A stretch of DNA of 64,000 nucleotides from a virus. The DNA is taken from the UHGV virus genome UHGV-0305822. One strand, written 5' to 3'. The position numbers and the translations under genes were made by a program. Each line of letters opens with the position of its first letter. The first letter of the stretch is position 1. Shown here one piece after another: positions 1 through 64,000 of this stretch. Below the pieces are notes generated by a model. That model searched no databases, was not told the DNA's origin, and saw only the letters and a program-made list of their open reading frames with translations.

Positions 1-745
1 GCTCGTTAAAACTGAAATCCGTCCGGTTCCCGAAGCACAATTACTCGATCAACTTTATCGCATATTCCTGGATAAAGGTGTACATTTCCGTGTAGAACAA
101 GTCAATGATGAAAGCATCGTGTTCTACTGGACTCACAGCAACGATTATCTTTGTGACACTATTGCGAAAGAAATCGGTGAGTTACTCAACCCAGCAGAAG
201 GTACCACGAACGCCTGGGTAGAAACGACCGAGACTGAACAACCGAAAGCCGAGGCCGAAAAACAGCAGAAAGACGAACCGCACGTCCTCTGGTACGAAGG
301 TAAGAAGATTAAGGAAATTAAAGAAGCGTTAGAGACCCTCTATCACGACGATTTAGGCATTTACTGGGATAACAGCAAGCTCGTCGTTCGATTGAAGAAA
401 GACGATCGTAACCTCATGGAAGATATTCGTTCTATCGTTAAGCTGATCGATAACGACGCTGTTCGACTTATTTCGATTCATGGTATCGGAAAAGATACCG
501 CTGATGAACTCATGCGTGTGGCTGTTCACGAACACAAGGAGAAAATTCATCAATCCGTTTACAAAGGTGAAACGCTCACCGTTTTGATCGACAACGATGT
601 TGAGGTTTTCAAATCATTAACGAACTTTATGCGAATAGTTTCAACGGATTCTTATATCGAAAAAGCACGTGCCATGGTTCTCGAAAAGATTTTTGATATT
701 TACAACAAAGATTGCGATTGTCCTAATTGTCAAAAACGTCGTTAA
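1..745 (+). CDS. hypothetical protein, 5'-truncated at window edge
   Basis: Frame of ORF 119..745 stays open back to position 2 with no stop; C-terminal DCDCPNC Cys motif; followed by palindrome/hairpin. Confidence 0.55.
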   Translation, partial: LVKTEIRPVPEAQLLDQLYRIFLDKGVHFRVEQVNDESIVFYWTHSNDYLCDTIAKEIGELLNPAEGTTNAWVETTETEQPKAEAEKQQKDEPHVLWYEGKKIKEIKEALETLYHDDLGIYWDNSKLVVRLKKDDRNLMEDIRSIVKLIDNDAVRLISIHGIGKDTADELMRVAVHEHKEKIHQSVYKGETLTVLIDNDVEVFKSLTNFMRIVSTDSYIEKARAMVLEKIFDIYNKDCDCPNCQKRR

Positions 746-769
746 TTAACGACGTTCTAAATTCATCTA

Positions 770-803
770 AGGGGTGGTAATCCGCCCCTCTGTTATTGTA
801 TTT
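770..803 (+). terminator. rho-independent terminator candidate
   Basis: Stem AGGGGTGG/CCGCCCCT with TAAT loop followed by T-rich tract; also perfect palindrome CGTCGTTAATTAACGACG spanning the stop codon (737-754). Confidence 0.5.
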
Positions 804-821
804 ACCTAAAGGAGCATTAAA

Positions 822-1253
822 ATGTTTTTCGTACTAAAAGATGATATCCGTAACTACATTCGTAACAACCCTATTGCTCTGGGCGTTTTAGCAGGTTTCT
901 GTCGTCCAAATACTGATTTCGATTTAGTTAAGTTAGAAGAATATCAGGAAATTGTGAATACTAACTACTTGCACATCTGTAGCTGGGGTAAACGTCCTCG
1001 AGAAGAGTACCCTGTAGGTGAGTTAGGTGACACTATGCATCGTGACCAGAATCTGATGCACGAATTCGTTGAATACACACTGGAAAATCTTAACTATCCG
1101 CTTCTGGTCGACACTGTACCAGAAATGGTTGACGAGTGGTTAAGTCGTGTTTACAATGACCCTACTGCCAGCGCTCTACTGAGTCAGATGTCACAAACTT
1201 CTCGTGATATCGACACCCGTACCCTGATGTACTTAGCACACAACGTTCGCTAA
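822..1253 (+). CDS. hypothetical protein (143 aa)
   Basis: ATG preceded by conserved TTTACCTAAAGGAGCATTAAA ribosome-binding context; no recognisable motif. Confidence 0.6.
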   Translation: MFFVLKDDIRNYIRNNPIALGVLAGFCRPNTDFDLVKLEEYQEIVNTNYLHICSWGKRPREEYPVGELGDTMHRDQNLMHEFVEYTLENLNYPLLVDTVPEMVDEWLSRVYNDPTASALLSQMSQTSRDIDTRTLMYLAHNVR

Positions 1254-1419
1254 CCTCTCTCCGCTATAGGCTTCGGTCTATAGCGGAATTAATTTTCTTT
1301 CCCTTTTCTTTTTTGTTATTTCGACACCGCTTTACTTACTCTCTACTCGACTATTCCTATGCTGGCTGAGGGATGTAAAACGACCTCTTAAACCTTTTTA
1401 CTTATTGTGAGTTAACGCG

Positions 1420-2268
1420 ATGTCTCTTACGTCAAAACAGAAACTGCTAAAACTCATCAACACTGAAAACAATATTGTTCCGCCATTGACCTTCAGTGAT
1501 GTTGATATCGGCGAACCTACTGGTACTGGGGTTGATACCCAGGTGGTTCTGACTTCTAAACTCAAAGGCGATGAGTCTACTACTTTAACTGTGACTTACC
1601 ATCGTCGTAATTTGCCCGAATACCTAACAGGTGAATTGGTATTCGGTAACGACGGTGTTGTAACCGCTACAGATTTGCTTAATGCAATCAACGCAAAATA
1701 CGATTTAAATATCCTGCCGTCGGATATCGTTGATGCGAAAGTTGAAGGTGAAACCCATCAGCTTACCGCTAACGAGAAATCCTACGAATGGTGTGGCGAG
1801 GTGACGCTTACGCTACGCGATCCTATTGATCTGGCTAAATTGTTACCTGTTACTCAATTAGAAAACCTGGTAGAGTATCCGTCCACTAAGAAAGGTAACG
1901 CAGCGGTTTATTCTTATCCAATTGACTTCACCGCAGAAAAAGATTACCTCGATCCGATTACCATTAACGACACTGTCGACCTGGCTGAGTTAGCCACTAA
2001 ACTGGTCAACGTCGTTGATGAGAAATGGGTAAGCGTACCTAAAAACGCTGCTAATAACCTCTACGGTGCTAAGGTTATCTACGATGGCCCTACCGCAGGT
2101 TACGAAGGTGCAAACACAAAGTACACACGTGTGTTGGTACTCGCACTCAGTGGACTGTGTGCTAACCTGACCGGTAATCTGTTAATCCACTTTAACGGTA
2201 CCGATCGTCCGAAGTCGAAGATTGAATTAGCTAAAACTAATTCGGTCTTACCGGGATTCTTAGATTAA
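1420..2268 (+). CDS. hypothetical protein, member 1 of 4-member paralog family (282 aa)
   Basis: N-terminal ~70 aa alignable by eye with ORFs 2282, 5423, 6034 (shared DV.FG.P ... NT.V.LT ... Y.R pattern). Confidence 0.6.
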   Translation: MSLTSKQKLLKLINTENNIVPPLTFSDVDIGEPTGTGVDTQVVLTSKLKGDESTTLTVTYHRRNLPEYLTGELVFGNDGVVTATDLLNAINAKYDLNILPSDIVDAKVEGETHQLTANEKSYEWCGEVTLTLRDPIDLAKLLPVTQLENLVEYPSTKKGNAAVYSYPIDFTAEKDYLDPITINDTVDLAELATKLVNVVDEKWVSVPKNAANNLYGAKVIYDGPTAGYEGANTKYTRVLVLALSGLCANLTGNLLIHFNGTDRPKSKIELAKTNSVLPGFLD

Positions 2269-2281
2269 GAGGATTACAGTA

Positions 2282-2758
2282 ATGACCAGTCAAGAAACTA
2301 TCTTCGACCTTATTAAAAAGGCTAACCCAGACGCTGAGCTTGACACCGCCAAAGTTACATTGGGTGTGCCCGTCGTAAGTACCGGTGCGTACAACACCGA
2401 AGTTACGGTTGCGTCAATTAAGAATCTCGGTTATGCTAATAAGCAAACGTTCCAGTATAACCGCATTGATGCAGGTTTGTATTTCCTCAACGTATTGCCG
2501 AAACTGTTAGTTGAATCAGCCACCACGACTGCGGACCTGCTGCCTGTAATTAACGAGCAGTATGGCTTAACCCTTACTGAAGACGACGTATGGGTAGAGC
2601 AGGTTGGTGAGTTACCGCTGGACGGCAGTGCAATCGAGCACGGCATTTTCTTCCGTCCTGAGTGCCTAACCTGGGTCGGTGGTTTTACAGTGCGCGTTGC
2701 GCGTAAACCGACTGTTGAAACACCGCCAGCTAATCCATCGCGCGCTAAGAAGAAATAA
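2282..2758 (+). CDS. hypothetical protein, paralog family member 2 (158 aa)
   Basis: RBS AAGAGGA; N-terminal similarity to 1420/5423/6034 products. Confidence 0.6.
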   Translation: MTSQETIFDLIKKANPDAELDTAKVTLGVPVVSTGAYNTEVTVASIKNLGYANKQTFQYNRIDAGLYFLNVLPKLLVESATTTADLLPVINEQYGLTLTEDDVWVEQVGELPLDGSAIEHGIFFRPECLTWVGGFTVRVARKPTVETPPANPSRAKKK

Positions 2759-2763
2759 CGACA

Positions 2764-2797
2764 GGGTGGGGTAATCCCACCCTCTTTTCTTTTTTTG
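2764..2797 (+). terminator. rho-independent terminator candidate
   Basis: GGGTGGG...CCCACCC stem followed by TCTTTTCTTTTTTTG. Confidence 0.55.
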
Positions 2798-2819
2798 TGT
2801 AAAAGAGGAGTTAAACGAA

Positions 2820-3410
2820 ATGGCCGAACGTTGGACTAAAGAAGGTATTATTGCTTCGAAAACAGATTTAGAAGGTGGGTACGTGAACGACCCCGACGAT
2901 AAAGGTGGGGAAACCTGTCACGGCGTAACACTAACAACTGCACGCGAATACGGGTATAAAGGGAGAATGAAGGATCTGACCCGTGCGCAGGCGTTTGATA
3001 TTTACGATCGCGGTTGGTGGAAGAAACTTAAACTCGATGAGATTTTAGCTATTTCACCCTTACTCGCAGACCGGATGTTTGATTTTGCTATTAACTCTGG
3101 CCGCGTTAACTGTGTGAAATCGTTACAACGTATTCTGAACGTTTTAAATAACGAAGGGAAACTTTACGCAGATATTGACACCGACGGCGGTATGGGACCT
3201 AAAACGCTAGGTGCCCTGAATGCTTATCTGAATTACCGTAAAGACGAGGGGTTAGGCATCTTAATCTTTGCCTTAATCTCACACCAGGTAACTTACTACA
3301 CAGAAATCTCCGAAAAGCGTAAGAAGAATGAAAAATTCGCTTACGGTTGGTATGCACGTGTGTTCAGGGAAATGCCGGATTATGTAGTGAAGGCGGGGTT
3401 AGTAAAATGA
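2820..3410 (+). CDS. GH108-type lysozyme with putative peptidoglycan-binding domain (endolysin-like)
   Basis: Motif EGGYVNDPDDKGGETCHGVT matches the GH108 signature (EGGY.NDP.D.GG.T..G); C-terminal region resembles PG_binding_3-type domain; RBS AAAGAGGAG. Confidence 0.7.
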   Translation: MAERWTKEGIIASKTDLEGGYVNDPDDKGGETCHGVTLTTAREYGYKGRMKDLTRAQAFDIYDRGWWKKLKLDEILAISPLLADRMFDFAINSGRVNCVKSLQRILNVLNNEGKLYADIDTDGGMGPKTLGALNAYLNYRKDEGLGILIFALISHQVTYYTEISEKRKKNEKFAYGWYARVFREMPDYVVKAGLVK

Positions 3411-3511
3411 ACTGGTTTGCTAAACTCTTAGCGTTATTGTGGAAAGCGTTAACGTCTGGGCGGAAACGTAAAGACGAAAAGCGTGGATACGAATTTTTCT
3501 GGTTTCTATAA
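3407..3511 (+). CDS. small ORF (34 aa, amphipathic/basic), start overlaps lysozyme stop (ATGA)
   Basis: MNWFAKLLALLWKALTSGRKRKDEKRGYEFFWFL; not in ORF track (short); ATGA overlap suggests translational coupling; function unknown. Confidence 0.25.
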   Translation: MNWFAKLLALLWKALTSGRKRKDEKRGYEFFWFL

Positions 3512-3526
3512 GGGAAGGTGTGGGTA

Positions 3527-4192
3527 ATGGAGAAGCTTCAATATAAACGTTTAGACAATAAGTGGTTTGTATTAACGGAGGATTACCATTATCCGTTTAC
3601 GTTACGTGAGATATATCACGACCACGTACACTTAGACCGTGCGGTTTATTTAACGGGTGTATTGCCTGACACACAATTGTGGTTAACGGCACCGAAAGGG
3701 TTCGTTACCGATTTAGCGTCAATTCCTGAACACCTCCAGGGAATTTTCCATCCTGACGGGCCGTGGGCACCTGCGGCCTGCATTCACGACCTACTCTATC
3801 AAAAATGCAGTACGGAACGGAGCTATCCCATGACACCGGGTGGTAACGTTTCGCGTTTTATCGATAAAGAGTTTTCTGACTTAACGTTCCTGCGTATTAT
3901 GCAGTCGTTGGAAATCTCGCCTTATATCTGCCAAACATTTTATAAGGCCGTCGTTGAATTCGGCTGGGATGCCTACGTAGATCCTAATGCAAAGCCATCC
4001 TACAACACTAACGCGTTTCGTACGTTAGATTATAATCGAAACTATTTATTCGTTCGCGAGTTTAAGGAACCTGCAATACCTGACCACGAACGTATTGATA
4101 TCACCACAGATCAGCCCGTTAATGTCAAATACCTGAACATTAAACGTGCTTTTCTGTCTGGGAGGGAAGATGTTTCATCCAAATCCGAGTAA
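3527..4192 (+). CDS. DUF1353-like protein
   Basis: Motif GFVTDLASIP ... AACIHDLLYQ resembles DUF1353 (G..TDGASIP ... HD.LY); ATG at 3527 after GGGAAGGTG (ORF track start 3518 is GTG). Confidence 0.5.
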   Translation: MEKLQYKRLDNKWFVLTEDYHYPFTLREIYHDHVHLDRAVYLTGVLPDTQLWLTAPKGFVTDLASIPEHLQGIFHPDGPWAPAACIHDLLYQKCSTERSYPMTPGGNVSRFIDKEFSDLTFLRIMQSLEISPYICQTFYKAVVEFGWDAYVDPNAKPSYNTNAFRTLDYNRNYLFVREFKEPAIPDHERIDITTDQPVNVKYLNIKRAFLSGREDVSSKSE

Positions 4193-4685
4193 CTTTAAAC
4201 TCAAAGAGTTAGTACCACAGTCTTATATTGCCAAATACGGCGATTCTGCAATTCGGTTTATGAATCCGTTGTTAATGATTTCGCTACAACAGATTCGTAA
4301 CCGTTTCGGTAGAATGGTCATTAACTCAACTACCGCACAACAACGTGGCCTAAGAACCTTAGACTTCTTTATCAATCAAGAAAAGCCTAAAGGCGGTAAC
4401 TATAAACAACGTGCTTTACAACTCTACTCTGATTCAGGAAGTCAACACAAATTCGGTAATGCGATTGACGCAACGTTGTTGGACAGTACCGTAAAGCAGG
4501 TTCACGACTACATCGCCGCTAACCCTGATGAGTTTCCGTTCATTCACTTTATTGAATGCGACATCAGTTGGTTACACATCGACGTTCGTAACCAACCTAA
4601 CATTACTTTCTGGTCACCAAATCGAGGTACTGTGAAAGTGGTTAAGCAAAAACCAATCGATTGGAGCGCCTTAGTCGAGATTTAA
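4170..4685 (+). CDS. peptidase M15-like (zinc D,D- or L-Ala-D-Glu peptidase fold) candidate
   Basis: SQHKFGNAIDA (S.H..G.A.D) and WLHIDV (W.H.D) resemble M15 metal-binding motifs; ATG at 4170 after GGGAGGGAAG; overlaps upstream gene by 23 nt. Confidence 0.45.
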   Translation: MFHPNPSNFKLKELVPQSYIAKYGDSAIRFMNPLLMISLQQIRNRFGRMVINSTTAQQRGLRTLDFFINQEKPKGGNYKQRALQLYSDSGSQHKFGNAIDATLLDSTVKQVHDYIAANPDEFPFIHFIECDISWLHIDVRNQPNITFWSPNRGTVKVVKQKPIDWSALVEI

Positions 4686-4770
4686 CTATTTCTAAGGTGT
4701 TTATACCTTATTTTGTATAAAGACGCTTAGAATGCGTTCTACGCACGATTTGGCGGTTAAAATGAATATA

Positions 4771-4805
4771 CCCTACTCCTTAACGGGAGTAGGGTAGTTT
4801 TTATT
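4771..4805. terminator. bidirectional terminator hairpin between convergent genes
   Basis: Stem CCCTACTCC / GGAGTAGGG, loop TTAACG, followed by TAGTTTTTATT; same stem recurs at 45813 and 46429. Confidence 0.6.
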
Positions 4806-5283
4806 ATTCCGCAGGATGGAGCATTGTTCCGGTGTCAGGAGCTACACCTTCTTTACAGTGGAAGAAAGTAATGCCTTTACCATCACCCGTTTTATATTCT
4901 AAAGTAGAATACGCAAACGTTGGCGTTTTTGAAAGTAACCCATTTACACGGTAGTAACGTTGCCCCGTGATAGGATCGATATTTCCATTAACTTTACCTA
5001 ATAAATCTTTATAAAGTTGGGGTGACTCAATCTTACCATTTGGCCAAGTGGCTACCCAGTTAGCGCCAGTATCGATTACAGTTACTGAACCTAACATTAG
5101 GTTAGTCGAGCTGACGACAGGTTTGTAATTTACAAAATCCTGCTCTACGCCCATACAGGTGTAAATAACCATGTCGTGTGGCTCTACGGGTACAGTTGAG
5201 AATTGGCCATTACTATTCGGTTGTAAAGCACATCCTGCTAATGAAAAAACACCAACCATAGCGATAAGAAAACGTTTTAGCAT
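4804..5283 (-). CDS. predicted lipoprotein (159 aa)
   Basis: N-terminal signal peptide with lipobox LAGC (MLKRFLIAMVGVFSLAGCALQ); convergent to the hydrolase cassette. Confidence 0.6.
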   Translation of the reverse strand: MLKRFLIAMVGVFSLAGCALQPNSNGQFSTVPVEPHDMVIYTCMGVEQDFVNYKPVVSSTNLMLGSVTVIDTGANWVATWPNGKIESPQLYKDLLGKVNGNIDPITGQRYYRVNGLLSKTPTFAYSTLEYKTGDGKGITFFHCKEGVAPDTGTMLHPAE

Positions 5284-5422
5284 GTTTTCACCTTTTATAA
5301 AAAAAGTTAAAAATAATAATTTTACAGACGACCCTTACTGCCATCTGTCATAACTATTAAAACCACTTCTATAATCCGAACAATACTATGCAATCCACCC
5401 TGCCACACACGAGGTAAAAACG

Positions 5423-5968
5423 ATGGCTAAAGCTTTCAATCTGCAGCTCATTGAAGCTGTTAAAGCTAAAAACCCTGAAACTGCTTCTAAACTGACCGTA
5501 AATGATGTCGATTTCGGGGCCGTAGAAGCTTACACCCCGACCGGTAAAAGCGACGCCCGTAACACTAAAGTTGTCCTGACAGCGAAAGAAAGCAGCGCTA
5601 ACTTCACCGGTAATAAAGAATTTCATTATATCCGTCTGGCTTCCGCTAACCTGATTGGTGCCAAAGCTTACCAACAGGAAGGTAGCCTCGACCTGGAAAA
5701 TGACGCTATCGTAACCAAACTCAATCAAGAAATGGTTACTAAAGGTTATGTCGATGACGCGTTCGCTGCAGGTGAACTCACTATTGAGAAAACTAATGGC
5801 GAGAGCGGTGCTAAGGTTTACACTATCAAAGTAAATGCTGGGCACATTAAATTCCTACCAGGTACCATTGCCACCTTCACCTATACCAACCCGGTTCCTC
5901 CGAAGGTAGCTCTGAGCGGCCTGGAAGGTGAACTGGACGGTTTCACCGCACCGTCTCCTAAAGAGTAA
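5423..5968 (+). CDS. hypothetical protein, paralog family member 3 (181 aa)
   Basis: N-terminal similarity to 1420/2282/6034 products; C-terminal GELDGFT motif shared with 6034 product; candidate TATAAT at ~5381. Confidence 0.6.
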   Translation: MAKAFNLQLIEAVKAKNPETASKLTVNDVDFGAVEAYTPTGKSDARNTKVVLTAKESSANFTGNKEFHYIRLASANLIGAKAYQQEGSLDLENDAIVTKLNQEMVTKGYVDDAFAAGELTIEKTNGESGAKVYTIKVNAGHIKFLPGTIATFTYTNPVPPKVALSGLEGELDGFTAPSPKE

Positions 5969-5972
5969 TTAA

Positions 5973-6008
5973 ATCGGGGAGGGGGTAACCTCCCCGATAT
6001 TTCTTTAA
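5973..6008 (+). terminator. rho-independent terminator candidate
   Basis: Stem ATCGGGGAGG / CCTCCCCGAT followed by ATTTCTTT. Confidence 0.55.
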
Positions 6009-6033
6009 CTCGTACTATTAAGGATTTAAGATA

Positions 6034-6564
6034 ATGGCAGCTACTAACCAGATGATGTTGGTCGCGCTTTATAATGCTGCTAACACTGAGCTACCACATC
6101 AGATTACTGATAAAGAAGTGTCCTTTGGTTTGCCTACTGCGCTGGAAGGCGAAGGTAAGAATACCAAAGTTACCATGACTGCACTGCCGGGTTCTGAGAA
6201 TTTCAAAGGCGCAATCGAACTGCATTACGATCGTCTGGAGCCGGGTGTTGTAGGTCGTATTGAACTAACTGACGATCTGTCTCGTTGGGAAGATCAAAAC
6301 GAATTGCGCGCATGGTTACAATATTACATCAATAAAGTTAAACCGGACGATGCTATTCATCCAGCGGACGTTTCTTATTCTACCGAAGACCAGAAAGACG
6401 AACATGAAAACGTCACTCTGCGTACCGTGACGTGCACCGTTACCGAAAAGAACCTCCGTTATAAACCAGGTGTAATGGCAACTTTCGTAATTACGCCGAA
6501 AGTTGTCGATAATCGTATTGACCTGGCCACCACCAACGGTGAGCTGGACGGCTTTACGTCCTAA
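6034..6564 (+). CDS. hypothetical protein, paralog family member 4 (176 aa)
   Basis: N-terminal similarity to 5423 product; C-terminal GELDGFTS. Confidence 0.6.
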   Translation: MAATNQMMLVALYNAANTELPHQITDKEVSFGLPTALEGEGKNTKVTMTALPGSENFKGAIELHYDRLEPGVVGRIELTDDLSRWEDQNELRAWLQYYINKVKPDDAIHPADVSYSTEDQKDEHENVTLRTVTCTVTEKNLRYKPGVMATFVITPKVVDNRIDLATTNGELDGFTS

Positions 6565-6565
6565 G

Positions 6566-6624
6566 AAAAAATAAAAAAAAATACCTACCTCCTATTACGG
6601 GAGGTAGGTATACTATTTTTTTTT
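6566..6624. terminator. bidirectional terminator (A-run, hairpin, T-run)
   Basis: AAAAAATAAAAAAAAA + stem TACCTACCTCC/GGAGGTAGGTA + TTTTTTTTT between convergent genes ending 6564 (+) and 6634 (-). Confidence 0.65.
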
Positions 6625-6633
6625 CGCTGTCGA

Positions 6634-7305
6634 TTACAGCCCTTGCTCTAACGCAAACGCTTTAATTGAATCGTAATCACGTGCTTCAGCCCAAGCCCTG
6701 ACTTCTCTTTTCTGCTCAGACATTGCGTGGTGTAGTCTTTGATCGCGCTCAACGATTGCTGCCAGCAACGTCTTGCACTGTTCTAACGTAAACGGTTCGA
6801 TACGGGTGTTGTTAGCCGTTAACCAATACGCTGGCGCAGTTTCTGACTGAATATAACGACTCAGTGCTACCTGTGACTTCTCATCTGCCTGGAAAGTGAA
6901 ATCACCTACCTGAATCTCAGCATAGCGTGCATCTTGATAACGGAATTCCAAAGCGCTTAGAATTTTCTGAACATCGGTAAAGATGTACCGCACCGTGGAA
7001 CGTAAACCTGTACGAATTTCTTCCAGGTCAATCCCCAACGTGTCGTTAACAAAGTCTTTCGCTTTCTGTAGCGTAAACCGTGCTTCGATTTCAGACATGT
7101 CGTAGTTACGCATTTGTTCCAATGCTTCGCGATCAGACATCCCATCAATCAACTTATAATGCAGTAACGCACAAAACCCTGTACGGCCGTGATCTTCGCT
7201 ACCGATTTTCTCCATGTAGTTACCATGACGGTCAATCGGTAAATCGTGCGCAAAATAACGGCGACGGATTTCTTCTTTCGTTAAGCCTTCACCAGTAGCA
7301 GACAT
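6634..7305 (-). CDS. hypothetical protein (223 aa), last gene of radical-SAM operon
   Basis: Long ORF, start overlaps upstream gene by 25 nt (translational coupling); no confident motif. Confidence 0.5.
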   Translation of the reverse strand: MSATGEGLTKEEIRRRYFAHDLPIDRHGNYMEKIGSEDHGRTGFCALLHYKLIDGMSDREALEQMRNYDMSEIEARFTLQKAKDFVNDTLGIDLEEIRTGLRSTVRYIFTDVQKILSALEFRYQDARYAEIQVGDFTFQADEKSQVALSRYIQSETAPAYWLTANNTRIEPFTLEQCKTLLAAIVERDQRLHHAMSEQKREVRAWAEARDYDSIKAFALEQGL

Positions 7306-7853
7306 TCATCGTCTCCTTTAATCAACCCTAATTCGATTAACAGTTCAAAATCGATATGACGGAATCTTGTGTCGAAGTCCGATTCCCAATCGATACGGAT
7401 ACCCTGGCATTCTTCTGGCGTTAGCTCAGGAAAAATCACGCTATTAAATTTCTCCCGCTCATCGTAAAACCCATCAATCGGTGAGTTCGGGTTACGTGTT
7501 GCGAAGATAGTAATGCCGGGGAAGGACAATGCCAACACAGTGATAGATTCTGCGCTGGGTTCGCTTAAAGAGCGGCGTAGAAACGCAATTTTGTGACGTG
7601 GGAAATCCAATACCCGTTCTTCAAACCCTGGGTTACGTTTTTCAATTTCCGCAACCGACAGGTCAGTAAGTTCGGTGCAGTACATTGGGATGATTACAGT
7701 CACGCCGTGACGAATCAGTAAGCGTTTTACGTCATCGGTGAAATCTTCACCGTTAATCACCACATAACAACCGAATAGCTTACTGTTTTCCAGAAACTTA
7801 TCCAGAAGTCGAATTCTACGCTTCGTAATATTGTTGATCAGAATTGGTTTCAT
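7281..7853 (-). CDS. hypothetical protein (190 aa)
   Basis: Long ORF overlapping both neighbours (7281-7305 and 7816-7853) on same strand. Confidence 0.5.
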   Translation of the reverse strand: MKPILINNITKRRIRLLDKFLENSKLFGCYVVINGEDFTDDVKRLLIRHGVTVIIPMYCTELTDLSVAEIEKRNPGFEERVLDFPRHKIAFLRRSLSEPSAESITVLALSFPGITIFATRNPNSPIDGFYDEREKFNSVIFPELTPEECQGIRIDWESDFDTRFRHIDFELLIELGLIKGDDECLLLVKA

Positions 7854-9138
7854 CTTTGGCTTCTCTTAATAATTTTTCCTTTTGGGCACGTTCACGAACA
7901 CAGCGTGGGCAATAACACATGCTCGTGTCGTGGAACGCTTTTGCTGACGTCGTACCCATCTTCTGTTTCCAGTATTCCGCCACCATCAGTTTCGCTGTCG
8001 TCCAGCCACACTGACGTCGTTCAGCGTGATACGCCTTACGGTCTTCTAACGTCCCTTCCCCGTTCTCGTAAGAAGCCGCTGCGCAGCTACCACAAGCGTG
8101 TTTCATCGGACAACCTAAACAGGTCTCTGGGTAGTTGGTATATTGCGTTTGAATCTCTTCTAACAATTTACCGTTGTCCAGACTGACGAATTCCCGACCT
8201 ACCAACTCAAACACCGCAGAACGCGACGTTACCGTTGACATAAAGCGGTTACAGCCAAAGATCTTACGGTCAAATCCTAAGCACGTCATGTGCGTTAACG
8301 TCCCACAAAACGGACGTAAACGTTCTGGGTTCAGCCGTACGGTGTCATTATACAGTAACTGGTCACGCCAGTTCGGTTCCCAAATCGTATCGAAATCCAA
8401 CCCTTCTGGAATGATGTGCGATAAGATATTACGTGGGTTGGTGTGTAATCCTTTCTCAACCCAGTAATCTATCACATCCATCATCTGTAACGCGATTGAC
8501 GTCGCCATGCTACGTGGCATAACGTCTTCGAAAGTTACGTTTCCAGAAATTGTCCCACCGCCAGTAATGTCAATTAATGACTTCATCCCCGCAGCATAGA
8601 ACGGCAGCGTTTCTAACGTAAAGGTTGCTTTTACGCCGAGCTCTGCAATGCCAACCTCTTTTAAGTAGTTATAGCCACGTACTGCGGCTTCGTAAGAACC
8701 CTGGCGTGTTGTTGTGAAGATACGATAACGGTCATGGGATTCAGGTAAGCCATCAATCGAAACCCCAACCGAAAGTTTATCTTTCCAACGTTCTACAATC
8801 TCACGGTTCAACGGACGATCTAACAGCGTTCCGTTCGTGGAGATACTAAACATAAACGGTCGGTTGTGTTCTTTACACAACTGCTCAGCGGTTTCAAACG
8901 CAGCCAGCAGCAGTTTAGGCTGCATGAACGGCTCACCACCGATAATGTCGATAATAACTTCAACATTCGGTTCGTTTTTATCACGTTCAAAACAGGCGTG
9001 TAAGAAATCAACAATATCCGCCGCTTTGTTGTTACGCGGGTACTTACGTTCGTAACAATATTCGCAGTCCAAGTTACACGAAAGGTTGGTTACGATCTGA
9101 TACGTTAACTGCTTAGGGAATTCATTTACTTGACTCAT
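7816..9138 (-). CDS. radical SAM enzyme with SPASM-type C-terminal Cys cluster (peptide/protein-modifying maturase candidate)
   Basis: N-terminal CNLDCEYC (Cx3Cx2C radical SAM 4Fe-4S motif); GGEPF SAM-binding-like motif; C-terminal FCG...C...C and CLGCPMKHACGSC clusters typical of SPASM auxiliary Fe-S domains. Confidence 0.8.
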   Translation of the reverse strand: MSQVNEFPKQLTYQIVTNLSCNLDCEYCYERKYPRNNKAADIVDFLHACFERDKNEPNVEVIIDIIGGEPFMQPKLLLAAFETAEQLCKEHNRPFMFSISTNGTLLDRPLNREIVERWKDKLSVGVSIDGLPESHDRYRIFTTTRQGSYEAAVRGYNYLKEVGIAELGVKATFTLETLPFYAAGMKSLIDITGGGTISGNVTFEDVMPRSMATSIALQMMDVIDYWVEKGLHTNPRNILSHIIPEGLDFDTIWEPNWRDQLLYNDTVRLNPERLRPFCGTLTHMTCLGFDRKIFGCNRFMSTVTSRSAVFELVGREFVSLDNGKLLEEIQTQYTNYPETCLGCPMKHACGSCAAASYENGEGTLEDRKAYHAERRQCGWTTAKLMVAEYWKQKMGTTSAKAFHDTSMCYCPRCVRERAQKEKLLREAKDETNSDQQYYEA

Positions 9139-10045
9139 TTGCCGCCCCTCTATTACGCCCTGCCATCACTACGCGACGAATATATTCGTACGCCTCTACA
9201 CCGATAGAGAAGGCCAGTTGGTTACATCCCGATTCCAGAACGTTAGGTGCATTCTGGAGTTGGTGCTCACCACCGTCTGCATTAATCCAAAGACTTTCGC
9301 TGCAAACGTTACACCCTTCTTCAAACACTTTACTTACTGTAAAGCCGCATTCACGACCATTTACTACATTCAGTCGTTCAATGTTATCCTGAACCTGATA
9401 GTAGCCGTAAATAAAGTTCATGACGTGGTCAGGCGATAAAGGTTTTGGCATTTTCGCATCTAAGAGTAACGTCATTGCACGGAAACCGTAATGGTAAATC
9501 GCGCTGTGCAGCTGAATAATATCTTCGTGCCAGCGTTTGTCCCCTAAACGGTCCCGTGTCAGGACACCCCAAGTCTGGACATTATCCAGCTCGTAGATCG
9601 TTTCCAGTGCTTCGTAACAGCCTTCGTCAATAAAGCGCATAAACGGGCGCTCAGACGACTTAAACCCATCGATGCTAACGTAGACATTGTCAAACTGTTT
9701 TAGCAACGGGAGATGCGATTTACGCATCTTTAAGCCATTGGTATACAACTGGTGTTTGAGTTCTGGACGAATCACTTTTAATTCGTCAACAAACGCCTCA
9801 ATTTTACGGGTTGCCAGTAATGGCTCACCACCCGTCCACTGAATTTCGGTAATGGTTGGATTAGCTTCCAGCGCTTCCAAAATTCGCTCACGTTGAAACT
9901 CTCGCGGAGAATCTTCACGATTCATGTAATAGGCTCCACCGCAGAAGCTACAATCCAGGTTGCACTTGGACGTAGCGACTACGGACAATACGGTGGGTTT
10001 ATCGTATAAACGATTCGATAACCTTGGTTCTGCATTGGTTGTCAT
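9122..10045 (-). CDS. radical SAM enzyme (second, shorter; partial auxiliary Cys cluster)
   Basis: CNLDCSFCGG (Cx3Cx2C); GGEPLL motif; C-terminal ECGF...CNVCSE Cys cluster; overlaps downstream rSAM start by 17 nt. Confidence 0.75.
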   Translation of the reverse strand: MTTNAEPRLSNRLYDKPTVLSVVATSKCNLDCSFCGGAYYMNREDSPREFQRERILEALEANPTITEIQWTGGEPLLATRKIEAFVDELKVIRPELKHQLYTNGLKMRKSHLPLLKQFDNVYVSIDGFKSSERPFMRFIDEGCYEALETIYELDNVQTWGVLTRDRLGDKRWHEDIIQLHSAIYHYGFRAMTLLLDAKMPKPLSPDHVMNFIYGYYQVQDNIERLNVVNGRECGFTVSKVFEEGCNVCSESLWINADGGEHQLQNAPNVLESGCNQLAFSIGVEAYEYIRRVVMAGRNRGAANESSK

Positions 10046-10066
10046 TGCAGGTGACTCCGGTCGTTT

Positions 10067-10966
10067 TTAAATATAATCAATGGCGAACAAAGGATCGTCG
10101 TCTACGTTAGCACCAGGGGTTAACAAGAATGGAGAGTTATACGCTTCCAAAATACGGTTAAGGTCTTTATAACGGACATTTAAACGTTCTAAATCCGCTA
10201 ACGTTACGTTACGGTCCAACACCGCCGACACTGCTGCTTTCTCTTCGTCAGTTAACGTGACTTTCGTCATTAAGAAACTAACGAGTTTTGCCAGATCCGC
10301 TTCTGTTGACGGATGCTCGCCAATACGCGTTTGAATCAAATGCTGCATCCAAGGCTTACGGATGCGTTTTGTGATTTCGTGTTCATCTGTCAGGGCAACC
10401 CACACGGAACGTTCACGATCCCACACGAACTTATAGCTATACGCCATTAAATCCGCTAAGCAATTAATCCCTAACGCTTCGTACCCTTCAATTTCGATAT
10501 ACGATTCCGTATCGAAATAGTTCTTCGTTTCTGGTGTTACCAGGGTAAAGAAATACGGGAACGAGCCTAAGTAATCCGGTGACCACCAACGACGGGCAAC
10601 CGGTTTTGCGCCCATTTCTTCAAATGGGGTAAAGAACAATTCCATATCTACGGAGTTATTCAAAATCCCGTCACTAAAGAAATATTTACCCGCAACCAGT
10701 TTACCACGCAACTCGGAGTCACCGGTAAAGACCACTACACTTTCTGCCGTCAGATCACGAATCTTAAACGTATTTTCTACACGATAGTTTTTACGATCGG
10801 TGAAGAAACGTCCGCGCACTTTAGGCCATTCGCCCGGCAACTGAGTCAACAGACGAACTTCATCTGCTAAGTGTGCACGTACGGAATCAGGGGAAGAAAT
10901 GTGAAGTGGGTGATTGAAAATTGTTTTGTACGCTAAATGTAAATCATTCTTCATTGATTGCTCCAA
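10067..10966 (-). CDS. hypothetical protein (299 aa), between Cys-rich genes and radical SAM genes
   Basis: Long ORF on operon strand; no recognisable motif. Confidence 0.5.
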   Translation of the reverse strand: MEQSMKNDLHLAYKTIFNHPLHISSPDSVRAHLADEVRLLTQLPGEWPKVRGRFFTDRKNYRVENTFKIRDLTAESVVVFTGDSELRGKLVAGKYFFSDGILNNSVDMELFFTPFEEMGAKPVARRWWSPDYLGSFPYFFTLVTPETKNYFDTESYIEIEGYEALGINCLADLMAYSYKFVWDRERSVWVALTDEHEITKRIRKPWMQHLIQTRIGEHPSTEADLAKLVSFLMTKVTLTDEEKAAVSAVLDRNVTLADLERLNVRYKDLNRILEAYNSPFLLTPGANVDDDPLFAIDYI

Positions 10967-11103
10967 TTATTTCACGGTCAAACAGACATTCAGGGTATAG
11001 AAACCACCGCACCATTGCCTACCGGTGACTTGAAACTCAGTAGTAAACCCGTACGATTAACTCGGTTATTGCGTAATAGACATACTACCACTGGAGGGCT
11101 TAG

Positions 11104-11310
11104 TTACCTTCCCCCCGCACCTTTACTACAGCTACCACTGCACGACCAGCTACATCCGCCGTTACAGTTATAATGGCTTAAAGGTAAACCGGCAAGGTTA
11201 TTGGTTGAAGACACAGTGCCCTGGTTTGCAATATAGTTGTTTGCGTTAGCGGTCGTAATATACCCTTCCGCTGTTACTAACCGATCACGAAGGTTCTTAA
11301 GGCTAATCAC
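11104..11310 (-). CDS. Cys-rich leader+core protein C (short core, ~68 aa)
   Basis: ORF track start 11340 is TTG and overlaps gene B; GTG at 11310 preceded by GGGAGG gives MISLKNLRDRL...HYNCNGGCSWSCSGSCSKGAGGR; N-terminus similar to protein A. Confidence 0.5.
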   Translation of the reverse strand: MISLKNLRDRLVTAEGYITTANANNYIANQGTVSSTNNLAGLPLSHYNCNGGCSWSCSGSCSKGAGGR

Positions 11311-11312
11311 AA

Positions 11313-11711
11313 TTACCTCCCAGAACACCCACCAGAACAACTACCTGAGCAGCCTGCAGAACAGTTTCCTACACACGAGTTAGAACAACTCCCCGTACAG
11401 CTTCCTGAACAGCCACCAGAACAGGTATTCGAACATCCACTACAGCCTGCACTACAACCTGATACACAGTTTGCAGAACACGAAGAACCACAGCCGCCTG
11501 ATGCGTTCCCTGTACAACCACCAGAACAGCTCGAACAGGTCCAGCTACAGCTCCCACCACAGTCATAGTGGTTGCGAGCTTGCCCACCGAATAAGTCTGC
11601 GTTGTTCGTCGCTTTCCCACGAATATAGTTTTGTACTGCACCCGTATTCTTCAATGCAGTGTTGTCAATGTTATTTAGCCGCGCTTGTAGCGCAGGTAAT
11701 CCAATTGCCAT
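11313..11711 (-). CDS. Cys-rich leader+core protein B (132 aa)
   Basis: ~50-aa Cys-free N-terminal segment then HYDCGGSCSWTCS followed by ~80 aa of CSG/CTG repeats (about 25 Cys). Confidence 0.6.
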   Translation of the reverse strand: MAIGLPALQARLNNIDNTALKNTGAVQNYIRGKATNNADLFGGQARNHYDCGGSCSWTCSSCSGGCTGNASGGCGSSCSANCVSGCSAGCSGCSNTCSGGCSGSCTGSCSNSCVGNCSAGCSGSCSGGCSGR

Positions 11712-11721
11712 TTTTCACCTC

Positions 11722-12120
11722 TTAGGTTGGGCCAGAACAGCCACCAGAGCAAGCACCAGAACAACCCGTAGAACAACGGCCCGAGCAAGCACCCCCACAG
11801 GTCCCACTGCAACCTGAGCAGCCACCGGAACACGTTGAACTACATCCAGTACACTGGTTACCGCACGCAGAGGAGCAGCTACCTACACACACTGACGTAC
11901 AGGTGCCCGAACAACTCGTACAGCCATGCGTACAACCGTTTGAGCACGTCCAGCTGCAACTCCCCCCGCAGTCTAACCGACTTGGCGTCCAACCCGAAAA
12001 AGTGTCGGCGGCATTATGTGCTTTCGACGCAACTTGCGGATCAACACGTGGGCCAGTTGCCATTTGGTTCTCTACGTTGGTGATTCGGTCACGTACATTT
12101 TTAACACTGATCGCCATCAC
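11722..12120 (-). CDS. Cys-rich leader+core protein A (132 aa)
   Basis: N-terminal MAISVKNVRDRITNVENQ..., junction RLDCGGSCSWTCS, then Cys/Gly/Ser/Thr repeats; GTG-ATG start with AAGGA RBS. Confidence 0.6.
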   Translation of the reverse strand: MMAISVKNVRDRITNVENQMATGPRVDPQVASKAHNAADTFSGWTPSRLDCGGSCSWTCSNGCTHGCTSCSGTCTSVCVGSCSSACGNQCTGCSSTCSGGCSGCSGTCGGACSGRCSTGCSGACSGGCSGPT

Positions 12121-12128
12121 GTATCCTT

Positions 12129-12174
12129 AAAATAAAAAAGAATGGAGGACTACGCCCATAAGCATAGTTCCTCC
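12129..12174 (-). terminator. terminator hairpin downstream of 401-aa fibre gene, immediately upstream of Cys-rich gene A
   Basis: Minus-strand GGAGGAACTATGCTTATGGGCGTAGTCCTCC hairpin followed by ATTCTTTTTTATTTT. Confidence 0.55.
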
Positions 12175-12184
12175 TGTAATAAAG

Positions 12185-13390
12185 TTATTTCGTACCCGCT
12201 TCTGCCTGAACGTCATCACGGGACGTCAAGTTAGCGTTAACGTGTACTGGAGCCTGAACCACACCACCGTATTTCTTGTGGAGATAGCCTGTGTGTGGGT
12301 TATCCGCCGCAATATGGTTTTGCAGGTTCTGATTCGCCTGACTGATCGCGTTCGTGTTATTCGCAACCTGTTGTTTAAGCGCATCCAGGTTTTGTTGCAG
12401 ATTATCAATTTTCTGATCGGACTCATTACCCCGTTGTTCTAACGCAGCAATGCGCTGAATCGCTTGGTTGAGTTTGGTGCTCAGATCGTTGATATTTTTC
12501 TGTAACTGTAACACTAGCGAATTTAGGTTCGCCAATGCCAATGCCATTTTCTGGTAGTTTTGTGCAACGATGTTAAGTTGGTCGTTCCACGCTTCCAAAG
12601 ATTTGACAACAGCATCAATACGTTTTCCTAACGCTTCATCCGCTTTCTTCAACGCATTAATATCAGTAATGGTTGCATCGATGGCAGACTGTACATCACG
12701 GATAAGTGCACGGATCTCCGTTTCTGTTAACCCGTTAACCTGGTGAATATCCAGATGGTGGACGTTACCCGTGGCGTTAATGTGCGCGTTCAGCGCGTCC
12801 AGGAAATCGTTTTTCAGGCTTTCGAGAATCGCTTTGATGTTCTCAAGCTGTACAGCATCGCCCGCCGTTATCGCATCTTTAATGCCAGCGAGCACTGTAA
12901 TGATATATTCGAAGCCGTAAATATCGCCGACGTCTTTATACGTCGGTGCCGACGGAAATGTATCTGGAACATTTCGCAAGTCTTTAAAGCCAACAGTTCG
13001 ATTATCGAGATTCAACTCAGCAATCGCCTGTTCTATCGCAGTCACGTTTGCCGACTGCGGACCCCCGACCACTTGCGCCGAAACCGTGATATCGGTCGGA
13101 ATCGCGGTGTTCGTTACAACAACCGCCATTACCACTTCCCGGTTCTTCGTCAATTTCTCGTAAGCCGGGTGTGCAAAAATCAACTCATAGTCCGTTCCGC
13201 GCTCATACGTCGCATCGGGGCGGTTAGCAACCCGCAAGCGGAACGTATCAGCATAAAACGGACCGTCAGGAAAAGCAAACGCACGGTTAACTTTACCTGT
13301 ACCTAACGTAACCTGACGCTCCACGGCGTTAGAGGTTAGGGTTCCCGTTAAATCTAAAGGGTATTGGTATACAATGGAGGCCATGGCCAC
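12185..13390 (-). CDS. tail fibre-like protein (401 aa) with C-terminal coiled coil
   Basis: N-terminal FPDGPFY ... GTDYEL motif shared with the three giant ORFs; long heptad-like Q/N/L-rich region. Confidence 0.6.
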   Translation of the reverse strand: MAMASIVYQYPLDLTGTLTSNAVERQVTLGTGKVNRAFAFPDGPFYADTFRLRVANRPDATYERGTDYELIFAHPAYEKLTKNREVVMAVVVTNTAIPTDITVSAQVVGGPQSANVTAIEQAIAELNLDNRTVGFKDLRNVPDTFPSAPTYKDVGDIYGFEYIITVLAGIKDAITAGDAVQLENIKAILESLKNDFLDALNAHINATGNVHHLDIHQVNGLTETEIRALIRDVQSAIDATITDINALKKADEALGKRIDAVVKSLEAWNDQLNIVAQNYQKMALALANLNSLVLQLQKNINDLSTKLNQAIQRIAALEQRGNESDQKIDNLQQNLDALKQQVANNTNAISQANQNLQNHIAADNPHTGYLHKKYGGVVQAPVHVNANLTSRDDVQAEAGTK

Positions 13391-13424
13391 TCTCCTTAAT
13401 CCGAGACGTCCTTGTCTCGTGGCG

Positions 13425-16400
13425 TTAAGATGTAAACATAAGATTGAACTGGAGCTTATCGATATCGCGCGTTTGTGCTGGGTTAACCGCGTCGTACGTG
13501 GTTGCCACGTAGACCGTTAATGTCCCGTCAGCAAACGAGGTTTTCACCGGTGGCGTAGTCCCTGTCTGTCCATCAGTTACAATGACGACAGGTTGAGACG
13601 GGAGTTGATGGAACTGACCCTTAACCGCTTTATACACCAAACCAGATTGCGCTGCTAACTCCGTGTCGGTATACACGATAAACGGTGTGTCGATATCTGT
13701 CTGTTTAATGACAGTGTTCGACTCAACGTCAATCAGCTGAACAGCACCGAACTTCGTACGGTAGCTATCGTATTCATTTTTTGGAATGACAAACGTAGCA
13801 TGTACACGGACTTCTTCGGCGGGCTTAAATCCGGCGTGTTCTTTTTCCAGATAGCTGTTAGCAGTTAACGTTACTGTCTGTTCAGTCATCGTACCACCAG
13901 ACTGGTTTAACCCGTAACGAACTTGGGTTATACCTGTCGGAGCCGCAAGCCTGATTTTTAGTCTACGGTTAGCGGTACCAGGATCGCCTGGCACTCTAAC
14001 ACGCAGGCTCAAAGCCAGATATGCATTCGCACCGGTAGTCGGTTTCGTATACGCACCCAACCACTTCATATTCGCGGTTGCCGCTTGACTGTTCTCAGAA
14101 GCAGTAGCCGCTGCAACGTTCGCAGCAACCGCTTTCTGCCAGAACTGGTCAGCGCAGTTTTCATACGCTACTCTACCGATACTTTTATAACCTGCGTAGG
14201 TTTCCTGTATCGGCAACTTGGGACGTGTTGTGATCCCGCTCAACGCATTCCATCTCTGACCATCGACATACCCTGCACCATTGCTCGCAGATGCCGTGGG
14301 GGCTTTCAGCGGTTGGTTAACCAAGGTTTGAAGTGGACCCGTTTTTCGATCGTACGCCGCCGCAACGTCGTGCTGATCTCTAACGGCAGCGTGTTCTTCT
14401 AATTCACGAACCCTGCCTAGCCGTTTCACTTTATCGATGTTAATAGCAACAATGCGCTTTTTATCGGTTGTAACTGTACCAACAAATAATCGCGAAGTCG
14501 TATCCGGCAGCTTTTCCAGCCCGATCTGATATTGAGCTTTCGAACCTACAAGAGCAGCATGAACATAGAACGTCTGGTTAGCATGGTTTTCTGGGAATTC
14601 ATTGCTTAAATCCACCGACCACGTCGGTAATGTATAGCTATTACTACCGAAATCTAACCTGACCTCTTCCGTCAAATATAGAATCCAGCCTTCCGCAGTC
14701 TCCACACCGGCGATAATAACCGCCTCCCCCCCAGTTGAGAACCTGGTGTCATTAACGAACTCTTCGGCTGTATATGCGTTACCTGAACAGAAGACACGAT
14801 CTGCTTTAGAGAAAATTAGTGCCATCTTGTCCCAATTACCCGCTCCCATGTAGCAGCCTGATTCGGGATTATGTGCAGGGGCCATCTGACGCAACTGTGA
14901 CTTACCGGGAACGCGAGTCCAGCCCGACCCAGGGTCGAAGGTGTACTTCGCAGCGTAACCCAAAGCATTTAGGTCCCCGATATTCCGTATTGTCAGCGTA
15001 TAAGGCAGCCATAGACCGAAGTTTACACCGTCGGCAGAAGCAAAAATGGGCTGGCCTACACGTCGCGTTTTATTACCCGCTTCTTCCCTCAGAGACTGAT
15101 AACTTAAGCCGTAATCAAGGTCTAAGAACCAATCAACGAGTTTGAAAGTAGCCGAGTTAAAACGTAGATAACCGTTTTCTTTGGTCGGGCTCACCATGAA
15201 GTAATAGATGTCGAGGACTCGACGTCCGTTACTCAGGATTTTCATACATGAGACTTGTAATAGGTCGAACTCACAAACAGTGTTAATGCCTAGCAACCAG
15301 AGCGCAAACAACGCGTTGCCGCTTTGGTGTGCTGCACTGATGCGCTCGTTCGCGTAACCATTTGCCTGACCAGATGGTGCGCCATCGACAATCATCCTAA
15401 TCATCTTCTGGCGATCCGCTTCCTCTAACGTCAGTCGTTCTGATGACAAGGCAAAGTTACCGTAGATGTTCCGATATGGGAAGGTTTCCGCTTTCGTCAA
15501 ATACCAACCGTTTAATTGCCCGTGACGCTCCTCAGGAGTCATGCAAGCAGCCATACAGCTTAACTGTTCGTAAAGGGTTGCATCAACTTCTCGACGGTTG
15601 TTGTTCGGGCCATAACCGCTATATCCGGGAACGTCATAAGGTTTACTTGGGTCAACTTCTACTTCGATCGTATAGCGGTTACGCGGATTGGATAACCATA
15701 CTTTGTTTGAGCCACCGATACCGACAGGATGAGAAAGACCAATGGTATAGATAGAACCACGACCTTTATCCCAAGTAAATGTCGCTTCGCCTGAGGTATT
15801 GTTTGGGTTATCGTAACGCAGATAATCAAAAAACTCTTTGCCTTGCGTACTTTTAATAGTAACATTCGGCATCTGGTCCGCATCGTTAATCTGCCAGCAG
15901 GAAAGCATCATTCCTGAGACATTAGGTTTAGCATACGTCGCAAAACAACGATTGTTTGCTTGGCCGCCACCCCACTTACGACTGGTTTCTACAGTTGAGC
16001 CATCCGCGAACGATAGTCTGGTAGTATCAACCTTAATGGGGAAACGTTCGGCACCCTCTAACGTAACTCTGCCCGTTAACGTATCGATTGTGAAACTTGT
16101 TGACCATTGACGGAAATTAATCGTCGTACCGTCGGCAGCCGCAAACCACACGCTGGGGACATGATTCACACGAATAACGCTGTCGCGTACCGCACAAGCA
16201 TGGTTACATTCTGGACCGTGAACAAAGTTGTGACCGATTGTCCATTTAGCCCGTGCCTCTGGCGGGTAATACGTAAAGAACTGACCAGTCTGCGACTCTT
16301 CGGTCTTCTGGCCAATTCTTAGGCAGAGGTTATCTCCGAATTGCCCCATTTCTCCGGTTAGGGTTACACGTTCAAATTCTAACTCAGTATTGGTAGTCAA

Positions 16401-18608
16401 ATCGGCTTTACGTAAACGCCATGCCGCCACGGCATAAGCAGAGTTATTTACCGTGGAACGAAGAAGATAAACGTGATCGTCAACTAACACAACATCGTCA
16501 GCTTCTGGCCAAGGATTCCAGGTTTGTTCCACAGTACCGCTGGGGTTGCCATTACGGTATTTAGGCATTGTAACACGACATACCACCGTGTGTTTACTGT
16601 GGTCCATTGAACCATTGAACAACACCAAATAACGGTTATTATCAGAACCCAGACAAATAATCGCTTCCTGACCACCAACCAATATCGCTTTTAAGGTCAC
16701 TCCAGGATATTTACTCATCCCAACGGGATGGTATTTCACCGAAGTTTGCTGAGGGTTCACAAACACATTCGACGTATTGATATCAGCATAGCCGTAGTAA
16801 ATAGCCTCTGTACCAGGTACACCATTAGAAGCATTACGTAACGAATAAACTTTACCTTGTTGGAATCCTACAACGCCTTTCTGATAGGACTGGTTCTTTG
16901 TAAAACCTGAATAATTACCGAGTGCCGGAATGGGTAAGAAGTTTTTGTTACCGAACTTCGCCCCACCGACAGTCCACGCAGGTAAGATGGTATTCAGTTT
17001 ATCAGAGACTTTCTTAATCTCTTTTGCGAACAACCAGCCTTGACGAGACGTGACGGCTTTATCGCTCGTGGTATCAATCGCATCCCACAACTGTAAGATA
17101 CCATCCACAGTCGCGCTGCCAATCGGGACATTATCCAAATCGGCGGTAGTGTGCGTGTGCTCCTTCACACTTTTATTTTTCAGCACGTTCGCTAACGCTT
17201 TTGTTACCGGTTTAGCGATCGGCATGGTGTTATCCATCTTATCGATACCGAAATCGGTTTTCGTTAAGGTTAACACCATTTTATCGCCCGTCTTAACAAA
17301 CCCTTTACCGTTAACCGTGTAGTCATCGTCAACGTACAAGTCTAACCGGTCTTTTAACTCGGTCACCGCCTTTTGGGAAATAGCAGTGCCTAGTGCTACG
17401 GAGGTTGCGATATTCGTAATCGAAAACACCCCATAAACCGACTCGGTTGCTGTGGGAATATTCGCGTTCAACGTTAGCGGGTTAGACTGCTTCGCTGTAC
17501 CGTATGGTTTTACGGTGTCTGATGGTTTGAAATAGGCATTTGCTTCAAGTAACGTTACAGACGTCAGGTACATGTTCACCATTTCTGGTGTAACCAAATA
17601 CACAGAGTTGTAAACCGGCGCTAATACATCCTGTTCTGTCCCAGAGTGCACCCAAAGCGTATTCAGTCCCGCACTAAATTCAACCGCCAAACCCGATTCG
17701 TTGTTGTCCTGGTCCGCTTTAATCACTAGCGGTTGCGGTGAGGTAATTAACCACTTATCACCACGGATACTGATGATGTGTCCGCCTGCGGTTTTAAACG
17801 TCAGTTCGTTACCGTTCGTGCTACCCCATCGACCGTAAACAGTGCCGAGGGCTTCACCCATTAACTGATCAACGTCTGATTGCTCAATACCCGCCGAACC
17901 CATCAGCGTAGCCAACTCGTCAATCGTCAGTCCAAACGCTTTTGTCGCGTCAACAGCACGTCCCAAAACCGGAAGGGCACCAACATCAGTGGTCGTATAC
18001 TGGTGTGCGTTAGGATTAAGGTGGTGTTGGTATAACTCCTCGTCGAAAACTTTTTTACCGTTCTCGTAAATCAGGTTAGTGACTTCGGTAAACGCTGCAT
18101 CTAACTCTGTTGAACGTTGAACGATTTTCTTACGGATGTCGTTTAACGCTTTAACAACCTCATCCCTCAGAATAGCTTCTTCTAAGTTAGCAGGGGGATC
18201 GATAGGTTGTATAACCGGTGCATACGCCATTAACTCTGACCAGTCCACGTTACGTGGGTCTTTCAGGTCAGTACGAACTAAGAACTTTCCGATTTCAGAT
18301 TGTGGTACACGATACTGGCGTGCTACCCCTAAAATCTCATATTCGATTTCTGTTGCGGTCAGCAACATAAACCCGCCATAAATCTGATCTTGCTCAGCTT
18401 CTGCGAGTTCTTTAAAGTAATAGCCTAAATAGTAGTCCAACCCCTCAATCAGAGTACGACGTCCGTTAGGCGCGGTATCGTCGGCTACTGTGAGTTTTAA
18501 TCCGATACGATAAAAAGGTCCTTCAGGCGGAATGACCACATTAAATCGGTTAGGGTACGTCGCTGTGCTTAACGTACCGTTAAACTGCGCCGCGTCTTCT
18601 CTCGGCAT
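13425..18608 (-). CDS. large tail fibre protein (1727 aa)
   Basis: N-terminal PPEGPFY ... EGLDYYL anchor-like motif; internal fibre-repeat-like segments (ATESVYGV...KAVTELK). Confidence 0.65.
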   Translation of the reverse strand: MPREDAAQFNGTLSTATYPNRFNVVIPPEGPFYRIGLKLTVADDTAPNGRRTLIEGLDYYLGYYFKELAEAEQDQIYGGFMLLTATEIEYEILGVARQYRVPQSEIGKFLVRTDLKDPRNVDWSELMAYAPVIQPIDPPANLEEAILRDEVVKALNDIRKKIVQRSTELDAAFTEVTNLIYENGKKVFDEELYQHHLNPNAHQYTTTDVGALPVLGRAVDATKAFGLTIDELATLMGSAGIEQSDVDQLMGEALGTVYGRWGSTNGNELTFKTAGGHIISIRGDKWLITSPQPLVIKADQDNNESGLAVEFSAGLNTLWVHSGTEQDVLAPVYNSVYLVTPEMVNMYLTSVTLLEANAYFKPSDTVKPYGTAKQSNPLTLNANIPTATESVYGVFSITNIATSVALGTAISQKAVTELKDRLDLYVDDDYTVNGKGFVKTGDKMVLTLTKTDFGIDKMDNTMPIAKPVTKALANVLKNKSVKEHTHTTADLDNVPIGSATVDGILQLWDAIDTTSDKAVTSRQGWLFAKEIKKVSDKLNTILPAWTVGGAKFGNKNFLPIPALGNYSGFTKNQSYQKGVVGFQQGKVYSLRNASNGVPGTEAIYYGYADINTSNVFVNPQQTSVKYHPVGMSKYPGVTLKAILVGGQEAIICLGSDNNRYLVLFNGSMDHSKHTVVCRVTMPKYRNGNPSGTVEQTWNPWPEADDVVLVDDHVYLLRSTVNNSAYAVAAWRLRKADLTTNTELEFERVTLTGEMGQFGDNLCLRIGQKTEESQTGQFFTYYPPEARAKWTIGHNFVHGPECNHACAVRDSVIRVNHVPSVWFAAADGTTINFRQWSTSFTIDTLTGRVTLEGAERFPIKVDTTRLSFADGSTVETSRKWGGGQANNRCFATYAKPNVSGMMLSCWQINDADQMPNVTIKSTQGKEFFDYLRYDNPNNTSGEATFTWDKGRGSIYTIGLSHPVGIGGSNKVWLSNPRNRYTIEVEVDPSKPYDVPGYSGYGPNNNRREVDATLYEQLSCMAACMTPEERHGQLNGWYLTKAETFPYRNIYGNFALSSERLTLEEADRQKMIRMIVDGAPSGQANGYANERISAAHQSGNALFALWLLGINTVCEFDLLQVSCMKILSNGRRVLDIYYFMVSPTKENGYLRFNSATFKLVDWFLDLDYGLSYQSLREEAGNKTRRVGQPIFASADGVNFGLWLPYTLTIRNIGDLNALGYAAKYTFDPGSGWTRVPGKSQLRQMAPAHNPESGCYMGAGNWDKMALIFSKADRVFCSGNAYTAEEFVNDTRFSTGGEAVIIAGVETAEGWILYLTEEVRLDFGSNSYTLPTWSVDLSNEFPENHANQTFYVHAALVGSKAQYQIGLEKLPDTTSRLFVGTVTTDKKRIVAINIDKVKRLGRVRELEEHAAVRDQHDVAAAYDRKTGPLQTLVNQPLKAPTASASNGAGYVDGQRWNALSGITTRPKLPIQETYAGYKSIGRVAYENCADQFWQKAVAANVAAATASENSQAATANMKWLGAYTKPTTGANAYLALSLRVRVPGDPGTANRRLKIRLAAPTGITQVRYGLNQSGGTMTEQTVTLTANSYLEKEHAGFKPAEEVRVHATFVIPKNEYDSYRTKFGAVQLIDVESNTVIKQTDIDTPFIVYTDTELAAQSGLVYKAVKGQFHQLPSQPVVIVTDGQTGTTPPVKTSFADGTLTVYVATTYDAVNPAQTRDIDKLQFNLMFTS

Positions 18609-18621
18609 CGTAAAGACTCCT

Positions 18622-18664
18622 ACTTTTAAATAAAATGGATACCCCTCCCCATTACAGGGAGGGG
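18622..18664 (-). terminator. terminator hairpin between 1401-aa and 1727-aa fibre genes
   Basis: Stem CCCCTCCC/GGGAGGGG followed on minus strand by ATCCATTTTATTTAAAAG. Confidence 0.5.
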
Positions 18665-18702
18665 TTACCTACGGACACACAACTGCCCGCAGGCAGCCTG
18701 TC

Positions 18703-21700
18703 CTAAGTACGATCCCCTAACTGCTTCCCGTTAAGTTCTCGTTTCAGTACAGCCAAAATCCACTTCCACGCTTTACTCGTGATGTGGTACGGATTGCGTT
18801 TCTCCATTAAGAATTGACTTTCGCCGCTACGGAGTTCGAAGCTCTGCGCATTGAGTTGGTCTTGGCGAACACCGTTCTCGTCAGTGACATCTAACGAACA
18901 GGTAAAGTTAAGCTCGTAGCCCTCTGGATTATTGCCTGGTGGTTCTAAGACAATATAAATGTCCTGTCCTACACGTAGGTCCTTTGGCGTAAGGGTAACT
19001 GCTTTACCTGTGTCCGCGCTGGTCGAAAGCGCAAACGGCACGCTATCGATAGCTGATACATACGCGTCCTTCCCAGCATCGCCGATAATCACCTTACCCG
19101 GCCAGTTACACTTCACCGTTCCTGTCACTTTTGCAACACGGTACTGCTGTTTATCAGCACCTTGTGCAAAGCGTAAAATGAGTTTATGCCGATACCGGTT
19201 TGCGGCAGCTTTGGATGTACTCCACTCATTGTTCCAGGAGGCATGAAGTTCACCTTTCTTGGCCATCAAAGCACCACGAGACAGCTTACGTGGGAAGAAT
19301 TGTGCCGGAAGTTGCCCTTCGTGGGAAATCGCTACACTCCCTTGTCCGGTTGGAAGTGCTATTGTTTCAGTAGGGCAATAATTTAACTCGTACACGTGTG
19401 TTGTAGGATCGATCAATTTCTGATAGTAATCGCCGTCCTTACTGTCCGCTAACCAACCAACGGAAGAGTCCGTATACGATTCAAACAGTGAACGTAAATA
19501 GTGATACTTATCGATATCGATGTTACCCGTTTTTGGATCGATCAGTGCATGGTTAATAGTGAGGAAACACTTCTCACTCAAACCATTAAACGCCAAGCCC
19601 ACGCCGTCACCGGTAAAATAGTCTACCAGGTCAAATGGAAGCGTCATTTCTATTTGTCGCAAGTTGATAGTCGTTGAACCAAACTGCGAAAAAGATAGCG
19701 CTAAACGAAGTACACGAGTATTAACATTATAACGATAACGAATCATCCCACGCGGCGCATGGTTCGCGGAGATCTTATCACCGTTTGGACCCCACCCAAT
19801 TAAATCGAGTATTTCGGCGTTTGCTACTTCACCATTAAACAAAACGTCTTTAGTCGTGATTTCAACTGACGTTTCCCTTCCGCCATCCATTAACATCGAA
19901 CCGTTATTCAACTCGAAGCTCTTGTGCCAAACTTCAGAAGTCGAGCCAGCACCTACACCCACCTTACAAGTTTTACTAGTAAGGTTAATACGCACATAAC
20001 GGCGTCCCACTGTACCGCCCTGCGAGCTTGCACACAAAATAAGATCAGGTGCCGCAGACAGTGCCTTGGTCCCTGCAATGTCATCAACATCGAAAACGAA
20101 TGAGCCTTCGAACGTTGGTGCGTTATTTTCCTTCGGGTTAAATGGCGTGAACCAACAATAAGGCGTCGCGCCCTCGGTTGAGAAAATCAACTCTAAGTCA
20201 GATTTAACATTTAATCCGTGGGAATAAGAAAAAAGACCGCGACTTAAGGTACAAAGCGTTCCACCGCTTCCGCTACCTAAGGTTTTTCGATATATTAAAG
20301 CGCGGGGTTCTGGGATAGCACGGTTTAATAACGGCAACCGTGGGTTATCCGTTAACGTCCAGTCTACAGAACTGAGTCCGTGTGCTTTACGAGCGTCGAT
20401 GTGCTCACTAACCTCGGTACTTTTCCCGAAATCAAACGTGGTTTCAAAACTCACGGTTTTATTCGAGTAAGATTCACCGGCAACAATATCAACGTAGCCG
20501 ATATAACCGCGCTCAGGGTCAACTGCAATACTCTGAATTGGCTCAGTACGCGAATACAGAGAACCTGTGAGCATGTTAACGTACAGATAATGACGAATGC
20601 CTACGTGTGTTGTAACGAACTCTTGGAGAAACTCTACGTGCGTTTCAGGGCCACTGAAATAAACGGGGTAGTCACCGTCGTAAACTTCGAATTGCACTGC
20701 TGCGGATTTAGCCGTGTCGCTACACTCAGCTTTAACCGCTACGGTGTAGTTTTCAACGTCTGCTGATGTTTCATACACTGCAACAAGCGGAGACTGGCCT
20801 GTGGCTGCCTGGATACCGTTAATGTAAACTGTAACCGGGCCACCCCCTGCGGCATAAACCCAAAGCTTCGGCTGGCGTGCCCTTACCCGCGTTTTGGCCA
20901 ACACAGTAACAACTGACTGGTCACCCATCTGTGAGGCAGTTTTACCTACCGGAACAGATTGGAAACCCATTAGTGGTGGTTCTTCAATACCTGTCCAGTT
21001 AATGCCCTTACCAGCGCTCACTTTCCCCGTAGGCCAGGTCGTCTCAATTTGGTTGTTCGGTGAGAACCAGTTAAACATCGGCGTAGTTTGCAGGTCAATC
21101 GAACCTGTAACGGCGCTATCAGCTTTCGCACCGTTCAGCAAATAGAAATATTTCAAATCTTGAACGGAGATTGCCGTACCCTGACTATTAAAACGCCAGT
21201 CTGCACCTTTTACCGCAGCAAAATCCGTTACCGACCCTTCTTTCGCGTTCGCAATCGCCGCAGCAACCACATCTAAACGCGCCGAAAGTTCTTTTAAGAT
21301 GTTCGGTACCACTGCACGGTTTTCAACCAAACCGTTCTGGTTAGTTGCGTACCGACCGATACCGTAAACGGTTTGCGAGGCTTTATAAATGCCTAGTTCC
21401 GACCAATCGTGGTGGTGACCTGCATCCGCTAAACCACTAAGCGCCGTATTTAACTCGGTAGACAACGGCTTGTCAACGTCTGCGGTGTTATCCGCTTGCC
21501 CTAACCCCAGATCAGCTTTCGTGATTGTCCTGGAGCCGTCATTCATCGGCTTACCGTTAATCATGGTCGTTTTAGCCACATACCCCGATAAGTCGGTCGA
21601 GTATGGTGCTAACGAAGCCGGTGTTGCAGCAACCCCAGTCGTTTCTGTACCTTTACCTGTTTTAAGTTTAGCGACGCCTTTTTCGGCGGTTGTCGCTTTT

Positions 21701-22908
21701 GTTGGGTCGATAGTCCCCACGATAGGGTCGGCGCGAGAACCTTTACCGGTAAAGCTAATCCCATTACGACCTTCAATGTACACCTTCGAATCGTCAGGGT
21801 CGCCACCGCCACCAGAACCCGCATCTGGATCTTGTTGGTATTCCATCAACGCCGTGGTGGTCAGTAACGGGTTACCGTTCAGGGTGAGTTTGTTCATCCC
21901 TAAAGCATCGCCTGTTGACTCGATGCGTAATGTGTTTTTACCGGCACGCCAGTTGATATAACGTCCTGCACCTGTGCCTTCCAGATGTCCTACCGCTAAT
22001 ACCACAGAACCGTTGGATTTTAACGTAAAACCATCGTTGGCAAAAATGATTTCTGACTCACCGTTTTTCGAACGGAACTGTGCGCGGTTTCCTGACACCG
22101 TACAGTTAAACACGCCCCGTACTTCCGAAGAAATCCAGTGAGAGATATACGTGTCGATAACTGACTGGGGTAAACGAAACGCTTTCAGCTCATCCGTCAG
22201 TGCTTTCAACTTTAACCCGTACGCCATAAAGGTGTCGGGCGTTTTCAAGTTAACAGGATGCGCGTTAATCTGCGCGGATGTGGTTTCGTGCGGGTTCTTC
22301 GCTGCGATATGTGCTGGGTAGTTAAATGCTTCGATTTCTTTACCCAACGCAGTCACTAACGCTTTAACTTCAGCTAATTTGTCTTTAATTAGCTGGTTAG
22401 CGTCGTCGGTTTTCAATTCAATATCGTGAACTGCCGACGCTAAATATTTTTTGTTCAGCAAATCCGCCCAGGACGTTGCTGCTGGCGTCGCTGGATATAA
22501 CGATGGTCTACCGTCTAATAACAACCAGTCAGCACTGACTGGGTTATTCAAATATTTCACCAGTTCATCGAGAATGTCAACAAACGGGTCGTAGAACGTA
22601 CCGCCGAGCATTTGTCCTTCAAAGGTTACGATACCCTTGATGGATGGGTTGATAAGGTGTACCCCACAATACACGTTGGCTGCTACCGAGTCATCCAGTT
22701 CCGTCAGCTGATATTGCAGTTCGTAGTCCACCCCACGACTCAGTGGGGTGGTTGAACCTGGTTGTCTGACGACCAAATCTTCAAAGAACGGGCGGTGGTC
22801 TAAAATCACCACCCGATCGTTGTTGTTCTCTGACCCGATGATACGCTCCTCTAAGAAGTGATTCTCGGCTTTCGTCCCCCGAGGATCGTAAGGATACGCT
22901 TTCATCAA
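18703..22908 (-). CDS. large tail fibre protein (1401 aa)
   Basis: N-terminal HRPFF ... GVDYEL motif; ATTAEKGVAKLKTG...AATPASL resembles the phage fibre repeat A[ST]xxxxG..[KR]LAT...AVTP..L. Confidence 0.65.
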   Translation of the reverse strand: MMKAYPYDPRGTKAENHFLEERIIGSENNNDRVVILDHRPFFEDLVVRQPGSTTPLSRGVDYELQYQLTELDDSVAANVYCGVHLINPSIKGIVTFEGQMLGGTFYDPFVDILDELVKYLNNPVSADWLLLDGRPSLYPATPAATSWADLLNKKYLASAVHDIELKTDDANQLIKDKLAEVKALVTALGKEIEAFNYPAHIAAKNPHETTSAQINAHPVNLKTPDTFMAYGLKLKALTDELKAFRLPQSVIDTYISHWISSEVRGVFNCTVSGNRAQFRSKNGESEIIFANDGFTLKSNGSVVLAVGHLEGTGAGRYINWRAGKNTLRIESTGDALGMNKLTLNGNPLLTTTALMEYQQDPDAGSGGGGDPDDSKVYIEGRNGISFTGKGSRADPIVGTIDPTKATTAEKGVAKLKTGKGTETTGVAATPASLAPYSTDLSGYVAKTTMINGKPMNDGSRTITKADLGLGQADNTADVDKPLSTELNTALSGLADAGHHHDWSELGIYKASQTVYGIGRYATNQNGLVENRAVVPNILKELSARLDVVAAAIANAKEGSVTDFAAVKGADWRFNSQGTAISVQDLKYFYLLNGAKADSAVTGSIDLQTTPMFNWFSPNNQIETTWPTGKVSAGKGINWTGIEEPPLMGFQSVPVGKTASQMGDQSVVTVLAKTRVRARQPKLWVYAAGGGPVTVYINGIQAATGQSPLVAVYETSADVENYTVAVKAECSDTAKSAAVQFEVYDGDYPVYFSGPETHVEFLQEFVTTHVGIRHYLYVNMLTGSLYSRTEPIQSIAVDPERGYIGYVDIVAGESYSNKTVSFETTFDFGKSTEVSEHIDARKAHGLSSVDWTLTDNPRLPLLNRAIPEPRALIYRKTLGSGSGGTLCTLSRGLFSYSHGLNVKSDLELIFSTEGATPYCWFTPFNPKENNAPTFEGSFVFDVDDIAGTKALSAAPDLILCASSQGGTVGRRYVRINLTSKTCKVGVGAGSTSEVWHKSFELNNGSMLMDGGRETSVEITTKDVLFNGEVANAEILDLIGWGPNGDKISANHAPRGMIRYRYNVNTRVLRLALSFSQFGSTTINLRQIEMTLPFDLVDYFTGDGVGLAFNGLSEKCFLTINHALIDPKTGNIDIDKYHYLRSLFESYTDSSVGWLADSKDGDYYQKLIDPTTHVYELNYCPTETIALPTGQGSVAISHEGQLPAQFFPRKLSRGALMAKKGELHASWNNEWSTSKAAANRYRHKLILRFAQGADKQQYRVAKVTGTVKCNWPGKVIIGDAGKDAYVSAIDSVPFALSTSADTGKAVTLTPKDLRVGQDIYIVLEPPGNNPEGYELNFTCSLDVTDENGVRQDQLNAQSFELRSGESQFLMEKRNPYHITSKAWKWILAVLKRELNGKQLGDRT

Positions 22909-22918
22909 AAAATTCTCC

Positions 22919-25900
22919 TTAATCGCGAATGATTACCGCCTGCACTTTATTGTTGGTGTCGATAAACGACATTACGCGCTCCTTGTTAAGATAAGGAGGT
23001 ATCGGTAACGCAGCGTAATCCGCCAGGTTGTTATTAAATTCAGTTGCCACTAACGCATTAAGCGTTTCAGGGTCTGAACTGACACCGGTCAATTCCATAA
23101 CGCGCACACGATTTAATGAGGAATAGTTGCTAATATAGTCTAACAACGTACCATAGACTTTATTCGCGGTTGTGCTATCTGCCGTAGAACGGATGTTGGC
23201 ACGAACTTCATCCTCATAAAGTCCCCCTAAACCGTAGTAAATAGGGGTATACGGATCGTTAACGATAGGTGCGATATTGAACCCTGTTAGACGGTCAGTT
23301 AGAGGGATTTTCTGCGTAGCTCCCCCTGCTGCCGTGCAACTTACGTATTTATCAGTCGCAGATAAAAACACCACGATGGTATACGTAGTGCCCGCTAAGG
23401 TCAATGTTGCGTTAAACGTTATTGCGTTATTTGCAGCACGGGTGTGGGTAAACGTTACGTCAGGTTGTAACGTATTCCACGGCGCAGGCGTAACACGCTT
23501 CGTTGGTGTGAAACCTAACACTACCGATTTCCCGCTACCGAAGTTCAAACCGAACCCTGCGTAACAATATTCACCGTTGCTGTCAGTTAAACGATAACCA
23601 CGAGTGATAAGTAACGACAACCGCATAAACTCGCCGTCGGTGTTTTTCCAACAACCTAAAACAGTTTCTAGCACCGTGCCGGTTTTTGCGTTGCTTTCTG
23701 TTTCCCAACTTACCCGCATTCCTGCGTTCTTAAAAGCTGGGAACATGTTGTGGATAAACCCGTGTAGGTTATCGCTTACCCCTTTCGCGTCAAAAATCCA
23801 CTTGGATGCGAGCTGGTCGTATTTCACCCCGTCTAAAGCTTTATACTGCCCACCGGCAACATAACGCCAATCTGCTTCACCGCGTACTACTGCCTGGAGT
23901 CCAGAAGCCCAGCAAGGTGCGCCTACCGTTAAGTTAGCTAACCCAAGCGTTGCACGTGACGCGGAGCGCTGAATGTGTGCGTTGTCATCGGCTTTATGAT
24001 CTTTCAGTTCACGGAAATCACCCAACCGTGTGACATTACGCATCTCCGTAACGAACACCTCAGAAATGTCGTTAACACCAATCAACCCTACACGCGTCAT
24101 GGTATCCGTTTCAGCCTGACTGTAGCTGTCGTGGACAATATACTTCGCTTTGTTATCAACGATATCAACAAAAATCCCTGCGTAGATTTCTGTATTCAAT
24201 TTCGGAAAACGTTCACTGACGTTAATCGTCATCAACGGAACGTCGTATGTTTCACCACCGATAAAATACGTTGAAGCTGGAAGCGTGACCAGAATTTTGT
24301 CTTTGACCGTAAGGTCTATTAAGTCGTTACCAGACTCACCAAAACGTATAATGTCAAGACGTGCCTCCGAGTCAACGCCGCTGACAGCGCGCTCCAATTT
24401 TTCAATCTGGGAAGTCTGCGCCATTACCACACTCCCATCGAGTGCTAAAGTCGCATCATCCACATCCAGACCAAATTTAATCAGACCACGTTGCGCTGTG
24501 GTTGCGTTCCCAGTACCAAAAGCGGTAAACGGGTGTTGGTGAACTTTAGGCGAGTATTTATCTAACTCCGCACGTTGTGCTGTAGAAATCGGTAAATCGA
24601 CATCGGGCGTATTCGCAACGTTACCTAAACCAAAGGTAATCTTATCGATAGTAACCGAGCTGGTAAGTTGCATGTCGTTAATGTACGATTTAACTGCAAC
24701 TAATTTACCGGTGAACTCCGCATCGAGTTTTTCAATCAGTGCTGGCGTTGCTGCAAGGTTTTCAGCGGTACCGAACTCATCGGTCAACTGCCAAGCTGCC
24801 AGAGCTGTTGTATCGGTCGCGGTAGGGAGAATAAAGGTCGCTACGAACGGCGAGGCTTTTATCCCGCTACCGGTGATCGTAACCGTTGTTGTCGAGTTTG
24901 CGTAGAATAAACCTGTACCACCTGCGGTATTGCCTGGTAGATACGGGGCCACGGTGGTGGGGTCTAAAAGTTTTTTACCACGCCACTGTAACCCTCGATC
25001 ATCAGGATACAACATAAGCTGGTTAGTACCTGCTTGGAACGTTACGGGGTTGTTACCCACGTTAACATCAGTAGAACCTTGACCGATGAACTTAATGGAT
25101 TTCGGATCAACGACAAACTGAGCGCCTAAACGTGTTTCGTCAACAACATCCGGTGCTTTCTTAATGGTAACCGTGTTACCTTTGTTTTGCGAACTAATGG
25201 TAACGGCGTCGGCAACATTATTGATCAGCGATTTAAAGTGGTGCTGATTCTCTAATGCTTCTAACGCGGCGTCCATGTTATTGAAGTTAATCCGACCGCT
25301 ATACGTTTTACTGTTTACGGTAATAACGACGTCAAACACATTCCCTGTACGCTTCAGTTGAAAACGTAGCGTAAAATCCCCATCCGGTATTGCCGGATTA
25401 GGAGCTTGTGAAATATACCGAACTGCCGGTACCGGACTCCCGTAACCGTGCAACGCCAGTTCGATAGTAAGAGTACCGGACCAGACTTCACCGCTAATCT
25501 CTACGTACTTACCGGAGTTACTACCAGGATTTTCGTAGAAACGTAAACCAACCCTACCGACCGCTTCATTACCAGACGCTGTTTTACGACCAGTAACAAT
25601 AAAGTCTATATCTTGCAGGTTGGCAGGCACCGCATTAAAGTTAGCACTGAAACCGCTTTTCGCTCCTGTGTAACGAAGCGCGCCGTGATATCTGTGACCT
25701 CTACTAACATAGCTTTCGCTAAAATAAGGACTCACGTATTTCGACATCGAAACCGGATCAACTTCCGTCGTGAACGAAGTAAAACCCGGAAGTGTGGTAA
25801 TCGTGCCGTTAACGTTCTTGCTCGCCGATTCACGAAGCAGTTTTTTCTGTGCGGTTAACGTTGCTTGTGTTGGGTACTTAGCATTAACGTAATCCGTTAA

Positions 25901-27241
25901 CTGCTGTTTCGTTTTCCCGTAAGCTAACGCGGCATCCGACGCAATACCATTCAGCTCTAACGCACGGATCGGACCCCACGTATCGGTGTGCGGGTTGTCC
26001 TTACGTGTAACGTGTTCGTGTGCAGGCGCGTTACGATACAGCTGCTCAACTAACTGATGGTATTTGACTATTAACTGGTAGACATCGTTATCGACGTCAG
26101 GTTCTGGTGCGCCGGGTAAAGAACGAATTTGAATATAATCGTTTTCGGCCGCATACCAGTTTAAATTAATGTTCGTTTTAAACTTCAACCATTTAGCAAC
26201 ATCCGTTTTCGAATACCCTGCCGAGAACTCATCAGGCGGTGTATCGACATTGAATGTGTAATCCATGGTCTGTTTATTTGTTTTTACTACGATGACGTAA
26301 ACACCGTTTCCGGGTTGACGGGTTACACTAAAATCGATATCGTTTTTTAACTCATCGTCAGTTAAACCGTTGATTAACGTATAATCGTAGTTTGTTGAAC
26401 CGCTACCAATAGCGACCGTTAAGACCAGTGAGATTTTGCGCTGTTTTAGCTGCAACCGTAGAATACTTGCACCGCCGTTAGCATAACAGAGCATCCAATC
26501 GATCTGTTCGTTTGGATTCAATTTCGTCATGTCTGGCAGAATAGCAGGAATTCTGTGTTTCACTGACAGGGCGTAGTCGTTAAAGGTTGCAGTTTTATAA
26601 CTCAAGCTATAACGATGACGGGTAGTGTTGTAGGTGAAGCCACCTTTATTGTCGTATACGGCATACTGCTCGGAAGTGATAACCTTGCTATTAGCACGGT
26701 ATTCTAAATCCAGGGTATTGCGTGCGATGGGGTTAAGTCGACTCACGACTTCCCCTAACGAATCGCCTAATCCAGCAATAGCCTGCATTAATTCCAGTTC
26801 ACCTTTCCAATTCTCCCAATCGAACTGGATATCGACCGGCGGAAAGTAAACGTCCCCGATGACGGTGTCCCACTGACACGCAGACGGGTATTTATCTTTA
26901 TTGAGTTCGCGTTCTGCGGTAATCTGTTGTTGGGTAGCCTGACCACAACCAACGGCGTGGTAATCTACCGTAAAATTCGATTTGTATTTGTCATTAACAA
27001 TCCAAATCATCCCGTGAATGAGATAGGCTGTGCGCAACATACCGGTCTCGTACGGGTGTGTAATAACGTAATCGTCGCCTAAGGTCAGTGTTTTGCCGCC
27101 GCTCTTGACCACCAGGGATGTGGTGAAAAAAGGGGCGTGGGCAGGTACCAACATTCGGTATTTCGTACCAATGACGGCGACCGCTTCACCGGTTATTTTA
27201 TTCCCCGGTTTTTTGAAGTGTGGGTCTAGGACGACAGCCAT
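22919..27241 (-). CDS. large tail fibre protein (1440 aa)
   Basis: N-terminal HAPFF ... GDDYVI motif; TTAQRGLIKFG fibre-repeat-like segment; only 10 nt from next gene (co-transcribed). Confidence 0.65.
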   Translation of the reverse strand: MAVVLDPHFKKPGNKITGEAVAVIGTKYRMLVPAHAPFFTTSLVVKSGGKTLTLGDDYVITHPYETGMLRTAYLIHGMIWIVNDKYKSNFTVDYHAVGCGQATQQQITAERELNKDKYPSACQWDTVIGDVYFPPVDIQFDWENWKGELELMQAIAGLGDSLGEVVSRLNPIARNTLDLEYRANSKVITSEQYAVYDNKGGFTYNTTRHRYSLSYKTATFNDYALSVKHRIPAILPDMTKLNPNEQIDWMLCYANGGASILRLQLKQRKISLVLTVAIGSGSTNYDYTLINGLTDDELKNDIDFSVTRQPGNGVYVIVVKTNKQTMDYTFNVDTPPDEFSAGYSKTDVAKWLKFKTNINLNWYAAENDYIQIRSLPGAPEPDVDNDVYQLIVKYHQLVEQLYRNAPAHEHVTRKDNPHTDTWGPIRALELNGIASDAALAYGKTKQQLTDYVNAKYPTQATLTAQKKLLRESASKNVNGTITTLPGFTSFTTEVDPVSMSKYVSPYFSESYVSRGHRYHGALRYTGAKSGFSANFNAVPANLQDIDFIVTGRKTASGNEAVGRVGLRFYENPGSNSGKYVEISGEVWSGTLTIELALHGYGSPVPAVRYISQAPNPAIPDGDFTLRFQLKRTGNVFDVVITVNSKTYSGRINFNNMDAALEALENQHHFKSLINNVADAVTISSQNKGNTVTIKKAPDVVDETRLGAQFVVDPKSIKFIGQGSTDVNVGNNPVTFQAGTNQLMLYPDDRGLQWRGKKLLDPTTVAPYLPGNTAGGTGLFYANSTTTVTITGSGIKASPFVATFILPTATDTTALAAWQLTDEFGTAENLAATPALIEKLDAEFTGKLVAVKSYINDMQLTSSVTIDKITFGLGNVANTPDVDLPISTAQRAELDKYSPKVHQHPFTAFGTGNATTAQRGLIKFGLDVDDATLALDGSVVMAQTSQIEKLERAVSGVDSEARLDIIRFGESGNDLIDLTVKDKILVTLPASTYFIGGETYDVPLMTINVSERFPKLNTEIYAGIFVDIVDNKAKYIVHDSYSQAETDTMTRVGLIGVNDISEVFVTEMRNVTRLGDFRELKDHKADDNAHIQRSASRATLGLANLTVGAPCWASGLQAVVRGEADWRYVAGGQYKALDGVKYDQLASKWIFDAKGVSDNLHGFIHNMFPAFKNAGMRVSWETESNAKTGTVLETVLGCWKNTDGEFMRLSLLITRGYRLTDSNGEYCYAGFGLNFGSGKSVVLGFTPTKRVTPAPWNTLQPDVTFTHTRAANNAITFNATLTLAGTTYTIVVFLSATDKYVSCTAAGGATQKIPLTDRLTGFNIAPIVNDPYTPIYYGLGGLYEDEVRANIRSTADSTTANKVYGTLLDYISNYSSLNRVRVMELTGVSSDPETLNALVATEFNNNLADYAALPIPPYLNKERVMSFIDTNNKVQAVIIRD

Positions 27242-27309
27242 TATCTACTCCTATAGTCCGTGGGCGTCGAAGTTCATACTATGACTTGAATCTATAGAGG
27301 AAAAGAGCT

Positions 27310-28572
27310 GTGACTACTGCTTATCAAGTGCGGCCCGACAGCGCTTTTGGCTTCTCTCGAGAGTCCCGTACCTGGGGAGCCATCGATGTCACGCAACCCT
27401 TAAATACGTTGTGTTCAGACTACCACACCTTTGAGATCGGTTTAAGTGCACTTGGTAAAGACTATACGTTAGTCAGCCAATACCATCTTGCCGAACTACA
27501 AAACCGAACAGACACTTTACAAGATTGGTTAAATGAAAAAGCCGGAAACGTCATCCCTACTCTAAAAGCCGGATTGCCGAAACTCGAATTCAGTTGGGCA
27601 CATTACCAATCGATTAATGCCGACGTACCCGTTGAAACGTACCTGTGTCCGCCTGGGTACCACCACAGTCAAGATTTCAGCTTAGACGATGCTGATGACG
27701 TTGTCATCGTTTGTGAGGACAAGTGGAAGGACAAATACCGTAATAGTGTACTGTACAACATTAACGGTCAATGGGTACCGCACCAGACAGATACCGTAGG
27801 TGTCCGATTACCCGGGGCCGGTAAAATCGTACGGAGAGCCTGTACGCCAGATATCGGCTGTATGGTTTTTGGTCAGTTAGGGAATGTTAAAACTTACCCC
27901 ATTGCCAACCTTACCCTAAACAAGCTCGACACTACACGTGACTATTACTCCACGCTAATGATTTCGCTGCCCGAATCTATTACGGGAAAAACGGTGGGTT
28001 TCGTCATCGGTGGACTGTTACGTTGGTTGCCTCCGGGCGGTTATTTCTCCGACCGTGCGATCATGATTTCTTTGCCGAATTTTGATCTTGCTCGGACCGT
28101 TCTGGAAACCCGTCGCTATTACGACTGGGACGCCATCGGTGTGGGTGATTTATCAACGCCTACTAATGTCCAACGTATTCGCAACCCCGAAACATTAAAG
28201 GCGCTTTTACTCCACGAGTCTTCGTTTATCTTTACGGTAGATAATCCGTATTTAGAAGAAGAGGTTGTGGGTGTATCGCATAACGCAGTTTGGGGACGTT
28301 GTTATCTCAAGGACCCTAGCGATCCTGATTCTGAAAAACCATTAGGGTACTTAAATAATCGCTTCGGAAAGACCGTGGGCTATTGGCCTACATGGGAGGA
28401 GGGTGAGTGGGTATTTAACACCACCGAATTCGACAGTCAAAACTACGTCTTTCGTGAAGCCCGGTGGTATAATCAGAAGAAGATTAACGACGCGCAAGCA
28501 ATCGTCGGTCCATTCGGTCCCTGGGAAAAAGTGTATTTAGAAATGCATCGCTTTAGAGCACGAAAAAAATAA
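27310..28572 (+). CDS. hypothetical protein (420 aa), divergent from fibre operon
   Basis: GTG start with GAGGAAAAGAG RBS; 68-nt divergent intergenic region; no motif recognised. Confidence 0.5.
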   Translation: MTTAYQVRPDSAFGFSRESRTWGAIDVTQPLNTLCSDYHTFEIGLSALGKDYTLVSQYHLAELQNRTDTLQDWLNEKAGNVIPTLKAGLPKLEFSWAHYQSINADVPVETYLCPPGYHHSQDFSLDDADDVVIVCEDKWKDKYRNSVLYNINGQWVPHQTDTVGVRLPGAGKIVRRACTPDIGCMVFGQLGNVKTYPIANLTLNKLDTTRDYYSTLMISLPESITGKTVGFVIGGLLRWLPPGGYFSDRAIMISLPNFDLARTVLETRRYYDWDAIGVGDLSTPTNVQRIRNPETLKALLLHESSFIFTVDNPYLEEEVVGVSHNAVWGRCYLKDPSDPDSEKPLGYLNNRFGKTVGYWPTWEEGEWVFNTTEFDSQNYVFREARWYNQKKINDAQAIVGPFGPWEKVYLEMHRFRARKK

Positions 28573-28578
28573 AGTAAC

Positions 28579-28621
28579 CTCCTACCCTCTAAGAGGGTAG
28601 GAGTAGCACGTTTTTTTTTTC
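28579..28621. terminator. bidirectional terminator
   Basis: A-run, stem CCTACCC / GGGTAGG, then TTTTTTTTTT; between genes ending 28572 (+) and 28624 (-). Confidence 0.65.
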
Positions 28622-28623
28622 GC

Positions 28624-28830
28624 TTAGTCTTTTTTGTAGACAATTGCGTTACCGTGCAGTTTGTTGTTGCCGGAAATACCGATAACTTTGAATGCGTCGC
28701 CGCCAATTTTTTCAGCTTCAGCAGCCAGCTTACCCGTTACATGATCAACGGTGTCGCCGAAAGCGCTAACGTTACCGATTTTCTTAAACTCTTCTGGAAT
28801 ATGCTCAGCAGAAGAGAACTCTTTAATAGA
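28624..28830 (-). CDS. DUF1471 (BhsA/YdgH/McbA-like) domain protein without signal peptide
   Basis: C-terminal GGDAFKVIGISGNNKLHGNAIVYKK resembles the DUF1471 consensus (GA..Y.I.S.SG.N...GTA..YK); ATG at 28830 after GGAGAG RBS (ORF track start 28851). Confidence 0.45.
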   Translation of the reverse strand, partial: SIKEFSSAEHIPEEFKKIGNVSAFGDTVDHVTGKLAAEAEKIGGDAFKVIGISGNNKLHGNAIVYKKD

Positions 28831-29039
28831 CATAACAGCTCTCCATTTCAAAAGGAAGGTGGTCTAAGACCGACGTGTGTTACAACCGAAGCATAAGATA
28901 GCTCCTCCCCGTAGGGAGGAGTAGAGTGCGCGAAAAAAGTGGCCTGCTTAACTAAACGATGGGTTTAAGAAAAGTGTTGATAAAAAGCTTTACCAACGTC
29001 AGGTCACAATATATAAACACAACGTAAGAAAAAGGGGAA

Positions 29040-30005
29040 TTATTGCGGAGGTGATGTCGGACCATGTTTACCTTGGTGAATGTGAACGCTAAAGGTAATA
29101 CCGGAAATAATGGCATCTTTAACCGTAAAGACACCCACGCCTTCACCCGTACCACCGTATTTGAAGTTCTTAGCGACTTCCAAATTACCGGTGAACATCG
29201 CTTCATTCCCTTCCTGTTTAAAGTTCGGCGTTTTGAACGTTGTCGAACTGCCCGCTTCTGTTAACCAGGTTTGTGTTTTAAACGTAACGGAATTCGCTGC
29301 TTCCGTATTGCGGACTTCGCATTTTTCATTAATCGTTTTCGTTTCCAGGTTAATAGAGCGCTTTGAATAAATGAACGCATCTTCTTTGTTGATGTTCACT
29401 TTTGAAAGCATCGCATTCTCAAACCCGAGATCATCTTCAACCGAGTTAATGTAATACTTGTTTCCTTTATGGTCAACGCACTGCCACGTACCGTTTGCAT
29501 TATCAAACTGAAACAACCACGCCGCTTTCTCGCCATTCACCATACTTGTTCTTAGCGTGATATGTTTGTCAATCGTCGAAACGTTCAACACATACGCATT
29601 GGACAAGTCATCCGCCATTTGGTTTTCGGGGTCAGCCGACCACGCATAAACCGCATCTTCTAATCGCTTAACGTTAGCGAAGTTCAGATCAATCCAAAAA
29701 TAAATATCGGTTTTCCCCAAACGTAACAAGATAACGTAGTCTTCTCGTTTAACGTCAGGGGAATTAATTCGGTTGGAGTTAAACTTCCACCACTTTGCTG
29801 TTATCGTGTTACCCGTCTTAATGGTTAGGTTATCTGTTGCACCAGATGTTTCATGCGTCTTTTCAGTTGCTGAAGAAACAGATTGCACCACGGTAGGGTT
29901 AGCAAAGTTGGTTTCAATTGGTATCACTTTTACCCGATCTGTACCACGGGGTTTGTCTTCCGCGACGATACCAATTGAGAAAAAATCAACACTGGATTTC
30001 TCCAT
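29040..30005 (-). CDS. putative virion (tail/baseplate-associated) protein (321 aa)
   Basis: First gene of minus-strand structural block; beta-rich composition; placement only, no motif match. Confidence 0.4.
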   Translation of the reverse strand: MEKSSVDFFSIGIVAEDKPRGTDRVKVIPIETNFANPTVVQSVSSATEKTHETSGATDNLTIKTGNTITAKWWKFNSNRINSPDVKREDYVILLRLGKTDIYFWIDLNFANVKRLEDAVYAWSADPENQMADDLSNAYVLNVSTIDKHITLRTSMVNGEKAAWLFQFDNANGTWQCVDHKGNKYYINSVEDDLGFENAMLSKVNINKEDAFIYSKRSINLETKTINEKCEVRNTEAANSVTFKTQTWLTEAGSSTTFKTPNFKQEGNEAMFTGNLEVAKNFKYGGTGEGVGVFTVKDAIISGITFSVHIHQGKHGPTSPPQ

Positions 30006-30325
30006 CGGGACGTTCCTTAGATCGGAATTGATTTCAGATATATTTTACTTAAGTGAATAGGGACTGAACTGGTACTTCAGTCCCTACGGACACGTTACCC
30101 TTTTAGTACCTTTCGTTAAAGGTTACTAAAAATTACATTATGTCCCTTTATTCTGCTACTCGGGATACCGGTAGGGGGTAGGGGGCATTATGTATACGGA
30201 TATAAATAGCGGAGGTATACGGAGTATACCGACATACTCTTCCCAGAGGAACGTAGTGACTTCCTTATACCTCTTTTACAATCCATAATAATAGCCTTCC
30301 CTTCATTGGGATTAGCGAGTAAATC

Positions 30326-31063
30326 ATGAGAGAATTATTAGACGATATCTTTACCAACACCAGTTTAGAACTTTCTTCTACGGTGGTTAACGAACTAATA
30401 AAACAATCGCAACCTGCCAAGTTAATCGATGCTGGAACAATTAAACCTGAAGATTATCCAGACAGTGACGTTATCGACTGCTTGATTGACGAATACGTGA
30501 TAGGTAGTTACGCCAACCGCGTCTTCTTTGTTTTTAATACCGAAACCAGTGTCATGTTAATCTATAAGTTGATCAGTGGTGCCGAACTTGAAGTAATGGC
30601 TGACCACATTCGTCTCCTTGCGAACACGCCTACTAGTATCGCTGATGTGCTTATTGGGAACGGTTGGCCTTTACCACCACTATTCTCTTACTTCCCTCTG
30701 TTTAGAAATGGGATAGGGTTACTCCGAAATGCGGAAAACCTTCCCGATAACGTCGAGTTATCACTGCTTGGGCCCGGCATCGATCTTTGTCCATTAGAAG
30801 ACGAGGGCACGCTGTATGGTTTACGCATTTATGTTTCTGTGTTAGAGGGATACCGTATCATCGAGTTAATTGCATCAGACTTAGCAAAACAGATCCCTGA
30901 TGTAGAAACGATTTCTAAAGCTACCCACCTGGTTGAGATTAACCCGGACGATCCCTTATTGAAATATCACGAGAAAATTGATCTTCGTAAAATCGCCACG
31001 ATGAGAGGGTGGGGTTGTGCTGAGATTACGAAGGACTATCTGCTGTTAATTAAAACCGCGTAA
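30326..31063 (+). CDS. hypothetical protein, family with conserved C-terminal GW...LL module (member 1)
   Basis: N-terminus MRELLDDIFT similar to 32897 product (MKVHLDDIFKT); C-terminal MRGWGCAEITKDYLLLIKTA. Confidence 0.55.
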   Translation: MRELLDDIFTNTSLELSSTVVNELIKQSQPAKLIDAGTIKPEDYPDSDVIDCLIDEYVIGSYANRVFFVFNTETSVMLIYKLISGAELEVMADHIRLLANTPTSIADVLIGNGWPLPPLFSYFPLFRNGIGLLRNAENLPDNVELSLLGPGIDLCPLEDEGTLYGLRIYVSVLEGYRIIELIASDLAKQIPDVETISKATHLVEINPDDPLLKYHEKIDLRKIATMRGWGCAEITKDYLLLIKTA

Positions 31064-31093
31064 TTAAGAAAACCGAAAAAAGGAGAATATACC

Positions 31094-31648
31094 ATGTTTC
31101 AAACTGAACTGAAAAATGAAATTATCCAAACCCTTGAAAAAGGCGTAGGCGAACATTTCTTTGTCCGTCCTTATACCGTACTGACCAATACCATTATTCA
31201 GCCAGGTGCGATGATAGTAGGGGTAAGTGTACAAGCTGTAGAGGAAACCCCACTGCGTCGCAACATCACACGTAAAACCCATATCCCGTTTAGAACAGGT
31301 TTTACAGATTACTTTCAGAGCTTACTGAAAGATAGCGGTTGGAAAACAGGCAGCTTCTTCCACGAAGGGAAGACTTCCACGCTCGTTTATAAAGAGAACA
31401 CCAAGTATCTGGTCGATTTTCTCTTAGCGCGTCAGTATACTTTCTTTCCAACCCCTACTGACTGCACCCCAGACAACCCAGGTAAGTTATTAAACCAAAG
31501 CGAAGCCGAAGCACTCTTTACAAGACTTCGGAATGAGCAGTGCGATGTTGACGACTGGGAAACGTTGATCGCGGTCGCTAAAGCCCACGGTTGGTATACC
31601 GTACGTAAACTCGGCCAGCAGTTGTTGTTCTTAGCTTACCCTGCTTAA
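31094..31648 (+). CDS. hypothetical protein, GW...QLLF family (member 2)
   Basis: C-terminus AHGWYTVRKLGQQLLFLAYPA. Confidence 0.55.
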   Translation: MFQTELKNEIIQTLEKGVGEHFFVRPYTVLTNTIIQPGAMIVGVSVQAVEETPLRRNITRKTHIPFRTGFTDYFQSLLKDSGWKTGSFFHEGKTSTLVYKENTKYLVDFLLARQYTFFPTPTDCTPDNPGKLLNQSEAEALFTRLRNEQCDVDDWETLIAVAKAHGWYTVRKLGQQLLFLAYPA

Positions 31649-31677
31649 GTAACGAAAAAACCTAAAGGAGAGTAAAA

Positions 31678-32829
31678 ATGCGAAATATTATTTCTAAACC
31701 AGGTCATGCCAAAATCCTAAAAGAACTGATGGACAGATGCTATAATCGGACTTGGTCGCTACCAAGCTTAACCATCGAATCTTCATTACAACGTGAGTTG
31801 TTTGGTTATGTCATGGGCTGCTGTGTACTTACTGAATACAATGAGATTATCGCGCCTGTCGATGTCTGTACTTCCGATGAAGAAATTGAAGGTTACCAGT
31901 TCACAGCTTACACAAATTGTGGACTAAATTACCGTAAACTCGTTGTTAGGGAAATGAGTAGCAACCGGAAGATTATGTTTAAGGTATTCCCAAGTGGTAA
32001 AGTCAGTAATTTATGTCTTCAGCTTGAGAAAGTGCCCTTTCACGGTGCGGACATTTTAACTAAACCGGAGCTCGCGTTATTAAGCGGGTTAATTGGTTTT
32101 GAAGCAAAAACCATCAAAGTTGAGCAGGAACTTACACGAAACGATTTCGGCTCAACTTGGTACGAAAGTTTCTTCCGCTACGAAATGTTAAGTGATAAAG
32201 CTATCAAACTCACTTACCGTTCTACCGACGACATCGTTTACCACATTTTAATTAGCGGCGAACCCCACCAGATTATTGAAGTCGAAGGAGAAAAATCCGT
32301 GCGTACCTTAAAAGATGAATTAACTGATTTTGTTAACAAAATTGATAGCGTGGGTATCAGTGAATTATTATTCCCGATTCAACATCCAGAGTTGCTTGAC
32401 GAGAAATGTGAAAACATGGTTATGGCGGTGCATTTACTTCCTGACCATCTTGCTATCTACCGTACACTTTCTAAGAACCAACTTAAAGTGTGGTGTCTGT
32501 TAAAAGACCTTTTAACAGAGGCGGGGTGGTCGTGTAGTGTAGATGTTAACTGTGAAGGAGTTGCGTTCTTCATCACAATAGGCAATCGTAGTTTTTCTGT
32601 CGATTTACCTACTCGCAGCTATTACGATTTCTTCCCGACCGCAGAAGGACGTACTGAAAAAGAACCCGCATTACTGCTCAGTGCTAAGTCGTCCAATGCG
32701 CTAATGGCGCAACTAAAGGCAAAAGACGAGAAACTGGATGCTTTACATCTACCTATAATCGGAAAAGATTACGGTTGGGCTGACGTGCAAAAATACGGCA
32801 GCCAACTGTTGTTTGTTGCTGACCTTTAA
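31678..32829 (+). CDS. hypothetical protein, GW...QLLF family (member 3)
   Basis: C-terminus DYGWADVQKYGSQLLFVADL. Confidence 0.55.
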   Translation: MRNIISKPGHAKILKELMDRCYNRTWSLPSLTIESSLQRELFGYVMGCCVLTEYNEIIAPVDVCTSDEEIEGYQFTAYTNCGLNYRKLVVREMSSNRKIMFKVFPSGKVSNLCLQLEKVPFHGADILTKPELALLSGLIGFEAKTIKVEQELTRNDFGSTWYESFFRYEMLSDKAIKLTYRSTDDIVYHILISGEPHQIIEVEGEKSVRTLKDELTDFVNKIDSVGISELLFPIQHPELLDEKCENMVMAVHLLPDHLAIYRTLSKNQLKVWCLLKDLLTEAGWSCSVDVNCEGVAFFITIGNRSFSVDLPTRSYYDFFPTAEGRTEKEPALLLSAKSSNALMAQLKAKDEKLDALHLPIIGKDYGWADVQKYGSQLLFVADL

Positions 32830-32896
32830 TAAGTGAAAATACACTTTCTCTAACTGCCGCGCTTTAGTCGCGGCTTTTGTTAAGAAGGAAATAGAA

Positions 32897-33670
32897 ATGA
32901 AAGTCCATTTAGACGATATCTTTAAAACCGAACCGTATATGATCGAAGGTCCGCTAACATCACTACTACTCGCCGATAGATTAGATCGTACGCTGCAATT
33001 ACAATCGATCGAATCTGCACCCGTTGACGATGTAGAGCGTTACGAGCGCATCAACTATACGCGTGGTGAGTATCGTCGCTATAAGCCAAATTCACTAAGC
33101 GTTAAACTTTGGAAAGTAAGCACAGGTAAGGTATTAACTTATCGCACTGTCGGTAGTTATTACATTCAACAAGCCAAAGAATGGCTAGAGAAAGTTAAAG
33201 AACTGAACTTCGATCTACTGAGCAAAAAACTGCGCGATCATAACGCTAGTTTGCCGATACGTAATTATTTCTCCACGATTGAAAATAGCCGTTGTTTCGT
33301 TTCTCGCGAATCCATGATATTACCTGGGGATGATGTTCAGACAACACTAAAAGATGTGGTTGTGAAGAAAATCTTTCATGAATCTGAACACGTTGGGTTT
33401 CGTATCTATCTGACGCACAAGAGACCATTTACCGTGATTCACGTTGTTACCGCACCCGAAGGCTCAGCGGTTATTCGAGAACTTCCTGATGCTCGAGACC
33501 GTTGCCCTAATGAGCCGCTTTATTTAATGTCAGGAACAAAATCAACCGCGTTGATGTCCCGTTACAGCATGTTAGATGTTGTTGACGCTGCTATGAAACT
33601 AGGTTGGAAAGAAGTGCAGCAACATGGTAAACAATTGCTGTTTATTGCCGATGTAAAACTTAATCAATAG
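32897..33670 (+). CDS. hypothetical protein, GW...QLLF family (member 4)
   Basis: C-terminus KLGWKEVQQHGKQLLFIADVKLNQ. Confidence 0.55.
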   Translation: MKVHLDDIFKTEPYMIEGPLTSLLLADRLDRTLQLQSIESAPVDDVERYERINYTRGEYRRYKPNSLSVKLWKVSTGKVLTYRTVGSYYIQQAKEWLEKVKELNFDLLSKKLRDHNASLPIRNYFSTIENSRCFVSRESMILPGDDVQTTLKDVVVKKIFHESEHVGFRIYLTHKRPFTVIHVVTAPEGSAVIRELPDARDRCPNEPLYLMSGTKSTALMSRYSMLDVVDAAMKLGWKEVQQHGKQLLFIADVKLNQ

Positions 33671-33682
33671 TGAGGTGGTACC

Positions 33683-34261
33683 GTGTACCGATTAATAGAA
33701 ATGCGAAAAGACGTTTGGTTGGAAAACCTCGTCGATGGGGAGCTTGAGGGAATAGAGCTTTCCTTACCAGAAAGAGCGGACACGGTATTGGTCTTTCTGA
33801 TAAAACAGGCAGCGAAGGAACCGGTAGGAATCTTCAGCGTGGACTATAAAGACCCACGAGGGATTCATTTACGGAACATTTGCAGTGGTTTAGAAAGCTT
33901 ACCGGCTAATCCGTTCTTAAACTACGCAAAACGTAAACTCCAGCCAGGGCAACATCTCTGGGTAGTTCTAGCGCCTGATACACGCATTATACGTGACGAC
34001 CTGACTGCGTTTGTCCAAGCAACGAAAGTCAGTTTGTACAATCCTAATGCGGATCGTACCGATATGCCGTTTACAATCACCTTAGAAGACGATGGAACGC
34101 AAGAGGGTATTGAGGCAATTACGGAATTAGTAAACTCTTATCCGGTAGCGTCTATTGAGTTAGAAAACCCAAACCGATTACCGTTGGGTGATTTACTCGA
34201 ATGGATTGAGCTGAATACCGAGTTCCTCATTAACTCCCGGCAGTACCGGTTCGATGTATAA
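33683..34261 (+). CDS. hypothetical protein (192 aa)
   Basis: GTG start after GAGGTGG; followed by strong terminator. Confidence 0.5.
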   Translation: MYRLIEMRKDVWLENLVDGELEGIELSLPERADTVLVFLIKQAAKEPVGIFSVDYKDPRGIHLRNICSGLESLPANPFLNYAKRKLQPGQHLWVVLAPDTRIIRDDLTAFVQATKVSLYNPNADRTDMPFTITLEDDGTQEGIEAITELVNSYPVASIELENPNRLPLGDLLEWIELNTEFLINSRQYRFDV

Positions 34262-34265
34262 CATC

Positions 34266-34298
34266 GGTGGGGGTAAACCCCCCACCTTTTATTTTTTT
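34266..34298 (+). terminator. rho-independent terminator
   Basis: Stem GGTGGGGG / CCCCCACC, loop TAAA, then TTTTATTTTTTTG. Confidence 0.65.
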
Positions 34299-34391
34299 GT
34301 TCGTTAATATTAAAAATAATTTCAGATATATATTACCTAGGTGAGAGTACAAAAGCTCTCACTTAATAAAACCATTTTAGGAGTATTAAAG

Positions 34392-34763
34392 ATGAAAAAC
34401 GAATTATTTAAAGACCCGTTTGTTGTATTAATGATCGTTACTCGCGCTGCCACTAACCCAGAAAACCTGAAACGTTTACTTACTAACGAAGCATACCTTA
34501 TCGAACAGCGTGACGCGCAGTTAGCCAAACCGCACGCTGAAGGCCAGGCGAAAGACCTTATCTCTATTTTCCGTAACGAAGAATGGCGTAAAAACAACGA
34601 GCTGTCCGACAACTTGACGGTTGCAATTGCAAAACTCTTGACACTGTTCAATCTTGACAAAGACATTAACCAAAGCCTTTCTACAGAAGAGCGTCTGGAA
34701 ATGATAAGAGGTATCGGAGATAGTTATACACAGATTAAAGCATTACCCAACACAGTTATTTAA
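34392..34763 (+). CDS. hypothetical protein (123 aa)
   Basis: ATG at 34392 preceded by TTTTAGGAGTATTAAAG (ORF track start 34341 is upstream non-ATG). Confidence 0.5.
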   Translation: MKNELFKDPFVVLMIVTRAATNPENLKRLLTNEAYLIEQRDAQLAKPHAEGQAKDLISIFRNEEWRKNNELSDNLTVAIAKLLTLFNLDKDINQSLSTEERLEMIRGIGDSYTQIKALPNTVI

Positions 34764-34809
34764 TTTCATAATTTGTGGGAATTTCCCCATAACCCGAAGG
34801 AGCATTTCA

Positions 34810-35271
34810 ATGAAAACCTTTATCACATTCTTAATAACCATTTTAACTTTCGGCCTCAATAGCGCACACGCCGCTATCAACAGCTGGGAACAAATACAAA
34901 ACCCTGGCCAGGCAGTTTACGAAATTGAAGACACCGCCGGAAACGGACTGTCTATCAACTGTGACACAGAAACTGCGAATCGCAAATTTTACGGTCGCAT
35001 GGTTTGGTATTACGGTGAACCCGTAGGTGCAACTAACGCTGAAGATAACACGATGGATATTGTCGTAAACGGCAAAACCTATAACATCCCTACCGTGGAC
35101 GGTAGTGACAAAGCAGAACACGCTTGGGTTGCTTTCGTTAATGCTATCGGTAATGCCAAAACTTTCAGTGTGAGTATCAATGGTAACGATGCCGCTAACT
35201 TTACCGTAGAAGGCGAACGTCTGTCTGAAACTTTCTTCCAAAACTGTGGACACACCCGTCCTAACAAATAA
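34810..35271 (+). CDS. secreted protein (signal peptide), 153 aa
   Basis: N-terminal MKTFITFLITILTFGLNSAHA signal-like sequence; RBS GAAGGAG. Confidence 0.55.
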   Translation: MKTFITFLITILTFGLNSAHAAINSWEQIQNPGQAVYEIEDTAGNGLSINCDTETANRKFYGRMVWYYGEPVGATNAEDNTMDIVVNGKTYNIPTVDGSDKAEHAWVAFVNAIGNAKTFSVSINGNDAANFTVEGERLSETFFQNCGHTRPNK

Positions 35272-35293
35272 TTATTAGTCTTTTTTAGAGTGC

Positions 35294-35686
35294 GTGAAAA
35301 TGAATATCAGAACTATACTTTATACCATCATTATTTTCTGTGCGGTCGGAATTACTGGCACTTATGCTTTCGGTGATTCGGATGTCCGCTATTACGAACC
35401 GGCTCCTGACTCACCGATTATCAACCCGGATGAGACGCCTACGTTAATGCGCAGTTTCGGTAAACTACAAGTTTATCGTTTAGTGCGTGGTGAAACGTGT
35501 ACGGGATTACTCATTGCTGACACCCGTGCACAAGTCTACCAACGTCTGACGGATATCGCCTGCGAACAACCAAAGGTAATGTCGGTTAGCATCCATCCGC
35601 TATCAGTTGGTAACTATACCGCTGTGGACTTCTTTCACAACGCCGAATTAATCGGACGCGTTACCTTAAATCGTCCTGCCGAATAA
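35294..35686 (+). CDS. secreted/membrane-anchored protein, 130 aa
   Basis: Hydrophobic N-terminus ILYTIIIFCAVGITGTYA; start may be ATG at 35300. Confidence 0.5.
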   Translation: MKMNIRTILYTIIIFCAVGITGTYAFGDSDVRYYEPAPDSPIINPDETPTLMRSFGKLQVYRLVRGETCTGLLIADTRAQVYQRLTDIACEQPKVMSVSIHPLSVGNYTAVDFFHNAELIGRVTLNRPAE

Positions 35687-35704
35687 TCTAAAGGAGTAGT
35701 TACA

Positions 35705-36190
35705 ATGAAACGTTTACACACTCTGATGTTCTTTCTGGTTTTCTTGTTTATCGGTGTCACACCAAGTGTAGATGCGGCCTCCGTAGACGAATTGCTTACC
35801 TGTGATGGAAACGCTTGGGAAGGTCAGCCAAATGCGTGCCCAAACATCAACGACTTGTACGATACCGATAAGTCGTTTAAAGCCGTTGTTGATAAAACAT
35901 TAGACCCTGTGGGACTGGATGGTATGTTCGGCTCTAAAGGTTACATGGATGGCCCTGGCGGTAACATGTATCCGGTAAACATCAACAACAAAATCTGGAT
36001 TGAAAGTGGCGGTTGTAAAGCTAACGCTTGTGGTTGGGAATACATCGTAACGCTATACAACCCACACACCAAGAAACTCGTCGGTTATTACTACAACATC
36101 GACCCCGGTTATCTGATCTGGTTCGGTGATATCGGTGTTGCCGAATTCGCTTACCTGGTTAAGAAATACGTAGAACAATCTAAATACTAA
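35705..36190 (+). CDS. secreted Ivy-like protein (inhibitor-of-vertebrate-lysozyme fold candidate)
   Basis: Signal peptide MKRLHTLMFFLVFLFIGVTPSVDA; segment ESGGCKANACGWEYIVTLY...YYNIDPG parallels the Ivy CKPHDC loop region (SACKPHDCGSQRIAVMW...FSTIDEK) recalled from E. coli Ivy, but with N in place of the key His. Confidence 0.4.
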   Translation: MKRLHTLMFFLVFLFIGVTPSVDAASVDELLTCDGNAWEGQPNACPNINDLYDTDKSFKAVVDKTLDPVGLDGMFGSKGYMDGPGGNMYPVNINNKIWIESGGCKANACGWEYIVTLYNPHTKKLVGYYYNIDPGYLIWFGDIGVAEFAYLVKKYVEQSKY

Positions 36191-36201
36191 GGACTTTTAT
36201 C

Positions 36202-36612
36202 ATGAAAACTATCATCAATACTCTTCTCATTGCAATGGCTGTTCTGTTCTCTGTCAACGCTACAGCAAAAACAATACAGTTGCCAGACAATATTAAGTAC
36301 GTCAATAGCACCGATGATTTCTATTGTACGGAAATTGACGGCTTGTACTGCCAGGCGAAGAGTCTGTTTAAATACAAAGGTAGCAGATACGTATTCATCG
36401 TTGAGCAGGGTGGTGCCTGGTGTTACGACAGCCCAATGTCCGTACTCAACCTCGAAACGTGGAAGGCCCAACGTCTCGAATACAACGACAAACGTCTGTG
36501 CTCTGGTAATAACAAACCATTCTTCGAAGTCGTAGATGGTGTGCCAATGGTAGGGATATTAGACACTTCGGAAAAACCTATCGTTGTAGCTATGGATAAA
36601 CTTAAAATTTAA
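36202..36612 (+). CDS. secreted protein (signal peptide), 136 aa, 4 Cys
   Basis: MKTIINTLLIAMAVLFSVNATA signal-like N-terminus. Confidence 0.55.
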   Translation: MKTIINTLLIAMAVLFSVNATAKTIQLPDNIKYVNSTDDFYCTEIDGLYCQAKSLFKYKGSRYVFIVEQGGAWCYDSPMSVLNLETWKAQRLEYNDKRLCSGNNKPFFEVVDGVPMVGILDTSEKPIVVAMDKLKI

Positions 36613-36622
36613 GGAGTAACTC

Positions 36623-37012
36623 ATGCGTCTCGTCTGCGTTTTAGCATTCTTCTTCTCCCTGAGTGTAGCAGCATCTACTCAAGTTAACGATTTACTGCTA
36701 ACCCCAAACAACAATACCGATTACCAGTACAATCCTCCGGGGTTTGAAGTTTGTGAAGTCGGTGAAACAATCTGCCAAGAAGTCGGCGCAGACGGGCGCT
36801 ATATTCTGGTAAAAGCTGATGGTGGCACAATGTGTCCCGCAGGTTATTACTTTCTGCTCGATTCCGTCGCAAGAGAGGTTCTTCCTATCACCACGAAAAC
36901 GTGCGACCCTACCGTTGTCTTAACTCTCGCTAAAAGCAAATCTCGCGACCGTTACCTGATCGTTATCGAAGAACGGGGCAAGATGGCTGGTGCTATCGAA
37001 TTAGATCATTGA
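36623..37012 (+). CDS. secreted protein (signal peptide), 129 aa, 4 Cys
   Basis: MRLVCVLAFFFSLSVAAS signal-like N-terminus; RBS AAGGAG. Confidence 0.55.
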   Translation: MRLVCVLAFFFSLSVAASTQVNDLLLTPNNNTDYQYNPPGFEVCEVGETICQEVGADGRYILVKADGGTMCPAGYYFLLDSVAREVLPITTKTCDPTVVLTLAKSKSRDRYLIVIEERGKMAGAIELDH

Positions 37013-37021
37013 GTGTAGTCT

Positions 37022-37050
37022 TGGCCCCGATACGTTCGGGGTCCTTTTTA
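37022..37050 (+). terminator. rho-independent terminator
   Basis: Stem GGCCCCGA / TCGGGGTCC followed by TTTTT. Confidence 0.6.
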
Positions 37051-37078
37051 CGACATGTTTACCTAAAGGAGTATTAAA

Positions 37079-37555
37079 ATGCAATTATCTAACGTTTACC
37101 AAGCTGCGCAATTTCATCATGACCTGTCGGCTAAACCTGAACAAATTCGCCACAACTTAACGGTGGCCTGGAAACTGCTGCGTATCGCCGAAGCCTCGCG
37201 CCTTAACGATCAGTCGACGATTATCGAAACGGTGCGCACACTACATCCAGTCGACCTGGAAACAATCTGGACCTTTGATTTAACCCGAATTTATCACCGT
37301 CGTTTTAATGCGGCAGTTGATGCGATCCGTCCTTACTTTCACCACCTGCGAACAACACGCGAAAATGACACCGCACTTGAGTGGGTATTGGTACAAAGCG
37401 TATGGAGCGACTACATTTATCTCCTTTCTTTAGAGACGGGTGAATGTATCGTTGCTAACGAAGTTTTTTCAAGTAACGCAGAAATGTATCGTTCCTTCGC
37501 GACGATTAAAGGTGAAACACAACCTATTTTATCACTCACGCACTTAGGGCTGTAA
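37079..37555 (+). CDS. hypothetical protein (158 aa)
   Basis: Conserved upstream TTTACCTAAAGGAGTATTAAAATG context, nearly identical to that of ORF 822. Confidence 0.55.
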   Translation: MQLSNVYQAAQFHHDLSAKPEQIRHNLTVAWKLLRIAEASRLNDQSTIIETVRTLHPVDLETIWTFDLTRIYHRRFNAAVDAIRPYFHHLRTTRENDTALEWVLVQSVWSDYIYLLSLETGECIVANEVFSSNAEMYRSFATIKGETQPILSLTHLGL

Positions 37556-37559
37556 TTAG

Positions 37560-37592
37560 CCCGGCCCCGTTTACTCGGGGCTTCTTTTTTTG
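37560..37592 (+). terminator. rho-independent terminator
   Basis: Stem GCCCCG / CGGGGC followed by TTCTTTTTTT. Confidence 0.6.
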
Positions 37593-37611
37593 ATCTAAAA
37601 GGAAAGACCAG

Positions 37612-38220
37612 ATGAACGAAATTACATTAGTTCGTTTTCTTGAAGCGATGCAAAATGCAGAGCGCTTTTCGCATACGCCTTTATTCATTGACTTAATGGA
37701 AGAAGAAGTAGAGGGCTTCCTGGCATACCCACGCTTACGGGAATATTTTAAACGCAAAACACCGACTGCTTACGAAAAGTTGGTTTACGCGCTTGAAAAC
37801 AGTACAACACTGTTAACGTCGCCTTTTAAGGCGTTGGAGGCTTTAGACCCGGCTGGTACCACAAGTATCCCACAACGTGTTGTGTTCTACTATATCGACC
37901 ACGATCGAATTAAAGCCGATGTTGTTAACTGGATCTCTGAAAACGCAGTTCCTGAAACACGCACTTTTAATCTCTGTCCCGTAGAAGAAGGGTGGAAGGT
38001 CGGTAGCCACTATTCTTACCCGTACCAATCCATTAAATCGCCGTTTTTATACCCGGTTTATCTGGATGATGTTACACCTGGAAATTGTATCCCGGTAACA
38101 AATCTGATCTGTACATTGACAATGGAAGTCTTAGCCACAAAGGCGGGACAGGTTTGGGTAGAAAACACGAAGAACGTCGATTATTGGACTTCAATGGGTT
38201 ATCACCTGTACACCAAATAA
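37612..38220 (+). CDS. hypothetical protein (202 aa)
   Basis: Long ORF with AAAGGAAAG RBS; no metallophosphatase (Mre11/SbcD) motifs. Confidence 0.5.
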   Translation: MNEITLVRFLEAMQNAERFSHTPLFIDLMEEEVEGFLAYPRLREYFKRKTPTAYEKLVYALENSTTLLTSPFKALEALDPAGTTSIPQRVVFYYIDHDRIKADVVNWISENAVPETRTFNLCPVEEGWKVGSHYSYPYQSIKSPFLYPVYLDDVTPGNCIPVTNLICTLTMEVLATKAGQVWVENTKNVDYWTSMGYHLYTK

Positions 38221-38225
38221 CGTTT

Positions 38226-38268
38226 GGGAGAACCTTCGGGTTCTCCCTTTCTTTATTTTTTTCTTTTT
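38226..38268 (+). terminator. rho-independent terminator
   Basis: Stem GGGAGAACC / GGTTCTCCC, loop TTCG, then long T-rich tract. Confidence 0.65.
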
Positions 38269-38298
38269 ACACCACACTCCGTCTTTATGGAGGTGGGT

Positions 38299-40803
38299 AT
38301 GCTAAAAGTTGAACGCATTATACTCAAAGGTTTTACGGGGATGGGGTTACATGAAATTGAAACCTTCGATTTCACTATCCAGTCTCCAACAACAATTATC
38401 CTGGGTGGGAACGGCTGCGGGAAAACCAGTCTACTGTCTGTGTTCTTACCCTTAGCACCGGCTAAAACCGAATTTAGGGACGGCGGTTCTTACACAAACT
38501 ACTGTTTAGTTGGCGATCAACGCTATCGATTCAAAGTTGCCCGTAAAGGCAACTCTTTGGTTTGTGATATTGAGAACTTGACCACGGGGACAAAGATCGT
38601 CGAGCAAGGTAATGCGAAAGTCTACAACTCCCGTGTTGAAGAAATCACGGGTATTACGAAAGAGATTAAAGAACTATTAAATGGTGAGGTGTTGTTAACC
38701 GATGCGGGAACCGAATTACGCCGCAAATGGTTTTACCGTTTAAGTACCTCTGACCTCACTTACGCGTTAGGGTTTTATCAGCGTTTACGTAAAAACCTTA
38801 CTGCCTTAAATGGGGGTATTGAAATCACCAGCCGCAAGATCGCCGAATTACGGACGCGTGTTATTGAGAACGAGGAAGAACGGCAGCAGTTAGCGACGAG
38901 ATTAAAAGGTTTGGAATCGGATTTACGTGAACTGAACCGAGAAATCGAACAGTTGCCAGGATTAAATCGTGCCGTCACCATCGAAACAATCCAAGCGTTA
39001 TTAAACAGCTTGGGCCCAACCATCGACGCAATATTACAACATCGTGGTGGCCTGCCTACTGATGAACAGATACTGACCGCGCGACAAAACGAAGCTACGG
39101 CCCGCGAAGCTGTCGTGTCTACTGAAACAGAGGTATCGATGTTGAATAAAGACTTGTCGTTATTAATGGATGAGTCGACACGACAAGACTACCTGATGCG
39201 GAATCACGAAGGTCTCAAGAATACGCTGGCACGTTTACGTGAGTTACTTACCAAATGGGACACCGAACATCTCTTTCCGGGTCTATTTAACGACAACATC
39301 AATTTAGACCAACTTCGTGCGGCTACAGATGCGCGTGTTTGGGGGCAACGGTTGGGAACAACACTAGACGCAATTCATTCAACCGAAAAACTTAACGTTT
39401 TGGAAGAACGACTTCTGGTGATGGATCAAAAAACCGCAGGGATGCGGGATAGACTCCAGCGAGTGGAGAACGTTTTACAGAATTTAAATCACGAACGTAA
39501 TCACTACTTAGAAACAGCGGAAGTGGATTGCCCGCAGTGTCGGTTTAAGTTTCGGCCCGGTGTTACGCGTTCTTTACCTGAACTTGAGTCTTCGATTCGC
39601 GGACAACAACAGCAGCGCACGGAACTGCAAACACAGTTAGAGGCCCTATTACGCGATCGTGTTGAATTAGAATCTGATGTAACTTATATGCGGCAGGTTC
39701 GTGAGATTGTACTGACGTATTCAAAGGACCCGGTATTGAGCATGTTCTTTAAGCGTTTGCAAGAACGTAACGTTTTCACAGAATCACGCGAACAGTTCGG
39801 GAGTCTATGCGCAGCGTTTGACAGTGAGTTGTACTCTGCTATTGAGTACCATGAAACCCGACAACGGTTAGTGAAGGCGGAAAAAGAATGGCAGGATGCC
39901 GTAGCGGCCGTTGGTAACGTCGATGGTGCTTTACAACAGAAAATCGCCTTCCAACAGTCACGATTAGGTAAAGCCACAGAAATGCTCTCAATGCGTCGTA
40001 GAGAGCACGAACTGGCTAACACGACACTTACCTATCTGGTGAATGTTAAACGTGCTGTAGATGATTTCAGTGCGTTATTCGAACGGTTAGAGAGTGATGT
40101 TAAGGTTACGTTGACAAATACGGTCGTCGAGGAACTCTTACGTGCACGAGAAGGGAAGCTGGATGCTTTTACAACCGCACGCGAACGTTATCGTCAGATG
40201 GAAAATGAATTGAATCAGCTCAACAGTTTGGAACGCGAACTTGCTGACTTACAAGCCCAGCAGTTCAATAACAAACTGATGATTCAAGCCTTCTCGCCAG
40301 AAAAGGGTGTACTTAGAAAGTATTTTTACAACGCTATCGTTAGAATCACAGAGTTAATGACGCGTTATATCGAACAAGTCTGGACGTACCCCATGCGCGT
40401 TATGCCTTGTGACCTCACTGACGGCGATTTGGATTATACTTTTCCTGTCCAGCTAAAAACGCATCCTGAGCCTGTTCCTGACGTGCGTAAAGGGTCTAAG
40501 GCGCAGCGTGCGATATTTAATCTGATGTTCAGGCTGACCGCGTACAAAGCGCTGAAGTTGCATCAGTTTCCGTTGCTTTTGGATGAGCCTTCGGAAGGCA
40601 TGGATGAGGAGCACCGTAACAACCTGGTCGGCTTTATTAAAACGTTAGCAAACTCGGGAGAATTTTCTCAACTGTTGGTAGTCTCCCACGAAGCCGAGGT
40701 TCATTCTAAACTTAATGAAGCATCGTACTGTGTCATCGAACCGGAAGGGGTGACATTGCCTGCGGTGTATAACGAAGGAGTAAAAATTGTTTATGCAAAC
40801 TGA
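38299..40803 (+). CDS. Rad50/SbcC-like ABC-type ATPase with zinc hook
   Basis: Walker A GGNGCGKTS near N-terminus; long coiled-coil-like middle with central CPQC (zinc-hook-like); C-terminal LLLDEPSEGMD Walker B/D-loop; ATG at 38299 after GGAGGTGGG (ORF track start 38224). Confidence 0.7.
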   Translation: MLKVERIILKGFTGMGLHEIETFDFTIQSPTTIILGGNGCGKTSLLSVFLPLAPAKTEFRDGGSYTNYCLVGDQRYRFKVARKGNSLVCDIENLTTGTKIVEQGNAKVYNSRVEEITGITKEIKELLNGEVLLTDAGTELRRKWFYRLSTSDLTYALGFYQRLRKNLTALNGGIEITSRKIAELRTRVIENEEERQQLATRLKGLESDLRELNREIEQLPGLNRAVTIETIQALLNSLGPTIDAILQHRGGLPTDEQILTARQNEATAREAVVSTETEVSMLNKDLSLLMDESTRQDYLMRNHEGLKNTLARLRELLTKWDTEHLFPGLFNDNINLDQLRAATDARVWGQRLGTTLDAIHSTEKLNVLEERLLVMDQKTAGMRDRLQRVENVLQNLNHERNHYLETAEVDCPQCRFKFRPGVTRSLPELESSIRGQQQQRTELQTQLEALLRDRVELESDVTYMRQVREIVLTYSKDPVLSMFFKRLQERNVFTESREQFGSLCAAFDSELYSAIEYHETRQRLVKAEKEWQDAVAAVGNVDGALQQKIAFQQSRLGKATEMLSMRRREHELANTTLTYLVNVKRAVDDFSALFERLESDVKVTLTNTVVEELLRAREGKLDAFTTARERYRQMENELNQLNSLERELADLQAQQFNNKLMIQAFSPEKGVLRKYFYNAIVRITELMTRYIEQVWTYPMRVMPCDLTDGDLDYTFPVQLKTHPEPVPDVRKGSKAQRAIFNLMFRLTAYKALKLHQFPLLLDEPSEGMDEEHRNNLVGFIKTLANSGEFSQLLVVSHEAEVHSKLNEASYCVIEPEGVTLPAVYNEGVKIVYAN

Positions 40804-40972
40804 TTGGTTCCGTCGTATTGTGGATGCGGCAGGGTTTGGCTTCATGTCCATTCTAGCGGTTCTTTATGTCATGTTTTGTGTGGTGATGATTTTATGGGTA
40901 GTTTCATCTTATCTGATTAAACTATCGTGGGGTTCAATTTGGCGTCAACGCGAATGCGAATGGCGGAATTAG
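40793..40972 (+). CDS. small membrane protein (59 aa)
   Basis: Hydrophobic stretch FGFMSILAVLYVMFCVVMILWVVSSYLI; ATG at 40793 overlapping upstream stop. Confidence 0.4.
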   Translation: MQTDWFRRIVDAAGFGFMSILAVLYVMFCVVMILWVVSSYLIKLSWGSIWRQRECEWRN

Positions 40973-40982
40973 GAGAGGGAAT

Positions 40983-41081
40983 ATGGTTGTAGGGGTTCTG
41001 TTAACACTTGGCTCGTTGTGGTTAATTGGTAAAGGTTTAAACTGGCTGATTAAACGTCACCGTTGGGCGTTCGAAGATTAA
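40983..41081 (+). CDS. small hydrophobic peptide (32 aa)
   Basis: MVVGVLLTLGSLWLIGKGLNWLIKRHRWAFED, AGGAGAGGGA RBS; not in ORF track (short). Confidence 0.3.
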   Translation: MVVGVLLTLGSLWLIGKGLNWLIKRHRWAFED

Positions 41082-41138
41082 CCACCCAAATAATCCAGAA
41101 GATACCCTCCGGTGTGAGGGTATTGACAGGAGCAGAAA

Positions 41139-41267
41139 ATGACCACGATAAACGCTACGAATGTAGCGATATCCGCACTATACGACGCGGAACTTTCATG
41201 GGGTGGATTAATGATCACCACAGCCATATTAGCCGCTGCGGCTTTCGTCATCGCGCGTTGGTTTTAA
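41139..41267 (+). CDS. small hydrophobic peptide (42 aa)
   Basis: MTTINATNVAISALYDAELSWGGLMITTAILAAAAFVIARWF, AGGAG RBS 6 nt upstream; not in ORF track (short). Confidence 0.3.
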   Translation: MTTINATNVAISALYDAELSWGGLMITTAILAAAAFVIARWF

Positions 41268-41298
41268 TTTTACTTTTTTGCGTCTCTAAGGTTTGCAA

Positions 41299-41742
41299 AT
41301 GGAAATTTATTTGTTGAACGCATCTTCTAAAGTCGGTGAACGACAAGCTGCCGATTTACTCAAACTACACTACCGTTACTTGGACCACCAGGCTACATTA
41401 CTGAAAATCAAAACGTCGGTGCCGAAGTTAAATGCGCGACAGCTGATCGAAGGTAACTGCATAGTTCTGGTGTATCAGGATGATGTCGCGGTAGGATACT
41501 GTAGTTATCGGAATCGTAACGGTTCACTTAAGATACGTTCGGTATACGTGCTCCCAGACTATCGTCAACGGGGTGTAATGAAAGAGATTTTCAAAGCAAT
41601 TGCAGCTGATGAAGTTTTCGGCGAGATTGTTACTGGCATGTATGCGAAATGTAAAGAAGCAAAAGAGTATTTCATCCGACGCGGCTATCAAGCGGTTTAC
41701 TCACACGATCGTGAGTGGGTCGATTTTAGCAAAACATTCTAA
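41299..41742 (+). CDS. GNAT-family N-acetyltransferase candidate
   Basis: VYVLPDYRQRGVMKEIF resembles the GNAT acetyl-CoA-binding motif A region; ATG at 41299 (ORF track start 41293 is TTG). Confidence 0.4.
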   Translation: MEIYLLNASSKVGERQAADLLKLHYRYLDHQATLLKIKTSVPKLNARQLIEGNCIVLVYQDDVAVGYCSYRNRNGSLKIRSVYVLPDYRQRGVMKEIFKAIAADEVFGEIVTGMYAKCKEAKEYFIRRGYQAVYSHDREWVDFSKTF

Positions 41743-41808
41743 AAACAATAAAGCTCTCTTGGCGTACCTCACTATGAGTGTGAGAAATTTACGTCAGGAG
41801 AGCTAATT

Positions 41809-42054
41809 ATGTTAAAATCGTACGGAGTGGGTGGTTTGGATACGAGTATTTGTTGGAAAGAATACGAACGTGCGAAAGCGTTCTTACAGCATCCCAATGT
41901 GGGGACGATAGGTAAGGTCTGTTTCGGCAAACCTTCACTGACGGCTTGTATCCAAGGGGCTTTAGGGACGTTGCCACCCGAATCACATTTCGAGCCTGAG
42001 GAGAATATGAATGTTCACAGAGAACCCATCAATTTACGGCATACCGTTGAATGA
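41809..42054 (+). CDS. hypothetical protein (81 aa)
   Basis: ORF with GGAGAG RBS. Confidence 0.4.
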   Translation: MLKSYGVGGLDTSICWKEYERAKAFLQHPNVGTIGKVCFGKPSLTACIQGALGTLPPESHFEPEENMNVHREPINLRHTVE

Positions 42055-42379
42055 AATTGATATTCTGCAAATTTGTTATCAATGTGGTGACTTCGGTAAG
42101 ACGCAGGTAACGCCGTTAGTTAAGCTTTTAGGTTACTTGCCTGAAATCGAGTTGCCTTTTGTTAAACCCAGTTTAGTTCGTCGCGCATCGTGTCGTGAAG
42201 CTTATTTGCTCTGGAAACACAATATTTCAGTAGAGAATGTCTGGGACCGTATGAACGATCATCAGTTCCGTGAGCAGGTCGTCCACACGCTTAACTTGTC
42301 ACTGACTATGCAGCGCCTGGGCTTACAACACGAAGGTTTAGAAGCGGCGGTCAAGCAATGGATTACGAAAAATCGATAA
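42011..42379 (+). CDS. hypothetical protein (122 aa)
   Basis: ORF overlapping upstream gene end; GAGGAGAA RBS. Confidence 0.45.
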   Translation: MFTENPSIYGIPLNEIDILQICYQCGDFGKTQVTPLVKLLGYLPEIELPFVKPSLVRRASCREAYLLWKHNISVENVWDRMNDHQFREQVVHTLNLSLTMQRLGLQHEGLEAAVKQWITKNR

Positions 42380-42466
42380 TGGGTAAAACATATATCGCTA
42401 TACTTGTCGAGCTATCAATCGGCGGTACACGTTTTAATACTACACATCAACTCCGGGCGTTTCGTT

Positions 42467-42964
42467 ATGTTAACGGTACGTAAAGAATCTGAAATTGGTA
42501 ACGATCTTTTTAATGCGCCCGAAGACTATAAAGTCGTTACCATTAACTGCGTAGGAGCGATGGGTCGCGGTATTGCACTCGCGTGTCGTGAACGCTACCC
42601 CAACCTTTATCAGGATTATCGTAAGCGGTGTCGTGAAGACGAAATTAAGATTGGAAGCGTTTACGTTTACTCTGACGAAAAGTGTATCTTGCTCCCCACG
42701 AAAACACATTGGCGTTTAAAATCCCAGGTTTCTTATGTTACTGCGGGCATTACCGCATTAGCAGACTGTGTTGAGGATCTGGATACCAGCGTTGCTATCC
42801 CTCCGTTGGGAATGGCAAATGGGTGGTTAGATTCCTGGGAAAGACAAGAAATCTTTTTGTGGCTTTACAAAAAACTTGAACCGAGGAGGCAGCGCTACAC
42901 GTTATACTTACCTGATAAGCTGTACCAAGAAGCAGAGTCATTAATTCCAAACTCTTTTAAATAG
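42467..42964 (+). CDS. TARG1/DarG-like macrodomain protein (ADP-ribose hydrolase candidate)
   Basis: NCVGAMGRGIALACRERYP parallels TARG1 DCRMGAGIAVLFKKKFG; later AIPPLGMANGWLDSWERQ parallels SMPRIGCGLDRLQWENV (comparison from memory); ATG at 42467 (ORF track start 42404 is TTG). Confidence 0.6.
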   Translation: MLTVRKESEIGNDLFNAPEDYKVVTINCVGAMGRGIALACRERYPNLYQDYRKRCREDEIKIGSVYVYSDEKCILLPTKTHWRLKSQVSYVTAGITALADCVEDLDTSVAIPPLGMANGWLDSWERQEIFLWLYKKLEPRRQRYTLYLPDKLYQEAESLIPNSFK

Positions 42965-43064
42965 ATATTATCATTAGGGCACACAACAAAGGAGTATTAG
43001 CTGTCCGCGCCGTCATTTCGTCTTACGGAATACGGAAATGTATAAATCCAACTGGAGAAACAAA

Positions 43065-43763
43065 ATGTTTCGTATCTTCTTTCTTTTACTGGTAACACTT
43101 TTCGCGTTTAACGCACAGGCGTCAACGTCAACGCCACATTCTAAGCATCAGCGTGAGTTTGCACAAATCCAACATCGGTTCGAAAAAGTCAGCCCGTTAA
43201 TTGTGGAAATCTCACGAAAGCAGGGCGTTGATCCCAAGCTGATGATTACGCTGATTTATCGTGAATCGCGTTTTGATCCCAAGGCTTACAACAAAAGCTC
43301 ACGAGCGCACAGCCTGGTACAAATGCTTCCAAGTACCAAGCGTAATCTGCTAAAGCTTTATGGAAAAGAATTAGGTCTTAGTCAGAACGCCGATTTGTAT
43401 AATCCGCGTAACGCTGTTTTGCTGGCTACCGCGTATGTTAAACATCTTGAGAAGGGGTTAACCAAACGACTCAAACGCAAGCCCACCATGGCTGAAATTG
43501 CGTTAGCTTACCACTGGGGTGAAAGTGGCGCTCACACGCGAATCAAAAGCAAATCTCGAGCAGCACAACGAGAAATGGCAGGCTTTATGAAAGACGCCGC
43601 GTTCTATAGCGCGAAAATCGATGTGCCTGTTGTTGTGGGCTCGGCCCCACGTCAGCTTGCGTTTGCGAAGAAAACACCACGTCAGATTCAACTGGCGGAA
43701 GTTAGTAGAATTTGGGATACGATAAACATGAGTTTTCCAATCAATAGAGGAGTTACCCTTTGA
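43065..43763 (+). CDS. secreted lytic transglycosylase (SLT domain) candidate
   Basis: Signal peptide MFRIFFLLLVTLFAFNAQA; YRESRFDPKAYNKSSRAHSLVQMLPST resembles the SLT catalytic ES ... G(L)MQ(L/I)(M)P motif; ATG at 43065 after GGAGAA. Confidence 0.55.
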   Translation: MFRIFFLLLVTLFAFNAQASTSTPHSKHQREFAQIQHRFEKVSPLIVEISRKQGVDPKLMITLIYRESRFDPKAYNKSSRAHSLVQMLPSTKRNLLKLYGKELGLSQNADLYNPRNAVLLATAYVKHLEKGLTKRLKRKPTMAEIALAYHWGESGAHTRIKSKSRAAQREMAGFMKDAAFYSAKIDVPVVVGSAPRQLAFAKKTPRQIQLAEVSRIWDTINMSFPINRGVTL

Positions 43764-44269
43764 GCATCGTAGTAACCGATTGGTATAAAGGCATTACAAA
43801 AGCCGCACAATTGACCGCGAAAGACGTTTACAGTATCGTCCGAAGCAGTATCGAAGACGAGATTAAGTCGGATGAAGAATTCGCAGAGAAACACGAATTT
43901 TACGATGCTTTACCCACAGCATTCGGTGACGACGAAGAAGAAGGTTTAGAGTTTGACTGGAACGTCAACCTTGCCTTGTTGTGGATTTGTGGTTTACGAC
44001 CAACGGTAAAAGAAACCGAAGAAGGGAAAGTCTTGCTTTGGAATTTTACCGGGCAGTATAACCGTAATTTAGTCTTTAAACAGGCGTATATGGACGCTAC
44101 TGTAGAACTTCAAAATCTACTGCTTGGCGAAAACACATACTGCCAACGCAGTTTCTTAACGATTCTGGAAAAACTTGTGTCGACACACAAAGTCTGGCGT
44201 AAAGAAGACGCCCCGGAACATATGTTCATTTTAGAGTACGCTGTCATTCCAAATCAGCCGTTCTTCTAA
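43760..44269 (+). CDS. hypothetical protein (169 aa)
   Basis: TTG start overlapping upstream stop, GAGGAG RBS. Confidence 0.45.
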   Translation: MSIVVTDWYKGITKAAQLTAKDVYSIVRSSIEDEIKSDEEFAEKHEFYDALPTAFGDDEEEGLEFDWNVNLALLWICGLRPTVKETEEGKVLLWNFTGQYNRNLVFKQAYMDATVELQNLLLGENTYCQRSFLTILEKLVSTHKVWRKEDAPEHMFILEYAVIPNQPFF

Positions 44270-44275
44270 CCTCTA

Positions 44276-44313
44276 CCCCTTACCCTATACGGAGTAAGGG
44301 GTACTTTTATTTT
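44276..44313 (+). terminator. terminator candidate
   Basis: CCCCTTA ... TAAGGGG stem with long loop followed by TACTTTTATTTT. Confidence 0.4.
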
Positions 44314-44335
44314 CATTCCCTAAAGGAGCAGAGTT

Positions 44336-44815
44336 ATGATAAAATTCATTTGGCGTTATCCAACGCGTTTTTGGTTTGTGGTACTTGAACTGTGTATGGT
44401 TCTTGTAGCGGTTACTTTTGTCGAAGCACCCGCCTCGCAGTTGGCCATTTTCTGCCTTTTCGTGACTGTCCCTGTATGGGTGATTGCGAAGGTTATTAAG
44501 TTCGTCATGGTGTGTTGGGCGAATTATACCTGTCCGTATAAGCCTAAACAAATCATGAAATGGCTGATGTATATTGAAGAACGTTTACCGGCGCAACATA
44601 AATTACTGGGCTGGTCGTCAATGTTGGATATTGCGCTAGAAACCAATGCAAAGTTCCCCGGTGCGAAAAACCCGTATTTGTTGATGGCGGTAATTGTTGC
44701 ACAACAAAAACTGGCAGGTGACCGTTGGTTGCCAGAAGAAGCGAAAGCGTATATCCGTAAACATCCAAAAGCTTTTTACTCGGTAGGACAATGGCGTAAC
44801 TTGCCTTTATTTTAA
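44336..44815 (+). CDS. membrane protein (159 aa)
   Basis: Two hydrophobic segments (FWFVVLELCMVLVAVTFV; LAIFCLFVTVPVWVIAKVI); RBS AAAGGAG. Confidence 0.55.
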   Translation: MIKFIWRYPTRFWFVVLELCMVLVAVTFVEAPASQLAIFCLFVTVPVWVIAKVIKFVMVCWANYTCPYKPKQIMKWLMYIEERLPAQHKLLGWSSMLDIALETNAKFPGAKNPYLLMAVIVAQQKLAGDRWLPEEAKAYIRKHPKAFYSVGQWRNLPLF

Positions 44816-44868
44816 CTTTTTACATAACCCTTAGTTGATTTGAACAAACCTAAAAGAGGACTATTAAA

Positions 44869-45804
44869 ATGACTTTTCCATCTGAAGTAATTTACGAACT
44901 GGCTAACACTCTACGTCGTCACTATAGCAGCAAAATGATGCAAACCCACGTGGGTGCGACTGCTGACTTTTTGCGCGGCCATTTCCTGGGCAATAACCCA
45001 CCGTCGATTACACAGGAAACGGTTTTCTCTATCGATCGTGCCTCCTTAATTCTTCCAATCGACCACGCCATTGCGGTTCAAGAAGGGAATACGTTCAACT
45101 TCTCTATGGGAATGCGACATTCGTCTAATGTCGTTAACTCAAGCATGGGAAATGACCCGTCTTTCGCACACAACACGCACTCTGTAGAACATGGTAACTG
45201 GTTCGTTGCTGTAGAACAAGGCGTGAATCAGTATGACGTTGTTGCAGCTCGCGATGAGTCTTTCTTTGAGCTGGGACAGATTTCTCGCCGTCGTGAAATT
45301 GCGCTTGACCTACGTCAAGGTAATATCGGATTAAGTGGGACCAGTGTTTATTTCATCCTGAGCAGTTGGGCACATGTAAGTTACGTGCTGAAAAATGCCA
45401 GCCCGACGTTCCACGCAACGATGGTAGAATTTCGTAGCCTTGATGTAGGAAATCATGACGAAGAAGAAACGGTACCTAGCACAGAAGTCGCCGTCTGTGA
45501 AGACTACGATGATCTGAAATCTGTACTCGTTAAGCGTGATGTTTTCGAATCGTTAAACCTGGATTTCCCCGGTGACGAAAATGAAATATCCGTAGCTGAT
45601 CTGGTAGAAGCGTTGTGTCAGAAAGACCAAGCTAATGAGATCAGTGACGAAGAAGCAGAACTCTTCCAAGTTCAACAACTCGTCAGCAAGGTTATCGGTG
45701 GACAGGGAATCGTTGACACTCTTATGGCTCTACCGCCGAAGAAACGTACTCAGAAGTACATTCGTGAACTGGTTCTTGAAAACCTTGGTCAAACCAAAAA
45801 GTAA
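44869..45804 (+). CDS. hypothetical protein (311 aa)
   Basis: Long ORF, AAAGAGGA RBS. Confidence 0.55.
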   Translation: MTFPSEVIYELANTLRRHYSSKMMQTHVGATADFLRGHFLGNNPPSITQETVFSIDRASLILPIDHAIAVQEGNTFNFSMGMRHSSNVVNSSMGNDPSFAHNTHSVEHGNWFVAVEQGVNQYDVVAARDESFFELGQISRRREIALDLRQGNIGLSGTSVYFILSSWAHVSYVLKNASPTFHATMVEFRSLDVGNHDEEETVPSTEVAVCEDYDDLKSVLVKRDVFESLNLDFPGDENEISVADLVEALCQKDQANEISDEEAELFQVQQLVSKVIGGQGIVDTLMALPPKKRTQKYIRELVLENLGQTKK

Positions 45805-45812
45805 TTTAAATC

Positions 45813-45846
45813 CCCTACTCCTCCGGGAGTAGGGTTAATTCTTTTT
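45813..45846 (+). terminator. rho-independent terminator
   Basis: Stem CCCTACTCC / GGAGTAGGG, loop TCCG, then TTAATTCTTTTT. Confidence 0.65.
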
Positions 45847-45865
45847 CCACCTTAGGAGTATTAAA

Positions 45866-46417
45866 ATGTTTCCATCGTCTGAATATTTAACTCATCTGGC
45901 TTACGGTATTCGCCGTGGTTCTGTTTTCCGCACACGTTTAAAGGATATAAATTTCCTGGCTAATTTCTTATTTGATCGTTTGTGGGATGGCGATAGTGTT
46001 TACAAAAAGATCACCGTAACACAACTTTATTCCCTTATAGCAGCATCTGAAATTGTGCCTACTGATATTCGTCGATTTAAACGACAGCATAACGGGGAGG
46101 TTACAATCAGCTTTCTTGATCGTTCTCCTATTACCGTTGAAATCGACGATCGTATTGACGCTAATAGTGAAATGTCTGGTTGGAAGATTCTGTTTGATTG
46201 TGGCAATCGTTATGCGGTACTTGGTTCCTCTGATGAGCGCGACTTCCCTTTCGACAAACCTTACTACTACCTCAGTGAAGATGATTTCCCGGATAAAGAA
46301 TCTAACATCTTTTTAAACGGAGACACAGTTTACTTCATTTTTCGTACCTGGAACGATGTTGCTGCTATGATTGCTCAAGGCGTCATCGATTACCGTAAAC
46401 TAGAAGTCGACATTTAA
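45866..46417 (+). CDS. hypothetical protein (183 aa)
   Basis: ATG after TTAGGAGTATTAAA. Confidence 0.55.
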   Translation: MFPSSEYLTHLAYGIRRGSVFRTRLKDINFLANFLFDRLWDGDSVYKKITVTQLYSLIAASEIVPTDIRRFKRQHNGEVTISFLDRSPITVEIDDRIDANSEMSGWKILFDCGNRYAVLGSSDERDFPFDKPYYYLSEDDFPDKESNIFLNGDTVYFIFRTWNDVAAMIAQGVIDYRKLEVDI

Positions 46418-46428
46418 AATAAAAGCTA

Positions 46429-46460
46429 CCCTACTCCTTCGGGAGTAGGGTAATCTTTTT
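46429..46460. terminator. bidirectional terminator
   Basis: Stem CCCTACTCC / GGAGTAGGG, loop TTCG, flanked by A-rich and T-rich tracts; between convergent genes. Confidence 0.65.
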
Positions 46461-47082
46461 AGTTAACTAACCCGTTAGCTTTAAGAATCTCTAACATTTG
46501 GTTGTTTAACTCTTTTAATTTTTTGTTCTCTTCTGTCAACGCAGCAACTTTCTCACCTAATGGAATAGATTCACGAATTTTATTTTTTCGTGCCGCTTCC
46601 ATCTGCAAGTGTTGTTCCTCCGTTACCTTCCCTTCATACTCGAGCGTTGTAATTTCAACTTTCGGCTCAATCCCTAGTGTATGCGTGAGAATATCTGAAA
46701 CGTCTTTTGTTATAGACGACACTTTCACGTAATCCGGTACCAGTGCCAAATCTACCACTAACACATTTCGTTGATACGTGATCCCGGATAAACCTGGGTA
46801 TGATTCCAGATAGGTGTCAGGTATGTATACAACTTGACCGTCCCGAGATTTAAATGTCAGAATAGACGCACTAACATTCGCATCTGCTAAATATTCTTCA
46901 CGTCCTAGCCCTACTGGCTGGTAATACGAGTTATAAACGTCAATATTCTGACGTACTAAATCTGGGAAGGTACGTGACGCTTCTACCGTATAAATGACCG
47001 TCTCGGCTAAAGTAAATGGTGTTTTTACTTTAAACAGTCCCGTGGTGTTGACCGGTACCTGGAGTGGTAAACGCGTAGCCAT
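46459..47082 (-). CDS. hypothetical protein (207 aa)
   Basis: Long minus-strand ORF, C-terminal coiled-coil-like EENKKLKELNNQMLEILK. Confidence 0.5.
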   Translation of the reverse strand: MATRLPLQVPVNTTGLFKVKTPFTLAETVIYTVEASRTFPDLVRQNIDVYNSYYQPVGLGREEYLADANVSASILTFKSRDGQVVYIPDTYLESYPGLSGITYQRNVLVVDLALVPDYVKVSSITKDVSDILTHTLGIEPKVEITTLEYEGKVTEEQHLQMEAARKNKIRESIPLGEKVAALTEENKKLKELNNQMLEILKANGLVN

Positions 47083-47085
47083 TCA

Positions 47086-48459
47086 TTACTCCTCGTCTAA
47101 CTCGGTGTACCATTTCGCTTTCCGAGACAGGATACGATATTCTACGTTGTCGTATTCAAACACCCAGAAGTAGTTATCAGGGTCGGCCTCATCGACCAGT
47201 TTTACAACATCTAAGCTGGTTTGATACGGGTGGTATTCTTCCGCAGCAATAAGTGCCTGGAAGAATAACGCCAACCATTCGGTCGTTGTTTTCGACATAC
47301 GCGCAATATCAGGGTTAGTCGTCGCAATTAACGCATAATCCGGGATAGTTTCGTGTAAGGTCGCTTTCCGTGTATCGTTTTCCGGCCCACTGATTACAAC
47401 ACAGTTTAATGATTTATAAACTGTTGGTAAGTCAGTTACGTCTGTTGTAGGTTTACTGATCGTTTTAGTATTTCTTTCTGCTACCGTCTGGTCTGCCCAT
47501 TCTCCAAACCGACTGATAGCTTTGACCCAGAAATCATATGGAAGGATGGGGGAATAAAGCGCCGCCACATCTTCCTCATTGGGTATCCCACGAATTTTCC
47601 ATCCAGGGACAATTGTAAATTTCGTGGTAGTGAAAATTTCGGGAAATACTTTTACCCCGATAGGGACAGTAAAGCTAGAATTAGCGAGAATATGTTCTCG
47701 CAACGCTTGCTTTATTTTCGTTGGGTTTTTTCCCGCACGTCCGTAGATAATAACCGACATTGGGACAACTAGGGTAGACTCGTAGTTTTCTTGATCGTGC
47801 CAAGTATAGTAGTTGGTTTGGATGGCGGTATAAGGAAACCCTGCCATTAACTCATTGATTTTCTTATGGTGTTCGGTAAGGTTAAACCCTTCCATCGCCT
47901 TTTCAACGACTGACTTGGTCGACAAAAATGTGTCGATTGGTGAAATCGGCATCTGTACTTCGATTTCGAACCCTGTGTAATCTTGATCGAAGTCTTCATC
48001 CGAGAACCAAACAATGATCTGATTATCTACATCAGTGTCATCTTGTACTTGATCTGCCGTTACTTCATATTTCCAGCTCACCCAACGTGGGAACCAGTTA
48101 CTGTTCGTCTGTATCATCGCACCAGACTGAACACCAGAAATGGTTGATTGGAATTGGCCTAATAACAGGCGCTGGAATTCGAGTTCGTCATTTCTCAGAT
48201 TCCCCAAGATGGCTTGCTGGTAAATCCATTGAGAAACGGTTAGAATATGATCAGAAAATTCGGCTGGTACAACAACCGTCTGTTTTTCTCGTTTAGACGT
48301 AAAAGTCACCAATTGAACTTGCAAATTGGTTTTAGTAAACGTCTGTTTACTCTTCGCGTACGAGAGTGTCAAATCCGACAGCTCGCCCACCGGAGCGGTG
48401 ACGCCGTCCTGATTGTCAAACAGTGCCGGTATCTGAATAAAACCTTGTAAGTCTAACAT
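47086..48459 (-). CDS. hypothetical protein (457 aa)
   Basis: Long minus-strand ORF, 3 nt from downstream gene; no motif recognised. Confidence 0.55.
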   Translation of the reverse strand: MLDLQGFIQIPALFDNQDGVTAPVGELSDLTLSYAKSKQTFTKTNLQVQLVTFTSKREKQTVVVPAEFSDHILTVSQWIYQQAILGNLRNDELEFQRLLLGQFQSTISGVQSGAMIQTNSNWFPRWVSWKYEVTADQVQDDTDVDNQIIVWFSDEDFDQDYTGFEIEVQMPISPIDTFLSTKSVVEKAMEGFNLTEHHKKINELMAGFPYTAIQTNYYTWHDQENYESTLVVPMSVIIYGRAGKNPTKIKQALREHILANSSFTVPIGVKVFPEIFTTTKFTIVPGWKIRGIPNEEDVAALYSPILPYDFWVKAISRFGEWADQTVAERNTKTISKPTTDVTDLPTVYKSLNCVVISGPENDTRKATLHETIPDYALIATTNPDIARMSKTTTEWLALFFQALIAAEEYHPYQTSLDVVKLVDEADPDNYFWVFEYDNVEYRILSRKAKWYTELDEE

Positions 48460-48484
48460 AATTAAAAATACTCCGAGGTGAGCA

Positions 48485-48988
48485 ATGGGTTCATTTTTTA
48501 AAGTGCTTCCGTTCTTCCTTCAGATGTTAATGGAAGCATTTAAACCAGGAGAAGGAGAAAACGTATCAAGAGCAAGCAAGATAATGACTTTAATCATCAC
48601 GATCTTGTTGTCGTATTCTGGCTTCGTCTCCTACGCCTATGTACAACAGTTTCACGCGCTCGTTGCAGTGCAGTCTCATGACACTTATATGTCGCAGTCT
48701 TACCAAGAGATGAAACAAGATCGAGATAAACTAAAAGAAGATAATGGGAAGTTATACGACAGGCTCTTCGTTTGCCTCGGCCAGAAACCGCCATATGAAA
48801 GCACGTTTAATTCATCGAAAGCGAGCGGTACGGCGAAGGATCTGTCTTCGACAAAACCAGAAACTCCTGTTAATCCAGCTTCAACACCAGAACAACGTAA
48901 AGAGGCTTCGGCGAGACCTGTTGGCAATTTAAATGCGAACAGCTTTCGACAGGAGATCATAAAGACGCTAACGTCTTCTAAGGAGTGA
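48485..48988 (+). CDS. membrane-anchored protein (167 aa)
   Basis: Internal hydrophobic segment IMTLIITILLSYSGFVSYAYV; charged/low-complexity C-terminus. Confidence 0.5.
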   Translation: MGSFFKVLPFFLQMLMEAFKPGEGENVSRASKIMTLIITILLSYSGFVSYAYVQQFHALVAVQSHDTYMSQSYQEMKQDRDKLKEDNGKLYDRLFVCLGQKPPYESTFNSSKASGTAKDLSSTKPETPVNPASTPEQRKEASARPVGNLNANSFRQEIIKTLTSSKE

Positions 48989-48991
48989 TTG

Positions 48992-49447
48992 ATGAAAATG
49001 CTGTTATTCATCATGATGGTGTTCGTGGGGTTGGTGAGTAATAGCTACGGCGACGAAGTTAAACGTCCAGCTTATAGGCCACTGGAACTTCCTCCTACAC
49101 CGCCAATAATGGTGAATTGGAAAATTGACAATAACGCAATGCGTGAGTATGTTGCGGACGTCAACACCTATGCTTACTACGTTTATGTCTACACCCGAAA
49201 TTTAAACCAACAAGCCGTTAAACGTGGCTGGAGCCCACCAATGCTGGCTCCACTTTGTGAGCGTTATGAGTTACCGAAGTTACATGTTGTACCCGAACGC
49301 TTATCTCTTGACGAAAGCTCTTTAACGCCCCAGGAGATTAGCCGTGACCTATCGCGTAAACTCAATAATTTGTTGTGGAATTACCGTTCCGACCGTCAGA
49401 CACTACTCGATTCGTACAACCAATACTTGACATCGTGTTTGTACTGA
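48992..49447 (+). CDS. secreted protein (signal peptide), 151 aa
   Basis: MKMLLFIMMVFVGLVSNSYG signal-like N-terminus without lipobox Cys; ATG at 48992. Confidence 0.5.
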   Translation: MKMLLFIMMVFVGLVSNSYGDEVKRPAYRPLELPPTPPIMVNWKIDNNAMREYVADVNTYAYYVYVYTRNLNQQAVKRGWSPPMLAPLCERYELPKLHVVPERLSLDESSLTPQEISRDLSRKLNNLLWNYRSDRQTLLDSYNQYLTSCLY

Positions 49448-49451
49448 CACC

Positions 49452-49493
49452 CCCTCCTGTACCCATTCGTGGTACAGGAGGGTCTTTCTTTTT
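49452..49493 (+). terminator. rho-independent terminator
   Basis: Stem CCCTCCTGTACC / GGTACAGGAGGG followed by TCTTTCTTTTT. Confidence 0.65.
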
Positions 49494-49537
49494 AACGTTT
49501 GTAACTATTTTAATGTAGACTAACAGGAGAATTCAAC

Positions 49538-50272
49538 ATGACCTACCCAAAAATTGTCACCCCGTACACCCCGACGCTGGTTATTGGCGCTGATGCTGAA
49601 ACCAAATCATTACGTCCCGATGCTTATCTGTTAAGTGCGGGTTTAGTGGCTTTTGACGTCCCTACATTGAAAATGGTAGGTTCCTCATACATCAGGATCG
49701 ATCCTAACGATCCTAAAGCAAAAGCCATTTTCCACGAAGACCCACAAACCGTTGGTTGGTGGGAAGGTAAAGGCGAACCCGAATACGCACCGTCTCGTGA
49801 AGCCTATGCGGAAGCGTGGGGTGGGACGACAGCATTGCCAGACGCGCTCTGGGCGATGCAAAAATGGCTCGGGGAGATCACCGCAAAACATGAGTTTGTG
49901 ATTACCATGCGTGGCCCTGACTTCGATGCGCCGATTTTCATGAACGCATTCGCACAATGTGATATTCCGCCAGGGAAGTTCCGTAAATTCAGTGCACTGG
50001 ATAGCGATCGTACCGCAGAACGTTTAGCCTTTGCATTTGGGTTCGAGCCTGACCTAACCGTAGAGCAAATTTACTGGACACGCGGTAAGCCCGCTTTTGA
50101 GCACCACGCAATGTGGGATGCAGCAAAAGAAGCCTACACCACGGCACGTATTTACCACCTCGCTTTGGTCACTCGCCAATACGGGTTTGAACGCGCCAAA
50201 GCCTGTCACGAAGAACTGAAAACGGGCGAGTATGTTGCGCCGCAGATTCGTGATCAATTAACCAGGGATTAA
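49538..50272 (+). CDS. DEDDh-type 3'-5' exonuclease (DnaQ-like) candidate
   Basis: VIGADAETKSL (DxE Exo I motif) and HHAMWDA (H-x4-D Exo III motif). Confidence 0.55.
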   Translation: MTYPKIVTPYTPTLVIGADAETKSLRPDAYLLSAGLVAFDVPTLKMVGSSYIRIDPNDPKAKAIFHEDPQTVGWWEGKGEPEYAPSREAYAEAWGGTTALPDALWAMQKWLGEITAKHEFVITMRGPDFDAPIFMNAFAQCDIPPGKFRKFSALDSDRTAERLAFAFGFEPDLTVEQIYWTRGKPAFEHHAMWDAAKEAYTTARIYHLALVTRQYGFERAKACHEELKTGEYVAPQIRDQLTRD

Positions 50273-50274
50273 GA

Positions 50275-51795
50275 ATGAAGAACGTTGATGTTGCAGTAAT
50301 TTACACGGATGGTAGCCATTTGACCTCCCCGCTCGGTACAGGAGCGGGGATTCATGGATACTTATTTAATCGTGAAGCGATTGAGGATGGTCGGGTTTAC
50401 CGCCATCCCTCTATTCCCGAGGGGATTACGACGTCAGGATACCGCCAGATAAACAAGGATGAAAAACTTCCACCTTTACCAGAAACCGTGGAGTTTATTG
50501 ACGGCGTTGTGCCTGTACCAAAAATGTCACACTCCGACGTTGCAGAACTCGTGGCTTTCCTGACCGTCTTCGAACACGCACCTTTCGTTGCCAAAAACTA
50601 TGTTATCTATATCGATGCCTCTTACGTTGTCAACACGTATAACGATTGGATTGATGGTTGGGCTGCACGCGGCTGGCGTCGTGCAGACGGTACGCCTATT
50701 GCGAACTTGGAATTAATCCAACGGATGTGGGAAGTTAAACAGCGGTTAAAGAAAGAAGGGAAAGGTATCCGTGTCCTTAAAATTAAAGGGCATTCAGGAC
50801 GCTATGGAAACGAGCGTGCCGACGAGTTAGCACGGAAAGGTTCAAGTATTTCGGCTCGAGGTGATGGGTTAGACTATACACCGTATTGGTCAAAAGACGA
50901 GATGCCTGAGGAAGAACAGCAACCAGAAGTTGTTGGTGAAGGTGTCAATTTGTCTGCTTTTCCCGATATCTGTGTTACGAAGTTCTGTTACCCGATGGTG
51001 AACGAACCGCATCCCACTGTTACAGTTAACGGTAATAAACTTTATTACATGTTCGGTGGGAACCATGCAAAACAGAAGGACGATATCGTCTTCGTTGGTA
51101 AGTACATTCCAGATGCACAATTCTGCGTAATGTTTACCAAAGAACCATGGAACAACGTATACGAGTTGGTAAATACCCACTCTGCGAAAGCGTGGGAAGG
51201 GGTGCCCCGTTTACGTCAGTTTGATCCCATCGCCGTTGTTTTTAACTTATTCGTAAAACGTAAGAAGTTCGCAGAAGCCGCAGGTAACGGTATTCCTGTC
51301 GATCGGATGCATTTTAGCGAAGACAAAAACCTGTGGATGTTTGAAGATCTTTCGATTACACGAATTCTTCGTCCCGCGTTATTGTCTTATCGCTGCATTA
51401 CGATTCGTGATGAGCTTGCAGGTTGGTTACGCGATGCCATGGAGGGGAAAAACTCAGTCGTAATGAACGACATTACTGACCTGCTTTACGATGAGAAAGG
51501 TAAGCCGAAGAAAGACTTTTATCGTAACGTAGATAAAGGTTTTGACGTAACCATCCATATCCCTGGTAGCAAAAACAAGGTTAAAACCATCCTTACTCGA
51601 GGTATCGACATACCGACGCGTACGGAAATCAACCGTATGAAAGAACCAGAAGGACGATTCTACGTGGCGGTAAGGCGTCCAGAACGGCAGTATATCGAAT
51701 ATGCGTTGGTTTATATTGGGGAAAAATATCATGGGTTGTGGTGTGGCTATTATTCAAACAAACGAATATTGACGGATAAGGAGCTTGAATGCTGA
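50275..51795 (+). CDS. RNase HI domain fused to ~310-aa C-terminal domain of unknown function
   Basis: VAVIYTDGS; DVAELVAFL; IDASYVVNTYNDWIDGWAARGWRRADGTPIAN; KGHSGRYGNERADELARKG all parallel E. coli RNase HI motifs (TDGS; NN.MEL.A; TDSQYV..GI..W...W..RGW.TA; KGH.G...NE..DELA). Confidence 0.75.
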   Translation: MKNVDVAVIYTDGSHLTSPLGTGAGIHGYLFNREAIEDGRVYRHPSIPEGITTSGYRQINKDEKLPPLPETVEFIDGVVPVPKMSHSDVAELVAFLTVFEHAPFVAKNYVIYIDASYVVNTYNDWIDGWAARGWRRADGTPIANLELIQRMWEVKQRLKKEGKGIRVLKIKGHSGRYGNERADELARKGSSISARGDGLDYTPYWSKDEMPEEEQQPEVVGEGVNLSAFPDICVTKFCYPMVNEPHPTVTVNGNKLYYMFGGNHAKQKDDIVFVGKYIPDAQFCVMFTKEPWNNVYELVNTHSAKAWEGVPRLRQFDPIAVVFNLFVKRKKFAEAAGNGIPVDRMHFSEDKNLWMFEDLSITRILRPALLSYRCITIRDELAGWLRDAMEGKNSVVMNDITDLLYDEKGKPKKDFYRNVDKGFDVTIHIPGSKNKVKTILTRGIDIPTRTEINRMKEPEGRFYVAVRRPERQYIEYALVYIGEKYHGLWCGYYSNKRILTDKELEC

Positions 51796-52457
51796 TCGTT
51801 TATAGTGAGGTCTTGTCAAAAGCCCCTCGGTTTTTACAAACTCACTTTATGTATAACGCACGGCAGTATTGGGGCTTTAAAGCCCCTTACTCCGAAGATT
51901 GGGAAGTTGTGGAAAAGTTAGCATTTGTGTTTTCTCTTTCGTTGTTGTGGGAGATCATTGCACTATACAACGCAGGTTGTGATATCCCGGAGAACGGCTT
52001 TTTCCAACAACACCTATTCCAAAAATTCACAGCATCGGTAGAAAATCATGAAGTGCGCAAGGAGTGTATCGGCTACGCCGAGCATTCTGAAGAATTGAGA
52101 AAGATTTCCAAATTAGTTATCACGCGGACATGGGCTGAATTCGAAACTTACCCCGAAAAAATAATTTGGTTTAATCGTGAACAGTTTATTAAAGAGGCAG
52201 TCAGTCAACATCCCGTTCGATTAATCGTGTTAAAGCCGTCCGATCTCGCCTTACGCCACACCTATTCGTCTCCAGAGGAAATCGTTTTTTCCTCTGGAAC
52301 AACAGATTATGGTATTTTTAAACAAGGAGATTCTTGGATTCTTCCACACGATTTAGACGGGTATTTGCTCAGTAGCGATCAAATACATTCGGGTTATGAC
52401 TCACAGGTGAAGGAGTTTACAGTCGATCCTTTTTTCGCTAAAAATATTCTTAGATAG
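51789..52457 (+). CDS. hypothetical protein (222 aa)
   Basis: ATG overlapping upstream stop. Confidence 0.5.
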   Translation: MLIVYSEVLSKAPRFLQTHFMYNARQYWGFKAPYSEDWEVVEKLAFVFSLSLLWEIIALYNAGCDIPENGFFQQHLFQKFTASVENHEVRKECIGYAEHSEELRKISKLVITRTWAEFETYPEKIIWFNREQFIKEAVSQHPVRLIVLKPSDLALRHTYSSPEEIVFSSGTTDYGIFKQGDSWILPHDLDGYLLSSDQIHSGYDSQVKEFTVDPFFAKNILR

Positions 52458-52493
52458 ATATTATCCAGGTGTAACACCATTGGAGTTATTAAA

Positions 52494-53231
52494 ATGCTAA
52501 AAGTTTATGTCCCTCAATTACAACGTATCAATCCCTCGTTGTTCGAGGGAATCTTTTATAAAATTTGGCCGCAATACTTCAATGAACATTTGAAGGACCC
52601 AAAGTGGTCAACCGTACAAGGAGAATTCTTTTATACCGCACAGACTGCCTGCACAAACGTCTTTACTCGTCTCATCGCTGAAGTTATTGAGGGCGTCAAT
52701 ACCAACCGAAACTTTGACCTTCGCGACGTCATAATAGATCTCTCAGGGGTCTTCGATAACTACGATTGTGATGACGCCGTATTCGAGCATTTCTCTTCTG
52801 AGGATGTCTGGGAAGCCGTTTATCAATGGCTAGAATACTACGTGAACTTTCTACTCTCTCCAGAGATGTTAGAAAGTTTCAATAAAGCACTCTACCCCAT
52901 TTATAACGACTTAATGAACGTTAAACGGACAAAGAACCTCGTCGGTTTCTGGTTTTCGATTTACGACGCCGAAAGCAGATTGTGGGAAAAAGAAATGATT
53001 GCTTTTGGTATCGAGCGCGGTGATTACGACGAATTGTATCGCGGTTATTGGCCCTTCGATCATCGTGAAAACAGTTGTCAAGGCAATCCGTACTTGTGGT
53101 CTTTTTATTTCTGTAATCAGACTGGTGTTATTTATCTTGAAGACGCTGGCGTACAAATCCCTAACGGTGCTGACGTAACATACTGCCAGTTACGTAAAGA
53201 CCGTGACGACATCATTTATCAGGGCTATTAA
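52494..53231 (+). CDS. hypothetical protein (245 aa)
   Basis: ATG after GGAGTTATTAAA. Confidence 0.5.
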   Translation: MLKVYVPQLQRINPSLFEGIFYKIWPQYFNEHLKDPKWSTVQGEFFYTAQTACTNVFTRLIAEVIEGVNTNRNFDLRDVIIDLSGVFDNYDCDDAVFEHFSSEDVWEAVYQWLEYYVNFLLSPEMLESFNKALYPIYNDLMNVKRTKNLVGFWFSIYDAESRLWEKEMIAFGIERGDYDELYRGYWPFDHRENSCQGNPYLWSFYFCNQTGVIYLEDAGVQIPNGADVTYCQLRKDRDDIIYQGY

Positions 53232-53232
53232 C

Positions 53233-53775
53233 ATGAAAATACTTATCGATTTCTCACTCAGTGAGTCACGGGGCAAATTAAACAAACTGTTAAGTGGGAT
53301 GCGTAGCCGCGTTGCGTTTGAACTGCACGACGCGATAGCAGTACATGAGAACAAGATTTCTGAAGAACACAGTGGGGTCGAAATTACTATCCTGGATTCA
53401 GAAGCGATGGTGAATAATCTCATTGAACAGTTAGAGCGAAAAATCCATTCGGCCATGACATACCCACATTTGGTGCGGGTAACTGATCCCGATACGGATA
53501 TTCACCTGATTCTTGAGAAAGCCTTTCTACATGCCGCGCATTACTTACAGAATAATGCTCCAGATACCCTCGATGAAGTGTATGTCGCCATATTGCAGCG
53601 ACAATCTTCAACGACGGATATAATAGACACAACGTGTTGGAGCGATATTCTTACCAACGAAACAATGTCCCGTATCCGGGATATTTTCCTTGAGACACTC
53701 GGGTTAGTTGAGAAAATCTGCCATGCCGAGCTCATCTACCTGTCATCAAAATACGGTCAACCTAAAGGAGTATAA
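53233..53775 (+). CDS. hypothetical protein (~180 aa)
   Basis: In-frame ATG right after upstream stop (ORF track start 53203 overlaps previous gene). Confidence 0.5.
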   Translation: MKILIDFSLSESRGKLNKLLSGMRSRVAFELHDAIAVHENKISEEHSGVEITILDSEAMVNNLIEQLERKIHSAMTYPHLVRVTDPDTDIHLILEKAFLHAAHYLQNNAPDTLDEVYVAILQRQSSTTDIIDTTCWSDILTNETMSRIRDIFLETLGLVEKICHAELIYLSSKYGQPKGV

Positions 53776-53777
53776 TC

Positions 53778-54302
53778 GTGGATATTTTAATTCAGCTTCG
53801 TAAGAAAACAACCATTGCCACACCGATAGCGCTAGAGGAGAAAATCTCTGGCGCAGTTGCACGCAAGCTCTGTGGTGCTCATGGCTTTAGCGACCATCAG
53901 GAGCGGGTCGTTACTGTCGCCACATTACACAACTTACGTCACACAGTGCATTACTGTTTAGTTGACAACGTCACCATCACTCTTGATGATAACGTAAATG
54001 TCGACCAACTGCGACGCGAAATTGTCCACAAGATCGAGGCTTACAATAGACGTTTCGATCGGGCGTGTACGCGTTTAACTAATGACGAGGCACTACGAAA
54101 ACGTTTGAAACTTGAAATCGAATATGCAGCGCAACGATACGGGATTGGCGGTACCGAACCGTGTCTGACTGAACAAGAAATCACGTTAGCAATTGAGGTT
54201 TATACCACTCTCTGTTGCGCCATCCTAAAAGAGACCAACCACGAAATTACAAAAGCGTTGTTAAACACCGCAGACAAACTCTCCCCAATTTTAGGACAAT
54301 AA
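53778..54302 (+). CDS. hypothetical protein (174 aa)
   Basis: GTG start after AAAGGAG. Confidence 0.5.
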   Translation: MDILIQLRKKTTIATPIALEEKISGAVARKLCGAHGFSDHQERVVTVATLHNLRHTVHYCLVDNVTITLDDNVNVDQLRREIVHKIEAYNRRFDRACTRLTNDEALRKRLKLEIEYAAQRYGIGGTEPCLTEQEITLAIEVYTTLCCAILKETNHEITKALLNTADKLSPILGQ

Positions 54303-54303
54303 A

Positions 54304-54792
54304 ATGAACGTAAATGATATTATCAATCTTAGTAAAAGTGATATTGTGCACGAATTTCTCAATCACGGTGCGCGTGTAAGAAAAGAAATTGAAGAAAAGT
54401 TGACCCCAATGGTTGCTTCCACTCCTTGGATGGCAGGATACGCCGCTGCCTACTTCAGTTGCCAGAGCGGAAAAGCATACATAGCTAACCTGTTTGATTT
54501 CTTCAATCCATCAAACGACCACATAACAGAAACAGACGTTCGACAACGCCTTCGCGATTGCCGGTATCAGTTCTTAAGAAATGTTACTGATGCGTACAAT
54601 TTAGAGCAATTTCCTACACCGATTGTTCCCTATACAGAACCGGAATGGGAAAATTTTTATAGACGAATTTGGATTGGTGGGTCTTACGTGGCAGATATAA
54701 TGGAAATCATCGAACGTAGTGAAAACCAACTTGCTCTGCAACTATGGGAGTGGTTAAAAGCTAATTATCCTGATTACGTCAAAATCGACTAA
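54304..54792 (+). CDS. hypothetical protein (162 aa)
   Basis: ATG 2 nt after upstream stop. Confidence 0.5.
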   Translation: MNVNDIINLSKSDIVHEFLNHGARVRKEIEEKLTPMVASTPWMAGYAAAYFSCQSGKAYIANLFDFFNPSNDHITETDVRQRLRDCRYQFLRNVTDAYNLEQFPTPIVPYTEPEWENFYRRIWIGGSYVADIMEIIERSENQLALQLWEWLKANYPDYVKID

Positions 54793-54798
54793 TACACA

Positions 54799-54829
54799 CC
54801 CTAGCTTCGGCTAGGGTTACTTTATTTTT
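54799..54829 (+). terminator. rho-independent terminator
   Basis: Stem CCCTAGC / GCTAGGG, loop TTCG, then TTACTTTATTTTT. Confidence 0.6.
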
Positions 54830-54851
54830 AACCATTTTAGGAGAATAAACC

Positions 54852-55778
54852 ATGTATTTGTACAAAAGTAAAAAAGTAAAAGGTATTAAAGACTGCCTTA
54901 GACAAATGGGGTCTCAGCATCTTGAAAATGTCATGGAAGAAAACCGAATAAAGGAAAATCCTGTCTCGAAATGGATAAAAAAGAATCGTAACCATTTAAC
55001 CAATGCCTTTATACCTTACGACGCTGAGTTAGGTCTCAAAGATCCCCGTTCCCTTCACGCACAAACATTGGCAATTGGATGGCTATACGGTGGTGCTTCC
55101 TTAATATCCAACCAAGCACTTAGAGAACTTGTTTTCGAGACTGAGATGCCCAGTAAATTCCCTGAAGAATGGTTGGACTTTATACCTACTTGGACTGTGG
55201 CAATCGACGTAGGTAAAGAGGATGAGACTTTCTTTCTCGGCTATCGAAAAAACGGGAAGAGAAGGTTTATCATAATTGCCACAAATACTGATTACGGGTT
55301 AACAGAAGGCGTTACCACAATTGCCACTTGTTCGTTAGAGCTTCGTAGTGCAGGGAACGGGCTTGTGGAAATCGACTATGCCGACGGTGTGGAAAACGAA
55401 CAAGAAAAGATGTTGTGGTTATCTCTGGCCAAAGCCGCCACTTCGATGATATTTCTGTGCACGCTAATCCCGCCTAACTACAGGGAGACTTTTAATGATA
55501 TTAAGTTCAAGGAAATCAAAAAGAACGGTAGTATTAGTTACGACGTTAAACCTCGTGAACGCGATGTTAAGATAGATATCACGCCAGGACAAGTGAATTA
55601 TCTAAAAGGGTTTAACACTGACTTGAAAACCATGCAGGGTATCAAACATGCTAAGGCTGCCCACATCCGTCGCGCACACTGGCGCAGATATTGGGTCGGC
55701 CCTAGAAATGGTGAAAGAAAGAGAAAACTTTGTTGGATTCCACCTACCTTTGTCCGTGGCTACGTACCCCACAATTAA
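54852..55778 (+). CDS. hypothetical protein, HIRRAHW family member 1 (308 aa)
   Basis: C-terminus AAHIRRAHWRRYWVG...WIPPTFVRGY paralogous to next gene. Confidence 0.55.
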   Translation: MYLYKSKKVKGIKDCLRQMGSQHLENVMEENRIKENPVSKWIKKNRNHLTNAFIPYDAELGLKDPRSLHAQTLAIGWLYGGASLISNQALRELVFETEMPSKFPEEWLDFIPTWTVAIDVGKEDETFFLGYRKNGKRRFIIIATNTDYGLTEGVTTIATCSLELRSAGNGLVEIDYADGVENEQEKMLWLSLAKAATSMIFLCTLIPPNYRETFNDIKFKEIKKNGSISYDVKPRERDVKIDITPGQVNYLKGFNTDLKTMQGIKHAKAAHIRRAHWRRYWVGPRNGERKRKLCWIPPTFVRGYVPHN

Positions 55779-55802
55779 GCTAAAGTGTTTAGGAGTATTA
55801 AA

Positions 55803-56702
55803 ATGACAACGAATAATAGACTTTACGGGAAAGCGCTAAGACGCATGAGTGAACAAATAGAAAAGGCACACCAAACAATTCACGGATTAGATCAGTGTCG
55901 CTTTATTCGGTTCATTAACGAGCATAAACGTCAAATACCCGTAACGTTTATGCCAGTTAAAGATCCGACCTATCGTGAGTATGGCGTTACCGAACAGATT
56001 CCCAGACTGATTAAGCAGTCTCTGGGACTAGGATGGCAATACGCTGCTGTTGAAATCATCTCGGATGAAGAACTGATGGCGCTCTTAGCAAAAACTGAGA
56101 GACTAAAAAATATCCCGTACTTCTGGATAGAAACCATCCCTTCATTTACTTTCTCGGTTACTGTAAATCTCGACGAATGTCCAATCACGTTATTTATCGG
56201 AAGACGTCTTTACGAAGGTGAAGAAGTTCTCTTTGTGATGTCATGCGAAGAACATGACGAGTCGGTATACATGGAGTTTGAGATTTACACGATCGATAAA
56301 AGTAATGATGATTTCGTGGAGTTAAAGCCGCTCCTTACTTCGGTTAAGGAGAATCAACGACTACTCGACGCCGTCTATATCGGGCTATATCTTTCATCAC
56401 GAATTAAGCGAACCGAACGCGAGAAGAAAGAATTTCGCGGAAGGTCCATTCGTTATGTTCCTGATACAGAAATTCGCCCACGTAGTGAAGCAGTCGTTTT
56501 AGATGTAAGTCCGGTACAATGGGAAGATATAGAGCAGCAACGCAAGGAAGGACACGAGGTTTGTTTGGCGATTTATTGTGCCGCACATATCCGTCGTGCG
56601 CATTGGAAGCGTGTATGGTGTGGTAAAATGTCAGAAATGCGCTGGCGCGAATGGCGATGGATAGCGCCGAGTTACATTTCTGGATTTTATCGTGGGAAAT
56701 AA
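55803..56702 (+). CDS. hypothetical protein, HIRRAHW family member 2 (~300 aa)
   Basis: C-terminus AAHIRRAHWKRVWCG...WIAPSYISGF; ATG at 55803 after TTAGGAGTATTAAA. Confidence 0.55.
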   Translation: MTTNNRLYGKALRRMSEQIEKAHQTIHGLDQCRFIRFINEHKRQIPVTFMPVKDPTYREYGVTEQIPRLIKQSLGLGWQYAAVEIISDEELMALLAKTERLKNIPYFWIETIPSFTFSVTVNLDECPITLFIGRRLYEGEEVLFVMSCEEHDESVYMEFEIYTIDKSNDDFVELKPLLTSVKENQRLLDAVYIGLYLSSRIKRTEREKKEFRGRSIRYVPDTEIRPRSEAVVLDVSPVQWEDIEQQRKEGHEVCLAIYCAAHIRRAHWKRVWCGKMSEMRWREWRWIAPSYISGFYRGK

Positions 56703-56710
56703 ATAGTTTA

Positions 56711-56759
56711 CCCCTAGACCGTGTGGTCTAGGGGTAACTTTACTTTTTTTTATTTTTTG
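56711..56759. terminator. bidirectional terminator
   Basis: Stem CCCCTAGACC / GGTCTAGGGG, loop GTGT, then TTTACTTTTTTTTTATTTTTT; between convergent genes. Confidence 0.65.
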
Positions 56760-57505
56760 TTTGCCTTAAGCGCTTTTAAGCGTTCGGCAGTAACGTTCAG
56801 GCATTCGATTAACTCGTTAACCTGTTTCATGAACAGACCAAACAGCTCCACCCAATCGGACGCAAAATCTAACATCATCGTCAGTTCTTTTGCTACATTC
56901 GGATGAATGTTTTGTTCAGACAAGATTTCCGACGTAGTGCGAATGGACTCGATTGACTTGTCGATGTTCGTCCGTAAACGTTTCGTAATTTCAACGTTCA
57001 GGGCTTTAGCACGATTGAACGCAACGTCAATCTCAGACGCGCTGTGGTACGTCTTCTCAATTGGTCGCTGGTCAATAACGTTATTAGTGTACGATTTCGC
57101 TAATAAGTTAACCAGGTCTTTCGGGTTAACATTACGTAACGGCAAATTAACGTTTTTATAACGGAAACCAATCGGTAATGACAGTACCCCCACATCATGT
57201 GTAAGGGCCGAAAGTTGTTTATCGACCGGCAGCAGAATACCCGTATAGATGTTTTGTAGTGAACTCCATACGGATTCTAAGCGGTTCAAGTGATCCATCA
57301 CGTAGGTATTAAACCCAGGTGGGACGATAACCAACATTCCCGCAAAGTGTAGGAATTTTTCTTGTTGCATCCACTTGGAAACGTCCGACATCTCGTCATA
57401 AGTGGTTAATGCAATCTCTTGTTGAGGGCCGCTAAACCCTTTCGGTAAGATTGCAGACGCTTTAGCGGCGAAGCTAGATAACGCTGCAAGTGGATTTACA
57501 TTCAT
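56750..57505 (-). CDS. hypothetical protein (251 aa)
   Basis: Isolated minus-strand ORF between plus-strand blocks. Confidence 0.5.
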   Translation of the reverse strand: MNVNPLAALSSFAAKASAILPKGFSGPQQEIALTTYDEMSDVSKWMQQEKFLHFAGMLVIVPPGFNTYVMDHLNRLESVWSSLQNIYTGILLPVDKQLSALTHDVGVLSLPIGFRYKNVNLPLRNVNPKDLVNLLAKSYTNNVIDQRPIEKTYHSASEIDVAFNRAKALNVEITKRLRTNIDKSIESIRTTSEILSEQNIHPNVAKELTMMLDFASDWVELFGLFMKQVNELIECLNVTAERLKALKANKK

Positions 57506-57603
57506 TCTAAAACCTCGGATTATAAGTCAGGGTTACATAGTAAAGTCTTTTTACAGTTCACCCAAACCTTATGACCGAGACTCTTCCATAAAGGTAAAGC
57601 TCG

Positions 57604-57903
57604 ATGAAAATCAAATTACTGACTCGAAACACCACACCGCGTTTAGAACCGGAAATTTATCTGACGCCTGTTAAAAAAGGTCAGAACGGTAAACCTATTC
57701 AAGTTGGAAAAGTCTTGAGCGTAACGTCGTGCCCGAGCGGTAAACGTGTTATGGAACTGGAAATTGACGAGCGTAACAAACGCCGTTTCGAGTCTATTGA
57801 AAACCCTTATCCTGAAAATGCGGAAGAAGTTACTGAGTGGGTAGAGACCTACTTTGAATTCTGGCACAACCGCCGTCTTCTTCTTCCGACCAAGAATCGT
57901 TAA
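57604..57903 (+). CDS. hypothetical protein (99 aa)
   Basis: ATG-initiated ORF upstream of recombinase-like gene. Confidence 0.45.
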   Translation: MKIKLLTRNTTPRLEPEIYLTPVKKGQNGKPIQVGKVLSVTSCPSGKRVMELEIDERNKRRFESIENPYPENAEEVTEWVETYFEFWHNRRLLLPTKNR

Positions 57904-57918
57904 TTATCGGAGCGCTAA

Positions 57919-59415
57919 ATGGCAGGCCCAACTAAGCAAGTTATCGGTGAAGTAATTCGTCCACGTTTTAACGTTTACACCATCATGGATCATGCCTTAG
58001 GTAACTACGAAAAAGGTGAAGATGGTTTGTACTACCTTAACGGTGGTTTTGCCCACATCATGGGTTTCGCAGGTCGCGGTAACACCTTTAAATCCACCTT
58101 GTTAGATTTCTGTATTTTCCAAATCCTGCAACGTTATAAAGCAGAGTGGGGTTCTAAGTACGATACAGAAGTGTCCGCTGCCCTCGATCGTTTAGAAACT
58201 GGGTACATCTCTGCCATGAACGCCAACGGTATCGACGACGGAACATCCGTACTGGAGCTTATCCACGAAGGTCGTTATAACCTGGTCGGTTCTGACGTAA
58301 TGCCCGGGGAACAGTATTACAGTGATTATATTCGTGATGAAGTTGAAAAACGCTTCAAACAGTATATGTCTGGTAAGACCCGCGTAACACCGTTCCCCGA
58401 TCCGGTTCGTCGTAAGTTAAAAGAAATCCTGGACCCCTGGCTTTATTCTATCGACTCCCTGTCAGAGTGGCATTCCAGTTCGCTGGAAGACAAGCACGCA
58501 AAAACGGATATCGGGGATTCTGATCAGAACATCCTGAACGCCCACGATGCGCTGCAAAAATCGAATATGATGAGCCGCTGGCCGTCTGCGTTTGCACGCG
58601 GTGGTTTTTACATGGGCTTCGTGGCACAGATGGCCGATGACTCTGGGAAAGCGATGGCGGGTGGCCGACAGGCACAAAAAGCAAATGCGAAAATTCTCGA
58701 CGACGCCAACGACGATCTAAAATTCGCAGGTATTCCTCGCCGTCAGCTTAGCTTCTTAACAAACTCTTTTATCGTCGCGACGAAATCAGGGGAACTGAAG
58801 AAAGACCAGAGCTATAACGCACAGACCGGTGTTAACGAAGAACTTTATCCGACGTCACGTTCTAAAGCGATGAATGCGTCGGTAAACGACTTGAAGATTA
58901 TCACCTTTACCCAGTATCGTGCGAAGGGTGGTCACACCGGTGTGAAATTCCAGATGATCTTCTCTCAGGAAATGGGTCTGTTGTATCACCTGAGCCTGTG
59001 GCATTATTTAAGTGACACGCTGAAGAAGTCAGACTTTGGTTTCACATCAAGCGGTAGTGGAGGTTCCATCAAAGAACTTGACATTCTACCTGGTGTGAAA
59101 TTCCAACGCACGACAATCCGTGATATGATTTCTGATAACGCACGCTTACGTCGCGCTTTAGAAATCACTGCGGCAATTGCGTATATGCAAAACAACTACC
59201 ATCGTCTTGAAATGAAGTATCATCTCAGCATGGGTGAGATTTACAAACTGATTGACGAGAAGTGGGACTGGAATGAAATTCTGGATAACACGGTAGAATA
59301 CTGGATGTTTAAAGACCAGGAAACCAAAGGCGGTAAACGTACACTGACTGCACGTACCATTCTGGGTATGGCTGTTGATGGACTAGAACCGAAGTTCCTG
59401 ACGAAAAAGAAATAA
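57919..59415 (+). CDS. RecA-superfamily recombinase candidate (UvsX-like)
   Basis: GGFAHIMGFAGRGNTFKSTLL parallels the unusual T4 UvsX P-loop region (GG..SGL.ILAGPSKSFKSN) recalled from memory; not a canonical GxxxxGK[ST]. Confidence 0.35.
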   Translation: MAGPTKQVIGEVIRPRFNVYTIMDHALGNYEKGEDGLYYLNGGFAHIMGFAGRGNTFKSTLLDFCIFQILQRYKAEWGSKYDTEVSAALDRLETGYISAMNANGIDDGTSVLELIHEGRYNLVGSDVMPGEQYYSDYIRDEVEKRFKQYMSGKTRVTPFPDPVRRKLKEILDPWLYSIDSLSEWHSSSLEDKHAKTDIGDSDQNILNAHDALQKSNMMSRWPSAFARGGFYMGFVAQMADDSGKAMAGGRQAQKANAKILDDANDDLKFAGIPRRQLSFLTNSFIVATKSGELKKDQSYNAQTGVNEELYPTSRSKAMNASVNDLKIITFTQYRAKGGHTGVKFQMIFSQEMGLLYHLSLWHYLSDTLKKSDFGFTSSGSGGSIKELDILPGVKFQRTTIRDMISDNARLRRALEITAAIAYMQNNYHRLEMKYHLSMGEIYKLIDEKWDWNEILDNTVEYWMFKDQETKGGKRTLTARTILGMAVDGLEPKFLTKKK

Positions 59416-59459
59416 ATAGGCTCGGGTAGGGTAAACCCTACCCGACCTAAGGAGTCATC

Positions 59460-59759
59460 ATGCGTTATCAAACGGAGATTGTGGAACGCTTAAGTGAAGG
59501 ATTGGCAAGTGTTAATTTAGAAACAGCGGCCGAATTTCGTGAAGCCTTCACTCACCCGTTTCCCGATCTGGAATCCTTTTGTTTAAAGGTCGCTGAGTAT
59601 TACTCGAATCTATTAGTACGTTACGGGTATGCGCCAGTACGTTCCGAACTTCCTGAAAACACGGAAGCTATCAGCTACTGGATTGACCTGCTTGAAGCAG
59701 AAACGTTATCCAATTTACGTAAGGCGGTAGACAATGAAACTCGAACCAGCGCGGCGTAA
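59460..59759 (+). CDS. hypothetical protein (99 aa)
   Basis: ATG after TAAGGAG. Confidence 0.45.
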   Translation: MRYQTEIVERLSEGLASVNLETAAEFREAFTHPFPDLESFCLKVAEYYSNLLVRYGYAPVRSELPENTEAISYWIDLLEAETLSNLRKAVDNETRTSAA

Positions 59760-60402
59760 AAAGGCGGAAGCCTACGCCTTACAAATCTTAAAGTTGGTAG
59801 ACCCTTCTGGCATTAATGCCGAAGCCGCGAAGAAAGCCTTCGCACGAATGACCGACGAACAGTTTAACCGACTTCGTAACGGTTTGCCTATTTACAACCC
59901 GGTGGGAAGTAAAGTCGAAATTGACCACCTGCGCAATATCGAGGTGTGCAAAATTCTCGGGGTAAACCTGGAGCAACGACTCTGGTTAACAGAACCAAAA
60001 ACGGGTGTTTATCACCGTACTCGTTACCCTCACTTAGTCTTACGCTTGCCTGTCCGTCGTCAGACACAGATGCAAGAAAAGAAAATGGCGGTTGCGAAAA
60101 ACGACAAAGTTCGCGATAAGCTCTCCGGTCAAGTCGTCGGACCTTCCAAAGCATCCGGGGTGTCCTTCCCAGAGGCATACATCATGTACTCCGATGGTCA
60201 CGACTGGACACTGAAAGAGTTCTTGTGGGCGCGTGGTGGTAACGACGCACTACAACGTGCTTTCTATCAATCGCTGCGCCAAACCGGTAAAGGGCGTATT
60301 GATTTGCCTGGAGCGGAGCGAACAAGTTCTAAAGCAACGCGTACGTGGTCGGCGTACCTAAAAGCGATGCATATCGGTAACAACATAGGCCATCCGTCAT
60401 GA
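59734..60402 (+). CDS. hypothetical protein (222 aa)
   Basis: ORF overlapping upstream gene end. Confidence 0.45.
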   Translation: MKLEPARRKKAEAYALQILKLVDPSGINAEAAKKAFARMTDEQFNRLRNGLPIYNPVGSKVEIDHLRNIEVCKILGVNLEQRLWLTEPKTGVYHRTRYPHLVLRLPVRRQTQMQEKKMAVAKNDKVRDKLSGQVVGPSKASGVSFPEAYIMYSDGHDWTLKEFLWARGGNDALQRAFYQSLRQTGKGRIDLPGAERTSSKATRTWSAYLKAMHIGNNIGHPS

Positions 60403-61121
60403 GATTATCTCGGCGTTTCTTAATCGATATTGATACGTTATTTGATACGCGTTTAGGTTGGGTAAAAGCCGTTAAGCCTGAAAGCTTAGCATTGCTAGAC
60501 TACGATGTTTATCGTCGTCGCTATACAGAAGCTTGGGCTGGCGTACTTGGATTTGAAAAATGGGATGAAGAGTGGCGGAAGCGGGATAAGCGCGCGTTGA
60601 TTAATGCGCAACCTACTGAATTATTGGCAACAATGAAAAACGAATTCGAGTGTATGTTGCTTGAAATCGAAATGCATTCGCCAATTGAAAAACCCACCCT
60701 GACCATCAATACGTGGCCTTATACGGATTTAACAGGCGAAGAACTTCAAGCCTTTTTGAATCTGTTTCGGATGTACTACAATAACGTACAAGTTGAATTG
60801 GTGTCTTGGTCGTTAGAAGATCTCACACCGGGGAGATTGTCGTTGGCGTGGGATTGCTGGATAATGTACGATTGGTTCGAGTGGATTAAGCTTAACGCTA
60901 CGCACTTGAAAAAACCAATTCCGAGCTTTACCATCACACACCCTGCCATGCTCACACCAGAACTGACCGGAGTGTTGGTTGAACAAATCAAACAAGACGG
61001 CGTTAACCCGTTTAAGGAACATATCCGGTTTATGGCAGAGTGGGTCGGTGTCGACCCACGAGATGCCGCTTTATTTAGTCTTGCTCGCCCTGCTCAGGAC
61101 GTGCAAACGCCGCCGTCATAA
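60399..61121 (+). CDS. hypothetical protein (240 aa)
   Basis: ATGA overlap with upstream stop. Confidence 0.5.
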   Translation: MRLSRRFLIDIDTLFDTRLGWVKAVKPESLALLDYDVYRRRYTEAWAGVLGFEKWDEEWRKRDKRALINAQPTELLATMKNEFECMLLEIEMHSPIEKPTLTINTWPYTDLTGEELQAFLNLFRMYYNNVQVELVSWSLEDLTPGRLSLAWDCWIMYDWFEWIKLNATHLKKPIPSFTITHPAMLTPELTGVLVEQIKQDGVNPFKEHIRFMAEWVGVDPRDAALFSLARPAQDVQTPPS

Positions 61122-61539
61122 TGGACTTAACATCGATTTGTTCACCTACTGGTGCCAGCTCCCCTTCTGTTACTTCAACATCAGGAATAACAGGAACGGG
61201 GGGCTGGTAGCCCTGGGTTTCTTCGATTTCCTCATCGTGACGACGTATTTTGATATTACCACGTTGCATGAGGATGCTATTAAGTGCATTCGCCAAATCT
61301 TGGTTAGCTTCGCTGTTTTTCTGTGCAGCAGCGACGCGACGTTTGGAAATGATTTGTTTATCGACGTCGTTAAGCAAAGACCCCAGCCGGTCTACCGTTT
61401 TCAAGTCTTTGTGTGCTTGAGGATCGTCTAAGATGAGATTCACAATCCGTACACGGGCTTGTTGCGTTTGGCGGAGAAGCGATTCTTCGTCGTCCACATC
61501 TCCATCAAACGCCTGATATTTCACTTCTTCGTCAGCCAT
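61075..61539 (-). CDS. acidic hypothetical protein (154 aa)
   Basis: Minus-strand ORF with GAGGT RBS 8 nt upstream of ATG; 47-nt convergent overlap with 60399..61121. Confidence 0.4.
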   Translation of the reverse strand: MADEEVKYQAFDGDVDDEESLLRQTQQARVRIVNLILDDPQAHKDLKTVDRLGSLLNDVDKQIISKRRVAAAQKNSEANQDLANALNSILMQRGNIKIRRHDEEIEETQGYQPPVPVIPDVEVTEGELAPVGEQIDVKSIMTAAFARPEQGEQD

Positions 61540-61610
61540 TCTTACTACCTCAATTTCAAAAAGAAGTCAGACAGATATTATCTACGTGAGACATTCTTTA
61601 GGAGTGAATT

Positions 61611-62159
61611 ATGTTAACAGGAATAATAACTCGTTTTAAACAACGGTTAGAGAATAATCGTTTAAAAGCCCTCAGAGAGTCTCTGAAGCAGGAGTTCCAT
61701 AAGAACACCCACAACCCCTATGTCAGAGTCTTTACCGGCTTACAATTGCTTACGTTGCCTTTAAACATAAATGAAGAACCTTTTCGTCCCAGCCTTCGCG
61801 GTTTCCTCGAATTGCGTATTAATAACATTGACCTCGTTTATCAACGTTTGGCATTTCTCATTAATGAATACCAACGAGCAATTAACAGGAGTTCAATAGA
61901 ATGGCTACCATTACCTGATGCTTTAAATAAACGAAACGACTTGGCGGAATACCGATGGCTAGACACTTATTTTGGGACGTCCAGTCCTGAGGTTGCCGCT
62001 TATAAGCTGGGTAAATTACTCGCGCTAATTCAACCCTATGAATCGGCGTTCCTTAAACCGGAGTCCGACGAAGACAAAGCGCTGGTAAATCAAACAGCGC
62101 ATTTATTCCGGGAGTTGGAAACGTTGATTGAACACTACCTTTTAGAACGTCCTATTTAA
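61611..62159 (+). CDS. hypothetical protein (182 aa)
   Basis: ATG after TTAGGAGTGAATT. Confidence 0.5.
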   Translation: MLTGIITRFKQRLENNRLKALRESLKQEFHKNTHNPYVRVFTGLQLLTLPLNINEEPFRPSLRGFLELRINNIDLVYQRLAFLINEYQRAINRSSIEWLPLPDALNKRNDLAEYRWLDTYFGTSSPEVAAYKLGKLLALIQPYESAFLKPESDEDKALVNQTAHLFRELETLIEHYLLERPI

Positions 62160-62192
62160 TAAACCAGTAACCCCTTGTAACAAGGTGATGTG

Positions 62193-63035
62193 ATGGATAG
62201 CAAAAAAGTAAGTGTGGTCGTGGACGCTGAAGACGAACGTGCAGGCGGACCACTTCAAACACTATATTGGAATTATAAAGAATTGATCGGGTGGAAGCCT
62301 TCGGATTATAAACTCGCCGTCGCCAAACATATTCTGTCTCCAGAATTTAAAACACGTTCAAAAGCAACGATGGACGATCGAATACAACGTATCTCCACGA
62401 AGCTGAGTTCAGGTAACATCCCTGCACTACCTGTCGATCTTACCTGGCGAGGTTTTACAGAAGGGTTGGTGATTACCGGAGTGGAAACACTGCGGATTTG
62501 TGTAACCACTTACCGAGGACACTTCAAAACAAAAACCGTATCTGAAATTACCACACGCGTGCGTGAAGATCTCGCTCGGGATTTGTTCGAAGATAACGAC
62601 GAACGACCTAAAGAGTCTGCAACTGCGCAATTGAACCGTTATTTCCAGAACTGTGGTGAGACCGCAAAGATGATGGTACATCCGTTATCTCGGCTAACTT
62701 GGACTATCTTCGCAAACATGAAAATGAATGCGGACTGGTGGTACCGTCTTTCCACAAACTTCGTTAACGATCCTGCTAACTGTGAGCAGACGCCGTCGAA
62801 ACGAAATGATTTGCGGCACAACATGCAGCACAATCTAAGGTTAAAAAAGAAGTTTTCCTGGAAATGGTTTATGAGGGTACTCAAGGCAATTGATGTTCGT
62901 AGTTTCGAAATCCTTCTGACCTTAAGGCGTCAGAAAGACAATAAAATCTACGAAGTTCAGGTCACGGTAAACCTTGACGAATACCAAATTGGAGACCAGA
63001 ATGAAAATCGACCAAATAACCAGTCAGATAAATAA
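62193..63035 (+). CDS. hypothetical protein (~280 aa)
   Basis: GTG-ATG tandem start. Confidence 0.5.
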   Translation: MDSKKVSVVVDAEDERAGGPLQTLYWNYKELIGWKPSDYKLAVAKHILSPEFKTRSKATMDDRIQRISTKLSSGNIPALPVDLTWRGFTEGLVITGVETLRICVTTYRGHFKTKTVSEITTRVREDLARDLFEDNDERPKESATAQLNRYFQNCGETAKMMVHPLSRLTWTIFANMKMNADWWYRLSTNFVNDPANCEQTPSKRNDLRHNMQHNLRLKKKFSWKWFMRVLKAIDVRSFEILLTLRRQKDNKIYEVQVTVNLDEYQIGDQNENRPNNQSDK

Positions 63036-64000
63036 AGGTCAGTCAGCAATCGATAATTCCGTTAATACGGCAAAGAACGCCGCAAACCGCGTACAATCGA
63101 CGGTGGAGAATGCGGAGCGTGGTATTAAAAGCACGGTCGATAGCGTCAACCGATTATCAGAACGTGCTGGTGAAACATTCAACAAACTGATTGGCGGTGG
63201 TAACGAACTGACCAGCAAAATTGGTAACCTTTTTGGCGGTAGCGATACCGCCAGTGTTGGGGGGAGTAAGACTGCGGGGAGTTCGGCTTCCGGTGTATCT
63301 CCAGGACAAAAGGTTCCCGGTTTTGCATCTAATACCAAAGAAACACTTCCTGTCCTCGATCCACAAAAGCGTGACGTTTCTGAACCTTTTAAGAAAAAGG
63401 ATGAAGATGGTCTAAAAGCGCTAGACTACCTAAGTCCGGGTGGGATGGGGAAACTGTTAAATAAAGGGTGGGACAGCATCGGCAGCTTAACCGACTCTGT
63501 TTTATCAGGTATCGGCACCGACTTTAACTCAGTGAAAAAACGTCTCGAAGGGACGATGAACATTGCTGGGCAACTGGCTAAACTCCCCTCGGAAGTTAGT
63601 CAAGAAGTCAACGGCTTTATGTCCGAAGTTAACAGTATGCGTTATCAAATCACCTCGATCGTTGATGACGTACAGCATACTTTCGACAGCTACAAAGACT
63701 TAGACGACTTCTTAGCCATCGATAACCTGATTAACAGCTTTAAAGGCAGCAACAGTTTCTCCACGTTAGACATTAATACCTCTTCAGCATTGATTTATGG
63801 CCTGTCTACCAAACTGAACAGTTATGGCTTACCGGCTAAAATCGAACCGATGCTTCAAGCGATTACTGATGCACAAGCGAAAGAGGTACTGTACGGCGAG
63901 CTGATGATTCAGGCGGCAGCGACAGGTAATCTGGATTCAACGGAATACTATCTAGATAAACTCCAACCGGGGCAAGGGACTCAGATCGCAACCACCGTTA
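63001..64000 (+). CDS. hypothetical protein, 3'-truncated at window edge (Gly/Ser-rich N-terminus; possible structural protein)
   Basis: ATG at 63001; frame open with no stop to position 64000; not in ORF track because incomplete. Confidence 0.5.
   Translation, partial: MKIDQITSQINKGQSAIDNSVNTAKNAANRVQSTVENAERGIKSTVDSVNRLSERAGETFNKLIGGGNELTSKIGNLFGGSDTASVGGSKTAGSSASGVSPGQKVPGFASNTKETLPVLDPQKRDVSEPFKKKDEDGLKALDYLSPGGMGKLLNKGWDSIGSLTDSVLSGIGTDFNSVKKRLEGTMNIAGQLAKLPSEVSQEVNGFMSEVNSMRYQITSIVDDVQHTFDSYKDLDDFLAIDNLINSFKGSNSFSTLDINTSSALIYGLSTKLNSYGLPAKIEPMLQAITDAQAKEVLYGELMIQAAATGNLDSTEYYLDKLQPGQGTQIATTV

Follow-up and report, generated by a model that had tools for sequence, protein, structure and literature searches.

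SPN3US and phiEaH2 are phiKZ-like bacteriophages that carry multisubunit RNA polymerases. To our knowledge, SPN3US-like (Chimalliviridae-type) phages have no known replication origins, operon-level control signals or structured non-coding elements, and the logic of their middle and late promoters is poorly defined. In other phages, the nut sites of lambda and the put sites of HK022 consist of a short conserved linear box beside a hairpin whose stem varies among relatives, and each genome has one or two of them, placed where a long run of co-directional genes begins. The locus described here is like these sites in layout only, in that a linear box and a variable-stem hairpin are found at the head of a gene block; the element contains no boxA consensus (CGCTCTTA), the polymerases in question are phage multisubunit enzymes, and we know of no N-like protein in these phages.

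Early promoters of AR9 and phiKZ follow a rule in which an AT-rich block is separated by 6 nt from the transcription start (PMC5312081, PMC7598289). The virion RNA polymerase (RNAP) of phage N4 recognizes promoter hairpins with a stem of 5–7 bp, in which the stem positions need only to pair, and a C-G-closed 3-nt loop of GGA or GAA (PMC4496689, PMC13037366), and N4 carries a GCGGAGC mini-hairpin (PMC13037366). In T4-type phages, the units known as PeSL combine a host sigma-70 early promoter with a stem-loop that is a terminator upstream of that promoter (PMC2839356, PMC4122927). In phiKZ, 201phi2-1, EL and PA3, a conserved small RNA (sRNA) derived from a 5′ UTR lies ahead of gp182, a tail gene (PMC11512511). 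The locus studied here can be likened to this last case by description, since it too places conserved structured non-coding sequence beside a tail-module gene in nucleus-forming jumbo phages; however, the neighbor here is a gp164 homologue, and it is the strand opposite the tail gene that is structured.

Layout of the locus and its early promoter

The window, meaning the whole 64,000-nt stretch analyzed, belongs to an uncultured jumbo phage that is kin to SPN3US and phiEaH2. With all ORFs of 60 aa or more taken as coding, no part of the window has a longer ORF-free stretch than positions 30006–30325 (320 nt, the runner-up being 166 nt), and at this point structural genes that run leftward border a block that runs rightward, both as the first-pass annotation had stated. 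That annotation had read the stretch as divergent promoters with regulator-binding sites. The spacer is instead a mosaic of an early promoter, a deletion remnant and a conserved element, and not a pair of simple divergent promoters. The features of the locus are as follows.

29040–30005, minus strand: baseplate gene, homologue of phiKZ gp164 (phrog_3216, E 9e-114), the element's constant left neighbor
30030–30055, plus strand: putative early promoter of the virion-RNAP type, core CAGATATATTTTAC at 30035–30048, N6, predicted start G30055
30058–30086, plus strand: 5′ stem-loop of the predicted early transcript, 11-bp stem and 7-nt loop
30101–30131, plus strand: hairpin (z = −3.6), probable remnant of the 3′ end of a micro-gene
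30128–30268, plus strand: conserved single-copy element, whole
30326–31063, plus strand: first rightward ORF, 245 aa, of no known family; the right neighbor differs between groups

The baseplate protein matched 290 jumbo-phage records by tblastn, PHIKZ164 among them. The 245-aa ORF gave no Pfam or PHROG match, and the right neighbor elsewhere is unrelated: Seoulvirus and Erskinevirus have a gene of 105 aa there and Wellingtonvirus one of 138 aa, neither of which has a tblastn homologue in the window. In SPN3US, the element locus closes the largest minus-strand block of the genome.

A rightward promoter was proposed correctly, but it coincides with none of the motifs that had been listed, and no leftward promoter is evident; a TAGTATG late-promoter motif lies upstream of the baseplate gene in relatives and is missing in the window's subclade. 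Promoter prediction, suggested earlier as a check, returned no sigma-70-type site where 3.1 were expected and a promoter of phage type at 30035–30055, which, like the hairpin at 30101–30131, had gone unremarked. The arrangement CAGATATATTTTAC-N6-G is recognizable from its sequence as belonging to the class of AT-rich early promoters that virion RNAPs use in phiKZ-like phages (PMC5312081), and transcription is predicted to start at G30055. The AR9 early promoter, AAATATATATTAT-N6-G(+1), has the same layout as the CAGATATAT(A/T)TTAC-N6-G seen here, with its predicted start (PMC5312081), and the motif includes the extended AT-rich block (~10–13 nt, centered near −10) of that class. The window holds two copies (30035 and 34324) and shuffled sequences hold none. 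A strict-pattern scan recovered 55 distinct copies, nearly all within contigs of the SPN3US-like group, at 5–6 per near-complete related contig and on a single strand only; SPN3US itself has six class-1 copies, all on the plus strand. Across the 55 distinct copies CAGATATAT(A/T)TTAC is invariant, and in the copies seen, as in the window at G30055, TTAC is followed 6 nt on by a G, although the scan pattern (NTANGTG) itself demanded that G. Copies are followed within ~40–70 nt by a ribosome-binding site (RBS) and ATG, and most of the others, like that at 30035, have a hairpin at +1. As in phiKZ- and AR9-like phages, these early promoters are multi-copy, precede small genes of unknown function and have an A/T-rich region further upstream (PMC5312081, PMC7598289, PMC11512511), whereas the sequence is specific to the SPN3US-like group and the 30035 copy has no micro-gene of its own. 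The consensus CAGATATATATTAC-N6-G, together with a 5′ hairpin, offers a ready early-gene marker for the group. The upstream A/T block of the 30035 copy is degenerate, because it overlaps the RBS of the baseplate gene on the opposite strand.

The hairpin GGGACTGAA/TTCAGTCCC that had been noticed earlier is real and extends to 11 bp (TAGGGACTGAA/TTCAGTCCCTA, 30058–30086). Its predicted energy is −16.4 kcal/mol (z = −4.2), a stability that none of 200 shuffles matches, and its arms covary within the clade such that GGGACTGAA, GGAGCTGAA, GGGGTTGAA and GGGGCTGAA each have a matching 3′ arm. The same hairpin shows loop inversions. Between it and the element, a micro-ORF of 25 aa is found in L010, L011, L178, L181, L182, L184 and L190 and is absent from the window, L009, L179, L180 and L183; the 25-aa pattern is kept in three divergent alleles. 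By comparison with these relatives, the hairpin at 30101–30131 is the leftover of a deleted early micro-gene, which the cassette of promoter and 5′ hairpin would once have driven. Only in the window's clade does the cassette separate the baseplate gene from the element, and genomes that are otherwise collinear differ in whether they have the 25-aa ORF, a pattern that shows gain and loss of small early genes. Units of the PeSL type likewise join a promoter and a stem-loop that bracket small novel ORFs and mark indel boundaries (PMC2839356, PMC4122927); here, in contrast, the promoter is of the phage-polymerase type, the stem-loop is placed downstream of the predicted start, at the transcript's 5′ end, and no sigma-70-like site was found at the locus.

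Anatomy and conservation of the single-copy element

The element is composed, in order, of T-run-AC, ~37 nt, G5-TA-G5, a spacer, CGGA-[hairpin]-GAC, a second mini-hairpin and TTCCTTAT, and its parts in the window are listed below.

30128–30136, plus strand: A/T-run ending in TTAC, AAAAATTAC, from the alignment anchored on the G run
30174–30185, plus strand: two G5 runs, G5-TA-G5, the most conserved linear block
30186–30208, plus strand: spacer, the counterpart of helix P1 of relatives, which holds TATG (30189–30192), the first GTATACGGA and TATAAATA
30211–30233, plus strand: unit 1, GGA-[GGTATAC GGA GTATACC]-GAC, with a 7-bp stem, a GGA triloop and invariant GGA...GAC flanks
30248–30268, plus strand: unit 2, mini-hairpin GGA-AC-GTA-GT-GAC, then TTCCTTAT

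This order of blocks is kept in Seoulvirus, Erskinevirus, Machinavirus, Wellingtonvirus and Derbicusvirus. The counterpart of the A/T-run in other genera is T5-7AC[G/A], placed 36–46 nt ahead of the G runs. Every member of the element has G4-5-N2-3-G5, and a single site resembling G5-TA-G5, with one mismatch, occurs elsewhere in the window. Of 7 groups, 5 have T-N-T-G 1–3 nt past the G run. In Seoulvirus and Machinavirus the P1 spacer folds into a strong hairpin whose G.T wobbles are on the plus strand, and in Erskinevirus and Derbicusvirus it is short and unpaired. The hairpin of unit 1 has a z of −3.7, and its GGA...GAC flanks could contribute one G-C pair and two G.A pairs. Counterparts of unit 2 differ by compensatory pair changes, reading GGA-GC-GTA-GC-GAC in Derbicusvirus (an exact GCGNAGC, as GCGTAGC), GGA-AC-GGA-GT-GAC in Machinavirus and GGA-AT-GGA-AT-GAC in L015, and nearly all members end in the tail (N)TCCTT(T)AT. 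The individual hairpins are significantly more stable than shuffled sequences, whereas the fold of the whole element is not (z = −1.2).

All of the repeats named in the first-pass annotation were located within this frame: GTATACGGA at 30192 and 30215, GTATACCGA at 30224, the inverted pair GGTATAC/GTATACC at 30214–30220 and 30224–30230, and the octamer TATAAATA at 30201–30208. The tandem GTAGGGGG GTAGGGGG exists as a repeat, the exact form of which is G-TAGGGGG-TAGGGGG (30171–30185), that is, G5-TA-G5 at 30174–30185. The G repeat and the GTATAC repeats are pieces of the conserved element; what had been taken for direct repeats at regulator sites are arms and flanks of a hairpin element present once per genome, and not iterated operators.

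One copy per genome, always adjoining the baseplate gene, is found in six or seven genus-level groups. The element was located at the equivalent locus in relatives through baseplate homology, independent of the DNA pattern, and the block of G runs and hairpin is kept where the baseplate protein is only 42–77% identical; in L193, a partial relative with 54% baseplate identity, it is absent at the locus. The argument that these motifs exceed chance is based on this conservation among relatives and not on counts within the window. The comparison with related phages that had been recommended comes out in favor of conserved motifs, since the block recurs at the equivalent locus and is conserved across genera. 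Exactly one pattern match is present in each of 12 near-complete jumbo contigs, nhmmer gives one match per locus over 853 kb, and the complete SPN3US genome has one nhmmer match at E 8e-14, the next being at 0.22. A covariance model (CM) built without Derbicusvirus, L018 and L077 still recovers all three.

Within the clade, 119–122 of 122–123 aligned nt are identical (97.5–100%), compared with 67–97% at third codon positions of the adjacent gene; by this measure the element is under purifying selection that is tighter than at the synonymous sites of that gene, an essential one. Seven distinct stems of the GGTA...TACC type, all fully paired, occur in other lineages, and a CM-based count finds 5 of 8 stem pairs changed on both sides. 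The covariation score is 0.307 (against 0.118 ± 0.037), a value reached by 0 of 500 shuffles. Because the stems differ in length, a MAFFT alignment given to RNAalifold put the inner stem out of register, and a per-lineage stem table and CM-guided alignment were used instead. GNA triloops on the plus strand make up 12 of 15 hairpin tips; such a tip is missing in SPAsTU and L186, and some lineages have a central T or C in the triloop.

Searches of other kinds gave the following results. A search of the window for the GGA-hairpin-GAC unit returned this site and two weak, chance-level matches only, and k-mer enrichment upstream of genes returned RBS and terminator words only. The loose pattern G5N3G5...GCGGAG gave only GC-rich noise among the IMG/VR matches listed, and a tighter pattern recovered the element; megablast gave no match, and blastn with the 141-nt core was too insensitive. 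Rfam 15 had no match at gathering score in the 64-kb window, and at E up to 10 over 29950–30400 gave noise only, namely a U5 snRNA at 23 bits (gathering 40) and two miRNAs. A scan for intrinsic terminators (a G+C-rich hairpin plus a T run) found 0 sites in 29500–30900, and a tRNA scan was negative. No description of the element, or of replication origins in these phages, was found in the literature. The pattern of occurrence is best explained by a previously undescribed element that was inherited from the common ancestor of SPN3US-like jumbo phages. At ~70–140 nt, unique and sharply bounded, it provides a concrete mutable target for the study of replication or transcription control at the boundary of structural and non-structural genes.

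Several identities for the element were considered and rejected. An intramolecular G-quadruplex, which takes four tracts of 3 or more G joined by short loops, would have only GGG, G5 and G5 with a first loop of 9 nt, and some relatives are without the first tract. A coding micro-gene is opposed by the 32-aa ORFs at 30188–30288, which are not kept among relatives, and by inserts of 7, 16, 17, 18 and 19 nt that shift every frame. Half of the lineages carry GTA or GCA in place of CsrA-type GGA loops, the RfaH ops sequence (GGCGGTAGnnTG) is unmatched, and HDV-like or other small ribozymes are opposed by the lack of a complementary P1 strand and of an Rfam match. Anti-Shine-Dalgarno mimicry by GAC(C)TCCTTA would involve a C present in only two lineages, and a sigma-32 or sigma-E promoter is not conserved. 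A long-range helix between the G run and a pyrimidine tract is predicted in many folds; it shows no covariation and is weakened by one variable site (CATTATG versus CAATATG).

Strand and mode of action

Minimum free energy is lower on the plus strand in all 18 representatives, and the P1 helices of Machinavirus and SPN3US have their G.T wobbles on the plus strand. The conserved blocks are fixed, the hairpins placed between them measure 0 to ~20 nt, and compensatory substitutions change the stems; together these features suggest that the element acts single-stranded and folded on the plus strand. The plus strand is also the template strand of the leftward baseplate gene.

How would such a strand function? 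The hypothesis that we tentatively prefer, while giving it somewhat less than even confidence, is that the mosaic spacer carries the element as a cis-acting folded leader RNA of the rightward operon. A virion-packaged phage RNA polymerase would fire rightward from 30035–30048, starting at G30055 and running into the 11-bp stem-loop, and the element would be transcribed as the leader of the first rightward operon. The folded leader RNA would then bind a protein and act in cis, possibly as a nut/put-type read-through or stability signal that could serve any downstream gene. We infer RNA as the active form, and the cis-regulatory role, from the placement of the element: in the window's clade the early promoter is upstream of it and no terminator intervenes; it ends 20–57 nt ahead of the next start codon in the window's clade, Erskinevirus, Seoulvirus and Wellingtonvirus, where the downstream genes are of three unrelated kinds; and in Seoulvirus and Erskinevirus it occupies the entire 177–180-nt upstream region of the right-hand gene. 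However, in Derbicusvirus and L018 an early promoter sits between the element and the next gene, which places the element outside the early mRNA of that gene and argues against a leader. Beyond the window's clade, no promoter can be named for the element itself.

An alternative hypothesis, possible though less probable, is that the plus strand extrudes hairpins beside the G runs, with T-rich flanks, and that a phage enzyme reads this single-stranded DNA, either for origin priming as at the G4 origin or ssiA or as an N4-like hairpin promoter. The narrower proposal of a unique G-run/GNA-hairpin site, recognized as single-stranded DNA, that starts replication or a hairpin-dependent transcript made by a multisubunit phage polymerase is rather unlikely in our estimation; if true, no initiation site of a nucleus-forming jumbo phage would have been defined by sequence before it. 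One copy per 220–250 kb genome is consistent with a unique replicon origin, as is the extreme conservation of every nucleotide within the clade. The element has T-rich tracts on both flanks and two G5 runs, beyond which there are no iterons. The locus also coincides with a divergence of genes and a local minimum of cumulative GC skew, but this minimum is uninformative for an origin because skew follows gene orientation (the end of a minus-strand block), and in SPN3US the minimum, at 161 kb, is only local, the global extremes being at 1 kb and 202 kb.

The shape of the hairpins also bears on this alternative. C-GNA-G triloops with flanking G.A pairs are typical of exceptionally stable DNA mini-hairpins, found where replication and transcription originate, and not of RNA hairpins (PMC13037366), which favors DNA as the active form. 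The GNA tips, and the exact GCGTAGC of Derbicusvirus, correspond to the GCGNAGC class found at phage replication and transcription origins, in which a C-GNA-G tip with a sheared G.A in the loop caps a short G-C stem (PMC13037366), although the lineages SPAsTU and L186 do not share the GNA tip. Loop inversions of the kind seen in the neighboring 5′ hairpin are a sign of fold-back structures in DNA. The logic of the N4 promoters, namely conserved bases with a stem of 5–7 bp that needs only to pair and a GGA/GAA loop, is shared (PMC4496689, PMC13037366), unit 1 offering a 7-bp GGTATAC-GGA-GTATACC between invariant CGGA...GAC flanks, and the non-virion RNAP of AR9 reads promoters on single-stranded template DNA (PMC7598289). 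In contrast, an N4-type promoter class would be multi-copy, with one per early operon, whereas one copy per genome is present here, and N4 promoters have nothing that corresponds to the G runs or to the GGA...GAC frame. Multisubunit RNAPs are encoded by the phages, and the complete SPN3US annotation includes beta/beta′ fragments of such enzymes only and no single-subunit virion RNAP of the N4 type.

It is improbable that the element is a free-standing plus-strand sRNA gene of ~60–120 nt, in which the G runs would be the seed, CGGA-hairpin-GAC and a U-rich tail would be the 3′ end, and C/U-rich targets would be bound in trans. Linear conserved blocks occurring together with covarying hairpins, and the T-rich tract TTATTCTTCTTTT that follows the last unit in most genera, are consistent with such a gene, which would also suit the separate early promoter after the element in Derbicusvirus and L018; phiKZ and 201phi2-1 provide the precedent of conserved 5′-UTR-derived sRNAs upstream of a tail gene (PMC11512511). 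However, a consensus terminator scan was empty, the next RBS in L010-type members and Wellingtonvirus lies within 20–31 nt and leaves no room for termination, the window contains no complementary C-run target, and no promoter was found for the putative gene.

Equally doubtful is a duplex control region of the baseplate late promoter, at which a phage protein bound to the G runs and to CGGAG/GACNTCC boxes would time leftward late transcription. The baseplate gene is the sole constant neighbor, and a minus-strand late-promoter motif of the TAGTATG/ACTATG type abuts the left edge of the element, just left of the T-run, in most other genera and in the L010-type part of the window's clade, where it stays at the element even if the cassette has moved the gene 200 nt off. 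Against this, inserts of 0–20 bp between the boxes would ruin spacing and helical phase, a duplex site would have no need for compensatory stem changes, other TATG-type late promoters of the window are without such an element, and the window's subclade has lost the adjacent TATG with the element intact.

Host-type divergent promoters, a reading built on the first-pass annotation, with TATAAATA as the −10 box and GTATACGGA and the G repeats as iterated regulator sites, are highly improbable: the listed motifs exist and the region divides oppositely oriented gene blocks, but sigma-70-like sites are missing, TATAAATA is not conserved beyond the window's clade and is absent from the homologous site of every other genus, phiKZ-like phages use their own polymerases for transcription (PMC7598289), and the GTATAC repeats are the covarying arms of a hairpin.

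Genomic setting and a probable early promoter

The ORFs around the spacer at 30006-30325 belong to jumbo-phage structural families, and the minus-strand gene ending at 30005 encodes a baseplate protein (phrog_3216, E 9e-114) that tblastn follows through 290 related jumbo-phage records as far as phiKZ gp164. The closest isolates by protein identity are Erwinia phage phiEaH2/Stratton (73-77%) and Salmonella phage SPN3US (about 62-64%); megablast returned no DNA-level match to any isolate, and near-identical genomes (about 220-228 kb) are represented only by metagenome or IMG/VR contigs. The window is therefore from an uncultured SPN3US-like, i.e. phiKZ-like, phage, a type that is transcribed by its own multisubunit RNA polymerases (PMC7598289).

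The first-pass annotation had called the spacer the longest non-coding stretch, and at 320 nt it is, the next being 166 nt when coding is defined as ORFs of at least 60 aa. All of the motifs that it listed were located, its hairpin proving to be longer than described, whereas a promoter motif and a second hairpin were absent from its list. The promoter prediction that it proposed gave no sigma-70-type site by consensus scan against 3.1 expected. The same type of scan found no intrinsic terminator in the spacer region, and no tRNA was found.

Features of the spacer
30035-30055: promoter motif
30058-30086: 11-bp hairpin, -16.4 kcal/mol, z = -4.2 (7-nt loop at 30069-30075)
30101-30131: second hairpin, z = -3.6
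30128-30268, plus strand: conserved element
30174-30185: two G runs, G5-TA-G5; read earlier as tandem GTAGGGGG, which is present, though the actual arrangement is G-TAGGGGG-TAGGGGG
30192 and 30215: repeated unit GTATACGGA; 30224: GTATACCGA
30201-30208: octamer TATAAATA
30214-30220 and 30224-30230: inverted GGTATAC/GTATACC, fold z = -3.7
30233-30238, minus strand: AGTATG
30248-30260: second minimal unit, GGA-AC-GTA-GT-GAC

We interpret the spacer as a mosaic: an early promoter followed by a 5' stem-loop, a part that is highly probable, is joined to a single-copy, plus-strand folded element. The sequence CAGATATATTTTACTTAAGTGA (30035-30056) recurs at 34323-34344 with 3 mismatches, which no shuffled sequence reproduced. 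When searched across 2.9 million viral contigs, the strict form CAGATATATNTTACNTANGTG was found in 55 stretches, nearly all from jumbo contigs of the SPN3US-like group, with 5-6 copies per near-complete genome. Aligned copies share an upstream A/T block (gATTAAAAAtaATTT), an invariant core and a hairpin from about the predicted +1, followed by an RBS and ATG within about 40-70 nt. The AR9-type spacing rule (AT-rich block, N6, G at +1; PMC5312081) predicts initiation at G30055, such that the 11-bp hairpin would begin at +4. The arms of this hairpin covary in close relatives (GGGACTGAA, GGAGCTGAA, GGGGTTGAA and GGGGCTGAA, with a matching 3' arm each time). We class it as a new promoter of a known type, and its timing is presumably early. 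In the group genomes and SPN3US, all copies of the motif occupy one strand per genome, though genes lie on both.

Near-identical genomes differ in the orientation of the 5' hairpin loop, which reads CTGGTAC in the window and L179 versus GTACCAG in L009, L019, L178, L180 and L183, and CTCGCAC in L011 and L012 versus GTGCGAG in L181. Such switching between inverted repeats suggests the formation of fold-back structures at the DNA level.

In seven relatives (L010, L011, L178, L181, L182, L184 and L190) a 25-codon micro-ORF lies 3' of the promoter and hairpin (L010 ~2790-2870, equivalent to window ~30090-30125); it has been lost in the window, L009, L179, L180 and L183. Three divergent alleles keep one amino-acid pattern (MSTEKKSGLDEVIELFKRYNPAIPR, MFAEQKDGIEEVVRLFRHYSPYLPR, MSTKKESHNELLKRLKDYTPFSTFR), and the second hairpin of the window matches the 3'-end sequence of the micro-ORF in L178 and L019. 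In L019 the reading frame is interrupted by an additional A within an A run, which reflects either a sequencing error or a pseudogene. The full cassette of promoter, hairpin and micro-ORF is confined to the window's clade, and other genera have 70-100 nt between the baseplate start codon and the G runs. The cassette behaves like the PeSLs of T4-type phages, promoter-plus-stem-loop cassettes that shuffle small ORFs (PMC2839356, PMC4122927), but differs in promoter type and hairpin position.

A conserved structured element

Homologous spacers were retrieved via the baseplate protein, independently of any DNA pattern. The comparison with related phages, also proposed by the first-pass annotation, revealed a conserved block order. 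The octamer TATAAATA is clade-specific and unsupported. Six groups share one order: a T run with a terminal AC, then 36-46 nt to G4-5-N2-3-G5, a 9-26-nt spacer leading to CGGA-[insert]-GAC, and finally (N)TCCTT(T)AT before a T-rich tract. Baseplate proteins of Derbicusvirus are only 42-46% identical to that of the window.

Groups sharing the block order, with the stem formed by the insert
Window's clade: GGTATAC/GTATACC (window)
Erskinevirus (phiEaH2, Asesino): GGTGAC/GTCACC
Seoulvirus (SPN3US, SPAsTU, SNUABM_29): GGTATCC/GGATACC (SPN3US), GGTACTCT/AGAGTACC (SPAsTU), GGTACCC/GGGTACC (SNUABM_29)
Machinavirus-like (Caitlin, L015, L018, L186): GGAG/CTCC round an inner AC-GGA-GT (Machinavirus), GGTAGC/GCTACC (L186)
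Wellingtonvirus (Kwan, L020, L077): GTCT/AGAC and GGAT/ATCC
Derbicusvirus (Phobos, Derbicus, L145): GC/GC

A 21-base gapped pattern matched exactly once in each of 12 near-complete jumbo contigs, other matches being GC-rich noise, and an nhmmer profile run at maximum sensitivity on 853 kb of related DNA gave one match per baseplate locus (best extra E = 0.82). The complete SPN3US genome contains a single match at 161,476-161,553 (E 8e-14; next E = 0.22), and the partial relative L193 lacks the element at its baseplate locus. Within the window's clade (13 genomes), the element is identical at 119-122 of 122-123 aligned nucleotides, versus 86-99% for the adjacent baseplate gene and 67-97% for its third codon positions; the edges are sharp, with indels or replacements beginning directly on either side. 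The element is under strong selection. Inserts of 7, 16, 17, 18 and 19 nt rule against a coding function. We found no published description of this element, a conserved structured non-coding element of a phage that matches no Rfam family.

The CGGA...GAC insert forms a hairpin in all lineages, and the observed stem is reached by at most 1.3% of letter shuffles per insert, except for the 2-bp Derbicusvirus stem. A covariance model seeded with eight of the stem sequences also finds L018, L077 and the Derbicusvirus loci, all outside the seed. In the model-guided alignment 90% of cells pair and five of the eight pairs change on both sides; the covariation score of 0.307 exceeds that of shuffles (0.118 ± 0.037, none of 500 as high) and of every slid control, in an alignment that, being fitted to the model, is biased towards structure. 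The second minimal unit is carried by the window and Erskinevirus and has counterparts with compensatory changes in Derbicusvirus (GGA-GC-GTA-GC-GAC) and L015 (GGA-AT-GGA-AT-GAC). The invariant GGA...GAC frame, which ViennaRNA draws as a closed 2x2 internal loop, would provide a G-C pair and two G.A pairs at each hairpin base. The spacer after the G runs is a strong hairpin in Seoulvirus and Machinavirus, and short and unpaired in Erskinevirus and Derbicusvirus. The fold of the whole element is not significant (z = -1.2), and covariation lends no support to a long-range pairing of the G runs. At window 9968-9986, on the plus strand, a sequence similar to the GGA-hairpin-GAC unit (GGACGTAGCGACTACGGAC, 5-bp stem, CGTAGCGAC core) lies antisense inside the minus-strand ORF 9122-10045 and is probably due to chance.

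Active strand and candidate roles

Hairpin tips read G-N-A on the plus strand in 12 of 15 cases, wobbles in the spacer helix are G.T on that strand (GATCTGTG/CATAGATC in four Machinavirus-like sequences, TTTATGT/ACATAGA in SPN3US) and A.C mismatches on the other, and predicted folds are more stable for plus in 18/18 representatives. Together these features point to the plus strand as the functional one. Judged from sequence, the element must act as a folded single strand, since self-pairing inserts of 0-20 nt are tolerated between conserved blocks and would cost a duplex site its spacing.

The reading that we tentatively prefer is a leader RNA. The element would be transcribed as the head of the rightward operon and act in cis, bound by protein, as a read-through or stability signal. 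In the window's clade the early promoter lies upstream with no terminator between. The element ends 20-57 nt before a start codon in this clade, Erskinevirus, Seoulvirus and Wellingtonvirus, where the genes to its right represent three unrelated first genes (245, 105 and 138 aa), and in Seoulvirus and Erskinevirus no other sequence is available to promote or lead the first gene. It also heads a long co-directional block (30.3-46.4 kb in the window, genes 0174-0201 in SPN3US).

The leading rival, somewhat less likely, is a site at which DNA hairpins initiate replication or transcription; it would make the element more interesting if true. Tips of the C-GNA-G type combined with G.A pairs characterise GCGNAGC mini-hairpins, which are exceptionally stable and have been described at G4 and ssiA priming sites and N4 virion-polymerase promoters (PMC13037366, PMC4496689), and Derbicusvirus has exactly GCGTAGC; the element is unique per genome, and the nearby loop inversions imply fold-back structures in DNA. 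In both the window and SPN3US the element coincides with a local minimum of cumulative GC skew, but the skew follows gene orientation, has its global extremes elsewhere and is neutral between the RNA and DNA readings. A trans-acting small RNA is improbable. Equally improbable is a duplex control region for a baseplate late promoter: a minus-strand TAGTATG/ACTATG late-promoter-like motif does lie at the left edge of the element in the majority of other genera and in some members of the window's clade, but compensatory stems and variable spacing would be left unexplained. In hairpin-tip anatomy the element is similar to N4 hairpin promoters and origin mini-hairpins, in layout to nut/put signals, and in genomic setting to the conserved sRNA that precedes a phiKZ tail gene (PMC11512511), but it lacks at least one defining feature of each.

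Neighboring genes and other promoter-like motifs

The adjacent window ORFs 31678-32829 and 32897-33670 have a common C-terminal domain of about 65 aa (phrog_26772), also present in SPN3US_0175, phiEaH2 gp097, Caitlin gp184 and Phobos gp176; this paralogous family lies directly right of the variable zone. The annotated GTG start of Caitlin gp184 (L006 3815-4648, NC_031120) falls inside the element (…GGAGGAACGGA|GTG…), and its annotated N-terminus is probably spurious because translation more likely begins at an in-frame ATG that has an RBS and lies about 100 nt downstream. Between the element and the next gene, four Machinavirus-like genomes (L015, L006, L186 and L192) have an extra hairpin that is non-coding and conserved; it reads (G)TATGGC-N5-GCCATAC, then GGATACCGTTTTCG, and is located ~60-150 nt to the right of the element.

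A second promoter-like class, AGA(T/C)AGAT(A/G)TTATC-N6, occurs only on the plus strand and directly upstream of genes, including an RNAP subunit gene in SPN3US, where it is also found beside the major capsid gene. It may belong to a different temporal class from CAGATATATATTAC.

Sites of the second class
Window, plus strand: 52452-52471, 61569-61589
SPN3US, plus strand: 4427, 23810, 25226, 28969, 72486, 72684, 100815, 109893, 161919, 184044

The 68-nt divergent spacer at 27242-27309, between a 1440-aa virion gene and a 420-aa gene, contains CATAGTATG, in which TATG is read on both strands, giving it the appearance of two phiKZ-type late promoters placed back to back. Words like (A/C)(C/G)TATG also lie upstream of several other genes. 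In the window's clade the box CGACATCC is changed to CGACATAC, creating the minus-strand AGTATG within the element; this could now serve as the baseplate promoter, giving a 5' UTR of about 228 nt, in place of the usual TAGTATG beside the T run, which the window's subclade has lost.

Follow-up and report, generated by a model that had tools for sequence, protein, structure and literature searches.

Positions below refer to the analysed window, a 64,000-nucleotide stretch of phage DNA. Its plus strand carries an array of four consecutive genes, designated o1 to o4, at 30326..31063 (245 aa), 31094..31648 (184 aa), 31678..32829 (383 aa) and 32897..33670 (257 aa), as the original prediction had them. 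The product of o1 is acidic (pI 4.5) and appears to be a highly diverged, full-length paralog of that of o4, which is basic (pI 9.0) and the most constrained copy. The o2 protein corresponds to the C-terminal half of o3 and represents the minimal full unit, and in o3 an o2-like unit is preceded by ~200 aa of N-terminal extension. All four products are predicted to be soluble, with no transmembrane segments. The plus-strand block adjoins a divergently transcribed baseplate gene (phrog_3216), with the array immediately downstream. On the other side of the array lies o5 (33683..34261, plus strand, 192 aa), a neighbouring gene outside the family, which matches phrog_20879 (E 3e-33) and is a homologue of SPN3US gp177 and Asesino gp197 (BLASTP 79-87 bits).

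The proteins from o2, o3 and o4 carry a common C-terminal module. Initially described as spanning ~40 aa, it measures ~62-67 aa, beginning with a P-x9-P motif (consensus [ILF]PDxxDR[ST]xN[DE]PxYLMS) and ending with GWxxVxxxGxQLLF. The modules comprise residues 118-184 of o2 (31445..31645, plus strand), 319-383 of o3 (32632..32826, plus strand) and 196-257 of o4 (33482..33667, plus strand). An HMM trained only on homologues from other phages, and on no sequence from the window, was searched against all 374 six-frame ORFs of the 64 kb; it matched only o4 (E 2.1e-15), o3 (E 2.4e-14) and o2 (E 4.9e-8), the next best ORF scoring E 0.23. Pairwise BLASTP also relates o2 to o3 (51.6 bits, 30% over 108 aa), o3 to o4 (45.8 bits, 38% over 65 aa) and o2 to o4 (33.1 bits). 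The C-terminal similarity first noted by eye is therefore no alignment artefact among o2, o3 and o4, whereas for o1 it fails in pairwise comparison and is suggested by profile-profile comparison only. The motif strings had, moreover, been listed out of gene order: o1 has MRGW, o2 AHGW, o3 DYGW and o4 KLGW. Within the module, the polar loop [ILF]PDxxDR[ST]xN[DE]P is the most conserved polar feature among 65 family representatives. This loop is intact in o4, which retains the canonical LPDxxDRxxNEPxYLMS motif, and is degenerate in o3 (FPTAEGRTEKEP), o2 (FPTPTDCTPDNP) and o1 (IPDVETISKATH).

The membership of o1 in the family is visible by profile-profile comparison and by no other. Pairwise BLAST against the array paralogs left it undetected, with only 23.5 bits, and the module HMM did not pick it up (E = 5). 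The profiles of the o1 and o4 families, however, align end to end over 230 columns with a score of 36.7 (E 1e-4), as compared with 13.9 +/- 1.9 and a maximum of 18.8 in 40 column-shuffled controls; restricted to the N-terminal parts, the comparison still scores 24.2, with shuffles at 14.1 +/- 2.4. The o1 family is also collinear with the module alignment in hhalign (E 1e-3, probability 20%), which places a putative degenerate module at residues 189-245 (30890..31060, plus strand; IPDVETIS...RGWGCAEITKDYLLLIKTA). Furthermore, the LDDIF start reported for o1 and o4 is present in both, encoded by 16 identical nucleotides (30338-30353 and 32909-32924). A MAFFT hint that the N-terminal part of o3 is homologous to that of o4 was rejected, its hhalign score of 17.8 comparing with 13.3 +/- 3.0 for shuffles.

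Each of the four proteins ends in a ~65-aa module of beta-alpha-alpha-beta-beta topology, putatively so in o1. In the AF2 model of o2 (pLDDT 82.6, pTM 0.74), the module adopts this topology at pLDDT 88-96 and is packed with the upstream strands into one compact domain. Given this single-domain packing, the module may not be a separable adaptor in the longer members. The model of o4 is reliable within the module (pLDDT 81-91) and poor outside it (pLDDT 53), and its top Foldseek match in the PDB, RnlA at E 0.2, is meaningless. A possible relationship to GNAT acetyltransferases, raised by the C-terminal G[WF]... pattern, was likewise discarded, as neither a GNAT fold nor a Pfam Acetyltransf match was found.

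The phage itself is identifiable as a ~225-kb relative of Seoulvirus and Erskinevirus and as a jumbo phage of the nucleus-forming type. The array is kept in many ~225-kb phage genomes from Salmonella, Shigella and E. coli assemblies, and these array-bearing genomes, like that of the present phage, fit what has been published for "Bapsvirus", a proposed genus of the Chimalliviridae (PMC12768965). Searches of the phage collection by megablast with the array and by tblastn with o3 were both without match, so the relatives of the array are reachable only by protein- and profile-level searches. These searches show that SPN3US gp175, Asesino gp195 and phiEaH2 G173_gp097 (PHROGs 33648, 24489, 26772 and 18480) share the C-terminal module. 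PHROG matches were found for o3 and o4, with the o3 module matching PHROGs 26772, 33648 and 24489, and the SPN3US gp175/Asesino gp195 family aligns with both proteins in BLASTP (37-53 bits) and by HMM (down to E 2e-15). Of the four copies, o4 most closely resembles the family consensus and also SPN3US gp175 (52.8 bits). The family is small, with 65 clusters among 1.84 billion proteins, and has no Pfam or NCBIfam model, its matches being limited to PHROGs of 'unknown function'; a convincing Pfam match was absent from the 58 of 65 representatives scanned, and o1 to o4 have no match in the PDB. A second homologue search with a broader alignment gave fewer and less diverse matches and added nothing. 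No literature was found on SPN3US gp175, the matches to 'gp175' being to the different phiKZ protease or PhiPA3 RecA.

The SPN3US gp175/Asesino gp195 family shares with the array both its position after the baseplate gene and its layout of a variable N-terminal part and a constant C-terminal module; the same order of baseplate gene and family gene is found in SPN3US, SPAsTU, Asesino, Caitlin, ChrisDB, CR5 and Phobos. Unlike the array, relatives of the SPN3US gp175 type are single-copy, with two copies in Machinavirus (Caitlin gp184/185, ChrisDB gp196/197), while the present locus has three clear copies and a very diverged fourth, and the N-terminal parts cannot be aligned between genera. By these comparisons, the locus is a lineage-specific tandem expansion, to three or four copies, of an uncharacterised family specific to jumbo phages. 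Tandem and dispersed duplications are likewise known for the paralogous head proteins of SPN3US in phiKZ-like and SPN3US-like genomes (PMC5694885), but those are virion proteins, whereas the array family is without virion annotation and has a distinct, unnamed domain.

The proposed combination of a conserved C-terminal module with variable N-terminal parts holds for the four-gene family and recurs across jumbo-phage genera. Family proteins are 72-534 aa long and nearly always carry the module at the C-terminus, and the N-terminal parts differ in length and sequence from paralog to paralog, from one phage genus to another and among closely related genomes. Module-only members of 72-130 aa exist, which suggests that the module folds and acts on its own. 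In the ortholog sets of o1, o2 and o4, the module is better conserved than the N-terminal parts. Directly ahead of the module, o2 (the N-terminal ~135 residues) and o3 (residues ~205-340) contain mosaic patches at ~50% nucleotide identity, with flanks mostly 80-95% identical. The alleles of o1 range from 96% down to 47% identity, and the gene is missing from some related genomes (L009-L011 and L020). As judged by amino acid identity to relatives, which is 47-93% for the array family as compared with 90-96% for the adjacent structural genes, the array family evolves faster than its structural neighbours.

This divergence is accompanied by selective constraint. Across the array, dN/dS lies between 0.08 and 0.39 (0.08-0.14 for o4, 0.12-0.27 for o1, and 0.31-0.39, the array maximum, for o3), indicating purifying selection on all four genes; if the term 'diversifying', previously applied to the family, is taken to mean positive selection, none is seen gene-wide at these values. 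On sequence grounds, o1 to o4 are identified as real genes and as diverged paralogs within a single uncharacterised family of phage proteins. That o1 to o3 are decaying or functionless duplicates, with a single copy that matters, is scarcely credible: the polar motif is degenerate in all three, o1 is dispensable in some genomes and o3 has the highest dN/dS, yet the four ORFs are intact, their lengths are conserved in many genomes with dN/dS of 0.1-0.4, and the AF2 fold of o2 is confident and compact.

Between o1 and the divergent baseplate gene lies an AT-rich promoter-like motif (30032..30056, plus strand; TTTCAGATATATTTTACTTAAGTGA), followed directly by a stem-loop read from the sequence (30058..30086, plus strand; TAGGGACTGAA-CTGGTAC-TTCAGTCCCTA). 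The motif occurs twice in the window, both times on the plus strand, where no copies are expected by chance; the second copy (34320..34344) is followed by its own stem-loop and would start the next transcription unit. Six phage genera retain a 16-nt core of the motif ahead of the family gene or of genes next to it, and in phiEaH2, as in a 225-kb relative, at least four copies of the motif are present. Each copy in the relatives is again followed by a stem-loop, though of differing sequence. According to a review, jumbo phages that encode an RNA polymerase have conserved AT-rich motifs upstream of their early operons (PMC7598289). By analogy, the array is probably transcribed early from the conserved motif. 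Scans further identified a terminator-like hairpin (8 bp, 7 GC) with a T-run after o5 (34266..34286, plus strand) and, by consensus, a terminator-like GC hairpin with a T-run between o3 and o4 (32856..32874, plus strand); the latter is weak evidence, because such sites in the region are not above shuffle expectation. Sigma-70-like promoters did not exceed shuffle expectation either, and Rfam returned nothing credible between 29000 and 35500.

From these features we infer, rather than observe, a docking role in host takeover or anti-defence. Tentatively, and at somewhat less than even chance, the docking module, the variable upstream parts and early expression would form a joint mechanism. The module would be an autonomous protein-protein docking domain for a phage-encoded or host partner that is conserved across the phage clade, and the variable upstream part would determine the cargo brought to that partner or the target bound in the host. 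With its ancestral polar loop (DRxxNEP), o4 would probably hold the ancestral role too, and o1 to o3, with degenerate loops, would be sub- or neo-functionalised copies. The array would then most likely serve to take over the host or to counter its defences, and not to build the virion; in the Erwinia phage records, the label of virion structural protein is given to neighbouring genes but to none of the family members. A bolder version of this docking model, which we consider rather unlikely, is that a new domain specific to enterobacterial chimalliviruses tethers interchangeable N-termini to a clade-conserved hub, making the family a set of counter-defence or host-takeover adaptors whose mosaicism and varying copy number reflect an arms race with host defences. 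Candidates for such a hub would be a conserved host protein or a component of the nucleus shell, of import or of early infection. Polymorphic toxins, Rhs/CDI systems and variable anti-defence loci also join variable parts to a conserved module and show mosaicism and presence/absence polymorphism; in the array, however, the variable part is N-terminal, dN/dS is below 1, and no domain of toxin, immunity or trafficking type is present. PADLOC gave 0 matches at E <= 1 for the array proteins, and Pfam and NCBIfam gave nothing above noise and no catalogued anti-defence family.

Were the module instead a nucleic-acid-binding domain of winged-helix type, the proteins could be regulators of transcription or replication with variable sensor or effector parts. 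Domains of this kind are represented by those of RepE, Stn1 and Nse1 and by the O-methyltransferase dimerisation domain, with which the module was compared, but no significant structural or profile match to winged-helix or HTH families was found. Furthermore, the net charge of the module averages -0.8 over 24 modules (range -8.2 to +2.0; -3.2 to +0.8 within the window). These charges are not those of the basic surface or recognition helix typical of nucleic-acid binders, and the mean fits protein binding better; nucleic-acid binding is quite unlikely.

The position of the family suggests another role, namely that its members associate with the virion or help to assemble the adjacent baseplate-tail module, for instance as adaptors or chaperones for host-recognition proteins, with variability that tracks host range. 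The family gene is always first or second beside the baseplate gene phrog_3216 across genera, and its variability, mosaicism and changes in copy number resemble those of host-range loci. However, the genes are divergent from the tail genes and lie in a block of small non-structural genes, and it is their neighbours that the Erwinia records call structural. Where the module stands alone, moreover, its neighbours are not tail genes but tRNA genes, an RNA ligase and a DnaB-like helicase. Receptor-binding proteins usually have the layout opposite to a variable N-terminus and a conserved C-terminus, and the array thus reverses the order expected of them. A virion role is therefore very unlikely.

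The conservation of the polar loop raises the question as to whether it forms a ligand, metal or enzyme active site, with o4 as the active protein and o1 to o3 as inactive, regulatory copies. Such a division would be in keeping with a loop that tops polar conservation and is intact in o4 alone among the four. Yet an enzyme of 65 aa would be small, no catalytic family in Pfam, NCBIfam or the PDB resembles the module, and conserved loops are just as characteristic of interfaces between proteins, so that a catalytic or small-molecule-binding site is highly improbable.

The array offers a concrete target for seeking a host-interaction or counter-defence function in chimalliviruses, since it separates the constant portion of the protein from the portion that is swapped among otherwise near-identical genomes. 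The family has one fixed genomic position in at least six enterobacterial jumbo-phage genera, despite having no Pfam or NCBIfam model, and includes a member in the genetic model SPN3US; clinical assemblies of Salmonella, Shigella and E. coli commonly contain the array-bearing lineage. Even if the function proves mundane, a new domain family has been cleanly defined and delimited.

The surroundings of more distant members were also considered. A conserved partner gene beside the stand-alone modules was discounted, as the ~280-aa genes upstream of them in two contigs are unrelated; one such gene is a fragment of a DnaB-like helicase. The sole anti-defence neighbour is one Tad2-like gene, which lies near one metagenomic family member.

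The array consists, as originally predicted, of four plus-strand open reading frames: o1 (30326-31063, 245 aa), o2 (31094-31648, 184 aa), o3 (31678-32829, 383 aa) and o4 (32897-33670, 257 aa). The C-terminal strings reported for them are also present, but not in the gene order in which they had been listed: MRGW... belongs to o1, AHGW... to o2, DYGW... to o3, and KLGW... to o4. Pairwise similarity is clearly above chance for o2, o3 and o4, with BLASTP scores of 51.6 bits over 108 aa (o2 against o3), 45.8 bits over 65 aa (o3 against o4), and 33.1 bits (o2 against o4); by BLASTP this does not extend to o1, which reaches only 23.5 bits against o4. An independent HMM, made solely from homologues in other phages and run against the window's full set of 374 six-frame ORFs, matches o4 (E 2.1e-15), o3 (2.4e-14), and o2 (4.9e-8); no other ORF among the 374 is matched, o1 being at noise level.

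Profile comparison nonetheless indicates that o1 is genuinely related to o4, though very diverged. When the ortholog families of o1 (83 sequences) and o4 (27 sequences) are aligned with hhalign, they match end-to-end over 230 columns with a score of 36.7 (E 1e-4), compared with 13.9 +/- 1.9 and a maximum of 18.8 in 40 column-shuffled controls. Restricted to the N-terminal parts, the comparison gives 24.2, with 14.1 +/- 2.4 in shuffles, and the o1 family is collinear with the module alignment (E 1e-3). The LDDIF start attributed to both genes is likewise genuine: its codons, 5-9 of o1 and o4, lie in a 16-nt string, TTAGACGATATCTTTA, that is identical at 30338-30353 and 32909-32924 despite a protein identity of only ~20%. 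By our estimate, chance alone would give ~0.003 matches of this kind in 5 kb, and the string may stem from micro gene conversion or from a constraint at the nucleotide level.

The common C-terminal module is longer than the ~40 aa first proposed, spanning ~62-67 aa from a P-x9-P loop to a terminal GWxxVxxxGxQLLF, and the family consensus is [ILF]PDxxDR[ST]xN[DE]PxYLMS..V..L-(7-50 variable residues)-A...GWxxVxxxGxQLLF. In the window the polar loop is kept in o4 only, and is degenerate in o3, o2, and most of all o1. With the family alignment as input, AF2 predicts a confident, compact fold for o2 (pLDDT 82.6, pTM 0.74) with the topology alpha-beta-beta / alpha-beta-beta-beta / beta-alpha-alpha-beta-beta, the final unit of which is the module. 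In the o4 model, confidence is confined to the module. No transmembrane segments were found.

In the equivalent position, beside the divergently transcribed baseplate gene (phrog_3216), other genera have a single member that shares the C-terminal module but differs in length and has an unrelated N-terminal part, as in SPN3US gp175 (412 aa), SPAsTU MLDJOKPK_00266 (333 aa), Asesino gp195 (223 aa), CR5 gp165 (364 aa), and Phobos gp176 (319 aa). Machinaviruses have two in tandem (Caitlin gp184/gp185; ChrisDB gp196/gp197), and in Klebsiella phage MJ359 the module stands alone (113 aa) amid tRNA genes. When 1.84 billion cluster representatives were searched exhaustively by profile, just 65 were returned at E <= 1e-3; in family proteins of 72-534 aa the module is almost always C-terminal, and many members consist of the module only. 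A Pfam scan of 58 of the 65 representatives gave no convincing match, the window proteins matched nothing in Pfam, NCBIfam or PADLOC, and neither a profile search of PDB sequences nor literature searches on SPN3US gp175 found anything. The sole matches are to PHROGs of unknown function.

Two observations concern neighbouring genes. In a metagenomic locus, a stand-alone module gene (P0217, 4801-5184) lies ~800 nt from a Tad2-like gene (PF11195, Thoeris anti-defence; 6001-6357), the only anti-defence neighbour of the family seen. The C-termini of Asesino gp196/gp199 and SPN3US gp176/gp179 (...EQHGYQQHRAVYIP, ...KKLGFKRTATAFVI) superficially resemble the family in a 'helix-G[FY]-strand-strand' pattern; BLASTP of these four proteins against the family gave no link.

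At this locus the SPN3US gp175 family has undergone a lineage-specific tandem expansion; its proteins join a conserved autonomous C-terminal module to rapidly exchanged upstream parts. Compared with two diverged relatives, L010 and L012, amino-acid identity is 69% for o1, 47-50% for o2, 71% for o3, and 80-93% for o4, while structural genes stand at 90-96%. Sliding nucleotide comparison reveals a mosaic, in which 31100-31500, the part of o2 upstream of the module, falls to ~50% identity and the homologous part of o3 (32300-32700) to 49-64%, with 79-95% between and after these patches. Some genomes lack o1, and its alleles range from 96% identity down to 47%. For o1, o2 and o4, conservation within the ortholog set is higher in the module than in the N-terminal part. 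The predicted combination of constant module and variable N-terminal part therefore holds among paralogs, across genera, and inside the population.

Our preferred reading, which we put forward tentatively, is that the module may be a protein-protein docking unit: it would dock onto a partner protein conserved across the clade, and the variable upstream parts would set target specificity in host takeover or counter-defence. The alpha-beta module could instead be a winged-helix nucleic-acid binder, but this is unlikely. Three features speak against a DNA-binding HTH of the classical kind: the modules have a neutral to acidic charge, carry a variable-length insert between their two helices, and match no HTH profile. 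A baseplate-associated or assembly factor is a quite unlikely alternative to a docking protein. It is highly doubtful that the module loop has a ligand-binding or catalytic function. That the copies are decaying duplicates is most improbable. All four genes are under purifying selection, with dN/dS of 0.08-0.39 (maximum o3, minimum o4) against 0.02-0.06 in adjacent structural genes, and there is no signal of gene-wide positive selection in the array.

That the array represents a new chimallivirus adaptor or counter-defence family is itself fairly unlikely. Since the family is already catalogued in PHROGs, and since tandem paralogy such as that seen here is common in giant phages, the array is an expanded member of a known, uncharacterised kind. 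The domain so far has no name, structure or assigned function.

The window contains exactly two copies of a 25-nt motif, TTTCAGATATATWTTACYTARGTGA, both on the plus strand: one at 30032-30056, 270 nt upstream of o1, and one at 34320-34344, just after a terminator-like hairpin 3' of o5, the gene that follows the array (33683-34261, plus strand). A stem-loop of differing sequence follows every copy. In Asesino, Caitlin, ChrisDB, CR5, Phobos, and SPAsTU the 16-nt core is kept upstream of the family gene or of genes next to it, and the core occurs at least four times each in phiEaH2 and a 225-kb relative. The consensus, TTCAGATATATWTTAC(Y)TA(R)GTGA, is strand-specific and conserved across genera (related loci L001 15312, L013 3417, L014 2041, L015 2159, L017 3241, and L018 5772), and each jumbo-phage genome contains several exact copies. 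According to a review, the early operons of jumbo phages that encode an RNAP are preceded by conserved AT-rich motifs (PMC7598289). In this clade the motif probably acts as the early promoter, and by analogy with those phages the array is probably transcribed early.

A 420-aa flanking protein shares 76-81% identity with virion proteins from Erwinia phages Asesino and phiEaH2 and from Salmonella phage SPN3US, with which the window also shares the surrounding gene order. In the phage collection, nothing matches the array itself at the nucleotide level. Near-identical arrays occur on many ~225-kb contigs, some metagenomic and others from isolate assemblies of Salmonella, Shigella, and E. coli, and in two records deposited as circular plasmids, from E. 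coli (NZ_CP173450.1, 221,873 bp) and Enterobacter ludwigii (NZ_CP134650.1, 222,441 bp). The proposed genus Bapsvirus (Chimalliviridae, ~220-226 kb) is syntenic with Seoulvirus at low ANI and has been reported from assemblies of Salmonella, E. coli, and Shigella (PMC12768965). The phage fits this description and would belong to that genus. The circular 'plasmids', together with the ~225-kb contigs in many isolate assemblies, suggest a carrier-like state for the lineage (PMC12768965).

Several other genes in the window deserve mention. The indel-variable gene o6 (phrog_27024; 34341-34763, plus strand) has a called length of 123 aa in close relatives and is missing from loci L009-L012 and both circular 'plasmids'; because its listed GTG start overlaps the second motif copy, translation probably begins instead at the ATG near 34392. 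The array is followed by a plus-strand run of small proteins with signal-peptide-like N-termini (34810-36190), one of which has a Pfam YfjT match in relatives. A second tandem paralog pair, of 308 and 305 aa (54852-55778 and 55785-56702, plus strand), matches phrog_6160, of unknown function. On the minus strand, a 69-aa gene at ~28624-28851 has a match to YdgH/BhsA (DUF1471), a family of host-like stress proteins.

What the first reader, a model, noticed from the sequence alone, without database searches (positions are those of the whole stretch)
34810..37012. Run of five consecutive small signal-peptide proteins (periplasm-targeted cluster)
Seen: five adjacent plus-strand ORFs of 129-161 aa each begin with a hydrophobic signal-like segment, and most carry 2-4 Cys after the signal. 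The run is bounded by terminators at 34266 and 37022. Established: phages rarely encode blocks of exported soluble proteins; those known act in superinfection exclusion, lysis control or envelope remodelling. Inference: a periplasm-directed module.
Basis: partly seen in the sequence, partly recalled or inferred. Interest (0 to 1): 0.6.

Follow-up and report, generated by a model that had tools for sequence, protein, structure and literature searches.

The report
Early exported-protein operon with Ivy-like inhibitor
A giant (jumbo) phage of enterobacteria carries an apparently early-transcribed operon of five small proteins sent to the periplasm, one of which has the fold of the bacterial lysozyme/lytic-transglycosylase inhibitor Ivy, and part of this operon, promoter motif included, has been copied into about a third of complete E. 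coli genomes.

Summary
Five adjacent + strand genes (34810-37012) all start with Sec-type signal peptides. Their mature parts hold 2, 2, 4, 4 and 4 cysteines. They lie between two intrinsic terminators, behind a conserved phiKZ-type early-promoter motif.

- **P1** belongs to the YfjT family (E. coli CP4-57 prophage).
- **P3** is a divergent Ivy-superfamily protein. Its AlphaFold model matches only Ivy structures, and its loop reads CKANAC instead of CKPHDC.
- **P4 and P5** are paralogs, and P5 is probably a distant relative of the YfjS/YafY lipoprotein domain.
- **P2** is found only in these jumbo phages, apart from a decayed copy in E. coli islands.

P2/P4/P5 homologs sit at the same place in SPN3US, phiEaH2 and Machina-like phages. 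P1 and P3 are additions in a clade of ~107-225 kb metagenomic phage contigs (three of 221-225 kb). No deposited phage record and no BFVD viral structure resembles P3.

E. coli CP4-like islands hold a phage-like, low-GC copy of promoter motif + decayed P2 + P3 + P4, found in 1868 of 5426 complete genomes. A preprint reports that knocking down an Ivy-like E. coli O121 protein with a CKANTC loop, very likely this island copy, raises T7 plating.

Best reading: a periplasmic envelope-protection or superinfection-exclusion module, functionally like T4 Spackle. The function itself is inferred, not shown.

The parts
34266..34286 (+). Intrinsic terminator (8-bp GC-rich stem followed by a T-run) that ends the upstream gene 33683-34261.
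34309..34349 (+). Conserved AT-rich promoter-like element. Its core, ATTTCAGATATATATTACCTAGGTGAG, lies at 34319-34345 and matches the phiKZ-group predicted early (virion RNA polymerase) promoter motif TATATTAC.
   Evidence: A 40-nt match at 93-100% identity was found in 51 SPN3US/Erwinia jumbo-phage records. The motif sits directly upstream of the homologous cluster, or of the short operon that contains it, in 10 related loci. Only 2 copies occur in the window against 0 expected. For the consensus see PMC7058600 Table 2 and PMC7598289.
34393..34763 (+). U1, the first gene of the unit. It is 123 aa from the ATG with a good RBS, has no signal peptide, and matches phrog_27024 (unknown function). 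It is present only in the window's own lineage.
34810..35271 (+). P1, an exported 153-aa protein with 2 Cys of the YfjT family (PF27224). It is a homolog of E. coli K-12 CP4-57 YfjT.
   Evidence: Close homologs carry PF27224 = YfjT. blastp against K-12 YfjT gives 24% identity over 133 aa, E=3e-13. hhalign gives 97.1%, E=6.7e-11. It also matches phrog_3429.
35300..35686 (+). P2, an exported 128-aa protein with 2 conserved Cys (phrog_9424). Intact copies are known only from SPN3US-like jumbo phages. It is possibly a distant relative of P5.
   Evidence: hhalign against the P5 family gives E=0.0019, probability 14%. There is no PDB or Pfam match. A frameshifted copy lies in an E. coli island.
35705..36190 (+). 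P3, an exported 161-aa divergent Ivy-superfamily protein. It has two predicted disulfides (C33/C45 and C104/C109) and the loop C104-K-A-N-A-C109 at the position of Ivy's CKPHDC.
   Evidence: NCBIfam Ivy E=1.3e-3. The family profile hits PDB Ivy entries 1gpq/1xs0 at E=1e-13, and 21 of 23 relatives match Pfam Ivy. The AF2 model has pLDDT 88.6. The top 8 Foldseek PDB hits are all Ivy, probability 1.00.
36202..36612 (+). P4, an exported 136-aa protein with 4 Cys (phrog_8968). It is a paralog of P5 and of the 'slot B' protein of SPN3US-like phages. It is 66% identical to a 136-aa ORF of E. coli islands.
36623..37012 (+). P5, an exported 129-aa protein with 4 mature Cys (phrog_5248). The model is an all-beta domain. 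It is a probable remote homolog of the YfjS/YafY lipoprotein domain.
37023..37043 (+). Intrinsic terminator that closes the unit.

Best explanation
This is one transcription unit of an SPN3US-like jumbo phage. It is read from a phiKZ-type early promoter, presumably by the injected virion RNA polymerase. It sends five small disulfide-stabilised proteins through Sec into the periplasm soon after infection.

P3 is an Ivy-fold protein. I expect it to push its disulfide-closed loop (CKANAC) into the active-site cleft of a peptidoglycan-cleaving enzyme. The most likely target is the virion-borne lysozyme or lytic transglycosylase of a later-arriving phage. Blocking it would prevent cell-wall penetration and lysis from without.

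P1 (YfjT-like) and the P2/P4/P5 beta-proteins are proposed to be further periplasmic binders that work alongside P3. P4 travels with P3 as a cassette. Together the genes would form an envelope-protection or superinfection-exclusion module, functionally like T4 Spackle but unrelated to it.

**Shown:** the gene structure, signal-peptide features, the Ivy fold, the family links, synteny, the promoter motif and its conservation, and the transfer to E. coli islands.

**Inferred:** early timing, export, the target enzyme, exclusion, and any cooperation between the five proteins.
For: - **Export:** signal-peptide features and even cysteine counts in all five proteins. Clustering is beyond chance, p about 3e-4.
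- **One unit:** the genes lie between two terminators.
- **Promoter:** a conserved motif containing TATATTAC heads the homologous cluster in 10 related phage loci. It matches the predicted early-promoter consensus of phiKZ-group phages (PMC7058600). Such motifs proved to be early vRNAP promoters wherever transcripts were profiled (PMC7598289).
- **P3 is Ivy-like:** the profile hits solved Ivy structures at E=1e-13, aligning CKANAC with CKPHDC. 21 of 23 relatives hit Pfam Ivy. The AF2 model (pLDDT 88.6) matches only Ivy structures.
- **What Ivy does:** it inhibits C-type lysozyme and bacterial lytic transglycosylases (Clarke 2010, as cited in PMC3660660).
- **Experimental pointer:** E. coli O121 Hypo_04657, Ivy-like with loop CKANTC, raises T7 fitness and plating when knocked down (preprint 10.1101/2024.04.20.590424). 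An O121 genome encodes exactly such a P3 relative, followed by a P4 homolog (about 60% identity).
- **Works outside the phage:** the cassette persists in 1868 of 5426 complete E. coli genomes.
- **Allele swapping:** P3 is 65-67% identical between two phage lineages whose P2 is 93-96% identical. The four loop variants differ only at the three inner positions after the Lys (C-K-[A/S]-[N/H]-[A/T]-C).
- **Precedent:** the T4 sp gene blocks peptidoglycan degradation through lysozyme modulation (PMC11436027).
Against: - No biochemical or genetic test of any of the five proteins exists.
- P3 lacks the loop histidine that is central to Ivy's inhibition of lysozyme (Asn107 instead). It scores far below the curated Ivy cut-offs (18.6 against 180 bits; no Pfam hit at E<=0.1).
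- The T7 result is a preprint on a roughly 60%-identical E. coli protein. I matched the two by loop motif, family and serogroup, not by accession.
- P1, P2, P4 and P5 have no known function. P5 matches no specific solved fold.
- None of the proteins matches a PADLOC defence model.
- Early timing rests on a motif, not on transcript data for this phage.
- An inhibitor of peptidoglycan cleavage could equally serve lysis timing or control of host autolysins.
Confidence: 0.45

Rival explanations
1. Lysis-timing control. The exported proteins, P3 above all, restrain the phage's own endolysin or tail lysin, or prevent premature wall damage, during the long jumbo-phage latent period. They would be overcome only at programmed lysis.
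For: The Ivy fold points to an inhibitor of muramidase or transglycosylase. The location is periplasmic. phiKZ-group phages use transglycosylase-type lysins (my own knowledge).
Against: The operon carries an early-type promoter motif rather than lying in a lysis cassette. The cassette persists in E. coli chromosomes without any phage lysis genes. Knockdown of the presumed E. coli relative helps an unrelated phage, T7. No holin, endolysin or spanin gene was identified next to the cluster, though I did not search the whole phage.
Confidence: 0.15
2. Control of host cell-wall enzymes. P3 and its partners inhibit host lytic transglycosylases or autolysins. This would stabilise or remodel the sacculus of the infected, enlarged cell, or dampen envelope-stress responses, to benefit phage production.
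For: Ivy is reported to control bacterial lytic transglycosylases. Expression is probably early. Several paralogous binders could address several host enzymes.
Against: This does not explain why E. coli keeps the cassette, nor why its knockdown favours T7. No host target was identified.
Confidence: 0.15
3. Protection of the infected or carrier cell from animal lysozyme in the gut. On this reading P3 is a host-benefit ('moron') gene that acts like chromosomal Ivy.
For: P3 belongs to the Ivy superfamily. The host is enteric, given exchange with E. coli islands. The cassette is common in E. coli.
Against: The loop histidine needed for C-type lysozyme inhibition is replaced in P3 and in most island alleles. 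A strictly lytic jumbo phage gains little from it. It does not account for the four other exported proteins.
Confidence: 0.08
4. No joint function. The run is a 'landing pad' where unrelated exported accessory genes accumulate, and each acts alone or is neutral.
For: Content varies by lineage: P1, P3 and U1 are present or absent, and slot B is replaced. P1 and P3 are unrelated to P4 and P5.
Against: P2/P4/P5 keep order and position across at least three genera, under one promoter motif and one terminator. P3 and P4 moved together into E. coli. E. coli pairs the same families: yfjS-yfjT are adjacent, and isl180 sits next to the Ivy-like gene.
Confidence: 0.12

Closest known systems
Ivy (inhibitor of vertebrate lysozyme; E. 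coli YkfE, P. aeruginosa PA3902; Pfam PF08816; PDB 1gpq, 1xs0, 1uuz, 4ps6)
   Same: P3 shares the fold: the top 8 Foldseek hits have probability 1.00 and TM up to 0.70. It is also periplasmic, of similar size, and has a disulfide-closed C-x4-C loop followed by Gly at the aligned position.
   Different: Identity to solved Ivy proteins is only 12-19%, and P3 falls below the curated family thresholds. The loop is CKANAC, without the histidine. P3 has an extra N-terminal disulfide motif (C-x11-C) shared with a separate bacterial subfamily. It is encoded by a phage, inside an operon of other exported proteins.
T4 Spackle (sp), the periplasmic superinfection-exclusion protein that inhibits the gp5 tail lysozyme
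   Same: It is a small Sec-exported phage protein made during infection, and its proposed action is to block peptidoglycan cleavage by incoming phages (PMC11436027).
   Different: There is no sequence or fold relationship: the PDB fold search with P3 returned only Ivy. The case here is a five-gene operon rather than a single gene, and its activity is untested.
E. coli O121 Hypo_04657 and the CP4-like island cassette (WP_000775500.1 + WP_000846713.1)
   Same: These are direct homologs of P3 (about 60-67% identity) and P4 (about 65% identity). They keep the same order and spacing and lie behind the same promoter motif. A preprint reports an anti-T7 phenotype for the Ivy-like O121 protein.
   Different: The cassette is chromosomal, partly decayed (P2 pseudogene, gene fusions), and lacks P1 and P5. 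I did not confirm identity with the preprint's protein by accession.
YfjS/YafY and YfjT of E. coli K-12 cryptic prophages CP4-57 and CP4-6
   Same: P1 is a YfjT-family member. P5 aligns with the YfjS/YafY domain, including both cysteines. yfjS and yfjT are adjacent exported-protein genes, like the phage genes.
   Different: YfjS is a lipoprotein, whereas P5 has a signal peptidase I type signal. The P5-YfjS link is weak at Pfam level: 1 of 31 members at E=0.12. Both E. coli proteins have no known function.
Other periplasmic lysozyme inhibitors (MliC/PliC, PliI, PliG)
   Same: They are small exported proteins that protect peptidoglycan.
   Different: None of the five proteins matches them in Pfam or among PDB sequences.

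Membership tests
Ivy superfamily (PF08816 / NF007443) | The Ivy fold: an antiparallel beta-sheet packed against helices. | tested here: met
   The AF2 model has pLDDT 88.6 and pTM 0.79. The top 8 Foldseek PDB hits are all Ivy (E 2e-4 to 3.5e-3, probability 1.00, TM 0.59-0.70), and the next hit has probability 0.2.
Ivy superfamily (PF08816 / NF007443) | Sequence score above the curated family threshold. | tested here: not met
   P3 alone gives no Pfam hit at E<=0.1 and 18.6 bits in NCBIfam against a cut-off of 180. The link is transitive: a profile of P3 plus relatives hits solved Ivy at E=1e-13, and 21 of 23 relatives hit PF08816.
Ivy superfamily (PF08816 / NF007443) | A disulfide-closed protruding loop, C-x4-C (CKPHDC in active Ivy). 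| tested here: met
   C104-KANA-C109 aligns with CKPHDC in the HMMER alignments. Both cysteines are invariant across 23 relatives.
Ivy superfamily (PF08816 / NF007443) | The loop histidine that enters the lysozyme active site. | tested here: not met
   P3 has Asn107. E. coli island alleles carry His (CKAHAC) or Asn (CKANAC, CKSNAC, CKANTC).
Ivy superfamily (PF08816 / NF007443) | Inhibition of C-type lysozyme or lytic transglycosylase. | not testable with these tools
   This needs purified protein and enzyme assays.
YfjT family (PF27224), for P1 | Sequence membership. | tested here: met
   Homologs at 75-97% identity carry PF27224, named YfjT. hhalign against K-12 YfjT gives 97.1%, E=6.7e-11. 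The model is absent from the local Pfam copy, so P1 itself could not be scored.
YfjS/YafY lipoprotein domain (PF20494), for P5 and P4 | Sequence membership. | tested here: inconclusive
   hhalign of the P5 family against K-12 YfjS gives 88.3%, E=2.9e-6 over 94 columns. In Pfam only 1 of 31 members matches, at E=0.12. The P4, P2 and slot-B families are not significant against YfjS.
YfjS/YafY lipoprotein domain (PF20494), for P5 and P4 | A lipobox (lipoprotein signal peptide). | tested here: not met
   P5 and P4 have A-x-A type sites and no L-x-x-C lipobox.
T4 Spackle-type superinfection exclusion | Homology to Spackle. | tested here: not met
   PDB fold and sequence searches with P3 and P5 return no Spackle entry. 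P1, P2 and P4 were checked by sequence only.
T4 Spackle-type superinfection exclusion | A periplasmic phage protein that blocks the incoming phage's wall-degrading enzyme and excludes superinfection. | not testable with these tools
   Only indirect evidence exists: signal peptides, the Ivy fold, and the T7 phenotype of the presumed E. coli relative.
Catalogued anti-phage defence systems (PADLOC-DB v2) | A match to any defence-protein model. | tested here: not met
   There are no hits for P1-P5, isl180, the O121 pair, YfjS or YfjT. The neighbouring dynamin/RdcB/patatin genes also give none.

The most novel reading that the evidence does not exclude
E. coli has captured part of a jumbo phage's early operon together with that phage's own early promoter. 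The chromosomal Ivy-like/P4 cassette could therefore be switched on by the virion RNA polymerase that an infecting jumbo phage injects, or else be expressed constitutively. Either way it would turn the phage's superinfection-exclusion proteins into a host envelope-level defence. That defence would be present in about a third of E. coli strains and absent from current defence catalogues.
Probability: 0.12. Interest if true: 0.85.

Novelty: new variant of a known kind. Interest (0 to 1): 0.7.

Why it matters
If the module works as proposed, it would be the first phage-encoded Ivy-family inhibitor. It would also be a second, independent invention of the T4 Spackle strategy, which stops a rival phage at the cell wall, here as a multi-protein, fast-swapping periplasmic toolkit in nucleus-forming jumbo phages.

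It also gives testable functions to E. coli 'y-genes' and hypothetical proteins: YfjT, YfjS/YafY, and the Ivy-like/136-aa pair found in roughly a third of complete E. coli genomes.

It documents gene flow from a strictly lytic jumbo phage into bacterial chromosomes, promoter motif included.

For phage therapy it flags a widespread envelope-level factor that may reduce plating of phages such as T7.

Tried and rejected
- **Direct family scans.** Pfam, NCBIfam and PADLOC scans of the five proteins gave nothing above threshold, except a weak Ivy hit for P3.
- **PDB sequence searches.** Profiles of the P1, P2, P4 and P5 families found nothing meaningful.
- **One family?** I considered that all five genes are paralogs and rejected it. 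P1 and P3 are unrelated to P4/P5, and P2 is only marginally linked.
- **Lipoprotein P2?** SPN3US gp180 has an LAAC lipobox, but the cysteine is not conserved across homologs, so I rejected this.
- **Eleos defence neighbours?** The dynamin/YjcZ/patatin genes next to the E. coli cassette match no PADLOC model, so I make no such claim.
- **isl180 in phages.** The island 180-aa secreted ORF was not found in phage records or IMG/VR.
- **SPN3US literature.** gp180-183 are not mentioned in the main text of two SPN3US virion and essential-gene papers. That is weak evidence that they are neither structural nor essential.
- **Cassette in K-12 CP4-57.** Only YfjT~P1 was found there.
- **Large neighbouring ORFs.** A Pfam scan was uninformative.
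Full report
**1. The observation**

The window holds five consecutive + strand ORFs at 34810-35271, 35294-35686, 35705-36190, 36202-36612 and 36623-37012. I call them P1 to P5.

- Four have a good Shine-Dalgarno sequence before an ATG. P2 more likely starts at ATG 35300 (128 aa), as gene callers chose in related contigs.
- Each N-terminus has a K/R-containing n-region, a 10-15 residue uncharged hydrophobic core and a small-x-small site. My reading is AHA|A, TYA|F, VDA|A, ATA|K and VAA|S. None has a later hydrophobic segment of TM length.
- The mature parts contain 2, 2, 4, 4 and 4 cysteines. Even counts are what disulfide-bonded periplasmic proteins would show.
- Hairpin plus T-run terminators lie at 34266-34286 and 37023-37043, with nothing convincing between them.
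- In a crude scan of 71 non-overlapping ORFs, 8 look signal-bearing, and five of those form this run. A run of five or more is expected in 0.03% of random arrangements.

SignalP itself could not be run.

**2. Genomic setting**

The window is from a jumbo phage related to Salmonella phage SPN3US (Seoulvirus), Erwinia phage phiEaH2 (Erskinevirus) and Machina-like phages.

- At DNA level only a 40-nt intergenic element matches those phages.
- At protein level P2, P4 and P5 have syntenic homologs in 53 records. They always lie a few genes upstream of the SbcC/SMC-like gene, which is 38224-40803 here.
- SPN3US, phiEaH2, Asesino, SPAsTU and pEa_SNUABM_29 have a fourth exported 161-165 aa, 4-Cys protein ('slot B') between the P2 and P4 homologs. 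Machina and ChrisDB have only three genes.
- The full P1-P5 arrangement occurs in five metagenomic phage contigs of 107-225 kb, three of them 221-225 kb (IMG/VR and Logan). These fall into two sub-lineages.

**3. What the five proteins are**

*P3.* By itself it gives only a weak NCBIfam hit to 'Ivy family C-type lysozyme inhibitor' (E=1.3e-3), covering the loop C104-KANA-C109.

- An exhaustive HMMER search with the P3 family found 53 relatives, many with a C-[EKQ]-x-H-N-C-G loop.
- A profile of P3 plus these relatives hits the solved Ivy structures 1gpq/1xs0 at E=1e-13 and 4ps6/1uuz at about 2e-9. It aligns CKANAC with CKPHDC. 21 of 23 members match Pfam Ivy.
- The AlphaFold model (pLDDT 88.6) matches Ivy and nothing else in the PDB. 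The top eight hits have probability 1.00 and TM up to 0.70, and the ninth has probability 0.2.
- P3 is thus a divergent Ivy-superfamily protein in which the loop histidine is Asn.
- No homolog exists in 50,697 deposited phage records (tblastn, E<=1). No similar fold exists in the BFVD set of viral structures.

*P1.* It is a YfjT-family protein. Its close homologs carry PF27224 'YfjT'. It aligns with K-12 YfjT of the CP4-57 cryptic prophage at E=3e-13 by blastp and 97% by hhalign.

*P4, P5 and slot B.* These are paralogs:

| Pair | hhalign probability | E-value |
|---|---|---|
| P4 - P5 | 94.5% | 8e-8 |
| P4 - slot B | 98.2% | 6e-14 |
| P5 - slot B | 94.5% | 8e-8 |

- The P5 family aligns with K-12 YfjS, the lipoprotein encoded next to yfjT, at 88% and E=2.9e-6, with both cysteines in register. 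Pfam's YfjS_YafY model barely sees it, so I call this probable rather than established.
- The P5 model is a seven-strand all-beta domain (pLDDT 71.6) with no specific structural neighbour.

*P2.* It is only marginally linked to P5.

**4. Regulation**

The 40-nt element upstream of the unit has the core ATTTCAGATATATATTACCTAGGTGAG (34319-34345).

- It recurs directly upstream of the homologous cluster, or of the short operon that contains it, in SPN3US, phiEaH2, Asesino, SPAsTU, pEa_SNUABM_29, Machina, ChrisDB and the metagenomic relatives.
- Only one other good copy exists in the 64-kb window, at 30031. None is expected by chance.
- It contains TATATTAC, listed as the phiKZ promoter, and resembles the 201phi2-1 consensus TTTRARR_BTATATTACDWHDGTG (PMC7058600).
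- A review states that such conserved AT-rich motifs upstream of presumed early operons turned out to be early promoters of the virion RNA polymerase wherever transcripts were profiled (PMC7598289).

Early expression here is therefore a reasoned inference, not a measurement.

**5. The link to E. coli**

P3's nearest relatives outside its own phage lineage (60-71% identity) are chromosomal E. coli proteins. They lie in CP4-like islands, between dynamin/YjcZ(RdcB)/patatin genes and the DUF932, antirestriction, RadC, DUF987 and CbeA/CbtA genes.

The islands hold a copy of the phage operon, not just of one gene:

- **Promoter motif.** It reads ...AAAATATTTTCAGATATATATTACCT... in L060 and L062, and has three to four mismatches in L003.
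- **P2.** A frameshifted pseudogene remains, whose last 54 codons are 78% identical to P2.
- **P3 and P4.** The Ivy-like gene is present. In many strains a 136-aa ORF follows it that is 66-69% identical to phage P4. By contrast, window P4 is only 22-28% identical to the P4 homologs of other jumbo-phage genera.

Three observations favour transfer from a jumbo phage into the island:

- One phage lineage and island L061 share 87% nucleotide identity over 802 nt.
- That lineage's P3 is 96-98% identical to island alleles.
- The cassette genes have 41-47% GC, like the phage (45%), whereas the flanking island genes have 52-56%.

These results also point to Escherichia as the host. The cassette is present at 80% coverage or more in 1868 of 5426 complete E. 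coli genomes.

**6. Functional pointer**

A 2024 preprint (10.1101/2024.04.20.590424) screened E. coli O121 by CRISPRi. It reports that knockdown of Hypo_04657, an Ivy-like protein with the loop CKANTC, increased T7 fitness and plating efficiency.

An O121 genome encodes exactly such a protein: WP_000775500.1 (227 aa, CKANTC), followed by the P4 homolog WP_000846713.1. I matched the two by motif, family and serogroup, not by accession.

Ivy itself inhibits C-type lysozyme and bacterial lytic transglycosylases (Clarke et al. 2010, as cited in PMC3660660). The T4 sp gene product excludes superinfecting phage by preventing peptidoglycan degradation (PMC11436027).

**7. Interpretation**

My best-supported reading (confidence about 0.45 for the function) is an early, periplasm-directed envelope-protection or superinfection-exclusion operon.

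- P3 would block a peptidoglycan-cleaving enzyme, most plausibly the wall-piercing lysin of a later phage.
- The other four proteins would be additional periplasmic binders.
- The variation fits an arms-race role. The four loop variants differ only at the three inner positions after the Lys. P3 is 65-67% identical between phage lineages whose P2 is 93-96% identical, and P1 drops to 74% in one contig that is otherwise 94-99% identical.

Rival readings are lysis timing, control of host autolysins, protection against animal lysozyme, and a cluster with no joint function. None is excluded, and each is listed with its own test.

Points that weaken the main reading:
- P3 lacks the loop histidine.
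- The anti-phage evidence is indirect and comes from a preprint.
- Four of the five proteins have no known activity.
- No PADLOC model matches any of them.

**8. Novelty**

The class of function, a periplasmic phage protein that protects the wall from other phages, is known from T4 Spackle. The following appear to be new, judging from the collections and literature I could search:

- an Ivy-fold protein in a phage;
- its setting in a conserved multi-gene exported operon of nucleus-forming jumbo phages;
- the family links to YfjT and YfjS;
- the capture of the operon, promoter motif included, by a third of E. coli genomes.

I rate it a new variant of a known kind, with interest 0.7.

Noticed in passing
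window 30031-30057 (+): This is the second copy of the early-promoter-like motif (ATTTCAGATATATTTTACTTAAGTGAA, 3 mismatches). It lies in the divergent intergenic region between the minus-strand gene 29040-30005 and the + strand genes from 30326. The same site is conserved in the related contig L014 at 1448.
   Followed up: partly
window 4804-5283 (-), 43038-43763 (+), 48989-49447 (+): Three further ORFs have signal-like N-termini outside the run. One is a probable lipoprotein (MLKRFLIAMVGVFSLAGC, lipobox LAGC). So the phage exports more than the five proteins studied here.
   Followed up: no
window 28624-28851 (-): This small ORF sits at the position where the related contig L014 and SPN3US (gp094 in RefSeq tags) have a DUF1471/YdgH-BhsA-like gene. 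The window copy appears to lack a signal peptide.
   Followed up: no
window 38224-40803 (+): The SbcC/SMC-like ORF as listed starts at a TTG that overlaps the terminator 38226-38247 of the preceding gene. The real start is probably an ATG about 60-75 nt downstream (MEVGMLKVERI...). Its SPN3US homolog gp186 is reported to be essential (PMC5105663).
   Followed up: partly
L049 4106-4567 (IMGVR_UViG_3300045988_113438): In this contig P1 is only 74% identical to the window's P1, while P2-P5 and the two downstream genes are 94-99% identical. This looks like a local allele replacement of the YfjT-like gene.
   Followed up: no
L003 7098-7640 (E. coli island): This 180-aa secreted ORF ('isl180') occupies the P1 position behind the promoter motif in E. 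coli islands. It has a P5/YfjS-like 'GDGCYFYILDG' stretch but no significant family match and no phage homolog. Its first ~65 codons are fused to the Ivy-like gene in many strains, giving the 223-227 aa forms.
   Followed up: partly
L017 16739-16755 and 20454-20470 (K-12 CP4-57): Two degenerate matches (3 mismatches each) to the jumbo-phage promoter core occur in the K-12 cryptic prophage CP4-57, against 0.06 expected by chance. One lies just after yfjT and one before the ypjI pseudogene. Their meaning is unknown.
   Followed up: partly
L062 1-3966 and L003 650-6965 (E. coli islands): The dynamin-family, RdcB/YjcZ and patatin genes next to the captured cassette look like a conflict system, but they match no PADLOC-DB v2 model at E<=1e-5.
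   Followed up: partly
window 34393-34763 (+): U1, the first gene of the operon, is a 123-aa protein without a signal peptide (phrog_27024). It is present only in the window's own lineage (also L048). In the other relatives the promoter motif is followed directly by P1 or by different small genes.
   Followed up: partly
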